Source of the DNA: Escherichia phage vB_EcoM_PhAPEC2 | Sequence record: NC_024794.1 | DNA length: 64,000 nucleotides | Reading direction: 5' to 3' (one strand) | Part shown: piece after piece, positions 1 through 64,000 of the stretch | Layout: every line of letters starts with the position of its first letter | Position numbering within the stretch: the stretch's first letter is position 1 | Program-made: the position numbers and the translations under genes | The notes under the pieces: model-generated | What the model was told of the DNA's origin: nothing | Databases searched by the model: none | What the model saw: only the letters and a program-made list of their open reading frames with translations

Positions 1-2214
1 TTATTTGGCCGCTTCCACGGCCTTCATGAATTTAACGATTTGAGCGACCTGTTCTTTGGAAAGAGTACCACGTCGTCCCATGTATTCTGACACAATATGA
101 TAATTGGTTTCGAATTCAATAACCATTTTATCATCATTATCGTAAGCATTATCTTTAAGCTTATCGAAAATTTTAGCACACAATTCTAACTTCCTGTTCA
201 GGTCTCTGTTATCAGCGCCTGCGAATCGATTCCATCCCCAACGATTATTTACTGTTGAAAGTTTTGCGAAATCTTTACTGATTTCTTTGTTCTTAGAGCT
301 AAAATACTTACTAAGAAAGTTAAGCTCTTCATTACGAGTAATATGATTCAAATAAGGCTGTGCTCTACGACTTGGTGATACATACTCATCATAATCTACT
401 TTATCGATTAGCATAATATAGTCATTAATTGATTTTTCAAACAAGCATTCTACTTCACCAAGTTTACGAACTTTCTTAGCAATCTGTGGGCGAACTACAG
501 TGAACTCTTTAATACCTGACAAATCAGCAATACGGGTCAAAAAATTGGAGTCATAGTTCAACCAACCTTTATCTGCGTCAAGACATTCAGCGTTAGAACG
601 ATTACGAATTACAACATAACCTTGAATCTCATCAGCTTTACTGGCCGGAATAAAGAGATCTTCTGATACCCAAACATCGTTTTCATTCTTAAAAAACCGA
701 TGAGCACTTGGGGATTTAGGACGAGGCTGCGATGAACGTTCTTTAACTTCAATCCATGGTTTAACTAATGCAAGAATTTCAGAGGTCTTATAAAATTTAA
801 GGCTATCACCAGCGAAAATAACCTTTAATCGTTCCAGAAGTTTCATTGCAACTTCATCTTCTGGGTTAATGAATAATACGCTACTACCCCATCCGGAAGG
901 AACCTTATCAACGAGTGTTGATGCATCGGTGGAAGTCAAAGCATCGTTCAGAGCACGCATCATTGGTACGCGGCCTTTCACATCGTCAATAACAATATCA
1001 ATATGCTTACGACTAATACCTAGCAGGCTATTAATTGAAATAGTTGCAGACGAGCTTCCGCTTTCACGAATACGACGAAGTCGTGGGTCTGAAACGATAT
1101 CATATACAACACCAAGGTTGCACCATTCGGGACCCATTTTAAAACGTTTGTACAACTCGGAATAAGTTAGTTGTTCTTTAGAATATTTCAGTGATTCAAT
1201 ATTAGAACCGGCTTTTTCCATGTATTTACGAGCAGAGTAACCAAGAGAATCGATTTCACGGAATACATGACGTGGATATTCACAATCAATCCATTTCTTA
1301 GAATCTTCAGCAAATAATTTTGCATCGATTTCTGCAACACGTTTATGGATATTTGCTACTGTGCGTTTATCAAATGACAATGCTTCACGAGACGGGGCTA
1401 CATCTAGTTCACCCATAGGGAATTTAATATAAGCTGTAGTGCATCGCGTCATCATCCATGTTTGTTCTTTAATAACACTTCCGATTGGATATACAATACC
1501 ACCATAAACAGCCATGATATTACCACGTTCACCCCATGGAGCTTCCTTGGCTAAATAAACATCATCGAATTCCGGGAAGTATTTGATATCTTTAACACCA
1601 CGAACTTCTGCGATATCACCTAGAGGACGCATAACATATGCAATTTCAGATGCGAACTTTTCAAAATCTTCTGGGTTAACCGGTACAACTACTTCTACAC
1701 CCGTACGGTCATCAGGACCCATCTTATCTACAAAGGTTGGCTTAATTTGTGGACCCGTGTCATCTTGGTAGATTACGTAACCACGAACTTCACCGTTGTG
1801 ATAAGACGTAAGGTTAAACGTATCGGTATATGCTAGTGGAGCTTTAGAGCCGAGTCCGAATCCACCAATGAAATCGTTACTCGATGTTTTAGTTGAAGCA
1901 AAATATGAGTTATAGATTCCTGGCTCTTCGTCATTACCTCGAATGGTGAAATCACTCATACCAGGACCAAAGTCTCGAACTACAAAACGTGGGTCTAAAC
2001 GACCTGGAGCCTGAACAATAAACTTATCAGTGCAACCATTAAGAATTTGACCATCGATACAGTTTGTGATTAATTCACGTACACAAGCCAATTCTTTGTT
2101 TGTATAAAGGTCATTAGACAAAATCTTATAAACTTTGCTATTGCCTTGAATAGTGAATGCTGTGCTCTTACCACCTGAACCAATAATCGTTTCTTTAGCC
2201 GTTTCAATAATCAT
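1..2214 (-). CDS. rIIA: rIIA protein (membrane-associated, N-terminal GHKL/HATPase-like fold)
   Basis: 737-aa ORF; N-terminus MIIETAKETIIGSGGKS...ELITNCIDG matches my memory of T4 rIIA; first gene of the conventional T4 map. Confidence 0.9.
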   Translation of the reverse strand: MIIETAKETIIGSGGKSTAFTIQGNSKVYKILSNDLYTNKELACVRELITNCIDGQILNGCTDKFIVQAPGRLDPRFVVRDFGPGMSDFTIRGNDEEPGIYNSYFASTKTSSNDFIGGFGLGSKAPLAYTDTFNLTSYHNGEVRGYVIYQDDTGPQIKPTFVDKMGPDDRTGVEVVVPVNPEDFEKFASEIAYVMRPLGDIAEVRGVKDIKYFPEFDDVYLAKEAPWGERGNIMAVYGGIVYPIGSVIKEQTWMMTRCTTAYIKFPMGELDVAPSREALSFDKRTVANIHKRVAEIDAKLFAEDSKKWIDCEYPRHVFREIDSLGYSARKYMEKAGSNIESLKYSKEQLTYSELYKRFKMGPEWCNLGVVYDIVSDPRLRRIRESGSSSATISINSLLGISRKHIDIVIDDVKGRVPMMRALNDALTSTDASTLVDKVPSGWGSSVLFINPEDEVAMKLLERLKVIFAGDSLKFYKTSEILALVKPWIEVKERSSQPRPKSPSAHRFFKNENDVWVSEDLFIPASKADEIQGYVVIRNRSNAECLDADKGWLNYDSNFLTRIADLSGIKEFTVVRPQIAKKVRKLGEVECLFEKSINDYIMLIDKVDYDEYVSPSRRAQPYLNHITRNEELNFLSKYFSSKNKEISKDFAKLSTVNNRWGWNRFAGADNRDLNRKLELCAKIFDKLKDNAYDNDDKMVIEFETNYHIVSEYMGRRGTLSKEQVAQIVKFMKAVEAAK

Positions 2215-2226
2215 ATTTTTCTCTCA

Positions 2227-2427
2227 TCACAAGTTACGTTTAAAAATTTCTGCTACTTCAAGAAGTTCTTCTTTAGTAGCTGTATCGGTTTGTATTTTAT
2301 ATCGAATTTCTTTAAAGCGTTCTTTAAAGGACTCTGCTGACTCGATATCAAAAAATCTTTGGATAAGACGGAATTCCCGGAGCACTGCTTTATCAAAAAG
2401 TTCCAAGTCCACGTTATATGTTCTCAT
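2227..2427 (-). CDS. hypothetical protein (rIIA.1 position)
   Basis: 66-aa ORF immediately upstream of rIIA, same strand. Confidence 0.5.
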   Translation of the reverse strand: MRTYNVDLELFDKAVLREFRLIQRFFDIESAESFKERFKEIRYKIQTDTATKEELLEVAEIFKRNL

Positions 2428-2519
2428 AATATTCTCTTCAGTAGATTCCTAGGGCACTATTACTAAAGACCATATAATTTATCATCTTATATGTAATAGT
2501 GCCTCAGGCTATTCAGGAT

Positions 2520-3620
2520 TTACGCTGTGAAGATTTTATCCCACATCGCAACAACTGCATCTCGATTATACTTCTTCCATACTGCTTCAGCACGTTTAAC
2601 TCGAGCTTCGTATGTGTCAGTGAATTCTAATACAGCTTTTGTGTAAAGCGCAACTACTTCTTTCTTAGGAGTAGAGGAATCAATTTCTACACGCACAGTA
2701 TCTGGGTCGTATTCGAATGTCGCATGAGGATAATCCTTAAAAACTAACTGGATTACAGGGACACCTTTAGAGATGGCTTCAATAGAACTATTCTCTACCG
2801 TACCTGTGTCAGGACACGTATTAATAAGTGCTTTAGCTGTTTTAAGACGTTCCATGATTTCACTGTGTGGAGCATCAATAATAACAGGATATTTAGCTGG
2901 TGGTGCCCATTTGCTTGGACAATAACCAATACCATTTTCGCCTAGTGCTTTAATTGCTTCAAGAGCAACATCAGTACGACGCATTTTAGTGTCATAACGT
3001 TGTGCACTAATAATCAGATCAGTCGCTGGAAGAACTTCAGGTTTCTCATTCAAACAAATAACCGGATAATCTTCGGCTTCAAACAATGGATTTGCTCGCC
3101 AATAATCATAATCAATTTTGTCAGTAAGAGCTGAAGTCATATGACAATATTTACGTTCAAATTCACGGAAGGCTTTAGTAGGAGCATAACTCTTACCACC
3201 ATTCTTATGAATTTGAATAGTCTGGTCCCAAATTTGAACAATGCCACGAGATACCGGTTCAAATGGTGTTGCCATAAAATTCTTATGAACTTTAGAGAGA
3301 CCTGCGTCTTTAATTGCCTGAACGGTTAGTTTAGTCGGTTCCATAGTAACAACAAAATCGTATTCATGGATGCCGGCTAGTTCAACAATCTTACGAGCCA
3401 TAGTATAACTCATACCTAGACTGAATTTTGTCAGATGACCAACAGGATGGTGTGTAACTTTCCAATCACCAAACGTGTCATTATCAAAGCCGATATAATC
3501 AATATCAGCACCGATGGATACAAGATATTTCAACACATTTAAATGTACTGCTTCAAGACCACCTTGTACACGGTCAGGGTTAAATGGGACTGCACGAGAT
3601 GGGATAAACATAACTTTCAT
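2520..3620 (-). CDS. GT-B (GT4-like) glycosyltransferase; candidate hmC sugar (arabinosyl) transferase
   Basis: 366 aa; C-terminal EX7E-like motif TGTVENSSIEAISKGVPVI typical of GT4 retaining glycosyltransferases; third ORF from the rIIA end, matching the position of the RB69 ORF003c-type transferase as I recall it. Confidence 0.6.
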   Translation of the reverse strand: MKVMFIPSRAVPFNPDRVQGGLEAVHLNVLKYLVSIGADIDYIGFDNDTFGDWKVTHHPVGHLTKFSLGMSYTMARKIVELAGIHEYDFVVTMEPTKLTVQAIKDAGLSKVHKNFMATPFEPVSRGIVQIWDQTIQIHKNGGKSYAPTKAFREFERKYCHMTSALTDKIDYDYWRANPLFEAEDYPVICLNEKPEVLPATDLIISAQRYDTKMRRTDVALEAIKALGENGIGYCPSKWAPPAKYPVIIDAPHSEIMERLKTAKALINTCPDTGTVENSSIEAISKGVPVIQLVFKDYPHATFEYDPDTVRVEIDSSTPKKEVVALYTKAVLEFTDTYEARVKRAEAVWKKYNRDAVVAMWDKIFTA

Positions 3621-3629
3621 AATTAAGCC

Positions 3630-3665
3630 TTATTAAAATTAAAATGAAGCTCCCGAAGGAGCTTA
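3630..3665 (-). terminator. intrinsic terminator after gene 39
   Basis: minus strand AAGCTCC-UUCG-GGAGCUU hairpin starting at the stop codon, then U-rich tract. Confidence 0.55.
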
Positions 3666-5480
3666 GGACATCCATTCTTTACGAAGTTCTGAATCATCAC
3701 CCAACAACATTTCAAAGAGTTCTTTCCAATTTTCAGGAAGTTTAACTACGTCGTACACAGGGTTCTGAATCATTTCACGATATTCTGACTTTTCAAGGGA
3801 GCCTAATCCCTTGATGTATCGAATACTATGCTTAGGCAGTGTATCTTTAACTTCTTCATACTCAGCTACAGTATAAAACCATTTTTGAGTTTTGCCAATT
3901 TGTGCAATAATTACAGGCGTTTTAACAAAGCGAATACGTCCTTGTTCAAACAATTCAGGCCAATTACTAAAGAAAGCAAGCAAAGCCGGATAGATACTTC
4001 CAAGACCGTCATGATCGGCATCGGTCATAATTGCAATATTACGATAGTTCGTATTCTCTGCCTTTTCACCAAGAATAAGACCTGTGATAGCACAGATATC
4101 AAAGAGCTCTTTGTTCTTCATCATATCGGCATATGACATACCCCAGCTATTCATCACCTTACCACGTAATGGGAATCCGCCATGTAGTTCACGGTCACGA
4201 ACATCAATGAGATAACCAATTGCCGAATCACCTTCTGTTAAGAACAATGTCGTATCTGCATCTTTACCACATTGGTTAGCTTTAATATGCTTATGAACCT
4301 TAGCTTTAGTTGCCTTTTTAGCTGCTTTAGTTTCTGCAGCCTTTTCTGCCGCCAATTTACGAGCTAATGCTGCTTCAACAATAGGCATAATCAAGGCTTC
4401 GTTTTTAAGAAGTGCCTGAGCAATTTTCTTAGCATCTAATTGGATATGATTACGAATATCACCATACGTTGACGTTAAACGTTCTTTAGTCTGAGAATCA
4501 AAACGCATGTTGCTCATGTCTCTAATAAACATCAACATTGTGAGGCATTCTTTAACACGAGCTTTAGTGACTTCAATACCCTTATATTTCTTTTTAATAC
4601 CCGGCAAAAGATGTTCGCAGATATCATCCATTACACATTCAACATGATGACCACCGTTTTTAGTATGGATGTTATTCACATAAGTTAAATGACGGAAGCC
4701 ATCTGGTGATGTTGTGAATGCTATAGAGACTTTATCATTTTCTTGAATGATGTTATCTTCACCAAATTGTTTAGCAAATCGTTTAAAATTACCATCAACC
4801 TTTTTACCATTAAATGTGAACTTGATATCAGGATAAACGACTGCTAATGTTTGAAGTCGGTCTAAAGTAATATCTAAATAAATTTGAGATAAATTATGCT
4901 CTTCAAATGAAGTGAAATCAGGAGTGAAGATTACTTTAGTGCCTTTACCTTTAGATTTCTTAGAAGACCATGATTTGTTTTCCATTCCATTTGAACAGTT
5001 AACAGTGATTTCATTTTCGCCATCTGACGTGATGCCTGTAAACAACGTAGAGAAGATATTAGTTAAACTACTCCCGACGCCATTCATACCACCAGTCTTG
5101 CGTTCAGAGTCATCACCAAAGTTACCACCAGCCTTTGGAATAGTCCAGGCTGCTACAGGCCCAGGAATTTGTTCACCTGTTTGGTCGGTAACTAAACCTT
5201 GAGGAATACCACGTCCGTTATCTTCCACCGAAACTTGATTATTTTTAATTTGCACATCAATTTTATTTGCAAACTTAAATGATGTACGAATAGCTTCATC
5301 AACCGAGTTGTCAATAATCTCATCGATTAATTTAACCAGACCAGGAACATATTCAACTTGTTGATATTTACCAAACAAAAAACGCTCATGTGCTTCTTTA
5401 GCCGAAGAACCAATATACATACCACTACGTTTCTTAATATGTTCTACATCTGACAATACCTTAATTTCATTTTTAATCAT
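3663..5480 (-). CDS. 39: DNA topoisomerase II large subunit (GyrB-like ATPase + Toprim), single uninterrupted ORF
   Basis: 605 aa; GHKL motif IDEIIDNSVDEA, Toprim LFLTEGDSAIGY; SD AGGAG before ATG; MotA-type middle promoter upstream. Confidence 0.9.
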   Translation of the reverse strand: MIKNEIKVLSDVEHIKKRSGMYIGSSAKEAHERFLFGKYQQVEYVPGLVKLIDEIIDNSVDEAIRTSFKFANKIDVQIKNNQVSVEDNGRGIPQGLVTDQTGEQIPGPVAAWTIPKAGGNFGDDSERKTGGMNGVGSSLTNIFSTLFTGITSDGENEITVNCSNGMENKSWSSKKSKGKGTKVIFTPDFTSFEEHNLSQIYLDITLDRLQTLAVVYPDIKFTFNGKKVDGNFKRFAKQFGEDNIIQENDKVSIAFTTSPDGFRHLTYVNNIHTKNGGHHVECVMDDICEHLLPGIKKKYKGIEVTKARVKECLTMLMFIRDMSNMRFDSQTKERLTSTYGDIRNHIQLDAKKIAQALLKNEALIMPIVEAALARKLAAEKAAETKAAKKATKAKVHKHIKANQCGKDADTTLFLTEGDSAIGYLIDVRDRELHGGFPLRGKVMNSWGMSYADMMKNKELFDICAITGLILGEKAENTNYRNIAIMTDADHDGLGSIYPALLAFFSNWPELFEQGRIRFVKTPVIIAQIGKTQKWFYTVAEYEEVKDTLPKHSIRYIKGLGSLEKSEYREMIQNPVYDVVKLPENWKELFEMLLGDDSELRKEWMS

Positions 5481-5499
5481 GTTGTCTCCTCGTTATGAA

Positions 5500-5531
5500 G
5501 GTATTCTATCATCCGAAATCTAAAGCAAAAA
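5500..5531 (-). promoter_or_regulatory. MotA-dependent middle promoter for gene 39
   Basis: minus strand TTTTGCTTTA (MotA box), 12 nt, TAGAAT, then SD and ATG; MotA box overlaps terminator U-tract. Confidence 0.6.
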
Positions 5532-5546
5532 GGGCCGAAGCCCTTA
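5524..5546 (-). terminator. intrinsic terminator
   Basis: minus strand AAGGGC-UUCG-GCCCUU followed by UUUUU. Confidence 0.6.
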
Positions 5547-5969
5547 TTTAAATTTAATTTTCTGAAGTGCATCAATTGCAGCCAAACGCCCTTGTTCACT
5601 TTTAACTGTAATGACCACATCGCCTGATACGATCACCGAACCATCAACAAATTCTATAGAACCTTTTTTGAAATCGACAGCTGTATCTGGTTCTGGAACT
5701 TCTTCAAAGAATTTAAATTCTGCACCATAAAGCAGAATATCACCTTGCATACTATGAATAGTTCGGCCATAATCGCCTACGGCTTCTACAGCAATAATCG
5801 AAACGCCGTAACCAATCATCTCTTCCACAATAAAATCTTTAGACAATAAAGTAGTATGCAGATTAGTATTAAGACGTTTACCAGTCGTATTAAGAAGTCT
5901 CAAGAAATTATCTTCCTGTCCTTTGATAATACGATATTTCTTACCAACTTCAAAACCTTTAAAAGCCAT
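5544..5969 (-). CDS. hypothetical protein
   Basis: 141-aa ORF with SD AAGAAGGG; followed by UUCG-hairpin terminator. Confidence 0.55.
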   Translation of the reverse strand: MAFKGFEVGKKYRIIKGQEDNFLRLLNTTGKRLNTNLHTTLLSKDFIVEEMIGYGVSIIAVEAVGDYGRTIHSMQGDILLYGAEFKFFEEVPEPDTAVDFKKGSIEFVDGSVIVSGDVVITVKSEQGRLAAIDALQKIKFK

Positions 5970-5971
5970 AA

Positions 5972-6151
5972 TTAACCCTTCTTAAGTAAGTCGTAAAAAC
6001 CACCGTTCACATGTTTAGGAGCAGAAGCCCGACGAGTAGACAGACGATGACATTCAGGGCAAACATCGTTTTCTCGTTCAGAAATCCTTTTAATTTTTTC
6101 ATATTCATGACCACAATCTTCAGATTGACATTTATAGTCGTATAACGGCAT
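5972..6151 (-). CDS. small zinc-ribbon protein (CxxC...CxxC)
   Basis: 59-aa ORF not in track (below 60 aa); [18 protein letters not shown]...CPECH; start overlaps upstream stop (TAATG). Confidence 0.45.
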   Translation of the reverse strand: MPLYDYKCQSEDCGHEYEKIKRISERENDVCPECHRLSTRRASAPKHVNGGFYDLLKKG

Positions 6152-6564
6152 TATTGTTCCTTAAAGTGAGCTTTCAACATTTGATACAAAGACCATGCCT
6201 GGTCGTTATTTTCGATAGTAATCGTCATCACAGGAAATTCAGACAATTCGTCAAGTTCACCAGAATCTTGCTCTTCAGACGCTTGATACGGATTTCCAAC
6301 TTCGTCAAAGAACTCTGCTTCGTTCGTGGAGAGCCAGATAAAGTTTTCATCAAGGATATCACCGCCTGTTGCGTATCCAACCATGCCAGTAGATGTCACA
6401 ATTTTAGTAGGACGTCCAAGATGGTCAACATCTAATACTTTAAATGGTTCCATGCCAAGACGTCGTGCATAAATCCCATTATCAGTGTGGTTTTTAATAA
6501 ACTCTTCTTGGACACGTTTATCTTTAAATTGGTACCATGAGTTAACGCGGAATTTATTAGCCAT
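6151..6564 (-). CDS. hypothetical protein
   Basis: track ORF 6151..6582; likely start at internal Met (MANKF) overlapping upstream stop as TAATG with SD AAGGAAA. Confidence 0.5.
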
Positions 6565-6791
6565 TAGTAAGTTTCCTTCCAATAAGTTGTACCATTTTCA
6601 GTGATTTCACGGAAGATACCATAGATAGGCATTTCATCACCGAGTTTTTCGTAAACGTAAACCACTTCAGTGTAGCATAAAAATTCAGTCCAGTTTTTCT
6701 GTACAACAACTAAATCAGGATTAAACAGAACATCTTCAAACTCATCGATGTTTGAATCAGTAGTTACGTTTTTAATGATTTGACGTTTCAT
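6564..6791 (-). CDS. hypothetical protein
   Basis: 75 aa, strong SD AAGAGGAGAA, early promoter upstream. Confidence 0.5.
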
Positions 6792-6807
6792 AATATTCTC
6801 CTCTTGT

Positions 6808-6850
6808 TTTTGATAGGTCTATAGTATCATAGACCATAGTTGTTGTACAT
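6808..6850 (-). promoter_or_regulatory. early (sigma70-type) promoter
   Basis: minus strand TGTACA, 17 nt, TACTAT, then SD AAGAGGAGAA. Confidence 0.45.
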
Positions 6851-7374
6851 CATTTTAGCAAAATAAAATCAACTTGTTCTGCCAATGAACGTCTGAACAT
6901 TAATTGACAGCTTCCGAGGATGAAATCAGGTGCTTCATAGACCGCGATGTAGTATCCTTTAGCTTTCAAGAGTTCAACATCCACCTGGTCATCAAACCAT
7001 GCATAAACCGCGTCAACACTTTCAAATCCAAAATAGAACCCTTGAGCCCAATCTTCACTCAATTCAAATGTGTGCTCAATTCTATGGTATCTTAAGATAT
7101 TTTGTTCAAGGAGTTTGTCTTCATTTACTGTAGGACGATTAGGGACATTATAGTTGTCGCCGTGATGGTAGAAGTTACCTGAGATTATTCCATGTTTATC
7201 AAGGAACTCCCATGTTTCTTCAGAGTTGTCGGTGCCTGACCAACCGTATGGCGAACGAGGTTCTTTATTCCAAGAGGTTTCCCAAATTCTGACGGCTTTA
7301 CCGTCTTCGATAGCAATTCCTGGTAATGATTCACGTTGAGTACAAAAACTACGTTCTACGCGGTAAACTAACAT
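6850..7374 (-). CDS. hypothetical protein
   Basis: track ORF 6850..7431 reads through a promoter; SD GGAGAA precedes internal ATG (MLVYRVERSF). Confidence 0.6.
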   Translation of the reverse strand: MLVYRVERSFCTQRESLPGIAIEDGKAVRIWETSWNKEPRSPYGWSGTDNSEETWEFLDKHGIISGNFYHHGDNYNVPNRPTVNEDKLLEQNILRYHRIEHTFELSEDWAQGFYFGFESVDAVYAWFDDQVDVELLKAKGYYIAVYEAPDFILGSCQLMFRRSLAEQVDFILLK

Positions 7375-7394
7375 ATTATTCTCCTCTGGTTGAT

Positions 7395-7431
7395 ATGGAT
7401 ATAATACCAAAACCAGAGGAGAAGTAAACAA
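7395..7431 (-). promoter_or_regulatory. early promoter with anti-SD spacer
   Basis: minus strand GTTTAC, TTCTCCTCTGGTTTTGG, TATTAT; spacer is reverse complement of the downstream SD region. Confidence 0.55.
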
Positions 7432-7433
7432 CT

Positions 7434-7853
7434 TTATGCGAAAGCAGCTGGGCTATATTTTTTAATTTGGAATTCAGGAACTACCATGAACTGTCCAGCG
7501 AAAACGATGTTATAAAGCTTAACACCATCTTCTACCCAACGGTCGCTAATAAATCCAGCGATTTGCTTAGTTTTCCACGGTGTTCCATCAGTTGCCGCAG
7601 CAATAGTGAATTCATGGTCTTTTTCAACAGAAACTGATCTGCATAGTCCCCATTTGAACGCTTTTTCTTCCGGTTCAATGAACTGGCTTGAGACGTAGCC
7701 AATATTACCATTAGCATCACGAACTTTAACTTGGTTACGACCAAAAACCGGATCACTCACAGAAAGAACTTCAACCAACTTCCCGGCAACTTTAGAGCGA
7801 GAAGCAACAGATACATATACGTAATCACCTGTAGAGAGATTTACAATATTCAT
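7434..7853 (-). CDS. hypothetical protein, tandem paralog family member A
   Basis: 139 aa; shares C-terminal block GFISDRWVEDGVKLYNIVFAGQF with the two following ORFs. Confidence 0.6.
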   Translation of the reverse strand: MNIVNLSTGDYVYVSVASRSKVAGKLVEVLSVSDPVFGRNQVKVRDANGNIGYVSSQFIEPEEKAFKWGLCRSVSVEKDHEFTIAAATDGTPWKTKQIAGFISDRWVEDGVKLYNIVFAGQFMVVPEFQIKKYSPAAFA

Positions 7854-7862
7854 AATAATTCC

Positions 7863-8318
7863 TTAAGCTTTACGAGGAGACACATAGCGAGTGATTTCAG
7901 ATTCTTTAACAACTCGGAAGTCACCTAAGAATACGATATTATATAACTTTTCACCATCTTCAACCCATTGGTCACTAATGAAGCCACACATAGTATCAGT
8001 TTTGCTTGGATAACCGTATTCATCGATGAAGTCAAATTCTTTATCAGTCTGGAATTCAACACCTTTACACAAGGCCCATTTGAACTGTACATTAGGCTCA
8101 GTAGAAGCAAAAGCACCACTCACACGAGTTTCCAGGAATTTAGGACTTACGTAAGCGTACTGAGTATCCTGACGTCCAAAACTAGGAATGATTCGAACTT
8201 TAACTTCTTTAATACGTCCCGTGCCATTTGTGCGAAGTCCGACAACTTCAACCAGACGACCTGCGGCTTTAGAACGGGATGCAGTTGATACACGCTTAAT
8301 TTCACCAATAGTAATCAT
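7863..8318 (-). CDS. hypothetical protein, tandem paralog family member B
   Basis: track ORF 7863..8381; real start likely MITIGEIKRV; conserved VSTASRSKAAGRLVEV and GFISDQWVEDGEKLYNIVFLGDF blocks. Confidence 0.6.
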   Translation of the reverse strand: MITIGEIKRVSTASRSKAAGRLVEVVGLRTNGTGRIKEVKVRIIPSFGRQDTQYAYVSPKFLETRVSGAFASTEPNVQFKWALCKGVEFQTDKEFDFIDEYGYPSKTDTMCGFISDQWVEDGEKLYNIVFLGDFRVVKESEITRYVSPRKA

Positions 8319-8345
8319 AATTTCTCTCTCTTTGTTTAAATTGAA

Positions 8346-8380
8346 TTCACTATACTCCATCCATCCTTGGATGTACAACA
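8346..8380 (-). promoter_or_regulatory. early promoter (cassette variant)
   Basis: minus strand TTGTAC, ATCCAAGGATGGATGGAG, TATAGT. Confidence 0.45.
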
Positions 8381-8875
8381 TTAATTAAGGATATTAACCA
8401 CAGCACTACGCGGAACTACACTAAAATCACCTGCATGAACTACGTTCAGAAGTTCAACACCGTCTTCAATCCACTGATCAGTTACCCATCCACTCACTGG
8501 ACCTGCAAACGGACGATGAATTGAAACAGCTTTACACAACAAATCAGTAGGCTCAATAGGCTTAATCAGAGTACCGTACATACAAGCGATATCCATATCA
8601 ATACAGATGTCTTTAACGGGTTCTACTTCTTCAATCAACAGTTCAAAGTCGGTGCTTGGAAGGGCGGTAGTAGAAATTGTACCATATGAATTTTTAATTT
8701 CTAAGAATAACCAAGGACCTTCAGCTTGTTTGATGAAGTTAACAATAGTGAAACTATTACCTTGAGTGGCACCTAAAATTTCACAAAACTTTTCATAAGC
8801 TCGCACTGAAGCACCGTACCAGTTGATTTGTTTTTCGTCTTTCAGGATGTAAGTAGCCGTAGTATTGATATTCAT
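8381..8875 (-). CDS. hypothetical protein, tandem paralog family member C (divergent N-terminus)
   Basis: track ORF 8381..8917; start moved to MNINTTATY because the upstream Met lies inside the promoter; C-terminal GWVTDQWIEDGVELLNVVHAGDF. Confidence 0.55.
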   Translation of the reverse strand: MNINTTATYILKDEKQINWYGASVRAYEKFCEILGATQGNSFTIVNFIKQAEGPWLFLEIKNSYGTISTTALPSTDFELLIEEVEPVKDICIDMDIACMYGTLIKPIEPTDLLCKAVSIHRPFAGPVSGWVTDQWIEDGVELLNVVHAGDFSVVPRSAVVNILN

Positions 8876-8899
8876 AATGGTTTCCCGTTTGGTTAAGAT

Positions 8900-8936
8900 A
8901 GAAAGATTATACTCCAACCATCCTTGGTTGTAAACC
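8900..8936 (-). promoter_or_regulatory. early promoter (duplicated cassette copy 1)
   Basis: minus strand GTTTAC, AACCAAGGATGGTTGGAG, TATAAT. Confidence 0.55.
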
Positions 8937-8940
8937 GGTT

Positions 8941-9618
8941 TTATCGCTGTTTTACACTTAACGGGTCAGGATTCTCAGGGACATCTTCAAGGCCAAGCGC
9001 ATAACGCTGAGCATATTTTAACATCAAAATATCTTTAGCACAATCATGAATACTATCATGAGCAACGAATCCTTTTAGCGTACCCATCGGTAATGGACAC
9101 ATACTTAATCCTCGTGTCAACGAGTAAGCTTCGATTGCCGTACGAATATCGCGTTGAGCCCAGAATTTAACCGGTTCTAATTTATCAGTATCAATATCTG
9201 GTTCAAGAACACCTTCATCACGATAGAGGTCACGAATCAAATCAACCAATATCGGGAAGTCAAAGCTCATACCACGGCACCACATCTGTGATTTCCATTG
9301 GTCAACTTTATTATCTCGGCAATAGTCTAAAAAGATTTTAATGCCTTCAAGCGTAGTGACATCATCTTCAGACGGAGCCAGGTTTTTACGCGCTTCAGCC
9401 GATTGTTCTTTCCACCATTTCATAGTGGATTTAGCGAAAACTCTCTTCCCTTTCTGAGAAGCTAAATTAAATTTAATTCGCTTACCTCGTTGAACAAGTT
9501 CTTCAAATGATTCAACAACTTCAGGGTCGGAATTATATGCAATAACCGCAAGGTCAATAACAGCCGCTTTTGATGTATTGCCGAATGTTTCAAAATCTAT
9601 AATAACGTCAGTGCTCAT
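8941..9618 (-). CDS. dexA: exonuclease A (DEDDh 3'-5' exonuclease)
   Basis: 225 aa; IIDFETFG exo motif; position upstream of dda as in T4. Confidence 0.8.
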   Translation of the reverse strand: MSTDVIIDFETFGNTSKAAVIDLAVIAYNSDPEVVESFEELVQRGKRIKFNLASQKGKRVFAKSTMKWWKEQSAEARKNLAPSEDDVTTLEGIKIFLDYCRDNKVDQWKSQMWCRGMSFDFPILVDLIRDLYRDEGVLEPDIDTDKLEPVKFWAQRDIRTAIEAYSLTRGLSMCPLPMGTLKGFVAHDSIHDCAKDILMLKYAQRYALGLEDVPENPDPLSVKQR

Positions 9619-9627
9619 AATTTTCTC

Positions 9628-10941
9628 TCAAATAAAATGGACGTCAAAACGACCACGAGTCGTGCCGACATACAATAACTGTTTAGCTAATTCTGAATCT
9701 GCATAATGGATACACGGTGTATAAACAAAGGCCGTGTCAACAGACATACCCTGGGCCTTATGGAAGGTTGATACTGGTAGTGCCTTCACCTTAGTGAACA
9801 TGCGTTTAGCATCCCAGAATTCGCTCCATGGAGCTTTACCACCTTTATTCCAAAATTTGTATGTTTCTGCGGCCTTAGCCAAAAACAAATTGAATTTATA
9901 AAGCTCTTCTTCAGAAGAAATAACCTTTATATCTTCTCGGATATATTCTTCATCATCCCCATATGTTTCTACTGTAAGATTCCAGTATCGTATCATATAT
10001 TCGCCTGAAACACCACGTGCTTTAACGAATGTAGACGTTTCTACAGCATCTCGAATACGAACGAATTGCCCGTTATTGAAAAGCATTTCGGTCATATTTT
10101 TACCATCTAGCTTATATGTCTTAGTAAATGGCTCTTGTAGAACAATGACTTCGTCTTTAATAAATGGTTTTTCTGTTTCAAGAAGTTTTCGGCGAATAAT
10201 TGAATTTAACTTGTCCACCGACTTATTTGTGAATGCCATCATTCGATTTTCGAAAAGGTCTTCAGGAGTTTTAACGACGTTAAAATAGTTCATCATATAC
10301 GATTTAAGGTCTGTATATCCATGAACACCGTGCCCATCAACTACTTTATCGTAAATCCATTTGCCATTACGAATATCAGTCGCAACATCAATAATTGGTG
10401 CATTGCTACGTTTAACTTCTGTAAGGTTGCATTGCACGAAGTCTTTGTGAGTGAAGAAAGGACTTAGATACGCAGTTGATTCGCCTGGGTCTACCGGACG
10501 AATCTGGCATCGGTCGCCGATTCCAATTACTGTACACCATTTAGGGATACTAGCTAACATTATTTTAAACAGAGAACGGTCGCACATTGATGCTTCATCA
10601 AATAACAGTACACGACACAAGGCTAAGTCGGGAACCTTTTTCTGTTCAAACAATACGTTTTCTTCGTATGTAGTTGGGTTGATTTTAAGAATGCTATGAA
10701 TAGTCGATGCTTCTTGACCCGCAAGTTTGCTTAGAACCTTTTTAGCAGCATGTGTAGGGGCTGCTAAAATAATACCTGATTCTCCAGAAGAAATAAGGGC
10801 TTCAACGATGAATCTAGTAAGGGTTGTTTTACCTGTACCAGCGGGCCCATTAATAGTTACGTGATGTTTCTTTTCTTTAATAGCTTTCATAACAACGTTG
10901 AAGGCGTTTTTCTGACCTTCAGTCAAATCATCAAATGTCAT
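9628..10941 (-). CDS. dda: Dda DNA helicase (SF1)
   Basis: 437 aa; Walker A GPAGTGKTT; T4 Dda is 439 aa. Confidence 0.9.
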   Translation of the reverse strand: MTFDDLTEGQKNAFNVVMKAIKEKKHHVTINGPAGTGKTTLTRFIVEALISSGESGIILAAPTHAAKKVLSKLAGQEASTIHSILKINPTTYEENVLFEQKKVPDLALCRVLLFDEASMCDRSLFKIMLASIPKWCTVIGIGDRCQIRPVDPGESTAYLSPFFTHKDFVQCNLTEVKRSNAPIIDVATDIRNGKWIYDKVVDGHGVHGYTDLKSYMMNYFNVVKTPEDLFENRMMAFTNKSVDKLNSIIRRKLLETEKPFIKDEVIVLQEPFTKTYKLDGKNMTEMLFNNGQFVRIRDAVETSTFVKARGVSGEYMIRYWNLTVETYGDDEEYIREDIKVISSEEELYKFNLFLAKAAETYKFWNKGGKAPWSEFWDAKRMFTKVKALPVSTFHKAQGMSVDTAFVYTPCIHYADSELAKQLLYVGTTRGRFDVHFI

Positions 10942-11249
10942 CGTAAAGTCCCTGCAATTGGAATACTAACAATACGGCCTGTGTCCAGGATTCGTTGATA
11001 CAATCTTTGCGTCTCCGCATCTAGTTTAATGTGTTTCATTTCGAGCTTATTAAACCAGAACTTACGCGGAGTTTCGACCATTCTTAGAACTCCCATTTTT
11101 AAATCTGTTTTATACTGTGTTTTCAAAGTATCGAAAACTTTATCTGCAATATCCTTTCTAAAAAATACTGCAGGACGATGCTCATCAAGTGGAACCGGGA
11201 CAGTAAATCCTTCCATATCTCGATAAACTATTGCATATACATAAACCAT
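10938..11249 (-). CDS. hypothetical protein (dda.1 position)
   Basis: 103 aa; ATGA overlap with dda. Confidence 0.55.
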   Translation of the reverse strand: MVYVYAIVYRDMEGFTVPVPLDEHRPAVFFRKDIADKVFDTLKTQYKTDLKMGVLRMVETPRKFWFNKLEMKHIKLDAETQRLYQRILDTGRIVSIPIAGTLR

Positions 11250-11251
11250 AA

Positions 11252-11998
11252 TTAACCTTTAATCAGTTGGAATAATGATGCGCTAAGTGGTAAGCCACGT
11301 TTCAATTTTAATTTACCAATGAAACCAATCTTTTCAAAACGTTGCAGACCTTGGATAACTTTATCATATGTATCGAAAAGCGATTCAGCATCAGTTAATT
11401 TAGTTTTAGTTTTCCAGTCAGAGCCTTTAAGAAGAACGTTGAGTTTAGTAAGTTCATGGCCTTCTGCTTGATGTGAGCCATTAATGCGTGCTTTCAAAGC
11501 AACAATTCTAAGTTTAGATTCGTTAGATAAAGGTTGATTTTTCATCATGTTCGCCATATGCTTAACACGATTTTCACGTTTTGCTCGGATTTTTAAAATA
11601 GTACCATAAACCTTTTTAATTTGGGCCCATTTCTTCTCGTCGAGATTAAGTTTCTCTACTTTACGAGCAGAAGGATTAGCGATACGTCTTGCAATGGCAT
11701 CACGTTTCTCAATAAGTTCTTCTAATGTTAAATCAGAACGAGCCGTGTTATATTTTTTCTTAACTGGGATAACATTACCTTTAATGTAGCCTATATCATT
11801 ATTAAAACGTTCTAAGGATAATTTCTCACCTTCAACAGAGTTATTAAAAGATTCACCTGAGTAAGCGCAGACCTTTTGATCAAGAATGTTTTTAAGGTAA
11901 TTAAAGTCTAAGTTAAAATCCTTAGAGCGTCTCTTCGCAGAAGCCCTGGTGTGGTCGAGACGACGATTGATTTTGTTAATTTTATTATTTGATAACAT
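11252..11998 (-). CDS. srd: hypothetical protein at Srd position
   Basis: 248 aa, basic; assignment by synteny (dda - srd - modA in T4) only. Confidence 0.4.
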   Translation of the reverse strand: MLSNNKINKINRRLDHTRASAKRRSKDFNLDFNYLKNILDQKVCAYSGESFNNSVEGEKLSLERFNNDIGYIKGNVIPVKKKYNTARSDLTLEELIEKRDAIARRIANPSARKVEKLNLDEKKWAQIKKVYGTILKIRAKRENRVKHMANMMKNQPLSNESKLRIVALKARINGSHQAEGHELTKLNVLLKGSDWKTKTKLTDAESLFDTYDKVIQGLQRFEKIGFIGKLKLKRGLPLSASLFQLIKG

Positions 11999-12044
11999 AA
12001 TATTTTCCTCTGTCTTACGGACGTTAAGGTCATTTAGCTGATAA

Positions 12045-12078
12045 GCTTATAATATCATGCCCTCAGGTAGTGTACACT
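12045..12078 (-). promoter_or_regulatory. early promoter upstream of srd-position gene
   Basis: minus strand GTGTAC, 17 nt, TATTAT. Confidence 0.45.
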
Positions 12079-12151
12079 CTTTTTTCATAAAATGCTTTAA
12101 TTTTTTATGTGTTATAATGGTTCTGAGTTCCATCCGGTTATTCCAATTCAG

Positions 12152-12760
12152 TCAGTAACTGACAATAGTCAGATTCCAGATTGTATAACGTCCATCTTGA
12201 ATAATAGAATCTACACGCAGTGTAGTCCCTATAGGGAGCATAAATTCACATTCGTCAGATATAAGTCTAGCATTAGACCGTCTTGTCGCTTCAGGGAAAG
12301 CTCCATTGAACTCACAAGATGGCGCAGCCAGAATCATGTTAAGCATATGTTCACGGAAGTTGAAAGCAAATGGTGCATCTTTGATGCAGAACATATTAAA
12401 TGTTCCGTAAAAATTATACGAAGCAAAGTTACGTGCTACACCGAACACTGGGCTGAAGCTCATTACTCTGTCAAATTTAATAATACTACCAATACCTTTA
12501 TCATCGAGTGTGGCCATAGTTTTCTTAGAGATTCCACGATACATTGTCTCAGGAACAGAAGACGTCCAATTTCTACGAACGATTGAACTTAAATCTTGTT
12601 GGATGCTATCAGGCTTGTTTTCCATACACTGCCATAGTACACTTTGTTCAATGTCGCTGAATTGCTCATCGATTTTGTACTGAAGCATATCTTGATAATC
12701 CGGGCATTGAGCACGACGAACCATTTCTTCAATTTCACACTCGTTATACGGCATAAACAT
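12152..12760 (-). CDS. modA: Mod-type ADP-ribosyltransferase
   Basis: 202 aa; R / S-x-S / E-x-E triad candidates (YRGIS, SFSP, ECEFML); synteny with T4 modA. Confidence 0.6.
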   Translation of the reverse strand: MFMPYNECEIEEMVRRAQCPDYQDMLQYKIDEQFSDIEQSVLWQCMENKPDSIQQDLSSIVRRNWTSSVPETMYRGISKKTMATLDDKGIGSIIKFDRVMSFSPVFGVARNFASYNFYGTFNMFCIKDAPFAFNFREHMLNMILAAPSCEFNGAFPEATRRSNARLISDECEFMLPIGTTLRVDSIIQDGRYTIWNLTIVSY

Positions 12761-12774
12761 TTAGGTTTCTCCTG

Positions 12775-12812
12775 TGGTTGATAAAAGTATAGTATCATCG
12801 TCTGTAGAGTTT
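12775..12812 (-). promoter_or_regulatory. early promoter upstream of modA
   Basis: minus strand GTGTAC-like -35, about 18 nt, TACTAT, then SD GGAGA. Confidence 0.4.
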
Positions 12813-12817
12813 GTACA

Positions 12818-13399
12818 CTAAAAATTCAACATTTTCAAATGAATGATTTTGTATAATCGAGATAAAGGGTCATATTCTAAGTCTTCAATTTCCACAATCT
12901 CAAATCGAGAGATGCCTGAGACCATGTACTCTTGTTCAGATTCAATCATATCTAGGACGTCAACACGCTTTTCTTCCATAACATGCTTAGGGTTCTTTCC
13001 GGCGAGTACAATGTTAACCATGTTTTGGTAGTAATCAAAAATGAATGGAGCATTCCTGAGACTAAGAATAGTGTACGTCTGATATTCCCATCTCCCGGAG
13101 AATTGACGAGCTGTGCTGAAATCAGTTGTGAACGATGTTACTCGTCCAGGAGACCAATGGCATCCAACAGAAAGAAGGGAAAGACGTTCTACTTCTTCTG
13201 GAGTTACACCACGGTAGAGTTCTACTGGTACTGTAGAAGTCATATGCTTACGAACAAGATGGTCTAATTCATAGTGGAAATCCGGGTCTTCCTTAGAATC
13301 GGTGCAAGCCCAGAGAATGTTTTGTTCTTGGCGGGTGAATTTGCTATCAATCAGATTTGTTAGGTATTCACGTTCTTGAAGTTCAGATTGACATGTCAT
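12818..13399 (-). CDS. modB: Mod-type ADP-ribosyltransferase
   Basis: 193 aa; YRGV, FSTAR, EQEYMV motifs; paralogous to preceding ORF. Confidence 0.6.
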   Translation of the reverse strand: MTCQSELQEREYLTNLIDSKFTRQEQNILWACTDSKEDPDFHYELDHLVRKHMTSTVPVELYRGVTPEEVERLSLLSVGCHWSPGRVTSFTTDFSTARQFSGRWEYQTYTILSLRNAPFIFDYYQNMVNIVLAGKNPKHVMEEKRVDVLDMIESEQEYMVSGISRFEIVEIEDLEYDPLSRLYKIIHLKMLNF

Positions 13400-13615
13400 G
13401 ATAGACCTCCATTTAAAGATAAGCCTATCATAACACGAGAGGAGGGAATGTAAACTACTTTTTAAGCTTTCCTACTAAAGGTCCATCAGGACCAGGTTGT
13501 TCTAACATGAATAAGGATGCTTTAAAAAGCAATGTCAACCCTTTCACCATTCGATACCATGTCTCAAAGTCTTTTTCCTTGATTTCTAGTAAGAATTTCT
13601 CTTTAAATTTCTCTT

Positions 13616-13804
13616 TCATTTCCAAGGACTCCATGGTGGAGGGTCGTCATAATAAGAGGCAAGGTCTTTCAGGGCTTCAACAGGTAAACTAAAGCCGTGT
13701 CGTTGTATAATACTATCTAGTTCATCAACAAGTTCACTACGATGCACTTTAGGAGCCTCAACTTCAGGCTCGTCAAACATACTCATAAGGTCCATATTAT
13801 TCAC
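13616..13804 (-). CDS. hypothetical protein
   Basis: 62-aa acidic ORF, overlaps next gene end. Confidence 0.4.
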   Translation of the reverse strand: MNNMDLMSMFDEPEVEAPKVHRSELVDELDSIIQRHGFSLPVEALKDLASYYDDPPPWSPWK

Positions 13805-14261
13805 CTAAATAAAAACTAGGCTGCTCGGAGAATGTTTCTAGCGCTACACCTTTTGTCTTAAAAAATTTCCAAATAGCTCGTTGCAAATGGATTAAATCTG
13901 CTAATGATGTAATAAAGTATTTTTTGGCAAAATACTTATGGTCTCGCTTTTCAAACAGATCTAAACGCTTTTCAGGATTCACATAAACTGCATTTTCAGT
14001 AGATTCATAACCTAAGTCCTTTATGCCTTCTTCAAGACTAAACGGAGAATTTTTAGAACGAGTAATAGCTCCAACTCGCTCTACACGAATTTTGTAACCT
14101 TTAGGAATCTGCAATTTGCAGAATTCTTCTACGATATATTGCGGATTATTTAGACTTTTGTTAATGAGAATAGCTATTTCTAGTGGAGTCTTATCTTCCA
14201 CTGGTATATGTTTAAACGACTTGGCTTCAAGCAAATACATTTTAAATAGCATAGCATCCAT
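13797..14261 (-). CDS. hypothetical protein
   Basis: 154-aa ORF, same strand. Confidence 0.55.
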   Translation of the reverse strand: MDAMLFKMYLLEAKSFKHIPVEDKTPLEIAILINKSLNNPQYIVEEFCKLQIPKGYKIRVERVGAITRSKNSPFSLEEGIKDLGYESTENAVYVNPEKRLDLFEKRDHKYFAKKYFITSLADLIHLQRAIWKFFKTKGVALETFSEQPSFYLGE

Positions 14262-14440
14262 TATAATTTCCTCGATGGTTCACCCATATAAAGTTTTACA
14301 ATACGTTCGCCTTCATCTTCGACGAGCTTCTCTTCATGCTTCTGGAGTTCTTTGACCATTTTCTCTTCAAAAACATCTAACCAATCTTCTGGTTCGACTC
14401 CATCATTCCAGCTTTTAAACCATTTTACTATTCTGTTCAT
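14261..14440 (-). CDS. hypothetical protein
   Basis: 59-aa ORF not in track; ATGA/TAATG coupling on both sides. Confidence 0.4.
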   Translation of the reverse strand: MNRIVKWFKSWNDGVEPEDWLDVFEEKMVKELQKHEEKLVEDEGERIVKLYMGEPSRKL

Positions 14441-14748
14441 TCACAGCTCCCTGAGCTTGAACCACAATCAGAATAACTTGACCCAGAATCACCAGGCCAA
14501 GACGATACGTATGAATGATTATAACTTGAAGAGTTTGAAGCAGACTTAGGACGAACAACTTCTTCCATCATTCCGTCACCGATATATTCCCAACTTTTTT
14601 CGTGTGTATCAGGAATAGGCATCACACCTTCGCCTGGTTTAACAGCAAACAACTTCTTCAGCATCGTAAGCATTAATTGTTCCTCGAACAAAACGAACAC
14701 CGCCATCATCCCAACGGATTTCGGCATTAAATTTGACGTCTTCACCAT
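14437..14748 (-). CDS. hypothetical protein (Ser/Gly/Cys-rich C-terminus); start uncertain
   Basis: 103-aa track ORF overlapping the next ORF in another frame; true start probably an internal Met. Confidence 0.3.
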   Translation of the reverse strand: MVKTSNLMPKSVGMMAVFVLFEEQLMLTMLKKLFAVKPGEGVMPIPDTHEKSWEYIGDGMMEEVVRPKSASNSSSYNHSYVSSWPGDSGSSYSDCGSSSGSCE

Positions 14749-14866
14749 CCATCATGAAAGAATGTACCACAACATCATCATAGTATCCAAGACCGTACTT
14801 TAATGAAACTTCTTGAGCAATCAAAGCACCTAATGTGTTATTAGGTTTAATCCAACGATTTAACAT
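14639..14866 (-). CDS. hypothetical protein
   Basis: 75 aa; SD AAGAGGAGAA; early-type promoter upstream. Confidence 0.5.
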   Translation of the reverse strand: MLNRWIKPNNTLGALIAQEVSLKYGLGYYDDVVVHSFMMDGEDVKFNAEIRWDDGGVRFVRGTINAYDAEEVVCC

Positions 14867-14884
14867 ATTGTTCTCCTCTTGAGT

Positions 14885-14925
14885 AAGTAAGAATATCTTA
14901 ACACAGTTTTTAGTGGTTGTAAACT
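14885..14925 (-). promoter_or_regulatory. early promoter
   Basis: minus strand GTTTAC, 17 nt, weak -10, then SD AAGAGGAGAA. Confidence 0.35.
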
Positions 14926-14934
14926 CTAGAAACG

Positions 14935-14960
14935 AAAAAAGGAATCCCGAAGGATTCCTT
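14935..14960 (-). terminator. intrinsic terminator after soc
   Basis: minus strand AAGGAAUCC-UUCG-GGAUUCCUU followed by UUUUUU. Confidence 0.7.
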
Positions 14961-14967
14961 AAATTAT

Positions 14968-15204
14968 TTAACCGCTTACTGGTGTAGGGGTAAACATTGC
15001 AGCGTTCTTAGTTTTCCAAGTTGCTGCATCAGAAACGACATCAGAATAAGCTGCCTTTTCTGATGGAAAGATTTGGTAATGGGAATCTGCAATTCGATGT
15101 TCGTTTGAATAAATCTCAAACGGTACAGAAACTTCCATACCTTTAACTTCTTTGCCTTCACCAGCCGGACGTGTAAAGGTTTTGATATTAACGTAACCAC
15201 CCAT
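14968..15204 (-). CDS. soc: small outer capsid protein Soc
   Basis: 78 aa; GYVNIKTF...HYQIFPSEKAAYS matches T4 Soc; late promoter TATAAATA about 30 nt upstream; strong terminator downstream. Confidence 0.85.
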   Translation of the reverse strand: MGGYVNIKTFTRPAGEGKEVKGMEVSVPFEIYSNEHRIADSHYQIFPSEKAAYSDVVSDAATWKTKNAAMFTPTPVSG

Positions 15205-15229
15205 AATTAACTCCTTTGTTGTTTAATTA

Positions 15230-15245
15230 CAGGTGTATTTATAAC
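15230..15245 (-). promoter_or_regulatory. late promoter (TATAAATA) for soc
   Basis: exact TATAAATA on the minus strand about 30 nt upstream of the soc ATG. Confidence 0.7.
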
Positions 15246-15249
15246 TTAA

Positions 15250-15771
15250 TCAGTAACCATTATCCTGACGTTCAAAGTTGTGTTGGTTTTTCAAGTAGTA
15301 AAGTTTAAAGATTTCTTCAGCAGAAAGACCCAGACCTTGGAACATATTTAGAACGAAATGCAGAATATCAATCATTTCAAATTTAATTTCAAGCTGGTCT
15401 TCAGGAGACAGTTCATCGATACGACGATTTCGATATTCAGCATGTTGTGCTTTCCATGGCTTCCATACAGAGCTAGCGGCTTTCTCACCATTGCTCATAC
15501 CGCCAAGTGAAGTCAACAATTCACGGAATTCATCATCAATATAATCTTTCTGATTACGCAGCCAATCAACAACATCGCCAGCAGTGGCCAATTCATCAGG
15601 ATGTTTGTTATGTTCAGGCTTGTCATTTGCCAGACGAACCTGTAAAGATTTCTGCATATCAAGCATTACCTGCAGTGGGTCTTTATCTTCGTGAATCAGA
15701 GCATTAAAATAAGCTTCTTCTGCTTTATCAACACCAGAAATAAGTTGTGAACATTCGTTAAAGTGTGCCAT
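15250..15771 (-). CDS. 56: dCTPase/dUTPase (dCTP pyrophosphatase, MazG-like)
   Basis: track ORF 15250..15786; MAHFNEC start as in T4 gp56; conserved EIKFE..DI.HFVLNMF block. Confidence 0.8.
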   Translation of the reverse strand: MAHFNECSQLISGVDKAEEAYFNALIHEDKDPLQVMLDMQKSLQVRLANDKPEHNKHPDELATAGDVVDWLRNQKDYIDDEFRELLTSLGGMSNGEKAASSVWKPWKAQHAEYRNRRIDELSPEDQLEIKFEMIDILHFVLNMFQGLGLSAEEIFKLYYLKNQHNFERQDNGY

Positions 15772-15860
15772 TATTTTTCCTTTCAATTCAGTATAAGAGA
15801 GTTAATTCTAACATTAATTTTATAAAGCGTAATAAATAATAAGGTAACTAAGGAGATATT

Positions 15861-16058
15861 ATGTTTAAACTTCCATCGTTAATCAACGCTATTAAAGGCA
15901 ATAAAAAGAAAACTGCTATCGCCGCAATAGTTGTAGGTGGCATTATTTCATGGAACTTCGGTATCGCACCATTATTAGTTGCTAATGGTATTATAGTTCC
16001 TTCTGTTCCATTGGATACTGTAGTTGATTTGGCCTTTGCTATTATAGGGCTTGTTTAA
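15861..16058 (+). CDS. small hydrophobic membrane protein (plus strand)
   Basis: 65 aa, two predicted TM helices; consensus SD TAAGGAG 7 nt before ATG; sits in 56/61 intergenic space, not antisense to a gene. Confidence 0.45.
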   Translation: MFKLPSLINAIKGNKKKTAIAAIVVGGIISWNFGIAPLLVANGIIVPSVPLDTVVDLAFAIIGLV

Positions 16059-17077
16059 ATCTTAGAATAATGAGATAATCTCATTTTAGCATGCAACCCA
16101 CTTGAAATATTCTGTTTCATATATTCTAAAATTTCTTGTGGTGTTGCATTTTCTTTCATTACCATATCATTCACATCCTTTGAATTCCATGGAGCTCTAT
16201 CCCAGAACATGACACGTTCGCCTGCATCAACTAATCGCTTCATACGAGCTATAGTATCCGGATGCCTAGGTTCATTATCCATTACCCATACCCGACGTTC
16301 TTTAAATGGTACCACATCTAAATCTATTGAGCCGCCTGTAATAGCGATTGCATTGGGTATAAATAAACTATCAATAGGGCCTTCCATTACCCAGACGTCC
16401 CCTTCCTTAACACGTTCAACACCGTAAATTTTTGTTGCAGACTCAAACGCTTTAATAGTGATATATTTCTGAGGAGCATCTTTACGAAGTGCACGTCCTT
16501 GGAATGACTCGGCCTTCCCATCTTTATTAAAAATAGGAATCACTAAACGTGGTTCGGGAATCTCTTTCTTATACGTACCCGGTTGAATCTTGTTGACCAA
16601 TTTAGGCCATTCTAATGTGAACCATAATCTGTTCCATGATTCTTTAGGAATACACCGAGACTTAACATATTTCACAATAGGATGCTCTTCAGGCAGCTTG
16701 TCTAGACGAGAACAAGACGGCAAAGAATTTATAGTCTTTTTCTCTGGCTCCGGTTTAGCTTCAGGAACCTTTTCAATCTTTGGTTCCATTCTAGCTTTTT
16801 CTTTACGAACTTCCATTAGATATTCGCGATAAAGCTCTTCATCATACTCTTTTAAGTATCCAGAAATTGTATTATGATATTGGCAGTTATAACAATGTAC
16901 ATTGCCAGGAGTACCACCGTAATACCATCCGCGGGCTTTCATTGCATCTGTCTGAGAGTCGCCACAAACTGGACAACGAAATGTTAATTTAAATGTGCTT
17001 GAATTATTGATTTGTCTAAAACGAGGGAGGTGAGAAAACGCACGATAAGCAAATTCATTATCTATCCATTCAGCCAT
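16055..17077 (-). CDS. 61: DNA primase
   Basis: 340 aa; zinc ribbon CPVCGDS...CYNC; closely matches remembered T4 gp61. Confidence 0.9.
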   Translation of the reverse strand: MAEWIDNEFAYRAFSHLPRFRQINNSSTFKLTFRCPVCGDSQTDAMKARGWYYGGTPGNVHCYNCQYHNTISGYLKEYDEELYREYLMEVRKEKARMEPKIEKVPEAKPEPEKKTINSLPSCSRLDKLPEEHPIVKYVKSRCIPKESWNRLWFTLEWPKLVNKIQPGTYKKEIPEPRLVIPIFNKDGKAESFQGRALRKDAPQKYITIKAFESATKIYGVERVKEGDVWVMEGPIDSLFIPNAIAITGGSIDLDVVPFKERRVWVMDNEPRHPDTIARMKRLVDAGERVMFWDRAPWNSKDVNDMVMKENATPQEILEYMKQNISSGLHAKMRLSHYSKI

Positions 17078-17116
17078 AGTATTCTCCAGAGGCCTTAAAT
17101 TAATAAGGCCATCATA

Positions 17117-17584
17117 TCACAACTTATTAATATTTACTTTAATTCGCTTTCTTTTCTTGGAAGGAATTTGTTCTGGACCTTTATTTACGACTGCACCTGT
17201 AGTTGTTCCTGATGCAATAGCTTGAGGACTGCCGCCTGAATCACCAGCAACCATATCCTCAAATAAAGGGAGTTCTTTAAATATTTCTTTCTGTTGTTCT
17301 TCCGTAATGTTATAGCGTGAAGCTACAGCACTCCAGGCAGACATCATTGAGGCCATTCCATTAAGACCCGGAACAGTGCTCATCATTCGCTTCATTGAAC
17401 GAACTGAAGCATGAAAAGGTGTATACGCCGCTTTTTCTTCGGGAGTAGAAGGACGTTTAAGAACACTTCCACGTTCATCGATGATTTTGGCGTCGTATGC
17501 TTTCCATTCGGTAAAAGGTTTTTGCATTAGTCGAATAAACTTATATGCGTAAACAGAATCTATTGCAGTGTTAATAATACCCAT
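17117..17584 (-). CDS. hypothetical protein (61.1 position)
   Basis: track ORF 17117..17611; SD AGGAGGT precedes internal Met (MGIINTAID). Confidence 0.55.
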   Translation of the reverse strand: MGIINTAIDSVYAYKFIRLMQKPFTEWKAYDAKIIDERGSVLKRPSTPEEKAAYTPFHASVRSMKRMMSTVPGLNGMASMMSAWSAVASRYNITEEQQKEIFKELPLFEDMVAGDSGGSPQAIASGTTTGAVVNKGPEQIPSKKRKRIKVNINKL

Positions 17585-17603
17585 AGGTACCTCCTGAGTA
17601 TAT

Positions 17604-17801
17604 TTAATCAATTACAAAGATTGCTTTGTCACCATTTATATCTGTGACTTCATATGTAGTGCCTTCATACTGTGGAATATTCCAAATTACACCATCATTA
17701 GCTTTTACGCTAATATGGCATTGGTGTTTTGAAACAACTTCGTAATCTTCAAAACTTGTAAAAACACTAATTTTAGAACCAGTGCAAATTGCAGTAGTCA
17801 T
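17604..17801 (-). CDS. hypothetical protein
   Basis: 65-aa ORF. Confidence 0.45.
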   Translation of the reverse strand: MTTAICTGSKISVFTSFEDYEVVSKHQCHISVKANDGVIWNIPQYEGTTYEVTDINGDKAIFVID

Positions 17802-17802
17802 T

Positions 17803-18462
17803 TTAACCTCGATTCATAAATGCATTAAATATTTGGTCATCAACAGAAATTTCTAATTCGACTTCAATTGCTTCGGCCTTTTCTTCAGGTGGTAATTCGT
17901 ATCCACACACTACAATTTTTTCATCGATATCAAAATATGCAGAAGCAATACGATTAATGTTATTTTCAGTTAAGTCCAAATCAACATCAACATCTTTTTG
18001 GCCTACACTTAAAGGATAACTAATACGGGTTATTTTATTATCTTTAACAAAGAGTCCACCAACATACTCTGTACTACGTTTGAAGTCTACACGTTTCCGA
18101 ATTGAAAGATATGATACATCTTTACCGTGAGCTCGGCTCATAGGACATAATGAATAACTAGAATAAGAGATGTCAAATCCTACACCTTCAATATGAGCCA
18201 ACGTGTCATGGTTAAACCAATTATAATCATATGCCAAATCCATTATATTGTAATATGTGAAAGGCACCGGATTAACATCATATGTTGTACCTTTAAAATC
18301 TGCCCAGGCAACGATTTCGTTATCTTTAACAATTACAAAAATTACACCAAGATGGTATCCGTTATTATTTTCATTCGGCGTTATATTATAACATTGCGCA
18401 TTAGGAAATTTACCATATTTAAATGGTGCGTTTTTGTGCATGTAATAAATCATATTATTCAC
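17803..18462 (-). CDS. hypothetical protein
   Basis: 219-aa ORF. Confidence 0.55.
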   Translation of the reverse strand: MNNMIYYMHKNAPFKYGKFPNAQCYNITPNENNNGYHLGVIFVIVKDNEIVAWADFKGTTYDVNPVPFTYYNIMDLAYDYNWFNHDTLAHIEGVGFDISYSSYSLCPMSRAHGKDVSYLSIRKRVDFKRSTEYVGGLFVKDNKITRISYPLSVGQKDVDVDLDLTENNINRIASAYFDIDEKIVVCGYELPPEEKAEAIEVELEISVDDQIFNAFMNRG

Positions 18463-18748
18463 CTGTGATTTCGGTTACGATATCTTTGTTATCGAAATTA
18501 GGGTCACAATACAAGACATAGTTGTACTGCATGATACCACCAGACTTAAGTTGTTCAACAACTTTATTAACCATATTAGGACGGTCTCGTTTAGTGATGT
18601 TCATGATATCAGAGAAGATTTGTTGTTCAACATCTTCTTGATTTGCAGACATTGACCACTCACAGAGGTCTTTATCATAACCTGCCGTAACTGGAGCCGG
18701 TGCACATGATACTGCAAGTAAGATTGCTGCCAATGATAACTTTTTCAT
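18455..18748 (-). CDS. sp: spackle-like periplasmic protein (signal peptide)
   Basis: 97 aa; signal peptide MKKLSLAAILLAVSCAPAPVTA; GYDKDLCEWSM...YNYVLYCD matches my memory of T4 Sp. Confidence 0.55.
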   Translation of the reverse strand: MKKLSLAAILLAVSCAPAPVTAGYDKDLCEWSMSANQEDVEQQIFSDIMNITKRDRPNMVNKVVEQLKSGGIMQYNYVLYCDPNFDNKDIVTEITGE

Positions 18749-18811
18749 TTTAGCTCCTTAGTTGATTTGATAGGACTACTATACTATAGTCCATCTATAA
18801 TGTAAACAAGT

Positions 18812-19060
18812 TTATTCTTTTTCGCGAATAATAATTACTTGTTGAGGCTGCTGAGCAGATTTCTTTTCGGCAACGATAGACCAAATTAAAGTTCCAATCC
18901 AACCAACCATCGTCCAGTTAAAGAGTAAAGATACAAAGAAGATTGCTGTTGTGCTTTTTGTGCCACGAATAAGTGCGATTACCCAAGGCAACATGTAAAT
19001 GATGATTGAACCAATACCTGCGATTAAAACTGCTACTGAACTAGCTACGAATAATTCCAT
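18812..19060 (-). CDS. small membrane protein
   Basis: 82 aa, two hydrophobic helices; SD AAGAGGAAA. Confidence 0.5.
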   Translation of the reverse strand: MELFVASSVAVLIAGIGSIIIYMLPWVIALIRGTKSTTAIFFVSLLFNWTMVGWIGTLIWSIVAEKKSAQQPQQVIIIREKE

Positions 19061-19067
19061 GTTAATT

Positions 19068-19115
19068 TCCTCTTGATTTGTTATGTTTATAGTATCTTGT
19101 TTTAACTTTGGTGTA
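19068..19115 (-). promoter_or_regulatory. early promoter
   Basis: minus strand GTTTAC, 17 nt, TACTAT. Confidence 0.45.
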
Positions 19116-19121
19116 AACCAA

Positions 19122-19490
19122 TTAATTAAATTTGTTTAAACGTTCAATACACTGGATGTAGTTATTCGCGATTTGTTTCTGGGTAGGCTCTTTACCAGTT
19201 GTTTCAACATAGCGAATGAATGCGATTTCAGTAGCCTGTAAACAATGCTCTTTAACACGTTGTTCTTTTGTCAATGCTACAGTATCAGAATCACGATAAC
19301 GTTGAGCATGAGCATCAGCTTGAATCATTCGATTACCTACAGTAACCGGGTCTTCCACTTCAACTTTAGGTTGTTCATATTGTTTAACATTCGGATTGTA
19401 AATCAGTTGGCCAACGTTATTAGGGATAAAGCCATGGGCACCACATCCGGTTAATCCAAATACCATTGCTAAAGCGATTAATTTTTTCAT
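19122..19490 (-). CDS. putative lipoprotein
   Basis: 122 aa; signal peptide with lipobox LTGC. Confidence 0.55.
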   Translation of the reverse strand: MKKLIALAMVFGLTGCGAHGFIPNNVGQLIYNPNVKQYEQPKVEVEDPVTVGNRMIQADAHAQRYRDSDTVALTKEQRVKEHCLQATEIAFIRYVETTGKEPTQKQIANNYIQCIERLNKFN

Positions 19491-19504
19491 TTCAATTTCC
19501 TCTG

Positions 19505-19555
19505 TAGTTGATAGAAAGATAGTAACACAGTATGCGGTGCTTGTAAACAGTTATT
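19505..19555 (-). promoter_or_regulatory. early promoter
   Basis: minus strand GTTTAC, 17 nt, TACTAT-like, SD AGAGGAAA. Confidence 0.4.
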
Positions 19556-19560
19556 TAAAA

Positions 19561-19770
19561 TTATCGAAAATCTGCTTCGAAAACTTTCTCGTCATTAACA
19601 AATGCTTTAACCAGTGCACTGTTCACTTCAGCAAGTTGTACCGCAACCCACTCGATTTCTTCACGGTCGCCTGATAACATGATATCTTTAGTGAACATCT
19701 CACCGCTTTTAAACCAACCAATAAAAGTAACTTTAGTTAATTTGCTCATATTTCCTCGCAAAATGCCCAT
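19561..19770 (-). CDS. small protein, possibly Dmd-like
   Basis: 69 aa; FIGWFK..MFTK..VKAFVNDEKV resembles my recollection of T4 Dmd; tentative. Confidence 0.35.
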   Translation of the reverse strand: MGILRGNMSKLTKVTFIGWFKSGEMFTKDIMLSGDREEIEWVAVQLAEVNSALVKAFVNDEKVFEADFR

Positions 19771-20063
19771 TCAGCGTGATAAACTGTAGCACCTTTAGTA
19801 TCATTCATTTGAACTACGTCTACCGGAGAAATTACTCGATAGAGACGTGGTTCACCTCCATAAGAGCGTGCTGCTCGTCCTGCATAAATCTTTGCTAAAC
19901 CGATATCTTCAGTAAAGAATACACGATCCAAGTTTTTCTTACGTCCAGTTTCAGACAGAACTCCTGTTTCCTCAGGAGGACAAAGCATGTTTTCGATGTT
20001 AGCTGAACTACTTGAACCGTGATAAAAAATCTTAAATTCTGCTTTACAATCGATGGTTTTCAT
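19746..20063 (-). CDS. hypothetical protein
   Basis: 105 aa; SD GGAGAA; early promoter upstream. Confidence 0.5.
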   Translation of the reverse strand: MKTIDCKAEFKIFYHGSSSSANIENMLCPPEETGVLSETGRKKNLDRVFFTEDIGLAKIYAGRAARSYGGEPRLYRVISPVDVVQMNDTKGATVYHAEWAFCEEI

Positions 20064-20071
20064 TTTGTTCT

Positions 20072-20112
20072 CCAGTAGTTGATATGTCTATAATAACACA
20101 ACTACTGGAGAA
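20072..20112 (-). promoter_or_regulatory. early promoter with anti-SD spacer
   Basis: minus strand GTTTAC, TTCTCCAGTAGTTGTGT, TATTAT; 13-bp inverted repeat with the SD region. Confidence 0.55.
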
Positions 20113-20118
20113 GTAAAC

Positions 20119-20493
20119 TTAAAAATGTAATTTAGATACGTCTGCGTTGATTTCGTTTTGGTTCGCGTCATATGCAATTAAACGAACCGCTTTAGACGGG
20201 TCATTCAATGCATAGAAATGATGGAACATTGCTCGAACGATATCACCATTTACGAGTTCTACCTGGATAGGAGAACCTTTTTCGAGTTGGAAATGTTCAT
20301 AAGCTTTGATGGTTCGTAGATAATCAAGTTTTTGATTTCCGGCTCCAACAATTTGTACGATACGTTTGCCCATGTTTTCCATACGAGATACAATAGTTTT
20401 AGGAGCAAGAATAACGTAGGTTGCCAGTGGAGAAACTACTTCAACAGTTGTGTTTTCGGTGATTGCAGTAAAAATTGCTTGAGACATATTCAT
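20119..20493 (-). CDS. hypothetical protein
   Basis: 124 aa; SD AAGAGGAAAA. Confidence 0.5.
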   Translation of the reverse strand: MNMSQAIFTAITENTTVEVVSPLATYVILAPKTIVSRMENMGKRIVQIVGAGNQKLDYLRTIKAYEHFQLEKGSPIQVELVNGDIVRAMFHHFYALNDPSKAVRLIAYDANQNEINADVSKLHF

Positions 20494-20519
20494 AATGTTT
20501 TCCTCTTGGTTGGTGTAAG

Positions 20520-20553
20520 TACATCATATCATGCCTAGAGGAAGATGTAAACC
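20520..20553 (-). promoter_or_regulatory. early promoter
   Basis: minus strand GTTTAC, 18 nt, TATGAT. Confidence 0.45.
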
Positions 20554-20555
20554 CC

Positions 20556-20580
20556 GAAAGGAGACCGAAGTCTCCTTTTT
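20556..20580. terminator. UUCG-type hairpin after gene 41 (possibly bidirectional)
   Basis: GGAGAC-CGAA-GTCTCC; T-run follows on plus strand, A-run precedes on minus strand. Confidence 0.35.
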
Positions 20581-20581
20581 A

Positions 20582-22024
20582 TTAAAATTTTAACTCATTG
20601 GCTAAGCTATCTAGGTCAGCCCGTGTTGCTTTGGCTTTACCTACGCGTTCCGTACGATTCACCTCTGCCTGACGCATCTGAGCACCTGCGTTTTCATTTA
20701 CTGTGTTAGGTGTGTTCATGCCTTCTTGCTCAATCTCAATCCATTTCTGGTTGCCTTTACGTACACCCATCAGGAATTTATTCCACTTATTCTTATCACC
20801 ATATCGTGATTTGATTTGTTTGATAAGTTGTTGTTCAGCTTGTGCAAGTTCTTCGGTTTCAATTACGGCCAACATGAAATCTGCCGTTGCTGGTAAACCT
20901 GCTGATTCTGCGATATCACTCATGTTCATGTCTGAAGCATCCCATGCTGCACGTCCTACTTGAGCTGCAGTCCATAGAACTGTTTCAGATTCTACTGCTA
21001 ATGCACGAAGTTCTTCTGCGATAGCTTTAACTAATGTGTAGCTATTTTCAGTGTAAACTCTGATACGACAAGACCCACAAATACCTAAGTAATCAACCAT
21101 GATTACAGATGGCACAAAGTTCTTCTTGAGTTTCAATTCATTAAGCAATGCACGGAATGTATTAGCATTAGCTCCGCCAGTAGGATACTGTTTAACTACT
21201 AAACGTCCTAATGTTGTTTTTGAACGCCATTTTTCCATCTTGGCTTTATATTCAGCATAAGATACGTTACCATCATCGATATCATCGAGTGATACGTCAA
21301 GCATGTTTGCATCTATACGCTTAGCACAAACTTCTTCGGCCATTTCCATGGAAATATAAAGAACGTTATGACCTGTTTGAAGATAATCTGCAGCAAGTGA
21401 ACAAAGGCCTAAAGATTTACCAACGTTAACACCGGCCATTAAAACATTCAGTGTACCGGTTTCAGCACCACCTTTAGTGATTTTATTCAGAATGTTTAAT
21501 TTGAACGGGACCTTACGTGCTTTATTTAGATAAGAAAGCCAGCGTGCTTCGTAGTCTTCCATCCAGTCATGTCCAACATAACTATCAAACGAAATTGAAA
21601 GTGCTTGACGCATAATATCAGGAATAGCTCCTACATCAGGCATTTTCTTGTTACGTTGTTCTGGAGGTAGTTCAGCATTAGTCTGAATCTCAATGATTTT
21701 GGATGTAGCATTATACATCGCTTTTTGCTGGACATATTTCTCAGTTTCTTTAACCAACCATTCGTGGTCTTCAGGAGTATCAGCCAATTTTTCAATTAGG
21801 TCTGAAGTTCCTTTATATTCGGCTTCAGTTAAAGAACTGTTATCTAAAGCCACCTTTAATGCATTGATAGATGGCATTGCATTATATTCGTTAACGTGGC
21901 TCTTTATAATTTTAAAGACGTTTTTTGCCGGTCCACGCTCAAAATACTCAGAATCCATATAAGGCCAGACCTTAGAAAAATAAGCCTGGTCGTATACTAG
22001 ATGAGACAAAATAATTTCTACCAC
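20582..22024 (-). CDS. 41: replicative DNA helicase (DnaB-like)
   Basis: 480 aa; GTG start with SD AAGGAG; matches remembered T4 gp41 along its length. Confidence 0.92.
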   Translation of the reverse strand: MVEIILSHLVYDQAYFSKVWPYMDSEYFERGPAKNVFKIIKSHVNEYNAMPSINALKVALDNSSLTEAEYKGTSDLIEKLADTPEDHEWLVKETEKYVQQKAMYNATSKIIEIQTNAELPPEQRNKKMPDVGAIPDIMRQALSISFDSYVGHDWMEDYEARWLSYLNKARKVPFKLNILNKITKGGAETGTLNVLMAGVNVGKSLGLCSLAADYLQTGHNVLYISMEMAEEVCAKRIDANMLDVSLDDIDDGNVSYAEYKAKMEKWRSKTTLGRLVVKQYPTGGANANTFRALLNELKLKKNFVPSVIMVDYLGICGSCRIRVYTENSYTLVKAIAEELRALAVESETVLWTAAQVGRAAWDASDMNMSDIAESAGLPATADFMLAVIETEELAQAEQQLIKQIKSRYGDKNKWNKFLMGVRKGNQKWIEIEQEGMNTPNTVNENAGAQMRQAEVNRTERVGKAKATRADLDSLANELKF

Positions 22025-22033
22025 GATAACTCC

Positions 22034-22375
22034 TTAAAAGAATTTAAATTTTTTCTTGGTTCGTTCATTAAAAGCTTGTTGTACTTGCATTGTAACACAT
22101 TTTTCAACATGTGGTGCAAGTTCTGCTTTTCTGTCCTGGTCAAGAACTGCAAAGTCCATTACGATTTTACCATCAACCCAGTCTAGTTTTGTAATATAGA
22201 CTATATGATGGGAACCGTCTTCAAGTGTAATCAGAATCTCTTGAATGACATTTTCCATTGCTGAACGGATAATTTTAAGAGATTCATTAAACACTCGTTC
22301 TTTGCGAATGTCTTCCCCTTCCGAAGAAGGGGATTCATCAACGATTTCTAGATTTAAATCATCGAGATTATTCAT
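22034..22375 (-). CDS. 40: hypothetical protein at gene 40 position
   Basis: track ORF 22034..22396; likely start at internal ATG overlapping the uvsX stop; synteny only. Confidence 0.45.
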   Translation of the reverse strand: MNNLDDLNLEIVDESPSSEGEDIRKERVFNESLKIIRSAMENVIQEILITLEDGSHHIVYITKLDWVDGKIVMDFAVLDQDRKAELAPHVEKCVTMQVQQAFNERTKKKFKFF

Positions 22376-23540
22376 CGAAATCTTCCATTTCGTCAAGGTC
22401 GTTTTCTATATCTGCTGCAGACGGAGCATCAGAAGTTTTAACCGGAACTTTAGTTGTTGCTTTGCAATTAATAAGGTCGTTAACAGCGTCATCAACTTCT
22501 TTAATAGAAGAGATAGCACCTAGTTTATATTTAGTTTCAATTGCATCTCGGAAAGGTTTGTGTTTAAACAAAGGTCCCCAGAATTCTACACAATCAGTAG
22601 CTTTAGCACGCCACGATTTCTCTTCACGAATCATTTCGCCTGTTTCTTCGTCAAGGAATTCACGAGCATACCAGCCGGCTTTAGGCTTAACAACAAATCC
22701 AATTTCAGTTGCCATTTCTAACAAGCCACTGAATGGGTCGATACCACCATCAAAATTAACTGTGATTGGGAAAGTAGATTTTTCTTTAACTGTACGAGAT
22801 TTTTCTGCTTTCAACGTGAAGTCATAACCGGTCAATTCTGTACCTTCTTTAACCTGACGTTTAGAGATAAAGAATACAGTGTTAGCAGAGTAAAGAATAC
22901 CTGTACCACCACCCATAATCTCTTTAGGATACAATCCGCCAATTTCCATTGCGGTATGGTTAATTGCAACACACGGAATATCTTTAATAGTCAGATACGG
23001 GGTCACAATGCGGAACAGAGATTTAAGTGCCTTAGCACGAGACATATCACCTACAACTTTCTCGTTCAATGCATCTTCGGTTTCTTTCTTAGATGCAGTA
23101 TTACCGATTGAATCGATAAAGATAATAACTTTATCACCGCGTTCAATAGCGTCAAGCTGATTAGTCATATCAACTTTAAGTTGTTCGACAGATTGAATCG
23201 GAGTATGAACTACACGGTCTAAATCAACACCCATTGAACGAAAATAAGATTCCGAAGCACCGAATTCTGAGTCATAAAACAAACAGATTGCATCTTTATA
23301 TTTCTTCATATACGCTGCAACCATAGTCAGCCCAAACAACGTTTTAAAGTGTTTAGAAGGAGCAGCAAAAATAGTTAAGCCTGATTGCAATCCTGCATTC
23401 AGAGCACCACCTAGTGCAATATTCAACATCGGAATACGAGTAGGGACTTCATCACGATTATTAAACAGCTTAGACTTAGTCAAGTCTGCAGTCATTTTAG
23501 AAGTAGAAGCTTTAATCAGACGAGATTTTAAATCAGACAT
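22368..23540 (-). CDS. uvsX: UvsX recombinase (RecA-like)
   Basis: 390 aa; N-terminus MSDLKSRLIKASTSK; RecA core motifs. Confidence 0.92.
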   Translation of the reverse strand: MSDLKSRLIKASTSKMTADLTKSKLFNNRDEVPTRIPMLNIALGGALNAGLQSGLTIFAAPSKHFKTLFGLTMVAAYMKKYKDAICLFYDSEFGASESYFRSMGVDLDRVVHTPIQSVEQLKVDMTNQLDAIERGDKVIIFIDSIGNTASKKETEDALNEKVVGDMSRAKALKSLFRIVTPYLTIKDIPCVAINHTAMEIGGLYPKEIMGGGTGILYSANTVFFISKRQVKEGTELTGYDFTLKAEKSRTVKEKSTFPITVNFDGGIDPFSGLLEMATEIGFVVKPKAGWYAREFLDEETGEMIREEKSWRAKATDCVEFWGPLFKHKPFRDAIETKYKLGAISSIKEVDDAVNDLINCKATTKVPVKTSDAPSAADIENDLDEMEDFDE

Positions 23541-23638
23541 TGTATTTTTCCATAGGCATCATTATATTTTACTCATGTTTAAAAGATAAGATGATTATAT
23601 ACTAAGGGTTATACAGCATTTAAAACTTTAAATGGCTC

Positions 23639-24187
23639 TTAACGGGCCCATTTGATGATTTCTGTAATCAAACCATTACGTTCGCTTGCATTAAATCCTA
23701 TAACTTTGTTAGCACCATCATGATTAAGTAATTGATACGTTTGGATTTTGTTATGAATTGCAAACTCTTCAAAATGTGAAATGACTGTATTAAAACCGAA
23801 TGAAGACAAAGTAATAAGGTCGTCTTCAAAACTTTCAGTCATTTCGTTACGTGTTAAAATAATTGTGAACACATCATGGTTTTGGCAAAGACGAACATAA
23901 TCCTGCTCATAAACATCAAGAACAGAGTCCGCATCTTGTCGAATACGTCCATAAACCCAGTTACTAATATATCCACGGTCTAACAGATAAATCTTAGTAG
24001 GGTCTAAATAATTCAACATCGTTTCGAAACAGCCAACTTCATTTCGAGACTTAACATCGAAACGTCCATCAACTGTTCGTTTAGGGAAATCAATCTTTAC
24101 ATATCTTTCACTAATTTCCATTATGTCATTAATGAAAGTTGTTTTACCGGCATTATCCGGGCCATCTACTAAAATAATTTTAGCCAT
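23639..24187 (-). CDS. P-loop kinase (NMP-kinase fold)
   Basis: 182 aa; Walker A GPDNAGKTT, LLDRGY motif; occupies the slot where T4 has beta-glucosyltransferase. Confidence 0.5.
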   Translation of the reverse strand: MAKIILVDGPDNAGKTTFINDIMEISERYVKIDFPKRTVDGRFDVKSRNEVGCFETMLNYLDPTKIYLLDRGYISNWVYGRIRQDADSVLDVYEQDYVRLCQNHDVFTIILTRNEMTESFEDDLITLSSFGFNTVISHFEEFAIHNKIQTYQLLNHDGANKVIGFNASERNGLITEIIKWAR

Positions 24188-24188
24188 T

Positions 24189-25091
24189 TTATTCCTCGAT
24201 TACGACATCTTCGTATTTAGGTATATTATACGGTGAAGAAATTAAAGCATTAAAGTAGATGAACTCACCAAGACCTGGATGGAATACTTCTTCAGGATTT
24301 TCGAAATATTGAATCTTCGGACGTCCTTTAAGAATTTGATAGTACTCAGTTTTAGTTGGATTAAAAATTCGAATCAGCGCTTCTTCAGGATACTTATTTC
24401 TGTCGAAACTATTATTTGGATCAGTTATATAAAGCGGTTGACCTAATTGAATTGCGCATTCAACAACTTGTTCAAAACGATAGCATGGGTCACTAATTCG
24501 AAATGGATGAAAAATACCATCTAGATGAATAGGAGCCAAATCACCTACAAGACGCTGCATGATGGAAGGACGTATAACTTTCTGAGTTACGATAATCTTA
24601 TTACCATCTGCACCTGCGTTAACCAGCACTTCTTTTTGACGTTCATTCAACACAGTAGTTTGAAGTGAACGATTAACTGACAACATATCGGTTTTTAAGA
24701 ATTCGTCAATATAAAAACGTGGTTTATTAGGGTCTGCCGTGATATTGAAATTGAATTCTACATCAAAAGCGCCGTCATATCCAGTGATATCTGTTATTAG
24801 AAAATCACAATCATAATAAGCAATTAATGAATCAACCACAAATTCATTTTCAGACCAGAAATATTTACGAGTGTTATACGCGTTATCTTTATACCATAAT
24901 GGAACAAACTTAAATTCCGGGAAAAGACGTTCACATTCTTTAATATCAGATGCATTACGTGGATATGTAATCACATCACCTGGATTAGCACGGTGCAAAT
25001 GAAGTTGGAAGTTGCCATCCTTAAGGATAGCATACTGTCCAGTTTCATAAGACCGCATACTCAAAATAGGTACGCGGAATTTATTAGCCAT
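24189..25091 (-). CDS. hypothetical protein (300 aa) in the beta-gt slot
   Basis: TAATG-coupled to gene 42; no motif recognised. Confidence 0.5.
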   Translation of the reverse strand: MANKFRVPILSMRSYETGQYAILKDGNFQLHLHRANPGDVITYPRNASDIKECERLFPEFKFVPLWYKDNAYNTRKYFWSENEFVVDSLIAYYDCDFLITDITGYDGAFDVEFNFNITADPNKPRFYIDEFLKTDMLSVNRSLQTTVLNERQKEVLVNAGADGNKIIVTQKVIRPSIMQRLVGDLAPIHLDGIFHPFRISDPCYRFEQVVECAIQLGQPLYITDPNNSFDRNKYPEEALIRIFNPTKTEYYQILKGRPKIQYFENPEEVFHPGLGEFIYFNALISSPYNIPKYEDVVIEE

Positions 25092-25807
25092 TAGTCAAGA
25101 AATCCTTTAACATAATCAAAATCACGTTCAAACACATGGGCACTTACCATGGTATGAGTATAATCACCAACTTCTACACCGCATTCGTTAGCGATATAAT
25201 GAAGTAATTTTCCTTGGAGATAAAAATCCAACTGCATAACAACAGCACAGTTCTGAGAACGCATATGGCAGTGGGTATAAAGCTTACCATCGCGAATATA
25301 ATAAGTCACTGAGTCAGTACATGGATATTCAAGCGTTTCGTCCGAATCAAGCAAAGCCTGATCAGAACTTTCTAGAATTTGGAACACAACTCTTCGAGAG
25401 TTAGGCTTCTCTTTAAGTTCTTTTAGAAGAGCTGGTAATTGGGCCGCAATGCGAGGACCGTAGAAAGTGTTGAAGTTCGCAGGCAAAACATCTGATTTAG
25501 GTTTAGAAATAAATTTAGCGACATTAGGATATGCCTTAAATGCTTCTTCTGCATCAGTACCACCAGAAATCATAAACTTCCAGAAGTCTTCGGCATATTC
25601 ATAAGAGATGCGGTTAATACGTGGGTCGGTCATTTTGAATGATGATGGAGTGTCAACAACTACTGTCATAGACCCAATTTCATTACAACGTCCAATACGA
25701 GAATCAGTTACGAATTCCGGGTTTTCTAAAATTTCACGATTGACTGCTTTAAATGCGGCTTGAAAATCTGCGGCTTTGATATATTTCATTGTGTTATGTT
25801 TTCCCAT
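25091..25807 (-). CDS. 42: dCMP hydroxymethylase (thymidylate-synthase fold)
   Basis: 238 aa; CTDSVTYYIRDGKLYTHCHMRSQN and AHVFERD align to remembered T4 gp42 (CTNTVQYLIRD...NMRSND, LHVYSRH). Confidence 0.85.
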   Translation of the reverse strand: MGKHNTMKYIKAADFQAAFKAVNREILENPEFVTDSRIGRCNEIGSMTVVVDTPSSFKMTDPRINRISYEYAEDFWKFMISGGTDAEEAFKAYPNVAKFISKPKSDVLPANFNTFYGPRIAAQLPALLKELKEKPNSRRVVFQILESSDQALLDSDETLEYPCTDSVTYYIRDGKLYTHCHMRSQNCAVVMQLDFYLQGKLLHYIANECGVEVGDYTHTMVSAHVFERDFDYVKGFLD

Positions 25808-25849
25808 GTTTACCTCAATACAATTTATTATATACTCAATTCATAAAGC

Positions 25850-26089
25850 TTATTTGAATTTCTTGGCAATGTTGATATAACGTAAAGCTTCAGAATCTAT
25901 ACTTCCAAGAACACTATGAAGGAATGCATCAGTGTAGTATTCCAATTGAACAGGTTCTTTAATCACTTTAGCCGCTTTGGTTTCAAACAGGCCCATAAGG
26001 GCCTTTTTAAGAATTTGTTCGTTAGTGTTCAGTTTAATAGTCAAAATCTCTTCATTAAGTTTATAATTAAAAGTTTTTCTAGAAATCAT
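25850..26089 (-). CDS. hypothetical protein
   Basis: 79 aa; ATGA-coupled to downstream gene. Confidence 0.45.
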   Translation of the reverse strand: MISRKTFNYKLNEEILTIKLNTNEQILKKALMGLFETKAAKVIKEPVQLEYYTDAFLHSVLGSIDSEALRYINIAKKFK

Positions 26090-27261
26090 TCCGGGTACCT
26101 CAAAGCGTCATCAGAGTTAGTTATATCAATAATAGATATGGAGTTTTCTGCTAACCCGTTTTTAGATAATTGACGTTTATAATACCTTTCACAATATGTA
26201 CACGTTGACCCACAGATTTCATTAGCACAATCAAAATCTGGATGTCTGAACCACCTTTTTTCTAAAAAGCCATCTAACAAAGAGGTTTCAATATTTACTG
26301 TATGTGAAAACTCAGTCTCATTTTCAAGAGTGAAAATAGTCTCTAAAGGCTTCCACAGTTCTAACAAATTACCTTCAAACTTTTCAGAAGCGTATGCTTC
26401 AAGAACTTTCAAAATGTAGTCTGTGCTACCTGTACGTCCTGAAACTTTGAATTGAGTGATACCAATATCATTATAAAGTTTCAAATCTTGTGGACGAACA
26501 AAACGAGTTCTCAACCAGTTAAATGGGTCTGTATCACGAGCTTTAATACAGTGCTGCATTGGATATCCGTTTAAGGATTTAGCATCATCAGCTGTAACAT
26601 CAGTACTATGGAAAATATAGCAAGAGTCACGATAGCTACAATGTGTTGTATACCCTTTACCAGCATTAGAACAGAACTCATTTACAAGAACTTCAAATAT
26701 TATATTGTTCTTATTGCAAAACTCTGCTGCACGCTTCAGGAAAGAAACTGAACGGTTCTTATGAATTCCGCAACAGACCTTTTTGATATTATATTGGTCA
26801 TGCAAGTATTTGATTTGAGTTACAGCATCGACATGTAGAATTGTTGAAACTTCAATCTCAATGTCTTTATTGACTTCACGAACAATTTCCATAACAACAG
26901 GGTTAGCGATAGTAATACGCCATACACCTATTGACCAAAGATACTGAACATAATCCTGAATAGCTTTCTTCTTCCACTCAACTAGTTCTCTTTTTGAACC
27001 AGGATTTATCGTGTTGAGTGTATAGTTAAAGCAAATACCTAATTCGTTACAACGTTTAACGTAATCTTCTAACATCTTTTTGTCAACGTCAGGAAGCCTA
27101 AAATCAGGTCTGGCTGCTACAAAAGCCATTTCTCTTGTAGAGCCGTATACTTCGTTTATCAAGCTATTAGGATAAGTTTTATTGAGCTCTACGATTTTAT
27201 CAAGAAGAGCTAAATCAAAATTCGTTCCAATTTTAAAAGTATTCATTTTTTTGCATCTCAC
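26086..27261 (-). CDS. U32-family-like protein (putative Fe-S enzyme)
   Basis: 391 aa; cysteine cluster EFCSNAGKGYTTHCSYRDSC and KVSGRTGS resembling the U32 KIEGR signature; assignment from motif memory. Confidence 0.45.
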   Translation of the reverse strand: MRCKKMNTFKIGTNFDLALLDKIVELNKTYPNSLINEVYGSTREMAFVAARPDFRLPDVDKKMLEDYVKRCNELGICFNYTLNTINPGSKRELVEWKKKAIQDYVQYLWSIGVWRITIANPVVMEIVREVNKDIEIEVSTILHVDAVTQIKYLHDQYNIKKVCCGIHKNRSVSFLKRAAEFCNKNNIIFEVLVNEFCSNAGKGYTTHCSYRDSCYIFHSTDVTADDAKSLNGYPMQHCIKARDTDPFNWLRTRFVRPQDLKLYNDIGITQFKVSGRTGSTDYILKVLEAYASEKFEGNLLELWKPLETIFTLENETEFSHTVNIETSLLDGFLEKRWFRHPDFDCANEICGSTCTYCERYYKRQLSKNGLAENSISIIDITNSDDALRYPE

Positions 27262-27302
27262 GTTAATTGATGCGATGGTTTTTGCAGGTCTTACTTAAAT
27301 TA

Positions 27303-27689
27303 TTATAGATTCGGTTTATATGATTTAAATGTTTCGAATTCGCCTTTATTCATAAGAGCTTTGAATTCGTCAGGACGCATAGCTTTGTCGTCGATAATCC
27401 AATCATATACTGGTTTATGTGTTAGCAAATTATGGTACTTCAAGCCAATGTTTGCCAAGTTCTGAATCAGACTTGGGAGAATGTCAATTGCTATACGACC
27501 AGGACCTACTGACTTCATACCGCGAGCAGTGTAAAGCGTTATGGTATGCCCTGCATCATACAGGGCATTAATGGCAGACACCATTTCGACGTCTGGTTTG
27601 AAGTTCACGTAATCACGATTGTTATTCCACTCTGTTATACAATCATCGACATCAAAACAAAGATTAAGCATGTTTTCTACACGGTGCAT
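27303..27689 (-). CDS. small HAD-superfamily phosphatase
   Basis: track ORF 27303..27704; HAD motif I FDVDDCIT near N-terminus, later IIDDKA; start probably overlaps upstream stop. Confidence 0.55.
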   Translation of the reverse strand: MHRVENMLNLCFDVDDCITEWNNNRDYVNFKPDVEMVSAINALYDAGHTITLYTARGMKSVGPGRIAIDILPSLIQNLANIGLKYHNLLTHKPVYDWIIDDKAMRPDEFKALMNKGEFETFKSYKPNL

Positions 27690-29374
27690 TAGATTCGTTC
27701 CCATTGATGAGTGATATCGCCACCGATTGGACGATAAGAAACACCAGTTTCTTTATCAGTTAGTACCCATTTACCAGGATTTTTTGTAATCAGAGTAGCC
27801 GTTACAGGTTCTGCTACGTCATAACTAATAGAGCCGTCCTGAAGTACACGGCCCATGTTACGTAATTGCTTAGTCAGAAGTTCCATACCTTTATAATATG
27901 CGGCTACCGCTTTAAGTGGATTATTCTTGAAATAACCACCTAATGCAATCCAGATAATTGCCACAGCCAAATGATGATACTCGTTAAACGAACTCATCTT
28001 TCCATATTTGTAAACTAATGGATTGATGTTAATAGTCACATTACAAGTTGTTTCATCAATAGTAAACTGTCCCCAGGTCGGATTAGCGTTGAATTCATCA
28101 TAACCTGAAACAGCATAAAGCACTTTAGCTTCATCGTACAATTTTGGCCCGTAAATCTTGGTTTCGCCAAAATATCCACGAGGGTCGATAAACTTGACTT
28201 CGCCGTTATCAGTAATCATAGTATTACTGAAGTTAGGGTCACCATGAATAACAGAGTACTGTCCCTGAGAACGGTTATGATAACGAATAAGGTGTTCTAA
28301 AGCTTGTTTCAGCATTGGCTTCAGACGCCCAATCTTAGTGTAGTTCACATGGGTGATTTTACCAAATGAATCAATCAATGGTTGAATGCTTTCACAACGA
28401 TCAATAACTTTCGTATAGAATTCTTTAGTGAAATCACGACGAACAGTTTCAGGACTTACAAAATAAGTGTCTGTGCTGAATTTCAGTGCATCTAAAATTG
28501 CATCAACAATTTGTGGACGAGCAAGACTTGATTTGGATTTAATATATTCAAATGCCGGCTTACCTTTAATGCGTTCCATTTCAAAGTTATTTTCATTAAC
28601 AGAAACTAACTGAGGAACTGAATCTGATTTCACTTTAAGATACCATGAAATCTCATCTTTCTGAAGAGCTCGACCCTGTTCGGTTAATGCGAATTTAGTT
28701 ACAGTTTCTTCACCAATTTCAACTGCATTAAAACTACGATTAAGTTCACGAACTTCATGAGCTTTTTCAAGTTTAGGCATATCACCTAAATCAATTAGAT
28801 TCATAAGCTCTGATTTATTGAATGCGCTGCCGTAAAGGAATTCTACGAAATCACGTCCTTTGCAGTATTCATGAATTTCCTCATCGGTAGAACCCATATA
28901 GAATTCCCAGTCTTTGAACTGATAAATTCCTACAACATTACCACCTGTTGAACCTACGTTAGTGATATTTTCACCGTCGAAATTATATCGACATTCGTCA
29001 CCCTTAACATAGATTGCGTTAACATTCCAAGACCATGAACCAAAATCGGGAATAATATCACACCAGTTAACAATTACATTATGACCGTCTAAATCTTTGT
29101 GTAATTTAGCAAGAGCATAAGCAGAACCGTACGCTTCATCAACTGTACGAATAGTCACATTGAACCCTTCTTGCTCACAATAAGCTCGAACAGTTTCAGC
29201 AAATTTTGAATGAACTACTACAATAATTTCATCTGCGCCAAGGTCAGAATAAATTGTATACAAATTGCTCAGAATAGTGTCTTGTTTATAGTTAACAAGC
29301 ACCTTAGGAATATGATGCGTTATTGGATATAAACGAGTTGCCAATCCAGCACCAAGAATAACAGCTTTTTTCAT
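27689..29374 (-). CDS. bifunctional sugar-1-phosphate nucleotidyltransferase (RmlA-like) / APH-like sugar kinase
   Basis: 561 aa; N-terminal ILGAGLATRLYPIT (G-x-G-T-R-L-x-P-x-T signature); C-terminal HGDPNFSNTMI (Brenner HGD...N kinase loop). Confidence 0.7.
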   Translation of the reverse strand: MKKAVILGAGLATRLYPITHHIPKVLVNYKQDTILSNLYTIYSDLGADEIIVVVHSKFAETVRAYCEQEGFNVTIRTVDEAYGSAYALAKLHKDLDGHNVIVNWCDIIPDFGSWSWNVNAIYVKGDECRYNFDGENITNVGSTGGNVVGIYQFKDWEFYMGSTDEEIHEYCKGRDFVEFLYGSAFNKSELMNLIDLGDMPKLEKAHEVRELNRSFNAVEIGEETVTKFALTEQGRALQKDEISWYLKVKSDSVPQLVSVNENNFEMERIKGKPAFEYIKSKSSLARPQIVDAILDALKFSTDTYFVSPETVRRDFTKEFYTKVIDRCESIQPLIDSFGKITHVNYTKIGRLKPMLKQALEHLIRYHNRSQGQYSVIHGDPNFSNTMITDNGEVKFIDPRGYFGETKIYGPKLYDEAKVLYAVSGYDEFNANPTWGQFTIDETTCNVTININPLVYKYGKMSSFNEYHHLAVAIIWIALGGYFKNNPLKAVAAYYKGMELLTKQLRNMGRVLQDGSISYDVAEPVTATLITKNPGKWVLTDKETGVSYRPIGGDITHQWERI

Positions 29375-29404
29375 GTTGAAGTCCTCATTGGTAAGTAGGA
29401 GTAT

Positions 29405-29433
29405 TGTACACTATTCTAGTTAAAGCATTCATA
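29405..29433 (-). promoter_or_regulatory. MotA-type middle promoter for the nucleotidyltransferase/kinase gene
   Basis: minus strand AATGCTTTA, 12 nt, TACAAT, about 25 nt before the SD. Confidence 0.45.
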
Positions 29434-29559
29434 CTTTGCTTGTAGTCCAATCATAATCCATCCAATTACAAGTGTTGGAATCATTACTGGAGCCGTTAAG
29501 CTCCAGTAGATAGTCATGACAAGCATCAATAGTAAAAGTCCTATTGTTATTGCTTTCAT
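29416..29559 (-). CDS. small membrane peptide
   Basis: 47-aa hydrophobic ORF not in track; ATGA-coupled to the isomerase stop. Confidence 0.35.
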   Translation of the reverse strand: MKAITIGLLLLMLVMTIYWSLTAPVMIPTLVIGWIMIGLQAKYECFN

Positions 29560-30191
29560 TGTTCGCCTCGTAACATGGCACCTAGTGCACCGCCCGGGTG
29601 GAACTTAAGGAAATCATTAGAGGTAAATCCACGCTCAGACGAAAGGTTGATAGCGAACGTATCGATAAGCGCTAACAACAATGTAGTAGACATTGTCGGA
29701 GCTAAAGAGTTCTCGTCAACTTCTACCGCGATACCGGTACAGAACGTATAATCAAAAAGAGCTTCGTATTCTTGTGGAATGTCAGGGTTACAATGTAACA
29801 GAATCTGTTTAACCTGAGGACGAATCATACGAAGATGCTTAGCCACGCCTATCATTTCTTCAGTTTTACCAGAACGACTAATATGAATCAACACATCATT
29901 AGGCGCAATGAATCCTGCATCACCGTGAGAATAATGCCCAGTGTTCAAGTACATACTAGGGATACCGAGTGAAGCAAATGTCTCAGAAGCTTTAGTTGCA
30001 ATATTAGCATTCTTACCAACACCTGTAATAATTACTCGGCTTTCATAATTACTAAGTCCCGGGCGTCGAAGAGTTTCTAGAATAGCGTTATAACGAGCAG
30101 GGTTTTGACTAATTACTTTGGCCATAGCGGCCAAAGAAGAAGCTTGTTTTATGATTGCGTCAATAGCGATAGTAATAGGAGTAGTTTTCAT
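29556..30191 (-). CDS. SIS-domain sugar-phosphate isomerase, KdsD/GutQ-like arabinose-5-phosphate isomerase without CBS domains
   Basis: 211 aa; GVGKNANIATKASETFASLGIPS, HGDAG, ISRSG, LAPTMSTT, RGFTSNDF, HPGGALG all parallel E. coli KdsD SIS domain. Confidence 0.75.
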   Translation of the reverse strand: MKTTPITIAIDAIIKQASSLAAMAKVISQNPARYNAILETLRRPGLSNYESRVIITGVGKNANIATKASETFASLGIPSMYLNTGHYSHGDAGFIAPNDVLIHISRSGKTEEMIGVAKHLRMIRPQVKQILLHCNPDIPQEYEALFDYTFCTGIAVEVDENSLAPTMSTTLLLALIDTFAINLSSERGFTSNDFLKFHPGGALGAMLRGEQ

Positions 30192-30231
30192 ATTTCTCTC
30201 ATTTAATTAGTTTACCGTCCATGGCATTATA

Positions 30232-32943
30232 TCAAAAATCGAACATATCGAACAGAGATGCTTTCTTCTCGTAATCGAGTTTCGCTGCTGATGTGAATCC
30301 TTCAAGTGGTTTAATAAATGTCTTCTCAAGGAGAACAGTGTAGTCCATCCAATGAAGTACATCGTCTTTAATTAAATCTGTGATTTCAGTACCAGAAGGC
30401 CATGCGATACATTTATCACCGAATGGGTTTCCTTCGCGTAAAGGCAGAACATATACTTTTTCACCTTCTACAACTTGCGGTGCATCGATATTACCTTTGA
30501 TAGCTCGGTTATATGTCAGAATTCCACGAATATGGAACGGGCATTTGGGACCAGGGAATCCACCAACGTCATATTTAGCAATGTTATTCGCAGAAGATAC
30601 CGACGCGATGCTAATATAATTCAATTGATGGAATTCTTTTTCAAACTCTTTAAAATATTCTTGTAATGATTCTTCACCTTCTTGAAGCATACGACGAATA
30701 CATTCTTTAAGAGCTTTCTGAACCGCTTTAGGTGTACTTGATTTCTGAGTCTCTAGACCCATGATTTTGAGTTTAGGCTCAGCGTAACGAGTACCTTCCA
30801 TATCCCACACGTTTAATGCATAACGTTTCTTACCGGTCCAGAATCCACCAATACCTTTAGAACCGAGCGGAGGCCCAGCGATAGCTTCTCGGTCCATGAA
30901 CATTAAGTGTTGTTTATTGTTCATGTATTCACACATTTCACGGAAACCTCTATCAATAGCTGGTTCCATACGTTCACGTGCAAACTTATCTAAGAAGTCT
31001 ACCCAATGGTTAGTATCACGGAATTTAGATTCACCAACCTTATCAATAATTTTATCTGCAGATACATAAATGGAGTCTGTATCACCATAAAGAACGAAAG
31101 CTTCACCTTCCGTACCGCAAACTTCATTCAGATATTCATTAACTTTACGTTCAATCCACTGTAAAGCCATTTGCCCGAATGTTGTGATTGCAGTTGCATT
31201 GCGCAAATCGTAATAACGGAACCAAACGTTTCCAAGTGCACCATAAAGCGAGTTGATGAGCAATTTACGGTTAATCTGTGCAGTCATACCTGCAACTTCA
31301 GTACGTTGAGCTCTAAACAACATTTCATTAAGAGATTTAGCAGACAACTTTTTAATCTTTTCTTTAATCTCATCACTGAAGTCGAAACGATAATCAACAT
31401 CTAATGGTTCGTCAACAGAAAGATTAGGATTATGCAATGCCTCTTTAATTATTTCACCATTACGTTGAGCTGCAAGCATGTAACCTTTATGTTCTTTACG
31501 TTGATTAAAGACTTTAGTGATTTCGGTTGGAACTACACCATCACGGTCTTTATAATACATCATGCCGTTAGGAGAGCAACTGTACACATCTGAAGGACGT
31601 TCAGCGATTGCGTTAATATAATCATGCAATGGAGCTACTTTAAACGTTCCTGCTATTGTTTCTGGGCTAATATTCACTTGGCGAATAATACTTGGATACA
31701 GAGATGTAAGGTCGAAACTCATTACATATTTGTATCGATTTGGAATAGGTTCCTTAACAAAAGCGCCAGGATAAGGTTGAACCGGGTGAGAACGACCTTG
31801 TGGAATCACCTTGTTCTGCTCTTTAAGGCTATTAAAAATAATAGCATCCCATGTTTTAATTGGGCTAAACACAGATTGAATCTGTATCTTAGCATAATAA
31901 CCCATGTCCAAACTCAAGTTGATGAACTGACGCTTAGCATCAATTTGCAATACACGATACACGTCGATAATGTTATAAGAAATATATCGTTGGTGATTGC
32001 TTTCACGAAGTTTAGAAATAGGGCCGTCATATTTCAGTTTACCAACGTTCAATTCAAATTCTGAAATGTAATCCAGAGAATAGGACGGTTGATTGGTAAA
32101 AGAGAATTTTTTGTAAAGGTCAATGTAATCAAGAACAGAGATACCGAACAATGTAATGATTTCACGAGAACCATACATGTTTTCGATAACTTTAACACGA
32201 GTTTTACGATGAGGTGATAAACGTTTCGCAGTAGATTCGCCAAAAATATTCTTGATTCGGTTATACACATATGGAATATCAAATGACTCAACGTTCCATC
32301 CAGTCAAAATGACAGGAGTTTTCTGTTGCCAGAAGTTGAGATATTCCATCAATAATTCTTTTTCATTATCAAACGGCATATAAACGATTTTGTCGATAAT
32401 TTCGGATGGAACTTCATCACCACCTTGTTCTTGAAGCTTAGCCGCAATTTCGATAGACCATTCTTCTACATTACCATATGGAGAATTCAATAGATCAAAT
32501 ACGTAGAACCTGTCGTCAATTGAGTCATAATGGGTGATAGCATCAATAGGATGTTTTGCTTGTGACGGCTCAGGGAACCCGTCCGGAGATGTTACTTCGA
32601 TGTCGAAGTTAGCCACACGAATTTTTGTATGGTCGTATTTGATTTCATAGTTATAAGTGTCAGACAAATACGCCAATTTAAAATCGTCCATGCCAAGTGC
32701 TTCAAGTCCGATATCTTCCATGCGTTTAATCCATTGGGAGGCATCACGCATATTAGCGAACAACTTACGAGCACACGGTTTACCGTAGATATCGAAATAT
32801 TTCGTAGCCTGACTTTCTGGACAATGAGCAAACAGTGATGGTTTATATTCTACTTCACGAGTACGTTCACGGCCATTAGAATCGATGTAACGTTCAAAAA
32901 TTGAATCACCAATCTGTTCAACCGTTAAGTAAAATTCTTTCAT
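30232..32943 (-). CDS. 43: DNA polymerase (family B) with 3'-5' exonuclease
   Basis: 903 aa; matches remembered RB69 gp43 almost residue for residue (FDIPYVY, YGDTDS). Confidence 0.97.
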   Translation of the reverse strand: MKEFYLTVEQIGDSIFERYIDSNGRERTREVEYKPSLFAHCPESQATKYFDIYGKPCARKLFANMRDASQWIKRMEDIGLEALGMDDFKLAYLSDTYNYEIKYDHTKIRVANFDIEVTSPDGFPEPSQAKHPIDAITHYDSIDDRFYVFDLLNSPYGNVEEWSIEIAAKLQEQGGDEVPSEIIDKIVYMPFDNEKELLMEYLNFWQQKTPVILTGWNVESFDIPYVYNRIKNIFGESTAKRLSPHRKTRVKVIENMYGSREIITLFGISVLDYIDLYKKFSFTNQPSYSLDYISEFELNVGKLKYDGPISKLRESNHQRYISYNIIDVYRVLQIDAKRQFINLSLDMGYYAKIQIQSVFSPIKTWDAIIFNSLKEQNKVIPQGRSHPVQPYPGAFVKEPIPNRYKYVMSFDLTSLYPSIIRQVNISPETIAGTFKVAPLHDYINAIAERPSDVYSCSPNGMMYYKDRDGVVPTEITKVFNQRKEHKGYMLAAQRNGEIIKEALHNPNLSVDEPLDVDYRFDFSDEIKEKIKKLSAKSLNEMLFRAQRTEVAGMTAQINRKLLINSLYGALGNVWFRYYDLRNATAITTFGQMALQWIERKVNEYLNEVCGTEGEAFVLYGDTDSIYVSADKIIDKVGESKFRDTNHWVDFLDKFARERMEPAIDRGFREMCEYMNNKQHLMFMDREAIAGPPLGSKGIGGFWTGKKRYALNVWDMEGTRYAEPKLKIMGLETQKSSTPKAVQKALKECIRRMLQEGEESLQEYFKEFEKEFHQLNYISIASVSSANNIAKYDVGGFPGPKCPFHIRGILTYNRAIKGNIDAPQVVEGEKVYVLPLREGNPFGDKCIAWPSGTEITDLIKDDVLHWMDYTVLLEKTFIKPLEGFTSAAKLDYEKKASLFDMFDF

Positions 32944-32997
32944 TTAATTTCCTTTAGACGAGTTATTGTCTTTTGTTTGTTGATGAACTTATTATAC

Positions 32998-33022
32998 TCC
33001 AAATGGGACCGAAGTCCCATTG
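32998..33022 (-). terminator. stable UUCG hairpin between regA and gene 43
   Basis: minus strand AAUGGGAC-UUCG-GUCCCAUU then UUGGAG; only partly U-rich. Confidence 0.4.
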
Positions 33023-33024
33023 CT

Positions 33025-33393
33025 TTAATTACCAATTGTATATTTTGCTTTCAAAGTCCAGTCATCTTTCTGTTTAAAAGAGATAACTCGGAAGTTATTA
33101 GTCAGGCTAAATAGATCTTCACGAGCAGAGTCTTCAATAACAATCAATCCCCAGTCTTCAAGCAACTGAGCAATCGAATCACGCCGCTGATAGTCTTCAC
33201 CATCAATATCAACTTGTCGTCCGTCCATACGCAGCATTTCTTTAAAGTGGACGATATAGTACTTACCTTGCTTTTGGAGGATATGACAAGACTGGTAAAG
33301 GACTTTATCCTTGTTATTAGCGATGCCCATACGGGTCAGAGTCTCTTTGACTTTCAGAAAATCTTCAGGGTTCTTCAATTTAATTTCAATCAT
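33025..33393 (-). CDS. regA: translational repressor RegA
   Basis: track ORF 33025..33402; MIEIKLKNPEDFLKVKETLTRMGIANNKDKVLYQSCHILQK matches T4 RegA. Confidence 0.9.
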   Translation of the reverse strand: MIEIKLKNPEDFLKVKETLTRMGIANNKDKVLYQSCHILQKQGKYYIVHFKEMLRMDGRQVDIDGEDYQRRDSIAQLLEDWGLIVIEDSAREDLFSLTNNFRVISFKQKDDWTLKAKYTIGN

Positions 33394-33395
33394 TT

Positions 33396-33959
33396 TTACC
33401 ATTCCAATGCTAATTTTTTAAATTGTTTTTGTTCTTTCACATTTTTTGTAACTTCTTTGAGAAATTCATCAGTGACCATGGCCTTCAGTTCTTTAAGGAC
33501 TATTGGCAACTTGTTATTTTTTTCAAGGAGCCGCTTATACTCGGTAGCATCATTCATGTTGATTGTGTAACGTTTCATCAACAGTTTGATAACTAGTAAC
33601 TCTGAAGTGTCTTCGACTAGTTTAGCCCATTTAGAGAATCGACGACCACGCGGAATTGCCGCCATCATGTAGTTGAAGTGCGCTTCATCACTTAATTCAG
33701 AACCGACTAAGTTCATCATGTAAACAGCTGGCATACATTCTGGGAACTGGGATAATGAGTTCTCAACCATAAATTTTGAGTAGTCGACCTGAGCAATTGA
33801 CATAGATTTCTTTTCATTAATAGCATTAATGATTTTAAAGAATTCATTCTCAGGTTTTTCTTTAAACATATCAGCACATTTTTGAATCGCATCAGCGTCA
33901 TTAGACTTCCATGCAATTTGGTGCTCGTTAAGTTGGGCGTCATCATCAAATAAGTTCAT
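33396..33959 (-). CDS. 62: clamp-loader small subunit
   Basis: 187 aa; synteny regA-62-44-45. Confidence 0.85.
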
Positions 33960-33960
33960 A

Positions 33961-34923
33961 TTATTTCCAAGTCAGTTCGCAGGTCAGTTGAAGAAGCATA
34001 TACATAACATGTAATTCAATATTACTAGCTAGTCCATGAAACTTATTATTTTCGCCTGCAATTTCGTAAAGCGAAATAATACTTTTACCAGGTGCAACTT
34101 GGTCATAACATTCTGAAACTAATTTATCGATGAACCATGAATAATCTGCAGCATATTTTGGAGCTAATGCACGAAGCTGTTTGATATCTTTGTTCTTCAT
34201 TGCTTCGATAACATCAGAGACTGTGCCACGGTCATTAGTTACGATAGACAGAATACCTGCATCAAGAACACCTTTAGACGAGTACTGGTCTAATTGTCCA
34301 ATTGTACGACGAAAGTCCGGGAAGTTCTTTTTAACCAGAGCTGCAACAACTTTCATATCAGCGATTTCGATATTTTCATTCTTACAGATTTCAACCATAC
34401 GATGAATCATTTTCTTCATCATCGAGATTTTATCTTCTTCGGTTGGACGTCCGAATTCGATAACTCGACAACGACTACGTAATGGTTCAATAATTCCATC
34501 GATGTTGTTGGCAGTAATAATAATAGAACAGTTACTAGAGAATTCTTCCATAAACGTACGAAGGTGACGTTGTGATTCGGCGAGGCCACTACGGTCAAAT
34601 TCATCAATAACAATAACTTTCGGCTTGCCTTCCATTGAGACTGAACGAGCGAATGCAGTTAACGGACCACGCACAAAATCAATCTTACAATCAGAACCGT
34701 TGACGAACATCATTTCGGCATTGATATCATTACATAATGCTTTTGCTACAGTTGTTTTACCTGTGCCGGGAGAAGGAGAGTGCAAAATAATATGAGGAAG
34801 TTTTCCTTTAGATACTAAAGACTTGAATGTTTCATGGTCATACGCAGGCAGAATACATTCGTCAATGGAAGAAGGACGATATTTCTGTTCTAGAATGTGC
34901 TCTTTGGAATTGATAGTAATCAT
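33961..34923 (-). CDS. 44: clamp-loader large subunit (AAA+)
   Basis: 320 aa; Walker [15 protein letters not shown] Walker B. Confidence 0.9.
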
Positions 34924-34998
34924 GTAATTTTCCTCATTATCATTAAACTGGAGGATTTCTCCTCCATAATCGTACTACATTAAACGTAAAGCTTTGAC

Positions 34999-35685
34999 TT
35001 AGAAGTCGTGAGTAGAATCGGCTTCCATCGCAATAACATAACTCACTTGAGAGCTTTCAAACTTGGCTGCAACTTTATCACCAGCTCCCCACAACATTAC
35101 TTTATAGTTACCTGGCTGAATTTTCATATTAGCCATATTGATTACGAAGTTAAAGTTGTTAGAACCATCATAATCGGTAAGAGTCAAAGAATACTTAGGA
35201 CGAGTCAAGCCAGAATCTTCAACTTTATTGTAACCGTTGATAACAATTTTACCATCTTTATTTGTAATAGCAATTGTATCAATCTGAAGGCCACGTGAAA
35301 CTCGAAGCAATTGTTGAAGGTCTTCAGCTTTAATTTCAGTAATCACAGAAGCCACTGGGAATTGAATTGGCTTATTAGGAAAAACAATGGTGCTCTTGTC
35401 AGCGGCAGGCCAATAAACTGTGGAACGTGTATCTGCAATTTTAATATTGCCATCAGTGTGCATTGAAATTTCAGCATCATCAGACACTAGACTCAAAATG
35501 CTTAAGAAGCTATTCAAATCATAAAGTGCTACGTCAAAATCAATTTCATCAGAGATATTTGCTTCCGCATAAGTGGTGCCATTAACTGCACGAGTCATAA
35601 TAAATTTACCTTGACTCAGCAGAATGCCGGAGTTAATAGAGGCAAAGTTTTTCAGAATAGCGATAGTATCTTTAGACAGTTTCAT
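34999..35685 (-). CDS. 45: sliding clamp
   Basis: track ORF 34999..35700; MKLSKDT... matches T4 gp45 (228 aa). Confidence 0.9.
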   Translation of the reverse strand: MKLSKDTIAILKNFASINSGILLSQGKFIMTRAVNGTTYAEANISDEIDFDVALYDLNSFLSILSLVSDDAEISMHTDGNIKIADTRSTVYWPAADKSTIVFPNKPIQFPVASVITEIKAEDLQQLLRVSRGLQIDTIAITNKDGKIVINGYNKVEDSGLTRPKYSLTLTDYDGSNNFNFVINMANMKIQPGNYKVMLWGAGDKVAAKFESSQVSYVIAMEADSTHDF

Positions 35686-35727
35686 TTTATTTCCTTTCAA
35701 GACAATTCAAAGTTTATAACAAATTTA

Positions 35728-36144
35728 TTATGCAGCAACCATCTGCTTTTTAATAGCTTCAGGCAGTGATTCAATATATTCTGGAATTTTAGAAGCAACA
35801 ATTTCGCCAGCTGCAATTAGTTGTTCGTCGGCATCAACACAATAGAAATCTTCCAGACGCTCAGAACCGTCTTTATCAAGAACGATTTTAGCACCTGCTT
35901 CAATAGAATCTTTATAGTGCTTACGCATCAGATGAATCCACATATCAGATACATCATTATCAATAAAACCATAAATCATAAAACGAGTTTCTTGTGGCAA
36001 AGATTGGAGTTTTTTAGCACTTGCGTCATCACAATGCAGGACCCATGCTTTACGAACACGATTATGGTTATGTGGGTTAGCGTCAGTACGGATAGAAGTA
36101 ACTTTCAGATCAGCAGCAGTGAAACCTTTAGCAGTAGTAAACAT
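35728..36144 (-). CDS. rpbA: RNA polymerase-binding protein RpbA (by position)
   Basis: 138-aa ORF downstream of gene 45 as in T4. Confidence 0.5.
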   Translation of the reverse strand: MFTTAKGFTAADLKVTSIRTDANPHNHNRVRKAWVLHCDDASAKKLQSLPQETRFMIYGFIDNDVSDMWIHLMRKHYKDSIEAGAKIVLDKDGSERLEDFYCVDADEQLIAAGEIVASKIPEYIESLPEAIKKQMVAA

Positions 36145-36156
36145 ATTATTTCTCTC

Positions 36157-36345
36157 TTATTCGTAGAAGTCGGTAACTGTCCATGCGGAATTGCGATTAG
36201 ACATTATTTTATTATACTCATCTTTAAAAGCAGATTTGAGCATTTGTTCAGTAACAATATGTTCTTCACCTGAAAACGTATTGGTCAAAACATATTTTTT
36301 AATTTCAGGGACAACAAGAAGATGTTGGCCGGTTGAATACTCCAT
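36157..36345 (-). CDS. hypothetical protein (45.2 position)
   Basis: track ORF 36157..36357; SD GGAGAA precedes internal Met. Confidence 0.45.
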   Translation of the reverse strand: MEYSTGQHLLVVPEIKKYVLTNTFSGEEHIVTEQMLKSAFKDEYNKIMSNRNSAWTVTDFYE

Positions 36346-36399
36346 GTTGTTCTCCATTTAATTTGATGTGGTCATTATAACCACATCATGTTAAAGCGT

Positions 36400-38088
36400 T
36401 TATGAAACAGTCATTACCGTAAATCGTCCAACTTTGCTCATCTGAAGATGTTGTCCATAACGTTGAGGGTCATGGTCTCGATGAGAGATAATGAACACGT
36501 TAGTATTTTGTAAACTTCCAAGAATGGTATCTATAGCCTTAACAGCTTCAGAATCTACAGCGCCGTCAAAAACCTCATCAAGAATCAACGTGTTGATTTT
36601 AACACCGGAGACCTTTTCAGCAATATCTCGCCATGTAAACAACAATGCGATATCGATACGTGCCTTTTCACCTTGACTAAATGAAGCATAACTAAAATCT
36701 TCACGACCACGTGATTTTATAGATTCATTGAATTCTTCGTCAATAGAAAACACGTAATCAGCTTCCATGATTTTAAGATAATAGTTAATCTGCTTGTTGA
36801 ACAGAGGCACGTATTTTTTAATGATAGCACCTTTAATACCAGAATCTTTTAACATATCTGTGATAATACCACGATGGTATTTTTCAAGAACGATATCTGA
36901 TTTTGTTTTAATGATTTTATCAAGTTCTTTTTGAAGCAAAGCTATTTCATCGGCATGGTCGATAAATTCCGCCGAGGCTTGTTCTATTGCAGCTTTAACT
37001 TTCTTAGCTTTATCAATAGTGGCAATCATTGCTTGTTTCTTGGTACGAATATCAGATGCAAGGTCCTGTTTAGTCTTAACATTAGCTCTATATTCGTCCA
37101 CTAGGACACTCAGATTATCTCTGTGACAGGTAAGTTGCTCGAATGAGTGATTACATTCATGAAGCTTATCGGTAATCTTAGAGACAATAGGATCACCCTG
37201 GTGCAACTGTGATGCACAAGTAGGACATGTACCGCCATCATGATACATCTTAATAACTTTGTTATATGAGTCAATTTTAGATTTAATCAAGAATGCTTCT
37301 TGTCCTATCTTGTTGAATGCCTCGGTAGGGTCTTCATCAAGAACGATATTAAGTAGTCGCTCATTAGCTTCTTCGATTTCTGCTTTTAATGAACGAGCTT
37401 CTTTGGCTAGGTCGTCATACATATTCTGTAGACGAGCTACATTATCACCAGATAATTTCTTTTGACGTTCGATATTCTCGTTATAAATCTTAATTTGTTG
37501 GATAACACCATCTTTCTTAGCATCGAGAACTTGTCCCTGGGAATTAAGTTCTCGAACTTGAGACTTATTGATTTTATCCATTTCAGCGAGTGTGCCGACT
37601 TCTAAAAGGTCTTCGACAAGTTTTCTACGAGCAGGGGTGCTAAGAGCCATGAAAGGGGTATACCCTGCCGTCCCAAGCACAACGATTTGTTTAAAAGACG
37701 CATATGACATTCCGATGCTACGTTCAAATTCTTCTTGGAAGTCACGACTGCTGGCAGATTCATCGAGACGAACACCGTCAACGGAGATTTCGAAAATATT
37801 GGGCTTTTGTCCACGTCTAATGAAGTATTTTTTATCATCGAATTCCATCCAAAGCTCAACTAAGAGCTCTTTCTTGTTCGTGCTATTAATGATTTGTCCT
37901 TTCTTAACATCACGAAATGGTTTACCGAAAAGTCCGAAAGTAATGGCTTCTAACATCGTAGATTTACCACCGCCATTTTTACCAGTGATTAATGTCTTTT
38001 GGACTTTATCTAATTGGATATCAATAGGATTCCCACCTACCGACATGATGTTTTGATAACGAACACGATTTAATTTAAATGATTTCAT
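36400..38088 (-). CDS. 46: recombination nuclease subunit (Rad50/SbcC-like ATPase)
   Basis: 562 aa; Walker A GKNGGGKST, coiled-coil middle, zinc hook-like CPTC. Confidence 0.9.
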   Translation of the reverse strand: MKSFKLNRVRYQNIMSVGGNPIDIQLDKVQKTLITGKNGGGKSTMLEAITFGLFGKPFRDVKKGQIINSTNKKELLVELWMEFDDKKYFIRRGQKPNIFEISVDGVRLDESASSRDFQEEFERSIGMSYASFKQIVVLGTAGYTPFMALSTPARRKLVEDLLEVGTLAEMDKINKSQVRELNSQGQVLDAKKDGVIQQIKIYNENIERQKKLSGDNVARLQNMYDDLAKEARSLKAEIEEANERLLNIVLDEDPTEAFNKIGQEAFLIKSKIDSYNKVIKMYHDGGTCPTCASQLHQGDPIVSKITDKLHECNHSFEQLTCHRDNLSVLVDEYRANVKTKQDLASDIRTKKQAMIATIDKAKKVKAAIEQASAEFIDHADEIALLQKELDKIIKTKSDIVLEKYHRGIITDMLKDSGIKGAIIKKYVPLFNKQINYYLKIMEADYVFSIDEEFNESIKSRGREDFSYASFSQGEKARIDIALLFTWRDIAEKVSGVKINTLILDEVFDGAVDSEAVKAIDTILGSLQNTNVFIISHRDHDPQRYGQHLQMSKVGRFTVMTVS

Positions 38089-38339
38089 ATGTATTCTCTT
38101 CGAATGAAGTCCTCTACATATTTTAACATGTCATCTCTATCAGCAAAATATTCATCCAGTTCTGCATACATAACAACACCTGGCGCGTACTCACAGGTAA
38201 CATACATTGTTCCAAAGAAACGAGGAGTTGATTCCTCGTAATTCTCGGTCCATTCAACGATACCAATATAACCGTCACCAATACTAAATTCATGACGATG
38301 GATTTCATAATCAGTCTTCGTCATTATATGCATCCTCAA
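38085..38339 (-). CDS. hypothetical protein (46.1 position)
   Basis: 84 aa; ATGA overlap. Confidence 0.5.
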   Translation of the reverse strand: MRMHIMTKTDYEIHRHEFSIGDGYIGIVEWTENYEESTPRFFGTMYVTCEYAPGVVMYAELDEYFADRDDMLKYVEDFIRREYI

Positions 38340-38568
38340 TACACGCTTCAGCCATTTTAAGAATAGAGCCAGGAGTATCGTTGTCCATTATATTAAAGCT
38401 AAATTCAATAGCCCAGTCGGTGCAGACATGAACTGCTTTAACTTCATTGCCTTCAACGCGTAATGGCTCAATCCAATACTTGATAGTGTTCTCGAATCCA
38501 TCATCATCTTTAACGTCCATTTCAACTTCAAGCCTGAGTCCAGCATTGTTAAATTCATCTAAAGTCAT
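38311..38568 (-). CDS. hypothetical protein (46.2 position)
   Basis: 85 aa acidic; ATGA overlap with 47. Confidence 0.5.
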   Translation of the reverse strand: MTLDEFNNAGLRLEVEMDVKDDDGFENTIKYWIEPLRVEGNEVKAVHVCTDWAIEFSFNIMDNDTPGSILKMAEACIEDAYNDED

Positions 38569-39584
38569 TGTGTTGCCTCAATATAAAGTTCGTTGGAATA
38601 TTTGACCAGCGCTTCTCTGTCTTCGTCTGAGATATCTGGAATCGCGTCAATATATTCTTTAATGATATCTTGAAGTGATTTAATCTCGATTTCCTGGTCA
38701 TCATCAGATTCAACACTGTTATCAACTTTAGAAACCATACGAAGAGAGTGAACTACTTTTTCAAGTTCAGATTCAAACTTAGTCAACTCTGAATCAATTT
38801 CTGATACTATAACACGTACGGCTAGATTAGTATAATCAGAATAATTGATTTTGCCTTTAAACGGATAAGTGATTCGTCGATGCCATGTTGTTTCATTAGG
38901 AATAAATTCCATACGTTCAACATCAGTGTCAAATACCCAGAATCCGCGCGGGTCGTTCTCATCACCTGCAGTAAGGGTCCATGGTGTCCCAATATATTTG
39001 ACGTTAGCAGCTTCAGAGATTGTGTGGAAGTGGCCGGACCAGACTTGTTTATAGGTCTTTAAGAAATCAGGTTCAAGCCCATGAGACTTCATTCCTTTAT
39101 AGAAATAAAAACCATTCAGTTCCCAGTGCCCAACACAATACGCGGCAGAAGAAGTCTTGATGTGCTCTAAGATTTCACCTGTATTTTCTTCACACATCCA
39201 TGGAACGATATCAATCAGACATCCGTCAAAATCTACAGTAGTTGGATGCTCGTAAATAGTAAAGTTTTCAAATTGAGTTAACAATTCAGAAACAGTGTTA
39301 GGTGTTATTGTATTCTTAAACGCCATGTCATGGTTTCCTATCGTGACATGAACGTGAATGCCTGCTTTAGAAATCATATCAACGATTTCACGATTGAATT
39401 CCATTGTACGATGTGTTATTGCTTTACGGACGTCAAACCAATCACCGTACTGAATCCAAGTTTTAATCCCGTGTTTCTTAGAGTATTCAATTGCTTGACG
39501 AATACCATCACGTTGAATATCTTGAACCCACGGGTCGTCTTGTTTGACTCCGATATGGAAGTCGCCTAAGTGCAAAATTTTCAT
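38565..39584 (-). CDS. 47: recombination nuclease subunit (Mre11/SbcD-like phosphoesterase)
   Basis: 339 aa; LHLGDFHIG, GNHD motifs; MotA-type promoter upstream. Confidence 0.9.
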   Translation of the reverse strand: MKILHLGDFHIGVKQDDPWVQDIQRDGIRQAIEYSKKHGIKTWIQYGDWFDVRKAITHRTMEFNREIVDMISKAGIHVHVTIGNHDMAFKNTITPNTVSELLTQFENFTIYEHPTTVDFDGCLIDIVPWMCEENTGEILEHIKTSSAAYCVGHWELNGFYFYKGMKSHGLEPDFLKTYKQVWSGHFHTISEAANVKYIGTPWTLTAGDENDPRGFWVFDTDVERMEFIPNETTWHRRITYPFKGKINYSDYTNLAVRVIVSEIDSELTKFESELEKVVHSLRMVSKVDNSVESDDDQEIEIKSLQDIIKEYIDAIPDISDEDREALVKYSNELYIEATQ

Positions 39585-39602
39585 ATTATTTCCTCATTAG
39601 TT

Positions 39603-39640
39603 AATTCATTCTATCATCCGTTTATAAAGCAAAAAAGGAA
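39603..39640 (-). promoter_or_regulatory. MotA-dependent middle promoter for genes 47/46
   Basis: minus strand TTTTGCTTTA, 11 nt, TAGAAT, then SD AGGAA and ATG of gene 47. Confidence 0.6.
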
Positions 39641-39655
39641 CTCCGAAGAGTTCCT
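39630..39655 (-). terminator. intrinsic terminator
   Basis: minus strand GGAACUC-UUCG-GAGUUCC followed by UUUUUU. Confidence 0.6.
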
Positions 39656-39827
39656 ATCCACATAGTACACCGTACAGAGGCTCATTTGAACTTTTAAATC
39701 GAATGGGCTTGTATGTAATAGTTCCTTCGGCTTTAGCTTTATCATAAGACTCTTTAAAACGTCTCATTCTTTCTGCTTTGCCTTTACGGATTTTATCGAA
39801 ATTTTCAGAGGTCAGGTCATTCGTCAT
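39654..39827 (-). CDS. hypothetical small basic protein
   Basis: 57-aa ORF not in track, followed by UUCG terminator. Confidence 0.35.
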   Translation of the reverse strand: MTNDLTSENFDKIRKGKAERMRRFKESYDKAKAEGTITYKPIRFKSSNEPLYGVLCG

Positions 39828-39866
39828 GCATAATCACCTCTCAGAAAATACCTAAATCGATTTCTC

Positions 39867-40088
39867 TCATCGTTTCCACCATTTCTTAACTTGAAATGAA
39901 TCGACCCACACGAGTTGTTTTGGGTCTGCCTTTACAATAGGCGGACAAATTTCTGTAATAGAACTGTCGTGATATTCCTTTTCAGAAATTTTAACACAAA
40001 GAGGACCTCCCAATTTAAGGGTGAACCCTGCGTTCAGCTTCAGACGTTTAAACTTTGTTTGAACTAGCGCCATTAATGATGTCCTCAA
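39867..40088 (-). CDS. hypothetical protein
   Basis: 73-aa ORF; start uncertain. Confidence 0.4.
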   Translation of the reverse strand: MRTSLMALVQTKFKRLKLNAGFTLKLGGPLCVKISEKEYHDSSITEICPPIVKADPKQLVWVDSFQVKKWWKR

Positions 40089-40371
40089 TAGCCTGACGAG
40101 TAGTAACCCACTGGATTTTAATTAACTTGTCATTATATGGTTGTCGTAGAATATCCCGAGATTTCTTAATAGCATATTCGTAAGCTTCGAAGTTGTTTTG
40201 AATTGCTGCTTCTTGAGCATGAGCATAAAGACGGTTTAGTTCAAAACGATTCTTTTTAAGAATCTTTTCGGATTTTTTACGTGCTTCAGCTTCATTTTTC
40301 TTTTGGATTTCTTGTAGCATTTTAGCTACTGCATCTTCTGCTTCTTTATTTTCAATAATCTCGGTAGTCAT
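40048..40371 (-). CDS. hypothetical protein
   Basis: 107-aa ORF. Confidence 0.5.
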   Translation of the reverse strand: MTTEIIENKEAEDAVAKMLQEIQKKNEAEARKKSEKILKKNRFELNRLYAHAQEAAIQNNFEAYEYAIKKSRDILRQPYNDKLIKIQWVTTRQAIEDIINGASSNKV

Positions 40372-40372
40372 A

Positions 40373-40588
40373 TTATCTCATTAAATTAAAATAAAAACGT
40401 CCATCCTCTTCAATACAGAACTCATACTCAACCGGAGTCCCATTTATCGAAAATGACACGTCATGTGGGTTCAAAGGGTCGATGTCAAAATTAATTTTAA
40501 ATTCACGACCCAACAGTTTTACCAAATAAGGGATTGCTTCGTCAAAAGGTTCTTCTAAGTAGTTAGAGATGTCAATTGTCATCCTCAT
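40373..40588 (-). CDS. hypothetical protein; start uncertain
   Basis: track ORF 40373..40666 overlaps the 3' end of gene 55; internal Met taken. Confidence 0.35.
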
Positions 40589-41147
40589 ATAAAAAATCCA
40601 AACTAGGCGAATCGCTAACAACTTCCTTCTTTTCAGCCCCAGGAGCTTTATAAGCGGATTCTTCATAATGCGTCATTTTATCGTAGATGTCTTGAATAAA
40701 CGTTTCATCTACCAACGCTACCATATCATCGTCATGACTGTCGTAGACATTATGAACGAAGTAACTATATTTCTTTGCAACTTCCTTACGTTCTTTTTTG
40801 ATACGTTGGACAAAAGCATTAAAACAAGCTCGAGTTATGTATGCATGTGGGTTATTGTACTTAGTTTCGTCGAAATTATGAAGTCCCTTAATAGAGGCTT
40901 CAATCCCATCTGCAATCATCTCCTGCTTCCAAGACTGGGTATATCCTGAAAAGTTGAAACGTTTGGACAGGCCTTCGGCGATAAGCATAATTGCTAAACC
41001 GATGGTATCATTCTGACGAATAATTTTGTTTGGGTCTTTATTATTTAAGAGCTCCTTTTTCCACTCGATTATAGCGGCGAGAAGCTCTTTATTATTCACA
41101 TAGTTATTTTTAGGTTTTTGTTCGGTCATAAGTATCTCTTGGCTCAA
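40572..41147 (-). CDS. 55: late-transcription sigma factor
   Basis: 191 aa; closely matches remembered T4 gp55 ([44 protein letters not shown]). Confidence 0.9.
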
Positions 41148-41284
41148 TTCATAGGTCTATTATATCATAATATTTAGAGACCTATCTTAAAGCACGAGAT
41201 ACTATCAAAGATACGTAACTTTTATAAAGTTGTCGACTTAAAATTCACCAAACTTTTCTTCGGATATAGTGATTCGAGATAGTT

Positions 41285-41512
41285 TCATTTTAGTTCCTTT
41301 GCTGCTTCAAGAGCAGCATCCAGCGAATCAAATTGGTCAACGAAATCAATATTCAACGCATCGTCAACCGTAGCATATAACCACCATTGTTTGAATTCAT
41401 ATTCTAGGATAAATCCAGGCCCTTCAATCTGAGGAAGACCTAGGCTATTTGTACCAACTTCGTAACCAGCTAGACGCAAGTCATTAATCAAAGTTTCTGT
41501 TAATACGCTCAT
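41285..41512 (-). CDS. hypothetical protein
   Basis: 75 aa; ATGA overlap. Confidence 0.5.
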   Translation of the reverse strand: MSVLTETLINDLRLAGYEVGTNSLGLPQIEGPGFILEYEFKQWWLYATVDDALNIDFVDQFDSLDAALEAAKELK

Positions 41513-41841
41513 TTTACCGCCTTAACAATTTTCAGGTCAACGAATTTTTTCTTACGTTGATTTTTCATACGACGGATAGTCTTTTCAGAGATTTCATGTT
41601 TCTGATAAGCTTTAGATTCAACACCAAATGCAGCAACGTCAAATTCAGAAAGAATATATTGTACTAGAATTTCACGAATAGAATTACGTCCAATTTTCTG
41701 GTCGTGTTTTTGCATGATTTCATAAAGACGGAATTCCCACGCGTCAAGAACTTGAGGAGTAACAATATTGCCGGATTCCAGAAGAGCAACAACTTTATCG
41801 AAAGCGAAAGAATTAACTACGTTTTTGATTTTAGTAGACAT
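41509..41841 (-). CDS. hypothetical protein
   Basis: track ORF 41509..41880; first Met lies inside a consensus sigma70 -10; SD GAGGAAAA precedes MSTKIKNVV. Confidence 0.5.
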   Translation of the reverse strand: MSTKIKNVVNSFAFDKVVALLESGNIVTPQVLDAWEFRLYEIMQKHDQKIGRNSIREILVQYILSEFDVAAFGVESKAYQKHEISEKTIRRMKNQRKKKFVDLKIVKAVK

Positions 41842-41874
41842 ATTATTTTCCTCGGTTATTTTATTATCCAATGA

Positions 41875-41908
41875 GAGCATTATACTCTGCTCTCAAGAGT
41901 TTGTAAAT
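41875..41908 (-). promoter_or_regulatory. sigma70-consensus promoter
   Basis: minus strand TTTACA, 17 nt, TATAAT. Confidence 0.5.
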
Positions 41909-41910
41909 CG

Positions 41911-42111
41911 TTATCCGAACTTTTTAGCGCCTTTCCAGCCTTCGTACATAACTGCACAAGTCAGTAGTACAGCGTGCTGGCATTCTTTGTATTTGTAAAT
42001 CCAGAACCAGCGTAAGAAGTCTTCGTCCTCAACACCGTTGAGTTTCATGTTCGCGAAGAATTCAGCTCGTTCTTCGCGAAGTTTTTGAGATAACATAGAT
42101 TCAGGATTCAT
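41911..42111 (-). CDS. hypothetical protein
   Basis: 66 aa; ATGA overlap. Confidence 0.5.
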   Translation of the reverse strand: MNPESMLSQKLREERAEFFANMKLNGVEDEDFLRWFWIYKYKECQHAVLLTCAVMYEGWKGAKKFG

Positions 42112-42242
42112 TTTATATTCCAGACCCCATTTTCATCGATGAACTTAATCCAGTCATTTACAGACCATTTAGTTGTATCACCCTTTGGATTAACATTTAA
42201 AGTATATAATCCCTGCTTAAAAAGCATTCGTTTGATATTCAT
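42108..42242 (-). CDS. hypothetical small protein
   Basis: track ORF 42108..42335; SD GAGGAAATT precedes internal Met (MNIKRMLFKQ). Confidence 0.4.
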   Translation of the reverse strand: MNIKRMLFKQGLYTLNVNPKGDTTKWSVNDWIKFIDENGVWNIK

Positions 42243-42249
42243 AATTTCC

Positions 42250-42543
42250 TCAACTGTAACGATAACATTCGTTAGCTTTACGTTTGGCTTCAGTATGAGA
42301 AGTATTATAATCATACTCTTCTTTACTGTAAACATCCTTTTTCAACTTACGAACTTCTTTGCGGAGTTGTCGATTCATTTCATTCTTGACTTCAGAATCA
42401 ACGCCTTTCGTACGTTTCCATTTATCTGAGCGGAAAATGTTTTCAACCATGTCTTTGTGGCTAACACCGTCAGGAGCTTTACGCTTACCAAAATAGTCGT
42501 AATCACGAACTTTCAAATCTTTACGACGATATGTTTTACCCAT
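42250..42543 (-). CDS. hypothetical basic protein
   Basis: track ORF 42250..42573; SD GAGGT precedes MGKTYRRKDLK. Confidence 0.5.
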   Translation of the reverse strand: MGKTYRRKDLKVRDYDYFGKRKAPDGVSHKDMVENIFRSDKWKRTKGVDSEVKNEMNRQLRKEVRKLKKDVYSKEEYDYNTSHTEAKRKANECYRYS

Positions 42544-42550
42544 AAGTACC

Positions 42551-42799
42551 TCAGAGGTTGATTGATACAACACGTTTGATAAAATTCACTTCACTTACTG
42601 AAAGGTCTTTAAGACCGATTGATTCTAAACGCTGAGTAAGCGTCAACATCGGGATATAATCCCATTGGGTTTTATTTGCTTGATAAGTACGAACGCCATT
42701 AGCAATTTCAACATGCAAATCGGAAATGGTAACGAATACCGGTCGCTCGTCATTAACTTTAAGGGTTAGAACAACTTTCTTTGAATCTAAACTAATCAT
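42551..42799 (-). CDS. hypothetical protein
   Basis: 82 aa. Confidence 0.5.
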   Translation of the reverse strand: MISLDSKKVVLTLKVNDERPVFVTISDLHVEIANGVRTYQANKTQWDYIPMLTLTQRLESIGLKDLSVSEVNFIKRVVSINL

Positions 42800-42978
42800 G
42801 GCTTAATTTCCTTCGCAATTGAACAGAAGATACCACGGTCACAAAGCATTTCGCCAATTTCTGGATATTTGATTGAACGGTACCAAACATCCAGGCTTGA
42901 AACTCTGGTTATCTGTACTGCATTACCGTTGACAGAATAGTACTGGTCAACCTTAATTTCTTTATCTTCAATTGTCAT
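42796..42978 (-). CDS. hypothetical protein
   Basis: track ORF 42796..43098; SD AGAGGAAAA precedes MTIEDKEIKV. Confidence 0.4.
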   Translation of the reverse strand: MTIEDKEIKVDQYYSVNGNAVQITRVSSLDVWYRSIKYPEIGEMLCDRGIFCSIAKEIKP

Positions 42979-43143
42979 TTTATTTTCCTCTATAGTAGAT
43001 GGTTTAATCTTAACACATCTATTGAGGATGTAAACTGTTTTATGAAAATATTTTCGATTTGAGAGGGGCACAAGGAGATAGTGAAGTGAAGATTCCAATG
43101 GATTATATTAGAAATGAGATAAAGAAGACCAGGCGGCACCTGG

Positions 43144-43467
43144 TCAATCTTCTATGATATCAGAGTCATATCCTAATGAAATCAAGGACTTTTTAAACTC
43201 TGCAATATTCTTTTGTTTCTTATCATTTAAAAATATGACAGGATAACGAATATTAAGTGAAGTGAATCCTGCACGTTTAGCAAGAGATACGATTAAAGGA
43301 CGGTCATATTCAATCTTACCATTATTAGTGAGGACTTTATAAAATGTATAAGGAGCATTGAGCTCCTTTAAAAGTTTTGTAACAGTATAACATCCTGGAC
43401 AACGTCCAACTTCTTCAGGGATGCCATAGATTTCAATCTTGTTCTTTAAGTTCGAGTTTTGTTCCAC
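43144..43467 (-). CDS. glutaredoxin/NrdH-like redoxin (start uncertain, possibly GTG)
   Basis: C-terminal 100 aa has thioredoxin-fold pattern IEIYGIPEEVGRCPGCY...YPVIFLND; no ATG after upstream stop. Confidence 0.45.
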   Translation of the reverse strand: MEQNSNLKNKIEIYGIPEEVGRCPGCYTVTKLLKELNAPYTFYKVLTNNGKIEYDRPLIVSLAKRAGFTSLNIRYPVIFLNDKKQKNIAEFKKSLISLGYDSDIIED

Positions 43468-43750
43468 GAGAAATAATTCCTTGGTAAGCCCAATAAGGAG
43501 GATTAACAGAATCCTCACCAGAGTTTTCTTCAGGAAAATAAACCTGGATAACGAAGCCGGATTCATCAAAGGTAAAATAAACCGTAGGCAGTTCACCTAA
43601 CAAATCGGCACGAGCGTTGATTTCTTCGAGGTCTTGTTCACGTCCAGCCCAGAAGCTTGGGTTCAGACTACATTCATAGAAATAATAGTCATTACCGAAC
43701 ATATCAAAACCATTCCAACTCTCTACTACATACCGCTCAAAACTAATCAT
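43433..43750 (-). CDS. hypothetical protein
   Basis: 105-aa ORF. Confidence 0.5.
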   Translation of the reverse strand: MISFERYVVESWNGFDMFGNDYYFYECSLNPSFWAGREQDLEEINARADLLGELPTVYFTFDESGFVIQVYFPEENSGEDSVNPPYWAYQGIISRGTKLELKEQD

Positions 43751-43752
43751 AA

Positions 43753-43968
43753 TTAAGCCTTTTTATCAAGAACAGAATTCAGTTTATTAGTAATTTTGTC
43801 CAAACGTTCATTGAATTCGCTGGAGGATAAACCCTTTTCTGGAGAAATTAAACTAATCACGAAAAATACACCAGTAAAAGGAATAAGAAAAATAGCTCCA
43901 ACTGCCATAAACAAAAAGAACGTTACAGTTGTAAGAAAATCAGCTAAACCTTTACGAAATTTGTACAT
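43753..43968 (-). CDS. small membrane protein
   Basis: 71 aa, two TM helices; SD AAGGGTAAAT. Confidence 0.5.
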   Translation of the reverse strand: MYKFRKGLADFLTTVTFFLFMAVGAIFLIPFTGVFFVISLISPEKGLSSSEFNERLDKITNKLNSVLDKKA

Positions 43969-44078
43969 ATTTACCCTTAATTAACTAAGCATTGATAATC
44001 ATTAAACTATATTGCGAATAAAATTCTGGACCAAAACGAAAAATCATATCATTTATAGTATCCATAATGTAATTCAAT

Positions 44079-44549
44079 TTAATCATGTTTCCACACCCCA
44101 TCGGTATTTGACCAAAGTCGCTGATTATCTGATCCTCGCCACAGTTTTTTGGTCGGAAGATTTTTCTCATACTTCCCATCAATAATAACATCAACATATT
44201 TAAGCATTTCTAGTTGTTTAATATCTTCAAACTTATATCCTGTCCACAACCAAATGCTTTTATTGGGATAAAGATTTTTTACTGTTTGAGCAATGCAATG
44301 AATAACATCTCGGTTATCAGGATAGAGAGGGTCACCTCCGGTTATAGTTAATCCTTCTATATAATCATTATTCAAACATTCAATTAATTGTTCTAGTGTT
44401 TCACCAGTGAATGGAGCACCATTTCTAGCATTCCATGTTGATTTATTATAACACCCTTCGCATTTATGCAAACAACCTGTAACGAAAAGAACGACCCTGC
44501 AACCAGGGCCATTCACAAAATCGCAAGGGTAAAATCTATCATAATTCAT
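44079..44549 (-). CDS. nrdG: anaerobic ribonucleotide reductase activase
   Basis: 156 aa; Cys cluster CLHKCEGCYN; adjacent to nrdD. Confidence 0.85.
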   Translation of the reverse strand: MNYDRFYPCDFVNGPGCRVVLFVTGCLHKCEGCYNKSTWNARNGAPFTGETLEQLIECLNNDYIEGLTITGGDPLYPDNRDVIHCIAQTVKNLYPNKSIWLWTGYKFEDIKQLEMLKYVDVIIDGKYEKNLPTKKLWRGSDNQRLWSNTDGVWKHD

Positions 44550-46363
44550 TGGTGTTTAACCCTATGCATGATTTCTTTATTTTTACCGAGATTAAATCCG
44601 CGTTCGTTCGGATTTCCAAGATAACCGCATGTTCTTCTTATGGTGTTCATCTTTTTAGGATCAGTTTCTCCACAAACTGAACAAACAAATCCGTTTTCAG
44701 TAGGAGTCATTTCATGGGTACTTCCACATGTAAAACATTTATCTACTGGCATATTAACACCAAAATAATCTAAATGTTGTGCAGCATAATCCCACACGGC
44801 CTCAAGACCTTTTAAATTGTTTTTCATGTCAGGTAATTCAACATAAGAAATGTGACCACCTGTCGCAATGAAATGATATGGCGCTTCACGAGAAATCTTT
44901 TCAAACGGAGTAATATTTTCTTCTACTGAAACATGGAAACTGTTAGTGTACCAGCCTTTATCGGTAACATCTTTTACGCTTCCATATTTTTCTGTGTCGA
45001 GTTTACAGAAACGATAACACAAGTTTTCAGCAGGAGTAGAATATAAACTAAAAGCAAATCCAGTTCTTTCGGTCCACTGTTTAAGATGAGCATTCATTTT
45101 AGTTAAAATTTCTTGTCCAATATCACGGCCAACAAGAATATTCAATTCGTGAATACCAATGTATCCTAGGGACACTGAACTTCTACCGTTTTTAAATAAC
45201 TCAATTATATCGTCATCAGGTTTAAGACGAACCCCGAATGCACCTTCTTGGTAAAGAATAGGAGCAACAGTAGCTTTAACACCCTTTAAAGAACTAATTC
45301 TACACATCAAGGCTTCAAAACACAGATCCATTCGTTCATTAAATAGCTCAACAAATTTCTGTTCATTGAACTGTGTTCCAATATAAGAATCTAATGCGAT
45401 ACGAGGAAGATTCAGTGTTACAACGCCAAGATTATTACGACCGTCAAGAATTTCATTTCCAGTTGAATCTTTCCATACGCTCAAGAAACTACGACAACCC
45501 ATTGGAGAAACAGGAACAGATGAACCAGTGATAGCTTTATTATTCTTAACCGAAATAATGTCAGGATACATTCTTTTGCTTGCACATTCTAATGCAAGTT
45601 GTTTAATATCATAGTTCGGATCATCTTTATAAAGATTAACACCTTCTTCAACAAACATAACAAGTTTAGGAAAAATAGGAGTTATTCCATCACGACCAAG
45701 ACCTTTAATGCGGTTTTTAAGAATTGCCTTCTGAATCATTCGTTCAGTCCAGTCAGTTCCTGTACCAAATGTAATTGTCACAAAAGGCGTTTGTCCGTTT
45801 GAACTAAAGAGAGTATTTACTTCATACTCATAAGCTTGAAATGCGTCATAGACATCTTTTTCTGTTTTGGATTGAGCATAATTCAACGCATCAGCGATTT
45901 GCCATTTTTCTGCATCCTCAATATGTTTTGCATAGGTGCGTTTAACATAAGGAGAAAGAACTTTATCGACATTCGCAAATGTAGTTCCGCCATACTGGTG
46001 AGAAGCAACTTGTGCAGTAATTTGTGCCATAATTGCAGTAGCAACACCAATCGATTTAGGCGTTTCAATTTGAGCATTGCCTAATTTAAATCCATTCTCA
46101 AGCATCCCCTTTAAATCGACTAAACAACAATTGGTAAACGGAAGAGCAGGAGAATAATCAATATCATGCATGTGAATGATTCCGCTTTCATGCGCATGCA
46201 TAATAAAAGACGGGACCATATTTTTGGCAATGTGCTTAGACACAATACCAGCCATAAGGTCCCGTTGAGTTGGAAAAACACGAGAATCTTTATTAGCATT
46301 CTCGTTCAAAAGATCTTTATTAGTTTTATAAATTAATCCTTCAATTTCTTTTTCAATTTTCAT
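44546..46363 (-). CDS. nrdD: anaerobic ribonucleoside-triphosphate reductase (glycyl radical), uninterrupted
   Basis: 605 aa; C-terminal zinc ribbon CFTCGS...CSVCG and glycyl radical region RRTCGYLG. Confidence 0.92.
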   Translation of the reverse strand: MKIEKEIEGLIYKTNKDLLNENANKDSRVFPTQRDLMAGIVSKHIAKNMVPSFIMHAHESGIIHMHDIDYSPALPFTNCCLVDLKGMLENGFKLGNAQIETPKSIGVATAIMAQITAQVASHQYGGTTFANVDKVLSPYVKRTYAKHIEDAEKWQIADALNYAQSKTEKDVYDAFQAYEYEVNTLFSSNGQTPFVTITFGTGTDWTERMIQKAILKNRIKGLGRDGITPIFPKLVMFVEEGVNLYKDDPNYDIKQLALECASKRMYPDIISVKNNKAITGSSVPVSPMGCRSFLSVWKDSTGNEILDGRNNLGVVTLNLPRIALDSYIGTQFNEQKFVELFNERMDLCFEALMCRISSLKGVKATVAPILYQEGAFGVRLKPDDDIIELFKNGRSSVSLGYIGIHELNILVGRDIGQEILTKMNAHLKQWTERTGFAFSLYSTPAENLCYRFCKLDTEKYGSVKDVTDKGWYTNSFHVSVEENITPFEKISREAPYHFIATGGHISYVELPDMKNNLKGLEAVWDYAAQHLDYFGVNMPVDKCFTCGSTHEMTPTENGFVCSVCGETDPKKMNTIRRTCGYLGNPNERGFNLGKNKEIMHRVKHQ

Positions 46364-46833
46364 TTTAAACTCTTTCTAAGCTGCTTTTTGAATGAAGCTA
46401 TTAATTGTGTTTTAGTGTCAGATTCATTATATTTAAATCCTCTTTGAAGCATCTCAGTCATCATTTCCTCTTTACCTAGTCTTGAGAACTCTTTAGTTTT
46501 GTCTGGAACAAAATTAGGATGGATATTATTATCAGAATAATCTTGTTTCAAATAAGCAAGAAGAGCTTCAAGCCATTCTAGGTAGTCGACATCACGGCCT
46601 TTAAGACCAGAACGGTTGAACTTATGCTTCATTTGGCCTTCTGCTGCGTTGCACAGATTACAGAGTAATCCACGAACTCTACCTGCTTTTGGCCCGTTTA
46701 ATTCGTGGTCGTGGTCAAGATGGTTACCTTGAACATCAGGGTCTAATTCACGGTGGCAAATAGGACACTTACCGTTCTGTGCATCATAAAATTTTTGTTT
46801 TTCTTCTTTATATTTTGAGCCTGATAATAACAT
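46360..46833 (-). CDS. 49: endonuclease VII (Holliday junction resolvase)
   Basis: 157 aa; zinc site CPICH...HLDHDH; matches T4 gp49 length. Confidence 0.88.
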   Translation of the reverse strand: MLLSGSKYKEEKQKFYDAQNGKCPICHRELDPDVQGNHLDHDHELNGPKAGRVRGLLCNLCNAAEGQMKHKFNRSGLKGRDVDYLEWLEALLAYLKQDYSDNNIHPNFVPDKTKEFSRLGKEEMMTEMLQRGFKYNESDTKTQLIASFKKQLRKSLK

Positions 46834-46868
46834 GATAAACCCTTACCTTAAATAGATAAGGGTATTTA

Positions 46869-47282
46869 TTAACTTAAACGTCTTTCTAAATATTCAATGT
46901 ATTCTGCGGCTGCTTGCATCAGGTTACCTTCATAGCCGTCGTTATTTTCTTGTCCGGCTAATTTAGCTAATGCATAAGAAATTCGTTCACCTTCGAATTC
47001 ACCAAGTCCACCATCACAAACTACTTGGTCAATTTCTTCGAGTTCATCTATTGAATGGGATTCCCAGAAGCACCAAAGAGAAGTATCACGGTCATAGATG
47101 CAAAGTTTCTCACCTGTGTTCAACATCACTTCGATAATGCCATGGCCGCCATAACCATCTTCAGTAGTAGTACCAATTACCTTGATGATCGTATCTTTCT
47201 TTAATTCAGGAAACTTGAATTGTAGTTCTTCATCTTCTTTAACAATCTTGAACCATTTACCGCGAGTTTCAGAAATATTCAT
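46869..47282 (-). CDS. hypothetical protein (pin position)
   Basis: track ORF 46869..47411; internal Met taken; T4 has pin here. Confidence 0.4.
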   Translation of the reverse strand: MNISETRGKWFKIVKEDEELQFKFPELKKDTIIKVIGTTTEDGYGGHGIIEVMLNTGEKLCIYDRDTSLWCFWESHSIDELEEIDQVVCDGGLGEFEGERISYALAKLAGQENNDGYEGNLMQAAAEYIEYLERRLS

Positions 47283-47283
47283 A

Positions 47284-47481
47284 TCAATATTCTCTATAAA
47301 AGTTACGATGAGAACGTTTAGCTTTGCGAAGCTGTCGTTTAGTAGGACGAACTGTAAATGGTTGTCCGGAGAAAAAATTCGGATCGGTTTTAATAAGCAA
47401 ATACCAATCATGTTTGCCGTTTTTTAATAAACGGTACAATAATTTAACTTGCATAATAATCTCTTCCCATTTCCATATCAA
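47284..47481 (-). CDS. hypothetical basic protein
   Basis: 65-aa ORF. Confidence 0.4.
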   Translation of the reverse strand: MIWKWEEIIMQVKLLYRLLKNGKHDWYLLIKTDPNFFSGQPFTVRPTKRQLRKAKRSHRNFYREY

Positions 47482-47582
47482 TTAATTCATTTATTGAAGG
47501 TTCATCATAACATGGTTCTTCGTCGTTGTAAACTGTTTCGACGTCTGGCTCGACAGTCTCCCATCGAGCAGAATACCACGGT

Positions 47583-47918
47583 TTAACCCCGGAGTTTATT
47601 GAGCTCTTCATAATCAATCCAGGATTCTAGCCCTGACGGCAGGTCACATTCAATGTTCCACAGAAGCTCTTCAATGGCTTGCAGGCGATTATATTCTTCA
47701 ACAGTAATAGTAACCATTGTTTCAGGCTTTTTAACCATCATGTCATTCATCAGAATGTACAGGTCTTCACAAACAGCCGGGTCGTCCCATGTCCATATTT
47801 CAGCATCTCGAACCAATGAAGTCGGAATCGAATTTAAAACTTCAAGCTTAGTAGGAGCGTCAGGACCGAGAAGAGTTGCTACAAATTTATATGCTTTGGT
47901 GAAATCAATATTGTTCAT
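47583..47918 (-). CDS. hypothetical protein
   Basis: 111 aa; ATGA overlap with nrdC. Confidence 0.5.
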   Translation of the reverse strand: MNNIDFTKAYKFVATLLGPDAPTKLEVLNSIPTSLVRDAEIWTWDDPAVCEDLYILMNDMMVKKPETMVTITVEEYNRLQAIEELLWNIECDLPSGLESWIDYEELNKLRG

Positions 47919-48178
47919 TTAAAATATTCTCGCAGTTGGTCAAATCCACCAATGTGACTTCCGTCAGGAGCAAACACTTGAGGCATAGTCAATCCGACTT
48001 GTGATTCACGTCCAAGCTTAACCAGAAGCTCAGCAATTTTCTCATCATCAAACACACCTTTTTCTGGCATAACATTAATGAATTCAAATGGCTGTTTCTT
48101 AACAGTCAGCAATCGTTTTGCATTATCACAATAAATGCATTTATGAATAGTAGAGTCATACCCGTACACTTTAAACAT
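47915..48178 (-). CDS. nrdC: phage thioredoxin/glutaredoxin
   Basis: 87 aa; CIYCDNAKRLL active site; near-identical to remembered T4 NrdC. Confidence 0.85.
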   Translation of the reverse strand: MFKVYGYDSTIHKCIYCDNAKRLLTVKKQPFEFINVMPEKGVFDDEKIAELLVKLGRESQVGLTMPQVFAPDGSHIGGFDQLREYFK

Positions 48179-48585
48179 TATTTTTTCCTTTCATCGATTA
48201 AATACGCAACACCAAATACAATACATGTAATAAAACCTGTGATACCGATAGAGAACATCAACACTGTACCAAAGAACCAAATCAGATTATCTTTAGTAGT
48301 TTGTTTGATATCCATCTCACGAATTTCTATAGCTATCGTATCACCTTTATTCAGAAGCGTATAAAACGACGGTGATACATGCCTGTCAAAAACTCGACCT
48401 TGTTCATCTTTATAAACTGCAATAAATTCCAATTTAGAATATTTTCCTGTAGATTGGCCTGAGATTAATTCTACTACCTCCACAGGAATTACTTTAGTTT
48501 CCATGTAAGTATTCTGGCTGTTCCAAATGAATGGAATAATGGCAAAAACTAAAGCTGCGATAAAACAACGAAGGCTATATCTCAT
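48178..48585 (-). CDS. membrane protein
   Basis: 135 aa; N- and C-terminal hydrophobic helices. Confidence 0.55.
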   Translation of the reverse strand: MRYSLRCFIAALVFAIIPFIWNSQNTYMETKVIPVEVVELISGQSTGKYSKLEFIAVYKDEQGRVFDRHVSPSFYTLLNKGDTIAIEIREMDIKQTTKDNLIWFFGTVLMFSIGITGFITCIVFGVAYLIDERKK

Positions 48586-48890
48586 TATAATGTTCTCTCA
48601 AATTTGTGGAAGCATTTACGGCATTTCAATTTCAAGTTATCAGTGGTCCAGTTAACCAGTTGGACTTGGATAGTTCCACATTCCGGGCATGGATGTTTTG
48701 CTGCCGATTTGGCAGCATTTTCACGTCGTTCAACCATTTTCATTATTTCGTTCCATGCCGGAGGAACGAACTCTTCTTCACCGTGGATTTTATCTCGCTG
48801 AACAAATTCAATCTTTGAACTATCGTCAATAAACTTAACCAAGCCATGACTAGTGCTCATATCAATATCCTCTAAAAGACGTAGTTTCAT
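48585..48890 (-). CDS. zinc-ribbon protein
   Basis: 101 aa; CPECG...CRKC. Confidence 0.55.
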   Translation of the reverse strand: MKLRLLEDIDMSTSHGLVKFIDDSSKIEFVQRDKIHGEEEFVPPAWNEIMKMVERRENAAKSAAKHPCPECGTIQVQLVNWTTDNLKLKCRKCFHKFERTL

Positions 48891-49840
48891 TATAACACCT
48901 CAATGGCATTTCGTAAACCGTCCGCTTTCGCATTCAGAGCTTTTAACGATTTAGTTTGTTCTTTAATCTGGGCTTCGACTTCTTTCAGACGAGATTTGAG
49001 GTACTCACGTTCTTCGCTCAAGTTGTCAACTTTTTCTACTTTAGGTTCTTTAATAGTCTTAAGTTTATACTCGTTAGGGTTCTTCAGCTTAATTCGGGTA
49101 CGAGAACTGAATAACATTGAACCGTTATCTTCGGATTCGTCGAACGTTTCAACAACATCCATAGTCTCTAACAATGTAATAAGTTTATAAGACAACGAAC
49201 GAATAGTTTTGTTGTGCTTATTAATTTCTTCGGCTTTCATAGTACCGAGATTACGTGAGTAGTAATAAGGAACCTGGATATCAATTGACAATGATGCGTT
49301 ACCATTACCAGTTGGTTTGAATACTGCAGTAACCCAATCTTTAACATGAACTTTATTTGTACGGCCATCACCGCCAGTGAATAATTTACGAGAATGTTTA
49401 AAAAGCATATTCACTTGTTTATTGAATTCACAAGCAAATTTATCAGCAAATTTAGTTTCAGGAATGGTAGATAACCAATCAGCCAAATGAGTCTTTTTAA
49501 CATCATTAACAATAGTGAATTCAACCAAATCGGTTTTAGATGTCACAGATTTAATAAAGCTCGGTTTCATAAAGTTTTTAATGTTATCGCGAGCTACAGT
49601 AGAAGATAATAAACGAGAACGTTTGAACCATTGAAGCAGCGTCCCTAGTGAATGAGAATATGCATTTTGAGTATCTTTACAGATATGATTTTCTTGGCCT
49701 GTGTATGTACCAAAATCGCGAAGAATACCACTTACTACATCTCGGTGTGGAACATCAAATCCTAGTGCACCAACAGCGCGCTGGGCACGAACGTTAGCGA
49801 TAAGACCGGCAAAGTATTCAATGTAATGTGAACGTGTCAT
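48890..49840 (-). CDS. hypothetical protein with C-terminal coiled coil
   Basis: 316 aa; own copy of the duplicated promoter cassette upstream. Confidence 0.6.
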   Translation of the reverse strand: MTRSHYIEYFAGLIANVRAQRAVGALGFDVPHRDVVSGILRDFGTYTGQENHICKDTQNAYSHSLGTLLQWFKRSRLLSSTVARDNIKNFMKPSFIKSVTSKTDLVEFTIVNDVKKTHLADWLSTIPETKFADKFACEFNKQVNMLFKHSRKLFTGGDGRTNKVHVKDWVTAVFKPTGNGNASLSIDIQVPYYYSRNLGTMKAEEINKHNKTIRSLSYKLITLLETMDVVETFDESEDNGSMLFSSRTRIKLKNPNEYKLKTIKEPKVEKVDNLSEEREYLKSRLKEVEAQIKEQTKSLKALNAKADGLRNAIEVL

Positions 49841-49864
49841 AATATTTTCCTCTCGTTAAGATAG

Positions 49865-49899
49865 ATTCATTATACTCCAACCATCCTTGGTTGTAAACC
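49865..49899 (-). promoter_or_regulatory. early promoter (duplicated cassette copy 2)
   Basis: minus strand GTTTAC, AACCAAGGATGGTTGGAG, TATAAT; identical to 8900..8936 copy. Confidence 0.55.
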
Positions 49900-49902
49900 G
49901 TT

Positions 49903-50862
49903 TTATGATTTTAATGCATTCATTGCGTTAAAAAGTTTAGAATACTGCAACTGGAGATTCGTTACAACACTTTGAGCATCACGAAGCTTAGCTTGTGCTT
50001 TGTCAAGTTCAACGGACAGTTGGTCTACAGTAGCCTTGATTTGGTTGTAATGATAATCTTCGGCCGGAAGAAGGTCATTAGAAACATTTAGTTTTACTGC
50101 CGACAGTTTGCACACATTTGGCAAACATTTAAACATATCGGGTTGTGCCGGAGAATATGCGCTTAGAACCTCTGCATTACCGACTGGTGTTGCTGTGATA
50201 TTGCCTTCGAACGTTGCATTTTCCTTTTTAAGATTTTGATAGTATTCAGAGTCTTTGTGCCACCATGGCGCAGGAACCTTTTTACCAATAGATACACGAG
50301 CCTGGATAGCGATATGGCCCTTATTCTTGATAATGTCGATAATATTAAGCTCACGAGAATAAATCGCTTTAATCTGGTGGATATTATCACCTAAAACTTC
50401 CAACGCTTGGTGGAATACACGAGCAACGTTATCATTCTTAGGTTTATACGTGAGAGTGAACTCGTTCTCACTGATAACCATGATTTCCAACTTATCGTAA
50501 GTATATTTCAAATGTTTCATGTTAATTGCTTGAGGACGAATACGAGAAGCAATGGCCATCAAATTGTTAAGGTTATTTCTGAACTGTTTAGCAAAATATT
50601 GTCCATAACCGCCAATACAAAAATTACGAAGTTTCTGTTTGGCTAATAAACGGCTGAACTCACCATTTTTAATGAACTCTTTAACGGGTGTGTTAGTAAC
50701 GCATTCAAATTGAGTAAACTTACGAGAAGTAATCCCGTAATATGAACAGATTTCCTCAATCTCTTCAGGAGTCTTTACAGGCATACGGATAGGATTAGGT
50801 CCTGTGGTATATGCGTTCGAGGTAAATTCTTTGATAAGTTCTCTACGTGTAATAGAAGCCAT
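49903..50862 (-). CDS. hypothetical protein with C-terminal coiled coil
   Basis: 319 aa; own copy of the duplicated promoter cassette. Confidence 0.6.
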   Translation of the reverse strand: MASITRRELIKEFTSNAYTTGPNPIRMPVKTPEEIEEICSYYGITSRKFTQFECVTNTPVKEFIKNGEFSRLLAKQKLRNFCIGGYGQYFAKQFRNNLNNLMAIASRIRPQAINMKHLKYTYDKLEIMVISENEFTLTYKPKNDNVARVFHQALEVLGDNIHQIKAIYSRELNIIDIIKNKGHIAIQARVSIGKKVPAPWWHKDSEYYQNLKKENATFEGNITATPVGNAEVLSAYSPAQPDMFKCLPNVCKLSAVKLNVSNDLLPAEDYHYNQIKATVDQLSVELDKAQAKLRDAQSVVTNLQLQYSKLFNAMNALKS

Positions 50863-50884
50863 TTTATATTCCTCATGTTGAAAA

Positions 50885-50919
50885 ATTTATTATACTCCAA
50901 CCATCCTTGGTTGTACATC
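50885..50919 (-). promoter_or_regulatory. early promoter (duplicated cassette copy 3)
   Basis: minus strand TGTACA, ACCAAGGATGGTTGGAG, TATAAT. Confidence 0.55.
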
Positions 50920-51916
50920 ATTCCTTAAGAAGTTTTACTACTTGAATAAGATTAGCTCGTTCTGTTTTATTTTTACCGTTTAAGCCTGCTAATCGTGAGA
51001 TCTCATCGTCAGTCTGTTGAATAGTTACATTAAGTTCGTTAATCAAAGCTTCAAAGTATTTGATTTGCTCAGCATGTTTTGATTCAAATTTCTGAACCGG
51101 AATAACGTCTTGGTTTAGTTCATCAATAAGGTCTTTAAGAGCATCTTCTTGGTTGATATCATATTCAACTTCTTTTATTTCTTCAACGAGCTCGTCTTTA
51201 TATCTAACGTCTTTTAGTCCTGGAGCTGGTCCTGAAATCTCTTCTTTAAGAGTACAAACATACCCAATACGGTATCCAATACCCAGGAACGGCTTGATAT
51301 CAACTTCGTCGATAAATCCACAATGTTTAAGACCAGAGCCGATTAGGTCAAAATATCCTTGACGTCGTCCTTCAAACGTTACACGAACTACTAAGACGGT
51401 TTTACCTGCAACCTTTTGAAGCTCACATTTATAAAAGTCAGTTGAACCTGAATAACGTGGATGAGTTTTAAAGTTCATCTGACGATCTAGGCCCATTTGT
51501 AAACGTGCTGTTACGGCCATAAAACGTGTTTGGTTCTCGTTAAGATGAGCAACAATCCATTTCAAAGGCATTTTACCCTGTTCACGTCCGAACAAATCAG
51601 TACGTCCTAGATTACGCAGGATGTTGTTAGAGTTAATCATCGACAGAACGTTAAGTTTATTCAGCGCGCTGAAGATTCCATCAGCCATTGATTTTCCATA
51701 ACCTTTACACGCTTTAATAAGTGCTCGCGGCAGATTAGTATAGATTTCAGACGGCATATGAAAATCAAATTTTCTAACCAATAATTGATGAACTTGGATA
51801 GCAATTTGCTCATAATTAAGTGCTCTGCGATCGTTATGGTCTTTAAACCACACTTTAATCTGTGAAGCACATAAACCGTTAATTTCATGTTTTATCGCAT
51901 CAGATGTAATGCTCAT
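50918..51916 (-). CDS. hypothetical protein with C-terminal coiled coil
   Basis: 332 aa; degenerate copy of the promoter cassette upstream. Confidence 0.6.
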   Translation of the reverse strand: MSITSDAIKHEINGLCASQIKVWFKDHNDRRALNYEQIAIQVHQLLVRKFDFHMPSEIYTNLPRALIKACKGYGKSMADGIFSALNKLNVLSMINSNNILRNLGRTDLFGREQGKMPLKWIVAHLNENQTRFMAVTARLQMGLDRQMNFKTHPRYSGSTDFYKCELQKVAGKTVLVVRVTFEGRRQGYFDLIGSGLKHCGFIDEVDIKPFLGIGYRIGYVCTLKEEISGPAPGLKDVRYKDELVEEIKEVEYDINQEDALKDLIDELNQDVIPVQKFESKHAEQIKYFEALINELNVTIQQTDDEISRLAGLNGKNKTERANLIQVVKLLKE

Positions 51917-51978
51917 AACTATTTCCTCAGATTGAATTGGAACTCAAAACCATTATAACCCGTCCTTGGGTAAAGCGT

Positions 51979-52506
51979 TTATGCGTGAACCGTCTTTAAA
52001 CGTTCTTCAAATTTCCGAAGAGTACTAATACGTTCTGCTTTCTGTTTTGTATAGTTTGCAATACGTTCTGAAGTGAGAGCGTATCGTTCGTTTACTGTTT
52101 CTTTCATGAAGTCAGGGATTTCACGAGAAGCTTTAATTTCATCAAACTTATCGAGTACTGCCTGGTCTTCAGCGATTAAATTTTCGTACATCTCGATATC
52201 TTTCTTGATAAACTCGATATCTTCCTGGGTTACTTTGGATAAACGAGATGCTTTATCCTTTTTGTACTGCTCGTTAGTTTCACGAGACCAGAATAATGTA
52301 CGTTTTTTGTTGGTGTTTTTGTAGACTTCCACAATTCCAACTGAATCGATGATAACAATCCAATTCCAGCGAGATTTGAAAATCTGACCTCCGTCCACGG
52401 TAATCTCGTTACCATAAGCAACGTCATTAAAGAACTTGCTTTGTGCTTCAGATTTAAATTTACCGTCGTTATAATTTACCAGGTTGAAAATATCTTTAGC
52501 GTTCAT
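51979..52506 (-). CDS. hypothetical protein
   Basis: 175 aa; SD GGAGGT. Confidence 0.55.
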   Translation of the reverse strand: MNAKDIFNLVNYNDGKFKSEAQSKFFNDVAYGNEITVDGGQIFKSRWNWIVIIDSVGIVEVYKNTNKKRTLFWSRETNEQYKKDKASRLSKVTQEDIEFIKKDIEMYENLIAEDQAVLDKFDEIKASREIPDFMKETVNERYALTSERIANYTKQKAERISTLRKFEERLKTVHA

Positions 52507-52514
52507 GTTTTACC

Positions 52515-52558
52515 TCCAGTAGTTGATAGGTCTATAATAACATAACCATAGACCTTGT
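52515..52558 (-). promoter_or_regulatory. early promoter
   Basis: minus strand GTTTAC, 17 nt, TATTAT followed by AGACCTATCAA. Confidence 0.5.
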
Positions 52559-52564
52559 AAACAA

Positions 52565-52852
52565 CTAAAAGAAACTTTTTTCGGTATTTTTTCCACTGAA
52601 CCAAACAGACTTCGGGATTTTTTGTAATTTTTCAGATTTAAGTTTCTCTTCCCGTTCTTTCTTATATACACCCTTGTCGTACTGGAGCATCTCTATGGCA
52701 TTCTTTTGCAAACGATCTAAGGTAATTAAGGCTTTAGTTTTTCCTTTCAAGGAAGAGTCCTGGCGAACTTCCTCGCTATATTGCATCGTAGAACTAACCA
52801 TACGATGAGCATACAGTTCTACTGCGGCTTTAATTTTTTGCATAAAATCCAT
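52565..52852 (-). CDS. hypothetical protein
   Basis: 95 aa; SD AAGAGGA. Confidence 0.5.
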   Translation of the reverse strand: MDFMQKIKAAVELYAHRMVSSTMQYSEEVRQDSSLKGKTKALITLDRLQKNAIEMLQYDKGVYKKEREEKLKSEKLQKIPKSVWFSGKNTEKSFF

Positions 52853-52990
52853 AACATATCCTCTTCGATTTGTACATCATTATTTTTAAATATTTCTATG
52901 CCCTCAGTAAGTTCCTGGTGTCCTTCTTTGAGGTAAGCCATATGATTATTCATCTTTATGGCTTTTGTTACCTCAGAACTTCCTGTAAGC

Positions 52991-53971
52991 TTATTTCAGT
53001 AAAGTTACTTCAGAGATTTCCTCCCAACCATCCTTATCAGTTGAAATAAAATCTGCTACATAAAGAGCCGTACGTAATGATACATTGCGAAGACGAGATA
53101 CGTTAGCCTTCATCCAGGACAATGCTTTGTACGTTTCAGCATCAGTCAAGCCACGTTTCTGCATCATGTCAGTAGATAATATTACATCTTCAACTCGAAC
53201 CATAATCTCTTCATTAGAGTGTACTCCAAGGTCGAGATACACTGAACGAGATACTAAAGCTTGAAGGTGTGGAGCAAGTTTCGAACCGCGTTCTAACTCT
53301 TTATCGATATCAACGTTTGTAATGAAAACGATAGTACCTTCAAACTCAAATTCTTTATCAATACCCTTATCATCGAGATAAGATGACGCAGTGCTCCAAC
53401 AAACTTTGCGTTTATCTCCGGTATCTAATGCTGCTTTAAGAAGGTTCAAGATGTCCATATCTGAGAATACGTCAACGTCGTCGATTAAGAGAACGCTGTC
53501 TGCATCACGGTTGAGCCAAAGTTGTTCGTAAAGGCCAATACCAGAGATTTTACCATTAATGCTTTTGTATTTGATGAAACCGTTATCATTAGCGTTATTA
53601 AGTGCTTTATCCAGAGAATACGTCTTACCAATACCAGCTGCACCTGAAATAATGAGTGAACGAATTTTGCCATCGATAATGCCATTCGTCATCATGTTCA
53701 TTACTTTAAAGCGTTTGTTGATACGAGTTTTCATATCTTCAGTGCTTTCAACAACTGCAACTGGTGACGTCTCAACTCCTTCCATTACGATGTCTGATTT
53801 GAAGACCCATACTCCACGTTCAGAACCATCGATCATAACGAAAATTTTACCATCACCTAAGTGGGAACATTCAGGATTAAGCTTTGCCGGGAACCATGTC
53901 TTTGTGGCAACATAAGAACCAGAGATTTCGTTATTACGATAGATACCTTTTTTGATTTGAACGTTGAACAT
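52991..53971 (-). CDS. P-loop NTPase (Walker A/B)
   Basis: track ORF 52991..53992; SD GGAGAA precedes internal Met; Walker A GAAGIGKTY, Walker B LLIDDVD. Confidence 0.6.
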   Translation of the reverse strand: MFNVQIKKGIYRNNEISGSYVATKTWFPAKLNPECSHLGDGKIFVMIDGSERGVWVFKSDIVMEGVETSPVAVVESTEDMKTRINKRFKVMNMMTNGIIDGKIRSLIISGAAGIGKTYSLDKALNNANDNGFIKYKSINGKISGIGLYEQLWLNRDADSVLLIDDVDVFSDMDILNLLKAALDTGDKRKVCWSTASSYLDDKGIDKEFEFEGTIVFITNVDIDKELERGSKLAPHLQALVSRSVYLDLGVHSNEEIMVRVEDVILSTDMMQKRGLTDAETYKALSWMKANVSRLRNVSLRTALYVADFISTDKDGWEEISEVTLLK

Positions 53972-53995
53972 TTTATTCTCCAATTTACTCATTTT

Positions 53996-54038
53996 GTTTC
54001 GATAGGTCTATAATAACATGTTTAAAGCAAAAGTAAAC
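53996..54038 (-). promoter_or_regulatory. early promoter with embedded MotA-box-like sequence
   Basis: minus strand GTTTAC TTTTGCTTTA AACATGT TATTAT. Confidence 0.5.
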
Positions 54039-54040
54039 AA

Positions 54041-54259
54041 TTATTTGCGACGAGATTTTTTGGTAAGAGGTTTAAAGAACACTGCTTTACCGGCTGGGGT
54101 TAAGGTGACTCGTAATGCATTACCGATTCCTAAGGATGCTTTAACCAAACCTTTAGCTTTCAGTTCACCGAATGCTTGACGTTGGTCTGCATCACGAGTG
54201 TTAACCATAAGACCTTTATCACCTGCTTCACGAATCATTTCTAACATTTTGGTTTTCAT
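54041..54259 (-). CDS. small basic protein
   Basis: track ORF 54041..54316 reads through a promoter; SD AAGAGGAGAA precedes MKTKMLEMIREAG. Confidence 0.5.
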   Translation of the reverse strand: MKTKMLEMIREAGDKGLMVNTRDADQRQAFGELKAKGLVKASLGIGNALRVTLTPAGKAVFFKPLTKKSRRK

Positions 54260-54263
54260 TTTG

Positions 54264-54310
54264 TTCTCCTCTTGTTTTGATAGGTCTATAATAACATATC
54301 CTAAAAACAT
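54264..54310 (-). promoter_or_regulatory. early promoter
   Basis: minus strand GTGTAC, 17 nt, TATTAT, AGACCTATCAA, SD AAGAGGAGAA. Confidence 0.45.
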
Positions 54311-54339
54311 GTACACTACTTTTTAAAAATATTTTTACC

Positions 54340-54363
54340 CCCTAAAGGGCCCGAAGGCCCTTA
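54340..54363 (-). terminator. UUCG hairpin terminator
   Basis: minus strand AAGGGCC-UUCG-GGCCCUU then UUAGGGGGUAAAAAUAUUUUU. Confidence 0.45.
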
Positions 54364-55353
54364 TCATTTATAGTATGAATTGTGGTTTTCTAAATAGACT
54401 TGCTCAAGGAAATCATCCCAGAAACTCATATCTACTTTTTGTTGCATACCGTTCTTAGCGGCTTGTTCCGATGCTTGTTCAACTTGGCCAACGATATCTT
54501 CTAGGAATTCTTGTACAGTTTTAAACGTATGTTTACCAAGCTTAACATCGAGAATAAATGGAGCATCCTGAAGTGGGTAAACAAGGTCACCGGTTTTGTA
54601 AATTTCCAATAGTTGAAGTCCACCACGACATGCATGACTCAATGCTTTCCAGTCAATACCTTCGTTGGCTTCGGCCTTACGAGCACGTTCACCATAGTTC
54701 TCTTCCAGTTTAACCAGGATGGCATTGAACTCTTTATTGGTTAACGTGTCTTGGAATTTACGGTCCAACAGATTATAGAACGTTTGCTTACCCGTTTTCT
54801 CGTTTTCGGTTTCAACCCACGAAGCAAATTCACCTACAGGCAGAACATTCTTCATATGTGATAAACGAATTACTGCACCATTATCAAAGTATTGTCCCCA
54901 TTCATTAGAACGTTTAAGGGCTTGACGAAGAGCAGCCAGTCGAGAACCCTTGACGCCGTATTTAGAAGCTTGCTTACGGACATACCCTAAATAAGATTTC
55001 ATGTTAGTGGTATAGAAACGAGACCTGTTGTCTTGAATATACTTCCACACGTCAGGCAAATCAGATTTAATTACTAGACTTTGTGGAGTGTGAAGCATAT
55101 CTAATGCGACAGTTTCACCATCCGCAGCTAGTTTAAAGAAATATTTGAGACTATATAACTCATGGTCCACGTCGTCTTTTGTGTTCTTAGAAGATGTGTT
55201 ATTCGTGTTCTTGCTCATATGTTCTTTAACGTTACCGGTCAAGATATCACGAGCATGAGGGACATAAATTTCTTTAAAATCGACGTCAGATTCAGGAGTA
55301 GACGTTCCATAAAGGTGGCTACCAAAGTAGCCTTTCATAATTGTTTTCATCAT
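54364..55353 (-). CDS. Pol-beta-superfamily nucleotidyltransferase-fold protein
   Basis: 329 aa; N-terminal GYFGSHLYGTSTPESDVDF fits the G-S-x(n)-D-x-D minimal nucleotidyltransferase signature. Confidence 0.5.
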   Translation of the reverse strand: MMKTIMKGYFGSHLYGTSTPESDVDFKEIYVPHARDILTGNVKEHMSKNTNNTSSKNTKDDVDHELYSLKYFFKLAADGETVALDMLHTPQSLVIKSDLPDVWKYIQDNRSRFYTTNMKSYLGYVRKQASKYGVKGSRLAALRQALKRSNEWGQYFDNGAVIRLSHMKNVLPVGEFASWVETENEKTGKQTFYNLLDRKFQDTLTNKEFNAILVKLEENYGERARKAEANEGIDWKALSHACRGGLQLLEIYKTGDLVYPLQDAPFILDVKLGKHTFKTVQEFLEDIVGQVEQASEQAAKNGMQQKVDMSFWDDFLEQVYLENHNSYYK

Positions 55354-55823
55354 TTAGCCTTATATTCAAGAGTAGGACAGACTTTTTCTTTACGAGCTTT
55401 AAGGTATTCACCTATTAATGATTTCTTACGTTCAATAGGCTCAAGTCCATTTTTAATTCGTTCTTGGTTTTGTGCAATGAGCTCAACTTCTTTATAATAC
55501 TTCCGCTCTCTGTATAAGTCGATTAGCCACGGTATGCCTAATACTAAAACTATAGAAATACCAACACATAATGCAATGAATAAAACACCTACACCAATTG
55601 AGGCCGGAACTAATGTCCATAAACTACTAAAGACAAAGAATTTAGTTAAAATTTCCTGGCCAACGATTGTGGCCGCTGCTAAAATCGCAAATCCAATAAT
55701 CGAAACAAACAATACCGGGAGAAACGTTTTCCAAAAATAAGCACACAACGTTTTCGGTCGATTCCATGTACTATTAAACGCGGCATAAATTTTAAAGTGC
55801 CAAGAGTTTTCATTGATAATCAT
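55350..55823 (-). CDS. membrane protein
   Basis: 157 aa; several hydrophobic helices; ATGA-coupled. Confidence 0.55.
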   Translation of the reverse strand: MIINENSWHFKIYAAFNSTWNRPKTLCAYFWKTFLPVLFVSIIGFAILAAATIVGQEILTKFFVFSSLWTLVPASIGVGVLFIALCVGISIVLVLGIPWLIDLYRERKYYKEVELIAQNQERIKNGLEPIERKKSLIGEYLKARKEKVCPTLEYKAK

Positions 55824-55832
55824 AATAATTCC

Positions 55833-56378
55833 TTATTTCAAAGTTGGTATAATAGAATCAAGATAAGCTTTAAGAGCAACTGCTTCATCTTTGTCTAATG
55901 TAATGATATGTTGACGAAGGTCATCAATTTGACGAATAACTACGACATCACCATCTTCATAAGAAGGATTAACTCCTAGGACTGTTGTATAGTCAGGGCG
56001 GTCCTGATTTGTAATAAAAGCATTACGGCATTTAGCCCATTGAAGTTTGGCCTTTTTGGCTGTTTCAGATTCCATTAATTCTTTCACCTTAGTGACGAAT
56101 GTTTTCCAATTATTAATAGAAAAACATTCATCTTCGGTTTCGATATTGGCCGCATTGTAAAGACCAGGATAAAAACGAACTTGGAGGTCTTCACCAATGT
56201 TAATTACCTCTCGACGACGTCCAGACTGATTGAGTTTCAAAATCTTGTCCAGTTCCATAGGAAGAATAGTAGCAGCATCATCTTCTTGTGTCAGAACGTA
56301 CACATAACCACGTTTTTCAATACATAAATCACCGAACAGCTCGGTTGTTTCAATTACGGTTTTCATATTATTCACCAA
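55833..56378 (-). CDS. hypothetical protein
   Basis: 181-aa ORF; start may be internal Met (MKTVIETT). Confidence 0.5.
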   Translation of the reverse strand: MVNNMKTVIETTELFGDLCIEKRGYVYVLTQEDDAATILPMELDKILKLNQSGRRREVINIGEDLQVRFYPGLYNAANIETEDECFSINNWKTFVTKVKELMESETAKKAKLQWAKCRNAFITNQDRPDYTTVLGVNPSYEDGDVVVIRQIDDLRQHIITLDKDEAVALKAYLDSIIPTLK

Positions 56379-56646
56379 TTAAAGTTTCAACAAAATTCAC
56401 CAAAGCATTCTGGCAAGCGTCAACCTGATTTCTATAAAAATTAAATAATATCCATCAATTTATTAGCTTGTTCACGGGTCATTTTACCATACTCGTTTCA
56501 ATAAGATTCACTATGCCGTTTACCATGTTATAAGTAAACATCGGATAATTGTATTGTACTACAACATAAGCGATAAGCAAAAGTTTCATTTTGTTCTCCA
56601 TTTGTTTTGGTAGGATTACTATATCATAGTCCTACCAAGACGTAAA

Positions 56647-56937
56647 CTACCGATTATGTTTTAAAATACTATAAAGAGCTTCTACTTGGCTTGCATCCAG
56701 GTAAATAACATCATCATCTTGCTCAATGGAAATTCCGCCAGTATTACCTTCAACGAAATTACATTCGCATACTTCAACAGTGCGATATACATCACCAACT
56801 GGATGCTCAGGCTCCAGAACAATCACACCATCTTCAGAACAACCGCTTGGGTCATATAACATTACAGTTTCCTCGCTAACCATGAAAAGAATAAACCAAT
56901 TAAAACAGGTCCTACAGCCATTGTTAACCAAGCCCAA
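56647..56937 (-). CDS. hypothetical protein
   Basis: 96-aa ORF. Confidence 0.4.
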   Translation of the reverse strand: MGLVNNGCRTCFNWFILFMVSEETVMLYDPSGCSEDGVIVLEPEHPVGDVYRTVEVCECNFVEGNTGGISIEQDDDVIYLDASQVEALYSILKHNR

Positions 56938-57125
56938 GGTTCAAGATAATAAATCATCTCATGCTCCTGTGCCATCAGTTTCTTGGTTCACGTTTAAAAA
57001 TTTCATCATGCATTGATTGACAACCAACACAATATATCACCACCATATCATCTTCAGCGCTTTCAGGTAAAAGTTCAAGTACGCCGTCTTCAGATTTTCC
57101 AGTATAATCGTAAAGCATAATATCC

Positions 57126-57305
57126 TCACATAATCTCGTTAACATACATTTGCAATTCGGTGTGAGCTTCGGCCATCTTTTTCATAGCTCTGTTAATGTC
57201 GATGTCTCCATCTTCGCAACCATGAGCATTTTCCCAATCAGATACCGCATTAGCGTACTCTTCAATCAAAAACATTAACTTAGAAATTTTTTCTTTACGT
57301 GACAT
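57126..57305 (-). CDS. hypothetical protein
   Basis: track ORF 57126..57344 reads through a promoter; SD GAGGAGAA precedes MSRKEKIS. Confidence 0.45.
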   Translation of the reverse strand: MSRKEKISKLMFLIEEYANAVSDWENAHGCEDGDIDINRAMKKMAEAHTELQMYVNEIM

Positions 57306-57307
57306 AA

Positions 57308-57357
57308 CGTTCTCCTCTAGTAAGTAAAGACTACTATAACACAACCTGTGGAGAAGT
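57308..57357 (-). promoter_or_regulatory. early promoter with anti-SD spacer
   Basis: minus strand GTTTAC, TTCTCCACAGGTTGTGT, TATAGT. Confidence 0.5.
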
Positions 57358-57369
57358 AAACTGCTAAAT

Positions 57370-57402
57370 GCAAAAAAGCCCCAACCTTTCGGAAGGGGCT
57401 AG
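57370..57402 (-). terminator. intrinsic terminator
   Basis: minus strand AGCCCC..GAAAGG..GGGGCU hairpin followed by UUUUUU. Confidence 0.6.
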
Positions 57403-57406
57403 TAAA

Positions 57407-57709
57407 TTAGATAGATGTAGGCTCTAATTTTATTTTCATGAACTCGGCAAATTGTCTGGCAGTTTTTATGCCTTGTTCCTGGCATTCAAATGCATCATCA
57501 CAGGGGCTATTTTTGTAATGCTTTGCCATATAGTTATAAAATTTTTCAGAATTCTCAACATTTTGAATTTCGAACAAAGTATATACGTTTTTAATCCCTG
57601 ATTCCATAAAGTTATCAAAGTACGGGTCAACATATGCAGTGCCAACAATAGGAGTCGTTGCTGCAAAAAACCCCAGCATCGCCACAATGGCTATCGCTCT
57701 TAAGGCCAT
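57407..57709 (-). CDS. secreted protein (signal peptide)
   Basis: 100 aa; N-terminal MALRAIAIVAMLGFFAATTPIVGTA; terminator downstream. Confidence 0.5.
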   Translation of the reverse strand: MALRAIAIVAMLGFFAATTPIVGTAYVDPYFDNFMESGIKNVYTLFEIQNVENSEKFYNYMAKHYKNSPCDDAFECQEQGIKTARQFAEFMKIKLEPTSI

Positions 57710-57721
57710 ATAGGCCTCCTG

Positions 57722-57934
57722 TTAATTTTGGCCAGTATTTATTTTTCGCCTTTGGACGGCCTTAACATCTGCGAGGTATTTTTCCAGCTTGCGCTTGCGT
57801 GTATAATCAGCTTTAGAACCAGTTTGACGGATATCCTCGTTTAAATGAGAAATAGAATGTCCTAATTCTCTTCGGATTTCATCCAATTGGGTTACAGTAA
57901 GATTACGAAGTTGTCTTTCGTTTAATTGCTGCAT
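57722..57934 (-). CDS. hypothetical protein
   Basis: 70 aa; TATAAATA-like element upstream. Confidence 0.45.
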
Positions 57935-57961
57935 ATATACCTCTTGGTTAGATATTAGTAT

Positions 57962-58543
57962 TTATAACAACCCTGTCAAATCATTCCAATGCTTCCGGCA
58001 TAATGACACATATCTATCGGTATCACCAATTTCAATTTGACTGCCATCTGTAATTGGAAGTCCGTCTTCCGTGACTCTAGCTACCATTGTGGCCTTTTTA
58101 CCACAATGACAGACACCTTTAAGTTCAACAAGCTTATCGGCAATAGCCATTAATGCTTGAGAACCTTCAAATAGATTACCTTTAAAATCTGTTCGTAGAC
58201 CATATGCCATTACCGGCACATTGTATACGTCAACAATACGACTAAGTTGATACACCTTTTCAGTAGTTAAGAACTGAGCTTCGTCAACAAATACACAGTG
58301 AATATCCTTTTGCGCTGCAGCCCATTTATAGAATTCAAAGATATCCATGTCTTTTGTAATTATATTGGCATCCTGACGAATACCAATACGAGAGACTATT
58401 TCACCTTTTGAATCACGAGTATCAATAGCCGGTTTAAGAACTAATACACCCATGCCACGTTCTTTATAGTTGTGTGCGGCAGTAAGTAATGAAGCAGACT
58501 TACCAGCGTTCATAGCGGCATATGTAAAAATTAAACTAGCCAT
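57962..58543 (-). CDS. tk: thymidine kinase
   Basis: 193 aa; P-loop AAMNAGKS, zinc site CHCGKKA...CRKH. Confidence 0.9.
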   Translation of the reverse strand: MASLIFTYAAMNAGKSASLLTAAHNYKERGMGVLVLKPAIDTRDSKGEIVSRIGIRQDANIITKDMDIFEFYKWAAAQKDIHCVFVDEAQFLTTEKVYQLSRIVDVYNVPVMAYGLRTDFKGNLFEGSQALMAIADKLVELKGVCHCGKKATMVARVTEDGLPITDGSQIEIGDTDRYVSLCRKHWNDLTGLL

Positions 58544-58552
58544 AAGAGTCCC

Positions 58553-58735
58553 TTATAGTGAATTCACGTAGTCAATGAGTTCTTGTTCTTTCCTGTCAAA
58601 TGATTCCATCAATGCTTGATATTCTTCATCTGTTAAAGGAGCATATTCATCGTACGCATTGGTGGCTGCTTGCTCATCCAATAGGTCATGGATAAGTTCG
58701 AACAGTTTAGTTTTCTCTTCTTTAGTCAATTTCAT
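58553..58735 (-). CDS. hypothetical acidic protein
   Basis: 60 aa. Confidence 0.45.
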   Translation of the reverse strand: MKLTKEEKTKLFELIHDLLDEQAATNAYDEYAPLTDEEYQALMESFDRKEQELIDYVNSL

Positions 58736-59226
58736 TTAGGTTCCCAATCGACAATCACAATTTCTAGTTTAGTGGAATACGTATCTAAAATCTCTTCAAT
58801 GACATCCCAGTTTCCACCACCAATACCTGCACCAATTCTTGGCATATAAATTACAGGCTTTGTTATCTTATTCTTTCCGAATTCATTTAATTCTATTATA
58901 CAATTCATTAAAGCAGAGTACTCAAAATTAGGTCCAGGCTCAAACTGTGTATAAAGATTAAAGCAATAAGCTTTATGGGTCTTAAAATATTTTTCATAAA
59001 CCGAATAAGTCCCGAGTTTAGACTCGTCTCCGAATTCGGTTTGAAGTTTATCGGCTTCTAAAATTTTTGGATAAGCCTTTGCTAATTGTCCTGCCACACC
59101 AGCGCCCATTGTATGAAAACAATTACACCCATGAGCAATATTATTACCTTTAGAAAACAGGGCGACAATATCGCCCTTGATATAGTTTTTAATCACTTGC
59201 TGCAAGTCCTCTAGTATAAGAGTCAA
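58732..59226 (-). CDS. macro-domain-like protein (possible ADP-ribose binding/hydrolase)
   Basis: 164 aa; NNIAHGCNCFHTMGAGVAGQL resembles macro-domain glycine-rich loop; from motif memory. Confidence 0.45.
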   Translation of the reverse strand: MTLILEDLQQVIKNYIKGDIVALFSKGNNIAHGCNCFHTMGAGVAGQLAKAYPKILEADKLQTEFGDESKLGTYSVYEKYFKTHKAYCFNLYTQFEPGPNFEYSALMNCIIELNEFGKNKITKPVIYMPRIGAGIGGGNWDVIEEILDTYSTKLEIVIVDWEPK

Positions 59227-59536
59227 CTAGGCGGTCTACCATAGAATTGCATGCTGCCTTATCTTTAGGTTCCGCCACCGAGCATTCTAATATTTGCCAT
59301 TTTTTATGATATCGTTTAATTAAGGTAGACGCCTTGAACCTACTAGACGCCCCATCTTTTTCTCCGTCTTTATACGCATATAATAATTTTTGTGAAAAAT
59401 CTACTTTACACTCTTGACTTTTACCACAATAATCAGACGCCGTTCTGTTTGTATACTCCGTTACATCAGTATATGTAGTATTAGCAAAAGCGTTAAATGA
59501 AACCAAGCCAACTATTAAAGCCAACATTTTGGTCAT
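59189..59536 (-). CDS. secreted Cys-containing protein
   Basis: 115 aa; signal peptide MTKMLALIVGLVSFNAFA; ATGA-coupled. Confidence 0.5.
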   Translation of the reverse strand: MTKMLALIVGLVSFNAFANTTYTDVTEYTNRTASDYCGKSQECKVDFSQKLLYAYKDGEKDGASSRFKASTLIKRYHKKWQILECSVAEPKDKAACNSMVDRLVDSYTRGLAASD

Positions 59537-60075
59537 TCTTTTATTTCCAGTAGTTTATTTGATTTAAGGTAATTAGCCTTTTCTAGGACTTCAGAAGCAT
59601 ATTTACTTCCAGCACTTGTCTTCCATCCTGCATTATATGAGGATATAGCTTTTCTTATATCCCCATTATGTATATTTAACCAATAAGAAAATTCGATATA
59701 AGCCCATCTGGCTGAATTAGACCGCTTAGATAGCATTTTCTTAATTTGGGCATCAGTCATATTATAACCAAGCTGGTTAATTCTTGCCCTCATTGTTGGT
59801 AGATAATTTTGGAACATTCCATACGCATGGTGACCTTTCTTATCTTTAAGATTAATACCGGCAGATGATTCCTGCCATAGTATTGCGGCCATTATGTATC
59901 CAAGTCCTTTCTTATGCATATTTTCATGCGTTTTAAATTTTCCGTCCTTAGAAAACTGTTCCCCAAACTGATAAGCATAATTCAAGTTATCGAGTTGGAC
60001 ATTACTAAAAGTATGCTCGGAGCTATGTGCTGATAATGAAAGAGCAAATAGACCAGCGAGTAGTGCTTTTCTCAT
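59533..60075 (-). CDS. secreted lytic transglycosylase-like protein (SLT domain)
   Basis: 180 aa; signal peptide; SLT motifs QESSAG, AYGMFQ, SYNAGW. Confidence 0.6.
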   Translation of the reverse strand: MRKALLAGLFALSLSAHSSEHTFSNVQLDNLNYAYQFGEQFSKDGKFKTHENMHKKGLGYIMAAILWQESSAGINLKDKKGHHAYGMFQNYLPTMRARINQLGYNMTDAQIKKMLSKRSNSARWAYIEFSYWLNIHNGDIRKAISSYNAGWKTSAGSKYASEVLEKANYLKSNKLLEIKE

Positions 60076-60083
60076 GTTTACCT

Positions 60084-60542
60084 CTAGATTTTAATCACTG
60101 CTTTAGAAGCTTTTCCTGGTAGTCGTTTATTGTTAATAATAGCCATTCTGCATTGAAGAGTCTTCATTTTGAATGCTGGATTTTCGCGACAAACTGTAAG
60201 TCCTAACCAAAGATTTCCATCAGTTATTTCTAAACGGCCTGGGCGATATTCGACACCTTCGACAAAATCTTCATCAACATCTGGACGTGCCGGCATTGAT
60301 AAAAATTCTGTAACTTCTTTAACATGATTTTTTACTTTACGAAATAATTCAAAAACGTAATTCTCATCTATTTCTCTTTGGATGGCACGATCTAAGAGAT
60401 GTTGAGAATACTTGATATGAAAGCCTGGTAGTCCAAGAGACTTTGCAGCATCTTTTATACCGGCATTGATTTGACGAAACTCCGTTTCAAAGATTCGACG
60501 GAGTTTATTGCGGCGGATAAAAACGTCTGAATTGATAGTCAT
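60084..60542 (-). CDS. regB: RegB endoribonuclease
   Basis: 152 aa; near-identical to remembered T4 RegB (FIRRNKLRR..EITDGNLWLG..CRMAIIN). Confidence 0.88.
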   Translation of the reverse strand: MTINSDVFIRRNKLRRIFETEFRQINAGIKDAAKSLGLPGFHIKYSQHLLDRAIQREIDENYVFELFRKVKNHVKEVTEFLSMPARPDVDEDFVEGVEYRPGRLEITDGNLWLGLTVCRENPAFKMKTLQCRMAIINNKRLPGKASKAVIKI

Positions 60543-60545
60543 TTT

Positions 60546-60598
60546 GATTTCTCCTCTAGTTGACAGGTCTATAGTAACACAACTAGAGGAGAAGTAAA
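60546..60598 (-). promoter_or_regulatory. early promoter of regB with anti-SD spacer
   Basis: minus strand GTTTAC, TTCTCCTCTAGTTGTGT, TACTAT; 13-bp perfect inverted repeat with the SD-containing leader. Confidence 0.55.
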
Positions 60599-60603
60599 CT
60601 ACT

Positions 60604-60819
60604 TTATTGATAAAATGGAGTTAAAGCCCAAGATTCTTTAGATACCATATTGGCGAAATGCCTCATCTCTTCGATTTGGCGACGACGCTGGTCAGCATAG
60701 TCTTCTTCGCCTTCTTCCTTACAATCTTCAAGGTCTTCTTCAAGATACTTTAAGTATTCACTACAAATTTTGTTGACCTTTTCTTGAAAGTCCAATAACC
60801 CAGTAATACTAGAAGCCAT
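60604..60819 (-). CDS. hypothetical acidic protein
   Basis: 71 aa. Confidence 0.5.
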   Translation of the reverse strand: MASSITGLLDFQEKVNKICSEYLKYLEEDLEDCKEEGEEDYADQRRRQIEEMRHFANMVSKESWALTPFYQ

Positions 60820-61064
60820 TAGTATTTTTCCTCAGGTCGAAATACCGCGCGACAAGCCCACATACTAGCTTCCTTTAGACGCTCTTTAGCGCAGTTAAGT
60901 TGGGACAAAGCCGTCAGAGCTTCAGGAGTATTTGCTGATAATGCTTCTTCTGCCAGGGCGTCCAGAATAAGTCCTAAACGAACTTCGGCATCTTTAATAG
61001 CGTTCACTTTACCGATTTTATCATCGGTATGTGGCTTGTAGCCTTTGATGTCTTCAATCGACAT
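60819..61064 (-). CDS. hypothetical protein
   Basis: track ORF 60819..61232; internal Met (MSIEDIKG) overlaps upstream stop. Confidence 0.45.
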   Translation of the reverse strand: MSIEDIKGYKPHTDDKIGKVNAIKDAEVRLGLILDALAEEALSANTPEALTALSQLNCAKERLKEASMWACRAVFRPEEKY

Positions 61065-61278
61065 AAGGAATTTCCTCATCGGTGGCAAGGTCATATTCGA
61101 CCAATTGGATAGGCTCATTAATACCATATCCACGTACAGTGATATCGGTTGTCGGATATTTTCCAGTAATATCACCCGTTCTAAATGCTTCAATGAATGA
61201 TTGCTCGCCTGAGCAACTAAACCAGGCGGCAAAACATTTTAAAACATCTTCAGACCCTTCTATAACCAATTTAGCCAT
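61054..61278 (-). CDS. hypothetical protein
   Basis: 74 aa; TAATG-coupled to GrcA-like gene. Confidence 0.45.
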   Translation of the reverse strand: MAKLVIEGSEDVLKCFAAWFSCSGEQSFIEAFRTGDITGKYPTTDITVRGYGINEPIQLVEYDLATDEEIPYVD

Positions 61279-61640
61279 TATAGACTCTCAGTAAAGGTAC
61301 GAGCGATAACGTCGCGCTGTTGTTCCGGAGTCAGAGAGTTAAAGCGAACTGCATATCCGGATACACGGATGGTCAGCTGCGGATATTTTTCCGGATGCTT
61401 AACTGCATCTTCCAGAGTTTCACGACGCAGAACGTTAACGTTCAGGTGTTGACCACCTTCAATTTTAACTTTAGGTTGATGTTCAATTTCAATTTCACGA
61501 GCATGCAAACCGTAGAAAATTTCTGGGTCTACAATAGCGTCTTCTTTAAAAGTCTTAGAGACAATAATCCGGGCTTGAGTACCGTCTTCAAAATAAATAG
61601 TGCCTTTATGTGCACCTTCAAGAATTTGATATGCTTTCAT
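61278..61640 (-). CDS. autonomous glycyl-radical cofactor (GrcA/YfiD-like)
   Basis: 120 aa; C-terminus [31 protein letters not shown] is the glycyl-radical signature of PFL/GrcA. Confidence 0.8.
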
Positions 61641-61646
61641 ATAACC

Positions 61647-61955
61647 TCAATTAGAAAATAAATTTATCCAAGATTTTTCTTTAATCAAAAATGGGTCGGA
61701 ATTAAACGCCATTAAACTTTGAGTGATTAATCCCTTAAATGGCCCATCAATAAATTCCATTTTGAAATGCGGAATACTAGTCATCATCCGTGCATTAGGA
61801 GCAGTACAAAGAACCTGCTGCCCGGCGAACGGACCTTTAGTCAAACGATATCGTTTAGGTTTAAAATGGTAAATCTCGTAATTTTCTACAAGAGCCCTTT
61901 TATTGCATACTGGGCTGTTATAACAATACTCAAAAACTTCAATAGTGGTCATCAT
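61647..61955 (-). CDS. hypothetical protein
   Basis: 102 aa. Confidence 0.5.
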   Translation of the reverse strand: MMTTIEVFEYCYNSPVCNKRALVENYEIYHFKPKRYRLTKGPFAGQQVLCTAPNARMMTSIPHFKMEFIDGPFKGLITQSLMAFNSDPFLIKEKSWINLFSN

Positions 61956-62491
61956 TGCATTCCAATCACAAAAAATTGAGGACGAGCATTACCGCCGATG
62001 CAATATTTGCTTTTGCAGCAGTGCTGTACTGTTTTAATGTGGACATTGTAAATCTTATCCATATCGGGAGCTTTAATAGGCTCGTCAATTATATACAGAA
62101 TACGAGAAAGCGTTAATCCACGGAATTTAGAACCTTCATTGCCAATAAAACTACGAACAGAATCAGTAAATAAACGGAATCGAATATCATCGCTAGAATA
62201 ACGAGAAAATTCTTTTTCAATGTTGCCAGCAGAAATTTTAGCATAAGCTGAAGTATTAGAAAGAACAATAACTGTTCCACCGTCGTGCAGCCAATTAACA
62301 GCAAAATTAGTTACTGCGGTCGATTTACCTGATTGTCTGCCGCCGTCTAAACGAAGTGTACAGTACTGCTTGAGTACGTCTTCAAATGGTGGGACATAAC
62401 CATTCTTACAAATTTCTTCTACTCTAGCATCAGAATGGTGTGTAAAAGCATTCATCAGGGATAGATAAGGTCCGGTTAAAAATGTTCTCAT
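61952..62491 (-). CDS. hypothetical protein with P-loop-like motif
   Basis: 179 aa; GGRQSGKST. Confidence 0.5.
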   Translation of the reverse strand: MRTFLTGPYLSLMNAFTHHSDARVEEICKNGYVPPFEDVLKQYCTLRLDGGRQSGKSTAVTNFAVNWLHDGGTVIVLSNTSAYAKISAGNIEKEFSRYSSDDIRFRLFTDSVRSFIGNEGSKFRGLTLSRILYIIDEPIKAPDMDKIYNVHIKTVQHCCKSKYCIGGNARPQFFVIGMQ

Positions 62492-62670
62492 TTAGTTTCT
62501 CTTTTAGATTGGGGCCATTCCGTGGCGCATGAATTGTCCATTTCTGTATTTACCCATTACCGCACTTGGGCTCGACCTTATTACAGGTTGGCGGGAATCC
62601 CTCATAGAATCATGAGGTCCAGGTTGTTCCCATATTATTTAAATGTAAATAGGTCTAAGTATTAGCTTTA

Positions 62671-63249
62671 TTAATTACCACGGGCCGCATTAGCAACGGC
62701 GTAAGCATACTGAACATTAGCGTCCTTAAACGTACCTTTAGAGGTATCTATTTCTGCCTTAAAGCCGCCTTTAGCCATAACATCGGCAAATTCTTTACGG
62801 AAAGCCATTGCATCAAGACCTTTCCATGATGATTTATGCTTGGCAAATTCAAGACCGGCGTAGTTGACAGCTTTAGCCAATTTATTATCAATGACCCATT
62901 TACCGGCTTTAGGCACAAACTTCGGGCCTTTTTGTTTAGAGAACAGTTTTAAATTCCAGCGACGAAGATCACTATCGGCTTTAACAAAAGCTGCGTCTAA
63001 GTTACTAGCAACAACATCTTCAATATGAGCAAATTTAAGTCCGTCAACTTCAATATTTAGATCGTTACGCCAACGTAGTCCTTCCCAAGCGAAGGCTTTA
63101 AAATCAGAAGCTTTTGTGGCTAGATATCGTTCAAGTGGAGCAGTTTTAGGGTCAAAGCCGTTTCCGCCACGATAATTCCACTCGTCCTTATTAATGCCTT
63201 GAGCTTTTCCTGCAAAGGCCTCGGCGATAAATTCTTTATACGTTTTCAT
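62671..63249 (-). CDS. capsid internal protein (IP-type, capsid-targeting leader)
   Basis: 192 aa; N-terminus MKTYKEFIAEA matches the T4 IP capsid-targeting sequence MKTYQEFIAEA. Confidence 0.6.
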   Translation of the reverse strand: MKTYKEFIAEAFAGKAQGINKDEWNYRGGNGFDPKTAPLERYLATKASDFKAFAWEGLRWRNDLNIEVDGLKFAHIEDVVASNLDAAFVKADSDLRRWNLKLFSKQKGPKFVPKAGKWVIDNKLAKAVNYAGLEFAKHKSSWKGLDAMAFRKEFADVMAKGGFKAEIDTSKGTFKDANVQYAYAVANAARGN

Positions 63250-63312
63250 TTTTGTTTCCTTGTTTGTTTTGATAGAGTAATTATACCATATTAATACTTA
63301 AGCGTAAACAAT

Positions 63313-63429
63313 TTAAGCTTTATCGCCAGAAATAATTCCGAAGTTGTTAAAATCGTATCCAATATCGTCAACATCTACTTTAGGACCTTTGGCATCTGCT
63401 TCAATGATAAATTCTTGATACATTTTCAT
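63313..63429 (-). CDS. micro-ORF with capsid-targeting leader (putative internal peptide)
   Basis: 38 aa not in track: MKMYQEFIIEADAKGPKVDVDDIGYDFNNFGIISGDKA; SD TAAGGA upstream. Confidence 0.45.
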   Translation of the reverse strand: MKMYQEFIIEADAKGPKVDVDDIGYDFNNFGIISGDKA

Positions 63430-63435
63430 TTTTCC

Positions 63436-63849
63436 TTAGTAAATTGATTTACCATAGTATTTGTACCAAGTCGGACGTTGAGCAATTTTTTCATCTAAGC
63501 GTGCTTGACTTATCGCAATGGACGCTTCGGACGGGACATAATTATTACGAAATTCGGCAGGGATGTCGGAAATATCCTGGACTGTCGTGTCCTTGATTTT
63601 GAAACCACGTTTCAAACATTCAGCGATTAGCTCGATTTGTCGTAAACGTAAAAATTCGAGTTTGTCGTAAAAGAATGTTACGTGACCTGTGCCTAAGATA
63701 AATGTTGGAGAGATTTTAAAATCCTTTACACGTTTACCATTTTGAACATGTTTACGGACTGCACCGAATACACGAGGTAATTCGCGATACTCAGCCATAA
63801 GATGTTGGTCGGCCAGTTCAGAAACAAGTGTTAAATTGATACGAGTCAT
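63436..63849 (-). CDS. denV: endonuclease V (pyrimidine-dimer DNA glycosylase)
   Basis: track ORF 63436..63861 (TTG artefact start); [31 protein letters not shown] matches T4 DenV; SD GGAGGA. Confidence 0.9.
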
Positions 63850-63851
63850 AA

Positions 63852-63905
63852 TTTCCTCCAAGTAGTTGATGAATGTATAGTATCAAAACTCTTGGAGGAA
63901 GTAAA
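63852..63905 (-). promoter_or_regulatory. early promoter of denV with anti-SD spacer
   Basis: minus strand GTTTAC, TTCCTCCAAGAGTTTTGA, TACTAT; inverted repeat with leader CTTGGAGGAA. Confidence 0.5.
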
Positions 63906-63906
63906 C

Positions 63907-64000
63907 ACTATTTTTCTGAAGCGCCTGAAATATATTTTTCAAGACGTTGTTTCATTAGCGAGCCGTTCTTAGCGATTTCTTCTGGCTTATCGCACATACG
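63907..64000 (-). CDS. 3' end of a gene whose start lies beyond the window
   Basis: open frame running off the right edge, ending ...ISGASEK then TAG. Confidence 0.35.

What the first reader, a model, noticed from the sequence alone, without database searches (positions are those of the whole stretch)
48890..51916. Three consecutive coiled-coil proteins of about 320 aa, each with its own promoter
All three have a globular N-terminal part and a C-terminal heptad-rich tail of about 60 residues (for example ...KEVEAQIKEQTKSLKALNAKADGLRNAIEVL). Each is preceded by a copy of the promoter cassette and an intergenic gap, unlike the tightly coupled neighbours. They have no evident primary-sequence similarity to each other, so this looks like a modular accessory locus.
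Basis: seen in the sequence. Interest (0 to 1): 0.5.

Follow-up and report, generated by a model that had tools for sequence, protein, structure and literature searches.

The report
Tandem diverged paralogs, likely phage counter-defence
The three genes are the nrdC.3, nrdC.5-like and nrdC.6 genes of a T4-like coliphage; they are very diverged copies of one phage-only protein family, one T4 member of which is known to switch off a bacterial immune protein (Dsr1), so the locus is probably a small anti-immunity gene array rather than three unrelated genes.

Summary
The three ORFs are real. They lie on the minus strand at 48890-49840 (A, 316 aa), 49903-50862 (B, 319 aa) and 50918-51916 (C, 332 aa). 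The window is a Mosigvirus (RB69-like T-even phage).

- **Identity:** A is the ortholog of T4 nrdC.3. B belongs to Pfam DUF7235, the family of T4 NrdC.5. C is a homolog of nrdC.6.
- **Relatedness:** BLAST finds no similarity among the three. Profile comparisons through T4 nrdC.4 and newly found intermediate families link all of them, E 1e-6 to 1e-17. The links hold with the C-terminal helix removed.
- **Architecture:** basic helical N-terminal part, then two β-hairpins flanking a helix, a disordered linker and a C-terminal helix.
- **Distribution:** an exhaustive search of 1.84 billion proteins found only 27 clusters. Those that could be traced come from T4-like phages.
- **Promoters:** A and B carry identical early-promoter cassettes with a covarying hairpin between -35 and -10, the known PeSL type. 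C has the homolog of the mapped MotA-dependent T4 middle promoter PnrdC.7.
- **Function:** T4 NrdC.5 overcomes the SIR2 defence Dsr1 (Srikant 2022). Counter-defence is therefore the best inference for B, and a weaker one for A and C.
- **Limits:** structure models were low-confidence and no fold was assigned.

This is a new member of known kinds, of moderate interest.

The parts
48890..49840 (-). Gene A, 316 aa: ortholog of T4 nrdC.3 (PHROG 1435). Basic protein (pI 9.5) with a C-terminal heptad coiled coil at about residues 258-316.
   Evidence: ORF. 56% identity over the full length to T4 NrdC.3 (E 9e-119) and 75% to ime09 nrdC.3. PHROG hit. Same position, directly upstream of nrdC.2. Heptad test. 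dN/dS 0.09-0.25.
49869..49897 (-). Early-type promoter cassette (PeSL-like) for A: -35 TTTACA (49897-49892), hairpin CAACCA-AGGA-TGGTTG (49893-49878), GGAG, -10 TATAAT (49874-49869).
   Evidence: Hairpin covariation across phages.
49903..50862 (-). Gene B, 319 aa: DUF7235 (PF23882) member. It is the Mosigvirus-type homolog of T4 NrdC.5, the anti-Dsr1 protein. Linker 226-266 is hypervariable; C-terminal helix at 267-318.
   Evidence: Pfam E 3.9e-119, 398 bits, over the full length. T4 NrdC.5 hits the same model at 5.3e-126. 25% identity over 313 aa, E 4e-11. Found in 134 phage records, 131 of them at 80% identity or more and those listed being Mosigvirus. Model. Regional variability.
50889..50917 (-). 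Early-type promoter cassette for B: -35 TGTACA (50917-50912), the same hairpin (50913-50898), -10 TATAAT (50894-50889). 26 nt are identical to the cassette of A.
50918..51916 (-). Gene C, 332 aa: Mosigvirus-type homolog of nrdC.6 (PHROG 2257; relatives carry PF26899). Helical N-terminal domain 1-100; C-terminal helix-break-helix 282-331.
   Evidence: 32-33% identity over the full length to the T6 and ime09 nrdC.6 proteins, E 4e-34. PHROG hit. PF26899 on relatives. Model.
51952..51980 (-). MotA-box-type (middle) promoter-like element for C: aaaCGCTTTA (51980-51971), 13-nt spacer holding CCAAGGACGG, -10 TATAAT (51957-51952). It overlaps the nrdC.8 stop codon.
   Evidence: Sequence. 9 of 10 match to the MotA box consensus at the published 12±1 spacing. 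It is the sequence and positional homolog of T4 CGCTTTATACCAAGGATGGTATAAT, whose position fits the mapped PnrdC.7 start site 53325.

Best explanation
The locus is a tandem array of three very diverged paralogs (nrdC.3, nrdC.5-type and nrdC.6-type) of one protein superfamily found in T4-like phages. They are expressed before replication, A and B from their own strong early promoters and C from a MotA-type middle promoter.

Each protein has four parts: a basic globular N-terminal part (a helical bundle, then β-hairpin / helix / β-hairpin), a disordered linker, and a C-terminal amphipathic helix that probably makes it oligomerise.

**Shown:** orthology, the superfamily relationship, promoter anatomy, purifying selection with faster evolution than the neighbours, and restriction to T4-like phages.

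**Inferred:** the T4 member NrdC.5 lets T4 overcome the SIR2-domain defence protein Dsr1. The array is therefore most likely a set of counter-defence proteins made immediately after infection. Each would bind and neutralise a host immune protein as an oligomer. B would act against Dsr1 or a Dsr1-like system, and A and C against other targets or variants.

The repeated promoter cassettes (PeSL type) give each gene autonomous expression. They may also offer recombination sites by which copies are gained, lost and swapped.
For: - **Identity:** A = nrdC.3 (56% identity, E 9e-119). B = DUF7235, as is T4 NrdC.5. C = nrdC.6 family.
- **One superfamily, by hhalign:** c3-c4 E 7.9e-12; c4-c5 2.4e-7; c5-x7 2.4e-13; c6-x7 4.5e-17; x7-x8 3.2e-14; c5-x8 3.3e-10.
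- **Links survive removal of the last 65 residues:** 2.4e-12, 6.7e-8, 1.8e-6, 3.3e-11 and 1.9e-7 for the first five pairs.
- **Bridge sequence:** the Klebsiella phage F48 protein P0233 matches A by BLAST (E 7e-8) and the B family by profile.
- **Shared motifs:** blocks are visible in the joint alignment.
- **Shared secondary structure:** the order of elements is the same in both AlphaFold2 models.
- **Fold search:** the B model hits a c6-family protein at E 2.7e-5. Both models hit the same uncharacterised T4-like-phage proteins.
- **Distribution:** only 27 clusters in 1.84 billion proteins. Members sit at the same locus in Karamvirus and Gelderlandvirus.
- **Function anchor:** plasmid-borne T4 nrdC.5 restores plating of a deletion mutant on Dsr1-bearing cells (PMC9391042).
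- **Selection:** dN/dS is 0.09-0.25, against 0-0.04 for nrdC.10. dN is up to 0.09, against 0.003 or less.
- **Plasticity:** natural fusions, deletions and an internal duplication occur in the array.
- **Promoters:**
Against: - No experiment exists on any Mosigvirus copy, nor on nrdC.3, nrdC.4 or nrdC.6 in any phage.
- B is only 25% identical to the tested T4 protein, so its target may differ.
- How NrdC.5 acts on Dsr1 (direct binding or otherwise) is unpublished in the library searched.
- Direct c5-c6 and c3-c6 profile comparisons are not significant. C is linked only through the x7 intermediates.
- No gene-wide positive selection is seen. Within Mosigviruses most of B's variation sits in the disordered linker. 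That could be relaxed constraint rather than an arms race.
- No hit to PADLOC, NCBIfam or PDB sequences.
Confidence: 0.5

Rival explanations
1. Host-takeover or regulatory proteins unrelated to immunity. In this reading they are basic, oligomeric early proteins that bind nucleic acid or a host housekeeping complex (nucleoid, RNA polymerase, translation or NAD metabolism). The Dsr1 effect of T4 NrdC.5 would then be indirect.
For: - All members are basic: pI 8.1-9.5, and the N-terminal parts 8.5-9.5.
- They are expressed from early or middle promoters, like other T4 host-shutoff genes.
- No direct NrdC.5-Dsr1 interaction has been published.
- They sit among nucleotide-metabolism genes: nrdC, nrdD and the nrdC.11 nucleotidyltransferase.
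Against: - The genes are dispensable: T4 clones lose them spontaneously and still grow on laboratory strains.
- Copy number varies from 0-1 to 4 between related phages.
- They evolve much faster than neighbouring genes. This fits strain-specific accessory functions better than a conserved host target.
- No DNA- or RNA-binding domain was detected.
Confidence: 0.2
2. Largely functionless, selfishly maintained ORFan cassettes. In this reading PeSL-flanked genes persist because recombination between the cassettes shuffles and spreads them, with no benefit to the phage.
For: - Identical repeated promoter cassettes flank the genes.
- PeSLs have been shown to mediate excision and shuffling of ORFans in RB49 and phi1.
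- Deletions and chimeras occur in nature.
- T4's own nrdC.6 appears frameshifted.
Against: - All three genes are under purifying selection, dN/dS 0.09-0.25.
- Full-length orthologs are kept across Tequatrovirus, Mosigvirus, Dhakavirus and Gaprivervirus, with relatives in Karamvirus, Gelderlandvirus and Marfavirus.
- One member has a demonstrated phenotype.
Confidence: 0.1
3. Three unrelated proteins that merely share a generic coiled-coil tail. This is the first reader's 'modular' reading, with the similarity caused by coiled-coil composition.
For: - BLASTP among A, B and C is not significant.
- Direct c5-c6 hhalign gives E 0.13.
- Some cross-family hits lie only in the tail.
Against: - Profile links persist after the last 65-70 residues are removed.
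- With tail-less HMMs, the top 12 non-self hits of the c5 model are c3 or c4 proteins, with one other ORF ahead of the thirteenth.
- Conserved N-terminal and central motif blocks align colinearly in all families.
- Intermediate families carry motifs of both c5 and c6.
Confidence: 0.05

Closest known systems
T4 NrdC.5 (Pfam DUF7235, PF23882), the anti-Dsr1 counter-defence protein (Srikant et al., eLife 2022, PMC9391042)
   Same: B matches the same Pfam model end to end (398 bits against 421 for T4 NrdC.5). It has the same length class, the same C-terminal helix ending ...KL.NA.NAL, the same array and the same pre-replicative expression.
   Different: B is only 25% identical to it. B is a separate subtype found almost only in Mosigvirus records. 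B has its own early promoter, whereas T4 nrdC.5 follows nrdC.6 after an 8-nt gap with no promoter. Activity against Dsr1 is untested for B.
T4 NrdC.3, NrdC.4 and NrdC.6 (hypothetical proteins; PHROGs 1435 and 2257; PF26899 on nrdC.6 relatives; PF26897 on a c5/c3 chimera, so probably the c3 family)
   Same: A is the nrdC.3 ortholog and C is an nrdC.6-family member, at syntenic positions.
   Different: - The window lacks nrdC.4 and carries an nrdC.7-like membrane gene in the nrdC.1 position.
- C is 37-57 residues longer than the Tequatrovirus and Dhakavirus forms, with an acidic insert before the tail.
- The databases checked here (Pfam, PHROGs) keep these as separate families. Their common origin with DUF7235 is shown here.
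PeSL cassettes (promoter-early stem-loops) of T4-type phages (Arbiol et al. 2010, PMC2839356; Comeau et al. 2014, PMC4122927)
   Same: Each cassette is a repeated intergenic element made of a strong sigma-70-like early promoter (TTTACW-N17-TAYWAT, as published for the PST/T4 pair) plus a stem-loop. Here the stem-loop lies between -35 and -10, one of the five published subclasses. The cassettes sit upstream of accessory ORFs in a hyperplastic region.
   Different: - The stem is short and weak: 5-8 bp, about -7 kcal/mol, not significant against shuffles. It has no U-tract, so terminator activity is doubtful.
- The loop AGGA and the CCA/TGG base are conserved across four genera. The stem-loop forms quoted from those papers are different.
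- The deletions seen here used coding-sequence microhomology, not the cassettes.
T4 middle promoter PnrdC.7 (MotA/AsiA-dependent; Hinton 2010 review table, PMC2988021)
   Same: The element upstream of C (CGCTTTACCCAAGGACGGGTTATAAT) is the sequence homolog of T4 CGCTTTATACCAAGGATGGTATAAT. The position of that T4 element fits the mapped start site 53325. Both follow nrdC.8 directly.
   Different: In T4 it drives nrdC.7-nrdC.6-nrdC.5. Here it drives C directly, because the nrdC.7-like gene sits elsewhere. Activity is not measured.
DSAD1, the phage inhibitor of DSR2 (from my own knowledge, not tested here)
   Same: It is a possible functional analogy: a phage protein that blocks a SIR2 NADase defence by binding it.
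   Different: No sequence or structural relation was found or tested. The analogy concerns only the proposed mode of action.

Membership tests
Pfam DUF7235 (PF23882; T4 NrdC.5 family) | Full-length match to the family HMM above the gathering score (30 bits) | tested here: met
   B scores 398.1 bits, E 3.9e-119, residues 15-318 on profile positions 1-307. T4 NrdC.5 scores 420.6 bits. A and C have no hit, so they are not members of this Pfam family as currently defined.
Anti-Dsr1 counter-defence proteins (function of T4 NrdC.5) | Restores phage plating on cells that express Dsr1 | not testable with these tools
   Shown only for T4 NrdC.5 (PMC9391042). B shares 25% identity with it.
T4 nrdC.3 orthologs | Best full-length match and conserved position directly upstream of nrdC.2 | tested here: met
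   A against T4 NrdC.3: 56% identity over 316 aa, E 9e-119. The next best T4 protein is NrdC.4, at 3.8e-5. Synteny. 652 phage records hold a match.
nrdC.6 family (PF26899 / PHROG 2257) | Full-length homology to nrdC.6 proteins and position after nrdC.8 | tested here: met
   C against T6 nrdC.6: 32% identity over the full length, E 4e-34. PHROG 2257 at E 4e-125. The PF26899 model is absent from the local Pfam copy, but relatives carry it in precomputed annotation.
nrdC.3/.4/.5/.6 superfamily (proposed here) | Significant colinear profile-profile similarity outside the coiled coil | tested here: met
   hhalign with the last 65 residues removed: c3-c4 2.4e-12; c4-c5 6.7e-8; c5-x7 1.8e-6; c6-x7 3.3e-11; x7-x8 1.9e-7. 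The direct c5-c6 and c3-c6 comparisons are not significant.
nrdC.3/.4/.5/.6 superfamily (proposed here) | Common three-dimensional fold | tested here: inconclusive
   Both models are low-confidence (pLDDT 52.7 and 56.9) but show the same order of secondary-structure elements. Foldseek cross-hits reach E 2.7e-5, but TM-scores are only 0.2-0.47. A was not modelled.
Coiled-coil proteins | Heptad repeat of hydrophobic a/d positions over at least four heptads in a predicted helix | tested here: met
   - A: 5 heptads, 0 of 300 shuffles reach the score.
- B: best window 285-319, P 0.08, inside a 52-residue predicted helix.
- C: 4 heptads at 285-309, read by eye with F and T counted at d positions, then a break. 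My LIVM-only score was not significant.
- Oligomeric state was not tested.
PeSL regulatory cassettes | Repeated intergenic sigma-70-like early promoter combined with a stem-loop, upstream of accessory ORFs | tested here: met
   Promoter matches of 11/12 and 10/12. The exact 22-mer repeat occurs 3 times, with 0 expected. In the hairpin 90.7% of cells pair, 4 of 6 pairs have compensatory changes, and 0 of 500 shuffles reach the covariation score.
PeSL regulatory cassettes | Promoter and terminator/attenuator activity; mediation of recombination | not testable with these tools
   The hairpin is weak (about -7 kcal/mol, z about -1.1 to -1.3 at the A and B cassettes) and lacks a U-tract. No terminator-like site was called in the gaps.
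MotA-dependent T4 middle promoters | MotA box (a/t)(a/t)(a/t)TGCTTtA placed 12±1 bp upstream of TAtaaT | tested here: met
   Upstream of C: aaaCGCTTTA (9 of 10), 13-bp spacer, TATAAT. It is homologous to the mapped T4 PnrdC.7. Activity is not testable here.

The most novel reading that the evidence does not exclude
The nrdC.3/.4/.5/.6 superfamily is a dedicated, diversifying repertoire of oligomeric immune inhibitors in T4-like phages. One scaffold (globular domain, variable linker, coiled coil) would have been duplicated and retargeted, so that each paralog neutralises a different host defence protein or allele: Dsr1 for NrdC.5, other NADase or unrelated systems for the rest. Phages would tune host range by gaining, losing and recombining copies through their promoter cassettes.
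Probability: 0.3. Interest if true: 0.7.

Novelty: new member of a known kind. Interest (0 to 1): 0.42.

Why it matters
T-even phages carry many unexplained early genes. Here four of the larger ones (nrdC.3-.6), and their Mosigvirus versions, collapse into one family that already has a member with a counter-defence phenotype.

That yields a direct, cheap experiment: test each paralog against Dsr1 variants and defence-system panels. It also suggests that counter-defence genes can form paralog arrays too diverged for ordinary sequence searches to recognise.

There is a practical point as well. Many GenBank records label all of these genes 'thioredoxin', which is a name-propagation error.

Tried and rejected
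- **Direct comparisons:** BLASTP among A, B and C found nothing. The first hhalign with small alignments linked only c3-c4 and c4-c5, and C stayed unlinked. A deep c5 against c6 profile comparison was still not significant, E 0.13. The link appeared only after the exhaustive search turned up intermediates.
- **Word-indexed searches:** they returned only close relatives. With a mixed four-family alignment they missed c3, c4 and the T4-type c5 altogether. A was therefore never modelled.
- **AlphaFold2:** B was run with 82 sequences and C with 70. Mean pLDDT was 52.7 and 56.9, so only secondary structure and the N-terminal domain of C are usable.
- **Databases with no match:** PDB sequence search, PADLOC and NCBIfam. 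The weak PADLOC 'MTase_I' hit to A (E 0.0018) lies in the helical tail and was dismissed.
- **Promoter hairpin as a stable RNA structure or terminator:** folding energies are not better than shuffles. Only the covariation supports the hairpin.
- **Gene-wide positive selection:** not found, dN/dS below 0.26.
- **Acinetobacter phage Konradin 343-aa ORF at the same locus:** only tail-level similarity, so membership was left open.
- **Literature:** searches for any function of nrdC.3.4 or .6 found none.


Full report
**What is there.** The window is a Mosigvirus, an RB69-like T-even coliphage. The region is 97-98.5% identical to phages AV111, Shf125875 and ATK47. They lie in the nrdC accessory region. 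Upstream, in the direction of transcription, are nrdC.11, nrdC.10, nrdC.9 and nrdC.8. Downstream are nrdC.2, an nrdC.7-like membrane gene and nrdC, with overlapping stop and start codons.

**Identity of the three proteins.**
- A is the ortholog of T4 NrdC.3. It is 56% identical over the full length (E 9e-119) and 75% identical to the ime09 allele. It matches PHROG 1435 and holds the same position upstream of nrdC.2.
- B matches Pfam DUF7235 end to end (398 bits), as does T4 NrdC.5 (421 bits). The two are only 25% identical (E 4e-11). Of 134 phage records with a B match, 131 are at 80% identity or more, and those listed are Mosigviruses.
- C is an nrdC.6-family protein. It is 32-33% identical to the T6 and ime09 proteins over the full length (E 4e-34) and matches PHROG 2257.
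- T4 has a fourth gene of the same size class, nrdC.4, which this phage lacks.

**Are they related to each other?**
- BLASTP says no.
- A joint alignment of all four families shows colinear shared blocks. These are an N-terminal M-TR-EYI, a block F-K-SRLLS...A...L-NF, a helix F..FR.N...LLA.A.R followed by G-D-R...K, a P..P.E.H segment, and a tail ending L..A...LK.
- Small-alignment hhalign gave c3-c4 E 8e-12 and c4-c5 about 1e-5. C (c6) stayed unlinked, and stayed so with deep alignments.
- I then searched a superfamily profile exhaustively against 1.84 billion representative proteins. It found only 27 clusters.
- Among them were new intermediates. One is the group I call x7 (P0225, P0227, P0229, P0230, P0234, P0235), all metagenomic, one of them on a 178-kb contig. 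The other is x8 (P0233), from Klebsiella phage F48 and its relatives.
- With these added the network closes: c6-x7 4.5e-17, c5-x7 2.4e-13, x7-x8 3.2e-14, c5-x8 3.3e-10, c4-c5 2.4e-7, c4-x7 1.2e-6, c3-c4 7.9e-12.
- Every link that closes the network survives removal of the last 65 residues, so the coiled coil does not create them; the extra c5-x8 link weakens to E 6.8e-4.
- P0233 also matches A directly by BLAST (24% over 346 aa, E 7e-8).
- Tail-less family HMMs run against 182 local ORFs rank the other families first.
- Single copies at the same locus in Karamvirus and Gelderlandvirus also join the family, through x7 at E 4e-7 and 3e-6. Control proteins do not.

I conclude that A, B and C are diverged paralogs.

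**Architecture.** The AlphaFold2 models of B and C are low-confidence (mean pLDDT 52.7 and 56.9). They agree on the order of elements: five or six N-terminal helices, one long helix, β-hairpin / helix / β-hairpin, a disordered linker, and C-terminal helices.
- The heptad pattern is strong in A, moderate in B and interrupted in C.
- The proteins are basic, pI 8.1-9.5.
- Foldseek against viral models gave cross-family hits. B hit a c6-family protein at 2.7e-5, and both models hit the same uncharacterised proteins of other T4-like phages. TM-scores were low.

**Promoters.** A and B are each preceded by an identical 26-nt element. It has the form (T/G)TACA-ACCAAGGATGGTTGGAG-TATAAT, a T4-type early promoter. 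Between -35 and -10 lies the hairpin CAACCA-AGGA-TGGTTG, followed by GGAG.
- The same design occurs upstream of nrdC.3 and nrdC.4 genes in Tequatrovirus, Dhakavirus and Gaprivervirus, and twice more in this window. The stems differ but compensate.
- Across nine variants 90.7% of cells pair and 4 of 6 pairs show changes on both sides. None of 500 shuffles reaches the covariation score, and slid controls pair at 18-41%.
- The hairpin is thermodynamically weak.
- This fits the published PeSL cassettes, one subclass of which has the stem-loop between the two promoter boxes.
- C is different. Its upstream element, aaaCGCTTTA-13 nt-TATAAT, is a MotA-box promoter. It is homologous to the T4 element whose position fits the mapped middle promoter PnrdC.7.

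**Evolution.** Against three other Mosigviruses, A, B and C have dN/dS of 0.09-0.25. They are real genes under purifying selection. Their dN reaches 0.09, against 0.003 or less for nrdC.10, and their dS is raised, which suggests exchange of alleles.
- Within Mosigviruses, B varies mostly in the disordered linker 226-266, which averages 46% identity to the window sequence. The rest is 82-98% identical, and 92% or more outside residues 201-225.
- The array is plastic. ACG-C40 has a deletion that leaves an nrdC.5/nrdC.3 remnant.
- One metagenomic protein fuses a c5 front to a c3 back.
- Another puts an unrelated N-terminus on the c5 tail.
- Phage Sf25 has an internal duplication in nrdC.6.

**Function.** The only experimental anchor is T4 NrdC.5. 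A T4 clone that had lost it could not plate on cells carrying the SIR2-domain defence gene dsr1, and plasmid-borne nrdC.5 restored plating (PMC9391042). I found nothing on nrdC.3.4 or .6. Several observations point to counter-defence for the array as the best-supported reading:
- homology to NrdC.5;
- immediate-early or middle expression;
- dispensability;
- copy-number variation between phages;
- fast evolution.

I rate this as likely for B and plausible for A and C. The mechanism, an oligomeric binder that blocks a host immune protein, is inference. Rival readings are a host-takeover role unrelated to immunity, or selfish ORFan cassettes. Both are less consistent with the dispensability, selection and phenotype data.

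**Verdict.** The 'unrelated modules' interpretation is not. The genes are new members of known families in a known kind of hyperplastic, PeSL-studded region. The unification of nrdC.3-.6 into one family with an anti-Dsr1 member is a modest but testable addition.

Noticed in passing
window 7434-8917 (minus strand), promoter copies at 8349-8370 and 8906-8927: This is a second tandem set of three small paralogous ORFs: 139 aa, plus ORFs listed as 172 and 178 aa whose likely ATG starts just after the promoter copies would give about 152 and 165 aa. They share a C-terminal motif GF(I/V)(S/T)D(R/Q)W(V/I)EDG..L.N(I/V)V..G.F.VV. Two of them are preceded by the same hairpin-bearing early-promoter cassette as A and B. 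They lie just downstream of a dexA-like gene (8941-9618).
   Followed up: partly
L002 (T4 NC_000866) 10067-10894 and the 70 nt upstream of nrdC.5: The nrdC.6 of the T4 reference is 275 aa with an aberrant tail. The normal coiled-coil tail (…SGLSSKAKSEREKLIKIVDLLKS) is still encoded out of frame just before nrdC.5, and tblastn needs two pieces to cover it. The T4 reference therefore appears to carry a frameshifted nrdC.6.
   Followed up: partly
GenBank records under hits H1, H24, H54, H60-H64 and others: Many records label every nrdC.x gene 'thioredoxin', including nrdC.3 to nrdC.11. This appears to have spread from the gene-name prefix. None of A, B or C has a thioredoxin or glutaredoxin domain.
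   Followed up: yes
L005 (ACG-C40) 6805-7213; proteins P0216, P0217, P0072: Natural rearrangements occur in the array. ACG-C40 keeps only a 71-aa nrdC.5 remnant next to an nrdC.3 tail. P0216 fuses c5 residues 146-274 to the c3 C-terminal half at a VN microhomology. P0217 joins an unrelated 120-aa N-terminus to the c5 coiled coil. P0072 (phage Sf25) has an internal 120-aa duplication in nrdC.6.
   Followed up: partly
window 48889-48917 (minus strand): A good sigma-70-like site (TTTACG-17-TATAAT with TG) lies inside the last codons of A. Its -10 box overlaps the A stop and the nrdC.2 start (TATAATG). It may be chance, or an internal promoter giving a near-leaderless nrdC.2 transcript.
   Followed up: no
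window 51979-52506 (nrdC.8), 52534-52561 and 54010-54037: nrdC.8 (175 aa, 83% identical to T4) also ends in a helical, heptad-like tail, and BFVD hits of both models included a 175-aa KPV15 protein. nrdC.8 and nrdC.10 each have their own promoter-like site, TTTAC(A/T)-16-TATTAT with TG. A 2026 DRT1 paper lists T4 nrdC.8 among transcripts lowered in DRT1-expressing cells and calls it a nucleotide reductase, which its sequence does not support.
   Followed up: partly
L013 (phage moha) 4199-4399: Phage moha has an extra 66-aa ORF inserted between its C and B genes, which is absent from the window.
   Followed up: no
window 48178-48585: The 135-aa membrane protein occupying the nrdC.1 position is a homolog of T4 NrdC.7 (41% identity, E 1.6e-24). 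Gene order in this region therefore differs between Mosigvirus and T4.
   Followed up: partly

What the first reader, a model, noticed from the sequence alone, without database searches (positions are those of the whole stretch)
49865..49899. Near-identical promoter cassette present in 3 copies plus 2 variants
The 30-bp unit GTTTAC-AACCAAGGATGGTTGGAG-TATAAT occurs almost identically at about 8900, 49865 and 50885, with variants at about 8346 and 51930. The spacer contains a 6-bp palindrome (CAACCA/TGGTTG). Conserved spacers are unusual for sigma70-type promoters, so either the cassette moved together with its gene or the spacer is a protein-binding site.
Basis: seen in the sequence. Interest (0 to 1): 0.5.

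Follow-up and report, generated by a model that had tools for sequence, protein, structure and literature searches.

The report
Repeated hairpin-bearing early promoter cassettes
This RB69-like T4-type phage reuses one compact early promoter with a small hairpin between its two boxes in front of several unrelated genes, and related phages have lost the gene lying between two copies by recombination inside the repeat, which is a known way these phages shuffle genes.

Summary
The 30-mer GTTTACAACCAAGGATGGTTGGAGTATAAT lies on the minus strand at 8906-8935 and 49869-49898 (exact) and at 50889-50918 (2 mismatches). A 5-mismatch variant lies at 8349-8378. No shuffle of 100 gave a match.

The window is a Mosigvirus (RB69-like) genome. 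[quoted passage not shown] The downstream genes are motB.1, motB, nrdC.3 and nrdC.5. The first two share a MotB-like C-terminal domain; the rest are unrelated.

These are PeSL-type cassettes ("promoter-early stem-loop", Arbiol 2010; Comeau 2014). Four of the five sites were already predicted as RB69 early promoters in 2006. The fifth site (51952-51976) shares only the hairpin and -10 box and is orthologous to the mapped T4 middle promoter PnrdC.7.

The hairpin is under selection: its outer stem pairs covary across phages, while the core C-AAGGAY-G stays fixed.

The cassettes are recombination substrates. Twenty-one phage records lack nrdC.5 and at least 18 lack motB.1, and every junction read lies inside the cassette.

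What the hairpin does is unresolved. It is not terminator-like, and its core matches the consensus binding site of the host protein CsrA. Verdict: a new member of a known kind, of modest interest.

The parts
8906..8935 (-). Cassette copy 1, in the dexA|motB.1 intergenic gap. The -35 box is (G)TTTACA, the spacer is 17 bp and the -10 box is TATAAT. The hairpin is at 8915-8930.
   Evidence: Exact 30-mer. Sequence context. Orthologous RB69 site predicted as early promoter Pe:8947.
8349..8378 (-). Variant cassette in the motB.1|motB intergenic gap. The -35 box is TGTACA and the -10 box is TATAGT. The hairpin CATCCA-AGGA-TGGATG is at 8358-8373.
   Evidence: Orthologous RB69 site predicted as Pe:8387, with a low score of 6.2.
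49869..49898 (-). Cassette copy 2, in the nrdC.5|nrdC.3 intergenic gap. The hairpin is at 49878-49893.
   Evidence: Exact 30-mer. Best sigma70 match (11 of 12) in a 9-kb scan. Orthologous RB69 site predicted as Pe:51019.
50889..50918 (-). Cassette copy 3, in the nrdC.6|nrdC.5 intergenic gap. The -35 box is TGTACA, and the TGA stop codon of nrdC.6 overlaps the first base of the cassette. The hairpin is at 50898-50913.
   Evidence: Two mismatches. Sequence context. Orthologous RB69 site predicted as Pe:52042.
51952..51976 (-). Hairpin-bearing MotA-type (middle) promoter candidate upstream of nrdC.6. It reads CGCTTTA, then 13 nt containing CCCAAGGACGGG, then TATAAT.
   Evidence: Sequence. The positional ortholog in T4 (CGCTTTA-TACCAAGGATGG-TATAAT) has its -10 box 7 nt upstream of the mapped start site of PnrdC.7 at 53325. 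It was not among the predicted RB69 early promoters.
8381..8875 (-). motB.1, a gene module flanked by two cassette copies that lie 557 bp apart.
   Evidence: Absent from AV115, G2285 and ST2, with the junction inside the cassette. At least 18 listed records carry the one-piece junction.
49903..50862 (-). nrdC.5 (DUF7235), a gene module flanked by two cassette copies that lie 1020 bp apart.
   Evidence: Absent from AV109 and ESCO47, with the junction inside the cassette. Twenty-one records carry the junction.

Best explanation
The repeats are PeSL-type regulatory cassettes of a T4-type phage (genus Mosigvirus).

**Step 1: promoter.** Each cassette is a compact immediate-early promoter for host sigma70 RNA polymerase. 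It has an A-rich stretch containing the upstream stop codon, a TTTACA or TGTACA -35 box, a 17-bp spacer and a TATAAT -10 box. About 26-30 nt of leader follow, carrying the ribosome-binding site and the ATG. This status is inferred from sequence and from an earlier HMM prediction in RB69. It has not been tested experimentally.

**Step 2: hairpin.** The spacer encodes a 6-bp stem with the loop AGGA. The hairpin lies upstream of the cassette's own start site, so only transcripts reading through from upstream genes contain it. Selection on pairing is shown by covariation. Its molecular role is inferred only. It may mark or attenuate read-through RNA, or be bound by a factor.

**Step 3: recombination.** The roughly 26-45 bp of identity between copies serves as a direct repeat for the phage's efficient homologous recombination. 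This deletes, and in principle inserts or swaps, the promoter-plus-gene module lying between two copies, and it keeps the copies homogenised. Natural deletion variants show this step.

**Fifth site.** It is the same hairpin placed in a MotA-dependent middle promoter.
For: **Promoter**
- The match is 11 of 12 to the sigma70 hexamers with a 17-bp spacer.
- It has the same architecture as about 20 other GTTTAC...TATAAT promoters in the window.
- Nolan et al. 2006 predicted early promoters at the four orthologous RB69 positions.

**PeSL definition**
[quoted passage not shown] PeSLs sit in hyperplastic regions and next to indels.

**Hairpin**
- Its free energy is -6.9 kcal/mol, z = -2.3 against shuffles.
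- A collection scan that left the stem free found 4-5 of 5 pairs in every promoter-context hit and mostly 0-3 in background hits.
- Across 12 distinct variants, 87.5% of cells are paired against 62.9% in shuffles, and 4 of 6 pairs change on both sides. The covariation score is 0.553 against 0.111, reached by 0 of 500 shuffles. Slid controls score at most 0.139.

**Recombination**
- AV109 lacks exactly the 1020 bp between copies 2 and 3, with a 27-bp overlap at the junction.
- ESCO47 has a chimeric hairpin at the same junction.
- AV115 and ST2 lack the 557 bp carrying motB.1. G2285 lacks it too, but with the crossover at a different point in the cassette.
- 21 records lack nrdC.5 and at least 18 lack motB.1. 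All four presence/absence combinations exist.

**Other**
- The downstream genes are unrelated.
- T4 nrdC.4 is flanked by AGGA-loop hairpin elements.
Against: - Promoter activity and start sites are not measured for this phage.
- The hairpin has no U tract and is weak, so the terminator role shown for one G/C-rich RB49 PeSL stem-loop is not supported here.
- Plain hairpin function does not explain the invariant loop and inner stem (CAAGGAYG).
- One covarying variant (AACACCA) came from a scan that required pairing, so it is circular.
- The number of independent covariation events is small.
- Deletion rather than insertion is inferred only from the presence of both genes in T4.
Confidence: 0.8

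Rival explanations
1. The hairpin is an RNA binding site for the host regulator CsrA. It would be present only in read-through transcripts. CsrA bound there, possibly bridging to the GGA of the downstream ribosome-binding site, would silence or stabilise read-through mRNA, or would titrate CsrA. This is compatible with the PeSL reading and concerns only what the hairpin does.
For: - The positions invariant in all 12 variants are C-A-A-G-G-A-Y-G. That equals the CsrA/RsmE consensus CANGGANG, with GGA in a hairpin loop closed by a C-G pair.
- The only variable core position (T or C) is an N of that consensus.
- The T4 nrdC.4 promoter hairpin contains ACAAGGAUGU, a 10 of 10 match to the SELEX core ACARGGAUGU.
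- E. coli CsrB carries ACACCAGGATGGTGT, against AACACCAAGGATGGTGTT in the phage.
- All four hairpin-presented CANGGANG sites on the sense strand of the window are the cassettes.
Against: - No binding or expression data exist.
- GGA-rich loops also resemble ribosome-binding sites.
- The antisense strand has 2 hairpin-presented CANGGANG sites by chance.
- The motB leader has no second GGA.
- No paper in the library links CsrA to T4-type mRNAs.
Confidence: 0.2
2. The palindrome is a double-stranded DNA operator for a dimeric phage or host protein that switches these promoters on or off.
For: The element has dyad symmetry. Both half-sites change symmetrically between types (CAACCA/TGGTTG and CATCCA/TGGATG). 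The core is invariant.
Against: - The centre AGGA is asymmetric.
- G-U (T-G) pairs occur in the L015 variant and in T4 nrdC.4, and these would break DNA symmetry.
- The hairpin lies at four different distances from the -10 box, and it also occurs in a MotA-type promoter.
- No candidate binding protein is known.
Confidence: 0.1
3. The hairpin plus the adjacent GGAG is an RNA processing or 3'-end element. The phage endonuclease RegB would cut at GGAG, or polymerase would pause or terminate there. The upstream mRNA would end in a protective hairpin and neighbouring cistrons would be uncoupled.
For: - GGAG directly follows the stem in all Mosigvirus copies, in the JS98-like copies and in T4 nrdC.4|nrdC.3.
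- RegB cuts intergenic GGAG that has an A-rich 3' side.
- The stem-loop of one RB49 PeSL acted as a terminator in vivo.
Against: - There is no U tract, and the site is not terminator-like.
- GGAGUAUAAU fits the strong RegB consensus GGAGRAYARAA only partly.
- The first G of GGAG is paired in the stem.
- Three family members have no GGAG (T4 nrdC.4 promoter, T4 PnrdC.7 and the AACACCA type).
Confidence: 0.15
4. The copies are leftovers of tandem duplication of a gene together with its promoter.
For: motB.1, motB and the motB-like ORF share a MotB C-terminal domain. nrdC.3, nrdC.5 and nrdC.6 are similar in length.
Against: - nrdC.3, nrdC.5, nrdC.6 and motB.1 fall into different PHROG or Pfam families and have no BLASTP similarity, yet their promoter cores are 26 of 26 identical.
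- One copy lies 41 kb from the others.
Confidence: 0.03

Closest known systems
PeSLs (promoter-early stem-loops) of the T4-type phages RB49/phi1 (Arbiol et al. 2010, PMC2839356)
   Same: - Composite of an upstream stop codon in AT-rich sequence, -35/-10 boxes, a stem-loop, a ribosome-binding site and the ATG.
[quoted passage not shown]
- Repeated in hyperplastic regions in front of unrelated small genes.
- Recombination between neighbouring copies removes the intervening ORF, with crossovers at varying points inside the element.
   Different: - RB49 stems are G-rich (GGGG...CCCC), and one acted as a strong terminator. Here the stem is weak (-6.9 kcal/mol), has a fixed AGGA loop and has no U tract.
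- The RB49 -35 box is TTGACA. Here it is TTTACA or TGTACA.
- Mini-circles were not, and could not be, tested here.
PeSLs and PmSLs of T4/PST and KVP40/nt-1 (Comeau et al. 2014, PMC4122927)
   Same: - The promoter consensus TTTACW-N17-TAYWAT given for T4/PST fits these copies.
- Intact and 'degraded' PeSLs are reported near 43-51 kb of PST, which is the nrdC region.
- Stem-loop cassettes built on MotA-type middle promoters (PmSLs) exist, like the fifth site here.
   Different: - That paper describes T4/PST stems as AGNA-loop-TCNT lying just upstream of the promoter. Here the hairpin sits inside the spacer and has a CCA-AGGA-TGG core.
- The papers read here do not treat Mosigvirus.
T4 and RB69 early promoters (Nolan et al. 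2006, PMC1524935; Hinton 2010, PMC2988021)
   Same: The -35 box is GTTTAC, the upstream region is A-rich and the -10 box is TATAAT. The four RB69 orthologs are on the predicted list (Pe:8387, Pe:8947, Pe:51019, Pe:52042).
   Different: These copies lack the TGn extended -10 box that most early promoters of the window carry. Their spacer is identical between copies, which the general consensus does not explain.
T4 middle promoter PnrdC.7 (start site 53325; Hinton 2010, Table 1)
   Same: It is the positional ortholog of the fifth site, with a GCTTTA MotA-box core, 12-13 nt containing the AGGA hairpin, and TATAAT.
   Different: In the window it precedes the gene RB69 calls nrdC.6. The first base of the box is C rather than T. 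It has not been mapped in this phage.
CsrA-binding hairpins of the E. coli sRNA CsrB, and the consensus CANGGANG / RUACARGGAUGU
   Same: GGA sits in the loop of a short hairpin, closed by C-G, with an 8 of 8 match to the core. One CsrB hairpin is nearly the same as one phage variant.
   Different: The position 5' of the core is C rather than A or U. The hairpin lies in a promoter spacer of a lytic phage. No evidence of binding exists.
Integron gene cassettes (ORF plus a folded attC hairpin)
   Same: This is an analogy only. Single genes are bounded by repeated hairpin-forming sites and are gained or lost as units.
   Different: No integrase is present. The crossover points vary, which indicates homologous recombination. 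The repeat is a promoter.

Membership tests
PeSL (promoter-early stem-loop cassette) | Sigma70-like early promoter with -35 and -10 boxes about 17 bp apart | tested here: met
   TTTACA-17-TATAAT matches 11 of 12 and TGTACA-17-TATAAT matches 10 of 12. RB69 orthologs were predicted by HMM. Activity was not measured.
PeSL (promoter-early stem-loop cassette) | [quoted passage not shown] | tested here: met
   A 6-bp stem with a 4-nt loop lies in the spacer. Covariation supports pairing.
PeSL (promoter-early stem-loop cassette) | Fills the intergenic gap: upstream stop codon in AT-rich sequence at the 5' end, ribosome-binding site and start codon at the 3' end | tested here: met
   The stop codons lie 2-5 nt upstream of the 30-mer or overlap it by 1 nt. 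The ATG lies 26-30 nt after the -10 box.
PeSL (promoter-early stem-loop cassette) | Repeated, and located in hyperplastic regions among non-essential or unknown genes | tested here: met
   The copies lie in the dexA-motB and nrdC.x regions. The downstream proteins have unknown function or are MotB-like.
PeSL (promoter-early stem-loop cassette) | Indels between close relatives end in the element, meaning recombination between copies | tested here: met
   The nrdC.5 and motB.1 deletions have junctions inside the cassette, at three or more different crossover points.
PeSL (promoter-early stem-loop cassette) | The stem-loop terminates or attenuates upstream transcription | tested here: inconclusive
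   There is no U tract, and the consensus scan does not list it as terminator-like. The free energy is only -6.9 kcal/mol. A function in vivo cannot be tested here.
PeSL (promoter-early stem-loop cassette) | Formation of excised mini-circles | not testable with these tools
   This needs inverse PCR on infected cells or virions.
MotA-dependent middle promoter (fifth site only) | MotA box (a/t)(a/t)(a/t)TGCTT(t/c)A, then 11-13 nt, then TAtaAT | tested here: inconclusive
   The site reads AAACGCTTTA-N13-TATAAT. The GCTTTA core and the spacing fit, but the first T of the box is C (consensus). The T4 ortholog is the mapped PnrdC.7.
Intrinsic (rho-independent) terminator | G+C-rich stem followed by a run of U | tested here: not met
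   The stem is followed by GAGUAUAAU. The site is absent from the terminator-like list.
CsrA/RsmA binding site | GGA in the loop of a short hairpin with flanks matching CANGGANG / RUACARGGAUGU | tested here: met
   CAAGGAYG is found in 11 of 12 variants. This is a match by sequence only.
CsrA/RsmA binding site | Present in RNA, bound by CsrA, with a regulatory effect | not testable with these tools
   The hairpin lies upstream of its own predicted start site, so it exists only in read-through RNA. No binding data are available.
Known RNA families (Rfam 15) | Match to a curated covariance model | tested here: not met
   No match at any cassette at E up to 1.

The most novel reading that the evidence does not exclude
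The invariant C-AAGGAY-G hairpin that T4-type phages place in the spacers of early and middle promoters is a high-affinity binding site for the host regulator CsrA. It is carried only by transcripts that read through from upstream genes. The phage would use it to tell read-through mRNA from promoter-proximal mRNA, by translational insulation or stabilisation, or to soak up CsrA early in infection. The same repeats double as recombination linkers.
Probability: 0.15. Interest if true: 0.7.

Novelty: new member of a known kind. Interest (0 to 1): 0.3.

Why it matters
**What it adds to the PeSL model**
- It extends PeSL-mediated modular shuffling to the RB69-like genus Mosigvirus, with clean population-level evidence.
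- Two single-gene modules, motB.1 and nrdC.5, are each bracketed by the same promoter repeat.
- Each module is independently present or absent in roughly a tenth or more of sequenced relatives, and the junctions lie inside the repeat.
- This is useful for annotating these genomes and for understanding how phages used in therapy vary in accessory genes.

**An open point about the hairpin**
- Its loop and inner stem stay fixed across genera and across promoter classes, while the outer stem covaries.
- This points to a sequence-specific partner that the PeSL papers did not identify. Host CsrA is a testable candidate.

Tried and rejected
- **Chance repeat.** Rejected: 0 of 100 shuffles gave a match.
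- **Gene-plus-promoter duplication.** Rejected: the downstream proteins are unrelated.
- **Known RNA family.** No Rfam match at the cassettes.
- **Intrinsic terminator.** Not supported.
- **Wider structure.** Folding 83-87 nt around each copy gave no structure better than shuffles (z from -0.26 to +1.18). Only the local hairpin stands out.
- **More copies elsewhere in the genome.** None in the remaining 105 kb of the close relative Shf125875. Two further AGGA-loop promoters with a different stem (AACACCA) were found there.
- **Orthologous upstream regions.** The search for related loci with NrdC.3 returned only 4 loci, too few for covariation.
- **AV112.** Its two-piece match was checked for a cassette-linked rearrangement. 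All three intergenic elements are intact, and the only change there is a T-to-C change in one hairpin.
- **JS98-like phages.** The type-2 cassette precedes a 336-aa gene with no detectable homolog in the window. Its N-terminus resembles T4 nrdC.4, but this was not tested.
- **RegB site.** It fits the strong-site consensus only partly.

Full report
**Observation.** The 30-mer GTTTACAACCAAGGATGGTTGGAGTATAAT lies on the minus strand at 8906-8935 and 49869-49898 with no mismatch. It lies at 50889-50918 with two mismatches, both in the first hexamer. None of 100 dinucleotide-preserving shuffles gave any match. The 18-nt spacer alone gives a fourth site at 8355-8372 with two mismatches. The full variant there (8349-8378) differs at 5 of 30 positions. 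The palindrome CAACCA-AGGA-TGGTTG is present in the three near-identical copies. It shares only CCAAGGA(C)GG and TATAAT, and the distance between its two boxes is 6 bp shorter. The copies at 8906 and 49869 stay similar for about 14 nt beyond the 30-mer.

**Context.** The window is 97-98% identical to complete genomes of the genus Mosigvirus (RB69-like T4-type phages) and is collinear with RB69 starting from rIIA. All genes near the copies are on the minus strand. Using RB69 gene names, the copies lie in these intergenic gaps:
- dexA|motB.1 (8906)
- motB.1|motB (8349)
- nrdC.5|nrdC.3 (49869)
- nrdC.6|nrdC.5 (50889)
- nrdC.8|nrdC.6 (51952)

Each element starts 2-5 nt after the stop codon of the upstream gene, or overlaps it by 1 nt. 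It ends 26-30 nt before the next ATG, after a ribosome-binding site. With the -35 box read as TTTACA, the spacer is 17 bp and the match to the sigma70 hexamers is 11 of 12. This is the best match in a 9-kb scan. About 20 other GTTTAC...TATAAT promoters lie in the window in the same kind of position, each with a different spacer.

**Not a gene duplication.** NrdC.3, NrdC.5 and NrdC.6 show no BLASTP similarity to each other or to MotB.1. They fall into three different PHROG families, and NrdC.5 is DUF7235. MotB.1 and MotB share only a MotB-like C-terminal domain. A promoter core that is 26 of 26 identical in front of unrelated genes, with one copy 41 kb from the others, means the promoter itself was copied or homogenised.

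**Already described class.** Arbiol et al. 2010 defined PeSLs (promoter-early stem-loops) in RB49/phi1. A PeSL holds the upstream stop codon in AT-rich sequence, sigma70-like -35 and -10 boxes, a stem-loop most often between the two boxes, and the ribosome-binding site and ATG. PeSLs are repeated in hyperplastic regions, and recombination between neighbouring copies removes the ORF in between. Comeau et al. 2014 extended the class to T4/PST, with the consensus TTTACW-N17-TAYWAT, and to KVP40/nt-1. They also described versions built on MotA-type middle promoters, called PmSLs. Nolan et al. 2006 had already predicted early promoters at the four orthologous RB69 positions: Pe:8387, Pe:8947, Pe:51019 and Pe:52042. 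They did not predict one upstream of nrdC.6.

**The fifth site is a middle promoter.** It reads AAACGCTTTA-N13-TATAAT, which fits the MotA-box core GCTT(t/c)A and the 11-13 nt spacing (consensus). Its positional ortholog in T4 is CGCTTTA-TACCAAGGATGG-TATAAT, between nrdC.8 and nrdC.7. The -10 box there ends at 53332. The experimentally identified T4 middle promoter PnrdC.7 starts at 53325. So the same hairpin occurs in two promoter classes.

**The hairpin is under selection.** Folded alone, the 30-mer forms the 6-bp stem at -6.9 kcal/mol, with z = -2.3 against shuffles. I scanned IMG/VR with the pattern TAC-N5-AGGA-N5-GGAGTATA, which leaves the stem free. Every hit in a T4-type promoter context had 4-5 of 5 possible pairs, while background hits mostly had 0-3. 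The stems seen across phages are:
- CAACCA/TGGTTG
- CATCCA/TGGATG
- CTTCCA/TGGAGG (one G-U pair)
- AGCCA/TGGCT (T4 nrdC.4|nrdC.3)
- GCCACA/TGTGG(T) (T4 nrdC.5|nrdC.4)
- TATACCA/TGGTATA (T4 PnrdC.7)
- AACACCA/TGGTGTT (two further promoters in Shf125875)

On 12 distinct variants, 87.5% of cells pair against 62.9% in shuffles (0 of 500 reach the observed value). Four of six pairs change on both sides. The covariation score is 0.553 against 0.111 (0 of 500), and slid controls reach at most 0.139. There are three caveats. The sequences are related to each other. The independent events are few. The AACACCA variant came from a scan that required pairing.

The core is different: the loop and the two inner pairs (C-AAGGAY-G) do not vary. 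The hairpin also sits at four different distances from the -10 box in different family members. This argues against a fixed contact with RNA polymerase or a classical operator.

**The cassettes are recombination substrates.**
- AV109 aligns to window 48200-49895 and to 50889-52900, with a 27-bp overlap in the phage. It therefore lacks exactly the 1020 bp between copies 2 and 3, including nrdC.5. Its single cassette has the ATGTAC -35 box of copy 3 and the leader of nrdC.3.
- ESCO47 has the same architecture but a chimeric hairpin, CAACCA-AGGA-CGGATG. This is what a crossover in the loop between two hairpin types would give.
- AV115 and ST2 lack the 557 bp between the 8906 and 8349 copies, including motB.1, and keep the CAACCA-type hairpin. 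G2285 lacks the same stretch but keeps GTTTAC joined to the CATCCA-type hairpin, so its crossover lies elsewhere in the cassette.
- A 261-nt probe across the nrdC.6-cassette-nrdC.3 junction matches 21 of 154 records in one piece. At least 18 of the 40 best records match the dexA-cassette-motB junction in one piece.
- The two deletions occur independently: p000v lacks only nrdC.5, JK45 lacks only motB.1, AV115 lacks both, and the window lacks neither.
- T4 has both genes, so the gene-less states are most simply deletions. This is an inference.
- T4 also has an extra gene, nrdC.4, between nrdC.3 and nrdC.5, with an AGGA-loop hairpin element on each side.
- The varying crossover points indicate homologous recombination or copy-choice over a short stretch of identity, not a site-specific cut.

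**Genome-wide count.** A 45-nt probe finds 3-4 places in each Mosigvirus genome. In Shf125875, the 105 kb outside the window's span holds no further copy of the 26-nt core at 6 or fewer mismatches.

**What the hairpin does is not settled.**
- It is not terminator-like. It has no U tract and does not appear in the terminator scan. No Rfam family matches it.
- GGAG follows the stem in most copies, and the phage endonuclease RegB cuts intergenic GGAG. However, the fit to the strong-site consensus GGAGRAYARAA is partial, and three family members lack GGAG.
- The invariant core equals the CsrA/RsmE recognition consensus CANGGANG, with GGA in a hairpin loop. The T4 nrdC.4 promoter hairpin contains ACAAGGAUGU, which is the SELEX core. 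E. coli CsrB contains ACACCAGGATGGTGT, against the phage's AACACCAAGGATGGTGTT. On the sense strand of the window, the only CANGGANG sites presented in a hairpin are the four cassettes. The antisense strand has two such sites by chance.
- The CsrA match is a lead from sequence only. No paper in the library links CsrA to T4-type mRNAs. One paper reports that CsrB is stabilised during T4 infection.

**Verdict.** It is wrong on gene duplication, and the DNA operator idea is untested and less likely. The feature is a new member, in Mosigvirus, of the known PeSL/PmSL class, and it gives a clear natural illustration of cassette-mediated gene loss. The remaining question is which partner recognises the fixed loop.

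Noticed in passing
window 7379-7437, 20068-20126, 60549-60607; also 56618-56647, 52534-52562, 41879-41908 (minus strand): A second family of early promoters carries 9-14 bp inverted repeats. [quoted passage not shown] Read-through RNA would hide the ribosome-binding site, while RNA started at the promoter would lack the 5' arm. T4 genes e, soc, 49 and I-TevI use the same logic at late promoters.
   Followed up: partly
window 51952-51976 (minus strand): The fifth 'variant' fits a MotA-dependent middle promoter and is the positional ortholog of the mapped T4 promoter PnrdC.7 (start site 53325). The AGGA hairpin is therefore shared by early and middle promoters.
   Followed up: yes
L055 8365-8382 and L056 24243-24260 (Shf125875 72365-72382 and 138243-138260): Two more AGGA-loop hairpin promoters with the stem AACACCA/TGGTGTT lie outside the window's span. 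The hairpin is almost the same as one hairpin of E. coli CsrB (ACACCAGGATGGTGT).
   Followed up: partly
L056 about 24200-24270 (Shf125875 alc, annotated 137707-138270): The annotated start of alc lies upstream of a complete hairpin promoter with its ribosome-binding site and ATG. The start is probably over-extended by about 22 codons.
   Followed up: no
window 8633-8726 (minus strand), inside motB.1: There is a Y_RNA match below threshold (26.6 bits against a gathering score of 38, E = 0.005). It lies in coding sequence and is most likely chance.
   Followed up: no
window 48500-55400 and related GenBank records: Many public records label all nrdC.x genes 'thioredoxin'. Only nrdC is a thioredoxin, so the label seems to have spread from the gene names. 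NrdC.5 is DUF7235, and NrdC.3 and NrdC.6 have no Pfam family.
   Followed up: partly
L015 and L033 (VR20-like phages); L009-L011, L028, L030, L032 (JS98-like phages): In other T4-type genera, the cassette with a CATCCA or CTTCCA stem precedes a 336-aa gene that has no detectable homolog in the window. Its N-terminus (MTRTEY) resembles T4 nrdC.4.
   Followed up: partly
window 63558 and 48688 (plus strand): Two CANGGANG motifs presented in short hairpins lie on the strand antisense to the genes. They were used only as a chance control and not examined further.
   Followed up: no

What the first reader, a model, noticed from the sequence alone, without database searches (positions are those of the whole stretch)
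52991..55823. Module of P-loop ATPase, small basic protein, nucleotidyltransferase-fold protein and membrane protein
Four consecutive genes: a 326-aa Walker A/B ATPase, a 72-aa basic protein, a 329-aa protein with the minimal Pol-beta nucleotidyltransferase signature (GS...D.D), and a 157-aa multi-pass membrane protein ATGA-coupled to it. This pairing resembles nucleotide-signalling or nucleotide-modifying systems and their counter-defence analogues.
Basis: inference. Interest (0 to 1): 0.55.

Follow-up and report, generated by a model that had tools for sequence, protein, structure and literature searches.

The report
T4-type nrdC.10–nrdC.11 early gene run
These four neighbouring genes of a T4-like (RB69-type) coliphage are real and their domains were read correctly. 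They are known, separately evolving early genes rather than a nucleotide-signalling module, and the nucleotidyltransferase belongs to the RlaP family, whose bacterial members add nucleotides to broken RNA ends.

Summary
**Verdict: ordinary and already annotated.** The four ORFs exist as described, all on the minus strand. The window is a Mosigvirus (RB69-like T4 relative).

- **ATPase:** the T4 nrdC.10 homologue. It is a divergent AAA+ protein with all canonical motifs.
- **NTase:** the T4 nrdC.11 homologue. It scores above Pfam's threshold for RlaP (PF10127), with invariant GS…DxD…D residues. A 2025 preprint shows that bacterial RlaP enzymes add 1-2 nucleotides to RNA 3'-OH ends, preferring cleaved tRNA, and it places T4 NrdC.11 in this family.
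- **72-aa protein:** basic, possibly a winged helix. This assignment is not significant.
- **157-aa protein:** a roughly 3-TM member of a widespread phage family of unknown function.

**The "module" does not hold.**
- The ATPase gene and the 72-aa gene each carry their own copy of an early-promoter block.
- A hairpin terminator follows the NTase gene.
- T4 lacks both the membrane gene and the 72-aa gene.
- Some relatives lack the ATPase, and in distant phages each gene sits elsewhere.

No CD-NTase, CBASS or MNT signal was found.

**Best reading:** the NTase is an RNA-end repair enzyme that works with Pnkp and RNA ligase 1, which are encoded about 80 kb away. Its activity in the phage clade is untested.

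The parts
52991..53971 (-). AAA+ ATPase, homologue of T4 nrdC.10. It is 326 aa from the second ATG; the ORF is open back to 53992. It has an N-terminal ~65-aa beta-rich domain followed by an AAA+ core and lid.
   Evidence: Sources: phrog_1250, 1e-161; 78% identical to T4 nrdC.10; invariant residues; AF2 pLDDT 94.

Invariant residues are G110, G113, G115 and K116 (Walker A), D164 and D165 (Walker B), N219 (sensor 1), R242 in an SRS motif, and R300 in an SLRT motif.

Foldseek matches many AAA+ clades at E about 1e-5.
54001..54037 (-). Early-promoter-like element directly upstream of the ATPase gene: TTTACT, 16 nt, TG-n-TATTAT, then AGACCTATC.
   Evidence: It contains an exact copy of the 18-nt block TGTTATTATAGACCTATC. 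That block occurs 8 times in the window, all on the minus strand, against 0.08 expected.
54041..54259 (-). 72-aa basic protein (pI 10.8), possibly a minimal winged-helix DNA- or RNA-binding protein. No equivalent in T4.
   Evidence: (phrog_6001, 3e-42). The best PDB sequence matches are the winged-helix regions of MarR and IclR regulators, but they are not significant (E 0.46 and 1.2). The gene is present in only 136 phage records.
54279..54315 (-). Second early-promoter-like element, upstream of the 72-aa gene: TGTACA, 16 nt, TG-n-TATTAT, then AGACCTATC.
   Evidence: exact copy of the 18-nt block.
54345..54362 (-). GC-rich hairpin AAGGGCC-UUCG-GGCCCUU, two bases after the NTase stop codon. 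Terminator-like.
   Evidence: The equivalent site is annotated as a putative terminator (ARNOLD) on the gene strand in the related record MK373778. The fold z-score of the 56-nt context is only -1.07.
54364..55353 (-). RlaP-family (PF10127) Pol-beta-fold nucleotidyltransferase, homologue of T4 nrdC.11. The NTase core covers roughly residues 1-115. The rest is a helical C-terminal domain with a small beta insert.
   Evidence: -: RlaP, 1.3e-12, 48.4 bits against a cutoff of 23.
- 68 of 69 homologues match RlaP.
- invariant G11, S12, S22, D23, D25 and D63; D85 is at least 90% conserved.
- AF2 pLDDT 93.
- best structural matches are HalB, kanamycin NTase and other Pol-beta NTases.
- 77% identical to T4 nrdC.11.
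- PMC12776372 places T4 NrdC.11 in PF10127.
55350..55823 (-). 157-aa integral membrane protein with about 3 TM segments and a charged C-terminal tail. Its stop overlaps the NTase start (ATGA).
   Evidence: (phrog_944, 7e-52). An alignment of 45 homologues shows three conserved motifs: SWH, LCxYFW, and a C-terminal KxKxCP. No match in Pfam, PADLOC or PDB. Absent from T4.
55833..56378 (-). mobD.1 / y05I-like protein, 9 nt upstream of the membrane gene. It probably shares a transcription unit with the membrane gene and the NTase. The finding did not include it.
   Evidence: (Pfam T4_y05I_N at 3.7e-37 and T4_y05I_C at 2.2e-19).

Best explanation
**What it is.** This is the conserved nrdC.10-nrdC.11 stretch of the early, non-essential gene region of a T-even-type phage. 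It is a run of independently promoted, independently gained and lost accessory genes, not one machine.

**The informative gene.** The 329-aa NTase belongs to the RlaP family. By analogy with the two characterised bacterial enzymes, it most likely adds one or two untemplated nucleotides to the 3'-OH of broken RNA, especially the 5' half of a tRNA cut in the anticodon loop. That would replace nucleotides removed by 'cut-and-trim' anticodon nucleases such as RloC. The phage's polynucleotide kinase/phosphatase and RNA ligase 1, encoded about 80 kb away, could then heal and reseal the tRNA. On this reading it is a counter-defence RNA-repair accessory.

**The other three genes.** The AAA+ ATPase, the small basic (possibly winged-helix) protein and the 3-TM membrane protein have unknown, probably unrelated roles.

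**Shown versus inferred.** Shown here: family membership, catalytic residues, fold, promoter and terminator layout, and loss of linkage across phages. Inferred: the RNA substrate and the repair role in the phage clade.
For: **Identity**
- The window is 95-97% identical to Mosigvirus genomes, and gene order maps onto T4 nrdC.8 - nrdC.9 - nrdC.10 - nrdC.11 - (mobD) - mobD.1.

**NTase**
- Pfam RlaP is above threshold for the window protein and for 68 of 69 homologues.
- GS/DxD/D residues are invariant.
- The AF2 model is confident and matches only Pol-beta NTases.

**Literature**
- PMC12776372 shows that Pseudomonas RlaP enzymes add 1-2 NMP to RNA 3'-OH ends and not to DNA or protein. The enzymes prefer Mn2+ and prefer the cleaved-tRNA 5' half. 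They improve aminoacylation of repaired tRNA that lacks one nucleotide. The preprint names T4 NrdC.11 as a family member.
- PMC7824862 reports that RlaP distribution in jumbo phages mirrors that of RNA ligases.

**Repair partners**
- The close relative phi25-307 encodes polynucleotide kinase and RNA ligase 1.
- Phage-record counts per host genus for Rnl1 nearly equal those for the NTase: Escherichia 635 vs 643, Klebsiella 287 vs 295, Shigella 83 vs 83, Aeromonas 77 vs 75, Acinetobacter 69 vs 69, Vibrio 57 vs 59. The ATPase differs: Klebsiella 149, Vibrio 121.

**Against a module**
- Separate promoter blocks precede the ATPase and 72-aa genes, and a hairpin terminator follows the NTase gene.
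- T4 lacks the membrane and 72-aa genes.
- Loci L009 and L014 lack the ATPase but keep the 72-aa gene.
- The JS98 72-aa homologue lies 13 kb from the NTase.
- In Aes012 the NTase is at 43 kb and the ATPase at 149 kb.
- RB43-like loci and most Aeromonas-phage and environmental NTase loci have none of the three partners within 10 kb.
- ATPase homologues sit in quite different neighbourhoods in RaK2, DLP_6, Vibrio D493, a KVP40-like phage, Aeromonas B614, Cronobacter LPCS28 and two jumbo phages.

**Dispensability**
- nrdC.11-mobD.3 is a removable fragment in T4 (PMC9825161).
Against: - No biochemical or genetic data exist for any phage RlaP. The characterised enzymes are in a different sequence cluster of PF10127 (cluster 1a, against cluster 5 for T4 NrdC.11).
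- The Pfam match covers only residues 7-136. I could not superpose the model on the PfRlaP crystal structure, because it is not in the PDB copies searched.
- The NTase is not adjacent to an RNA ligase or Pnkp in any phage locus examined.
- The similar genus counts for Rnl1 and the NTase may only mean that both are near-core genes of Straboviridae.
- The ATGA coupling to the membrane gene is kept in Mosigvirus, T2/T6-type and JS98-type phages. It is compatible with a functional pair that I have not explained.
- The ATPase stays within 1-3.3 kb of the NTase across NTase divergence down to about 50% identity.
Confidence: 0.62

Rival explanations
1. The four genes, or three of them, are a genuine functional cassette. 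In it, the ATPase and the small DNA/RNA-binding protein regulate or target the NTase, and the membrane protein is an effector or anchor. This is the first reader's view: a nucleotide-signalling or nucleotide-modifying counter-defence system.
For: - The genes are adjacent and co-oriented.
- The ATPase lies 1-3.3 kb downstream of the NTase in about 40 diverse T-even-like loci with NTase identity of at least 50%.
- The membrane gene and NTase overlap as ATGA.
Against: - Separate promoter blocks and a terminator divide the genes.
- Each component is missing in some relatives that keep the others.
- Genome-level distributions differ. By the per-genus counts, at least 146 Klebsiella-phage records have the NTase without the ATPase, and at least 62 Vibrio-phage records have the reverse.
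- Contexts in distant phages are unrelated.
- No CD-NTase, SMODS, CBASS or PADLOC profile hit.
- Conserved gene order is the norm across T4-like early regions, so it carries little functional weight here.
Confidence: 0.1
2. The NTase and the translationally coupled membrane protein form a Hailong-like pair: an oligonucleotide-making NTase plus a membrane channel. Alternatively, the NTase is a phage decoy that supplies oligodeoxyadenylate to keep a host HalA channel closed.
For: - Hailong is a two-gene system of NTase plus transmembrane protein (PMC13434031).
- The two genes here overlap as ATGA.
Against: - Identity to HalB is only 16%. The A1 profile finds no HalB sequence in the PDB at E up to 1.
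- The Pfam assignment is RlaP, not a Hailong family.
- The membrane protein has no sequence match to HalA or to any PADLOC model.
- T4 keeps the NTase without the membrane gene. The membrane family also occurs in 92-kb Pseudomonas phages and in ICP1; whether those genomes also carry the NTase was not checked.
- In many relatives another gene lies between the two.
- Structural similarity among Pol-beta NTase cores is generic.
Confidence: 0.04
3. The NTase acts on a substrate other than damaged RNA. Candidates are tRNA 3'-CCA ends, phage or host mRNA tailing, a protein (AMPylation, as in MNT/DrrA-type enzymes) or a small molecule (as in aminoglycoside NTases). Its role would then be host takeover rather than repair.
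For: - The best full-length structural matches include kanamycin and other antibiotic NTases, the DrrA and GlnE adenylyltransferases, and HEPN-like hits to the C-terminal helical domain.
- The phage clade is distant from the assayed RlaP enzymes, and only the N-terminal half aligns to the Pfam model.
- There is no gene-neighbourhood link to ligases in phages.
Against: - RlaP is the only significant profile match, and it is consistent over 68 of 69 homologues.
- The assayed RlaP enzymes did not label E. coli protein or DNA.
- NCBIfam MntA scores 12.9 bits against a cutoff of 60.
- Genome-level co-occurrence with Rnl1 and the published correlation in jumbo phages both point to RNA repair.
Confidence: 0.18

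Closest known systems
T4 NrdC.11 / RlaP family (Pfam PF10127, COG3541), RNA ligase-associating Pol-beta NTases
   Same: - 77% identical to T4 NrdC.11.
- Pfam RlaP is above threshold.
- Invariant GS, DxD and third Asp.
- The model has an N-terminal NTase domain plus a C-terminal helical domain, as described for the PfRlaP crystal structure (PMC12776372).
   Different: - The phage clade is a separate sequence cluster from the assayed Pseudomonas enzymes.
- The gene is not in an RtcB or RNA-ligase operon. The ligase and Pnkp lie about 80 kb away.
- It carries a beta-sheet insert at about residues 177-201 and a loop at 41-61.
- Activity is untested.
T4 NrdC.10 (phrog_1250), uncharacterised phage AAA+ ATPase
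   Same: 78% identical to T4 NrdC.10. It has the same length and motifs. It has been flagged as an AAA ATPase since Nolan et al. 2006 (PMC1524935).
   Different: Nothing notable. No AAA+ clade can be assigned: Foldseek matches E1, BrxL, RuvB, NSF, RFC, ORC and Hda about equally. The best PDB profile hit is Cdc6 at E 0.026. Jumbo-phage homologues lack the N-terminal beta domain.
T4 RNA repair pathway (Pnkp/PseT + Rnl1) against anticodon nucleases PrrC and RloC
   Same: The proposed functional context. Both repair enzymes are encoded in the close relative's genome. Their phage distribution parallels that of the NTase.
   Different: The classical pathway needs no NTase. A role for NrdC.11 in it is a published prediction (PMC12776372, PMC7824862), not a demonstrated step.
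Hailong (HalA membrane channel + HalB NTase) anti-phage system
   Different: - This is a phage gene pair, not a host one.
- There is no sequence-level relation to HalA or HalB.
- The NTase is about 110 residues longer and has a different C-terminal domain.
- The pairing is not conserved.
CD-NTases (CBASS) and minimal NTases (MNT/MntA)
   Same: The Pol-beta fold and the GS…DxD signature only.
   Different: No SMODS, CD-NTase or PADLOC hit. MntA scores 12.9 bits against a cutoff of 60. cGAS and DncV do not appear among the structural matches.

Membership tests
RlaP (PF10127) | Profile HMM score above the curated gathering threshold | tested here: met
   48.4 bits against a cutoff of 23, E 1.3e-12. 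68 of 69 homologues at 33-52% identity also match, best E 2.2e-19. The match covers only residues 7-136 (profile positions 23-143 of 249).
RlaP (PF10127) | Pol-beta catalytic signature: G[SG], DxD and a third conserved Asp | tested here: met
   G11, S12, D23, D25 and D63 are invariant; D61 and D85 are at least 90% conserved in A1. D63 lies at the start of the strand at residues 62-68 in the model. Assigning D63 as the third metal ligand is inference.
RlaP (PF10127) | Two-domain architecture: N-terminal NTase domain plus C-terminal helical domain forming a cleft (PfRlaP crystal structure) | tested here: inconclusive
   The AF2 model (pLDDT 93) shows an NTase core followed by long helices. The PfRlaP coordinates are absent from the PDB copies searched, so no superposition was possible.
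RlaP (PF10127) | Gene neighbourhood with an RNA ligase (RtcB or a 5'-P ligase) | tested here: not met
   No ligase or Pnkp was recognised next to the NTase in the 79 of 82 NTase loci examined. Only the three ORFs on either side were inspected, and function was judged by eye for ten of the larger ones. In the close relative, Pnkp and Rnl1 lie about 80 kb away. Only genome-level co-occurrence is seen.
RlaP (PF10127) | Adds 1-2 NMP to RNA 3'-OH ends, Mn2+-dependent | not testable with these tools
   Shown only for the P. fluorescens and P. aeruginosa enzymes (PMC12776372).
CD-NTase / CBASS-type signalling NTase | Match to a SMODS/CD-NTase profile or to a cGAS/DncV-like fold | tested here: not met
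   [not shown]
MNT / MntA minimal NTase (type VII TA) | Profile match and an adjacent HEPN toxin partner | tested here: not met
   [not shown]
Hailong (HalA/HalB) | HalB-like NTase together with a HalA-like transmembrane channel | tested here: not met
   [not shown]
AAA+ ATPase superfamily | Walker A, Walker B, sensor 1, arginine finger, sensor 2, and an alpha-beta-alpha core with a helical lid | tested here: met
   Invariant residues are G110/G113/G115/K116, D164/D165, N219, R242 and R300. The AF2 model has pLDDT 94. 156 PDB chains match at E up to 1e-3; the 50 listed are AAA+-type ATPases. Pfam AAA_22 and AAA_16 hits are below threshold. Assigning R242 and R300 as the arginine finger and sensor 2 is inference from motif position.
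Winged-helix DNA-binding proteins (72-aa protein) | Significant profile or structural match to a wHTH domain | tested here: inconclusive
   No Pfam hit. The best PDB sequence matches are the MarR (E 0.46) and IclR/AllR (E 1.2) winged-helix regions, neither significant.

The most novel reading that the evidence does not exclude
The translationally coupled pair behaves as one unit that links oligonucleotide synthesis or RNA-end modification to the membrane. The pair is the ~3-TM protein, with its conserved SWH / LCxYFW / KxCP motifs, and the RlaP-type NTase. It could be a phage-borne Hailong-like device or an anti-Hailong decoy, with the AAA+ ATPase and the small basic protein as lineage-specific regulators. 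My evidence makes this unlikely but does not exclude it. The coupling is kept in three T-even genera, and HalB is the nearest solved structure.
Probability: 0.05. Interest if true: 0.6.

Novelty: already known. Interest (0 to 1): 0.2.

Why it matters
As it stands, this finding adds nothing beyond current annotation. The genes are 95-100% identical to deposited Mosigvirus genes. Their domains were reported in 2006, and the NTase family was named in 2016 according to the later papers read here. The family was characterised biochemically in a 2025 preprint that cites T4 NrdC.11.

What remains open is whether T-even phages really use this NTase as a third step of their classical tRNA repair pathway, to defeat 'cut-and-trim' anticodon nucleases such as RloC. 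That question is directly testable with T4 or RB69 genetics. A positive answer would complete a 30-year-old model system. It has already been posed in the literature and does not arise from this window.

Tried and rejected
- **PDB sequence searches.** I ran all four single proteins, plus profiles A1 and A3 for the NTase and ATPase, against the PDB. Nothing was significant, and the PfRlaP structure was not found.
- **NCBIfam and PADLOC scans.** Nothing useful.
- **First large homologue search with the NTase.** It returned only near-identical sequences and was useless for diversity. The 50%-representative search was used instead.
- **ATPase structure prediction from locus-derived homologues.** I repeated it with homologues found using a distant query.
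- **AFDB Foldseek search.** The library was unavailable.
- **Genome-contig scan with A1, to fetch bacterial RlaP loci.** I therefore could not do a profile-profile comparison or a neighbourhood check with bacterial RlaP.
- **RNA-repair genes next to the NTase in distant viral loci.** The large neighbours look like primase-helicase, DNA polymerases, an integrase, a MoxR-like ATPase, an NMN adenylyltransferase/Nudix protein, a DNA methylase and a PRPP synthetase, judged by eye. None is a ligase.
- **Paralogy of the upstream 316-332-aa genes.** Not detectable by BLASTP.
- **Rfam scan of the whole window.** No hits.
- **Hairpin stability against shuffles.** Not significant in a 56-nt context (z -1.07).


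Full report
**1. What the window is.** The region is 95-97% identical over its full length to Mosigvirus (RB69-like) coliphage and Shigella-phage genomes. All genes here run on the minus strand. Against the annotated T4 map and a RefSeq Mosigvirus, local tblastn shows this order along transcription: tk … rI … mobD.1 - [157-aa membrane gene] - nrdC.11 - [72-aa gene] - nrdC.10 - nrdC.9 - nrdC.8 - nrdC.5/4/3. The finding is therefore the nrdC.10/nrdC.11 part of the T-even early region.

**2. The observation.** All four ORFs exist at the stated coordinates.
- The ATPase ORF is open for 333 codons. The second ATG (53971) has a GGAG Shine-Dalgarno sequence, and the PHROG family alignment starts there.
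- Walker A (GAAGIGKT, residue 110), Walker B (VLLIDD, residue 160) and the NTase signature (GSHLYGTSTPESDVD, residues 11-25) are present.
- The 72-aa protein has pI 10.8.
- The membrane gene's TGA overlaps the NTase ATG as ATGA.
- Each protein belongs to a populated phage family: phrog_1250, 6001, 388 and 944, with E-values from 1e-161 to 3e-42.

**3. The NTase.**
- *Family.* Pfam assigns it to RlaP (PF10127, "RNA repair pathway DNA polymerase beta family") at 48.4 bits against a gathering score of 23. The alignment covers only residues 7-136. An exhaustive search of 50%-identity representatives found 3,241 relatives. Of 69 aligned sequences at 33-52% identity, 68 hit RlaP and no other family.
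- *Catalytic residues.* G11, S12, D23, D25 and D63 are invariant, and D85 is nearly so.
- *Negative scans.* PADLOC and NCBIfam give nothing. MntA scores 12.9 bits against a cutoff of 60.

**4. What is known about that family.**
- Nolan et al. 2006 already reported nrdC.11 as a COG3541 NTase, conserved in the T4-like genomes they compared. They reported nrdC.10 as an AAA ATPase present in 3 of 6 (PMC1524935).
- The family was later named RlaP because bacterial members sit in RtcB and other RNA-ligase operons.
- A December 2025 preprint (PMC12776372) characterises two Pseudomonas RlaP enzymes.
  - They add one or two NMP or dNMP to RNA 3'-OH ends, and not to DNA or protein.
  - They prefer Mn2+ and favour the 5' half of a cleaved tRNA.
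  - They partially restore aminoacylation of a repaired tRNA that had lost one nucleotide.
  - The preprint explicitly locates T4 NrdC.11 in the PF10127 similarity network, in cluster 5; the assayed enzymes are in cluster 1a.
- Iyer et al. 2021 report that RlaP distribution in jumbo phages mirrors that of RNA ligases. They predict it restores nucleotides removed by RloC-type nucleases before ligation (PMC7824862).

**5. Consistency with that role here.**
- The close relative phi25-307 encodes polynucleotide kinase and RNA ligase 1, about 80 kb from the NTase.
- tblastn counts of phage records per host genus are almost the same for Rnl1 and the NTase. The ATPase has a different profile.

| Host genus | Rnl1 | NTase | ATPase |
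|---|---|---|---|
| Escherichia | 635 | 643 | 556 |
| Klebsiella | 287 | 295 | 149 |
| Shigella | 83 | 83 | 76 |
| Aeromonas | 77 | 75 | 48 |
| Acinetobacter | 69 | 69 | 72 |
| Vibrio | 57 | 59 | 121 |
| Enterobacter | 56 | 56 | 36 |

- This is a crude test. It may only show that the NTase and Rnl1 are both near-core Straboviridae genes.
- No ligase or Pnkp was seen among the three ORFs on either side of the NTase in the 79 of 82 loci that could be analysed.

**6. The ATPase.**
- An alignment of 66 homologues down to 34% identity keeps Walker A, Walker B, N219 (sensor 1 position), R242 in an SRS motif reminiscent of clamp-loader box VII, and R300 in SLRT (sensor 2 position).
- The AF2 model (pLDDT 94.3) has an N-terminal beta-rich domain of about 65 residues, an AAA+ core and a helical lid.
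- Foldseek matches E1, BrxL, RuvB, NSF, RFC, ORC/Cdc6, Hda and sigma-54 activators about equally, at E around 1e-5. No clade can be assigned. The PDB profile search gives only Cdc6 at E 0.026.
- Jumbo-phage homologues lack the N-terminal domain, and the Stenotrophomonas-phage group has a different one. Its function remains unknown.

**7. The small protein and the membrane protein.**
- *72-aa protein.* It has no Pfam match. Its best, non-significant PDB matches align the recognition helix and wing of MarR and IclR regulators (E 0.46 and 1.2). "Winged helix" is only a guess. It occurs in just 136 phage records.
- *157-aa protein.* It has about three TM segments and a charged tail. Forty-five distinct homologues share three motifs: an N-terminal SWH, LCxYFW, and a C-terminal KxKxCPxhxF. 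It has no Pfam, PADLOC or PDB match. The family occurs in 1,281 phage records, including 92-kb Pseudomonas phages and ICP1.

**8. Is it a module? Transcription signals.**
- An 18-nt block, TGTTATTATAGACCTATC (extended -10 plus start region), occurs 8 times in the window. All copies are on the transcribed strand, against 0.08 expected.
- Exact copies lie immediately upstream of the nrdC.8-like gene, the ATPase gene and the 72-aa gene. Each is preceded by a -35-like hexamer at 16 nt.
- Two bases after the NTase stop lies a GGGCC-UUCG-GGCCC hairpin. A related GenBank record annotates the same site as a terminator on that strand.
- Only mobD.1 - membrane - NTase are tightly packed, with a 9-nt gap and a 4-nt overlap.
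- So the four genes fall into at least three promoter-defined units. The tight unit includes a gene the finding left out.

**9. Is it a module? Comparative data.**
- The ATPase lies 1-3.3 kb downstream of the NTase only in enterobacterial and Acinetobacter T4-like phages (NTase identity at least 50%), often with other small genes between them.
- RB43-like loci and most Aeromonas-phage and environmental loci have none of the three partners within 10 kb.
- T4 and a T4-like locus (L007) lack the membrane gene. T4 has the MobD homing endonuclease at that position, and T4 also lacks the 72-aa gene.
- L009 and L014 (VR26 and VR20) keep the 72-aa gene but lack the ATPase.
- In JS98 the 72-aa homologue is 13 kb from the NTase.
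- In Aes012 the NTase is at 43 kb and the ATPase at 149 kb.
- In many Klebsiella and Enterobacter phages a mobD.1-like gene separates the membrane gene from the NTase.
- ATPase homologues in eight other phages lie next to clamp loader/regA/dUTPase, topoisomerase, nrdC, motA-asiA, or arrays of small membrane proteins, never next to an NTase. The phages are RaK2, DLP_6, Vibrio D493, a KVP40-like phage, Aeromonas B614, Cronobacter LPCS28 and two jumbo phages.
- From the genus counts, at least 146 Klebsiella-phage records have the NTase without the ATPase, and at least 62 Vibrio-phage records have the reverse.
- The adjacency is thus lineage-specific synteny of the kind seen throughout T4-like early regions.
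- A genome-reduction study found nrdC.11-mobD.3 deletable in T4 (PMC9825161). That fits an accessory role.

**10. Conclusion.** The nucleotide-signalling module interpretation is not supported.
- *Best mechanistic reading.* The NTase is a phage RlaP that trims-in missing 3' nucleotides on nuclease-damaged tRNA. It would act upstream of Pnkp and Rnl1. This is a counter-defence function of a different kind from the one proposed. The step from family to function in the phage clade is inference.
- *Residual oddities.* The conserved ATGA coupling with the 3-TM protein and the structural proximity to Hailong HalB are noted as low-probability leads.

Noticed in passing
window 6812-6829, 13418-13435, 20081-20098, 41150-41167, 52525-52542, 54001-54018, 54279-54296, 60562-60579 (all minus strand): An 18-nt block, TGTTATTATAGACCTATC, recurs 8 times with up to 3 mismatches, against 0.08 expected. 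Every copy is on the transcribed strand. The three exact copies sit just upstream of genes. It looks like the shared -10/start region of this phage's early promoters.
   Followed up: partly
window 55350-55823 (-), and homologues in L002-L070: The 157-aa membrane protein family keeps an N-terminal SWH motif, an LCxYFW motif before TM1, and a C-terminal KxKxCPxhxF motif across 45 distinct homologues. That is one His and two Cys flanking the TM bundle, possibly a metal or redox site. The family also occurs in 92-kb Pseudomonas phages and Vibrio phage ICP1.
   Followed up: partly
[not shown]
   Followed up: partly
window 55833-56378 (-): The mobD.1 / y05I-like gene (Pfam T4_y05I_N and T4_y05I_C, "putative transcription factor") lies 9 nt upstream of the membrane gene. 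In some Klebsiella and Enterobacter phages a gene of similar size (~180 aa, identity not checked) sits between the membrane gene and the NTase, so the order of these three genes may vary.
   Followed up: no
window 48890-51916 (-): Three consecutive genes of 316-332 aa (nrdC.3-, nrdC.4- and nrdC.5-like) all end in coiled-coil-like C-termini. They are not detectably paralogous by BLASTP. The middle one is Pfam DUF7235 (E 4e-119).
   Followed up: partly
L009 and L014 (phages VR26 and VR20), about 1.1-1.9 kb downstream of the NTase: In these relatives the ATPase gene is missing, but the 72-aa gene and nrdC.9/nrdC.8 remain in order. This shows clean loss or replacement of the nrdC.10 cassette.
   Followed up: no
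window 58732-59226 (-) and 59533-60075 (-): Downstream of tk lie a Tk.4-like gene and a vs.1-like gene. In T4 these are annotated as an A1pp (macro-domain) phosphatase and an SLT-like protein. I assigned them here by position and by eye only and did not profile-test them.
   Followed up: no
whole window: No Rfam family reaches its gathering score anywhere in the 64 kb, so the window contains no tRNA cluster or known structured RNA.
   Followed up: yes
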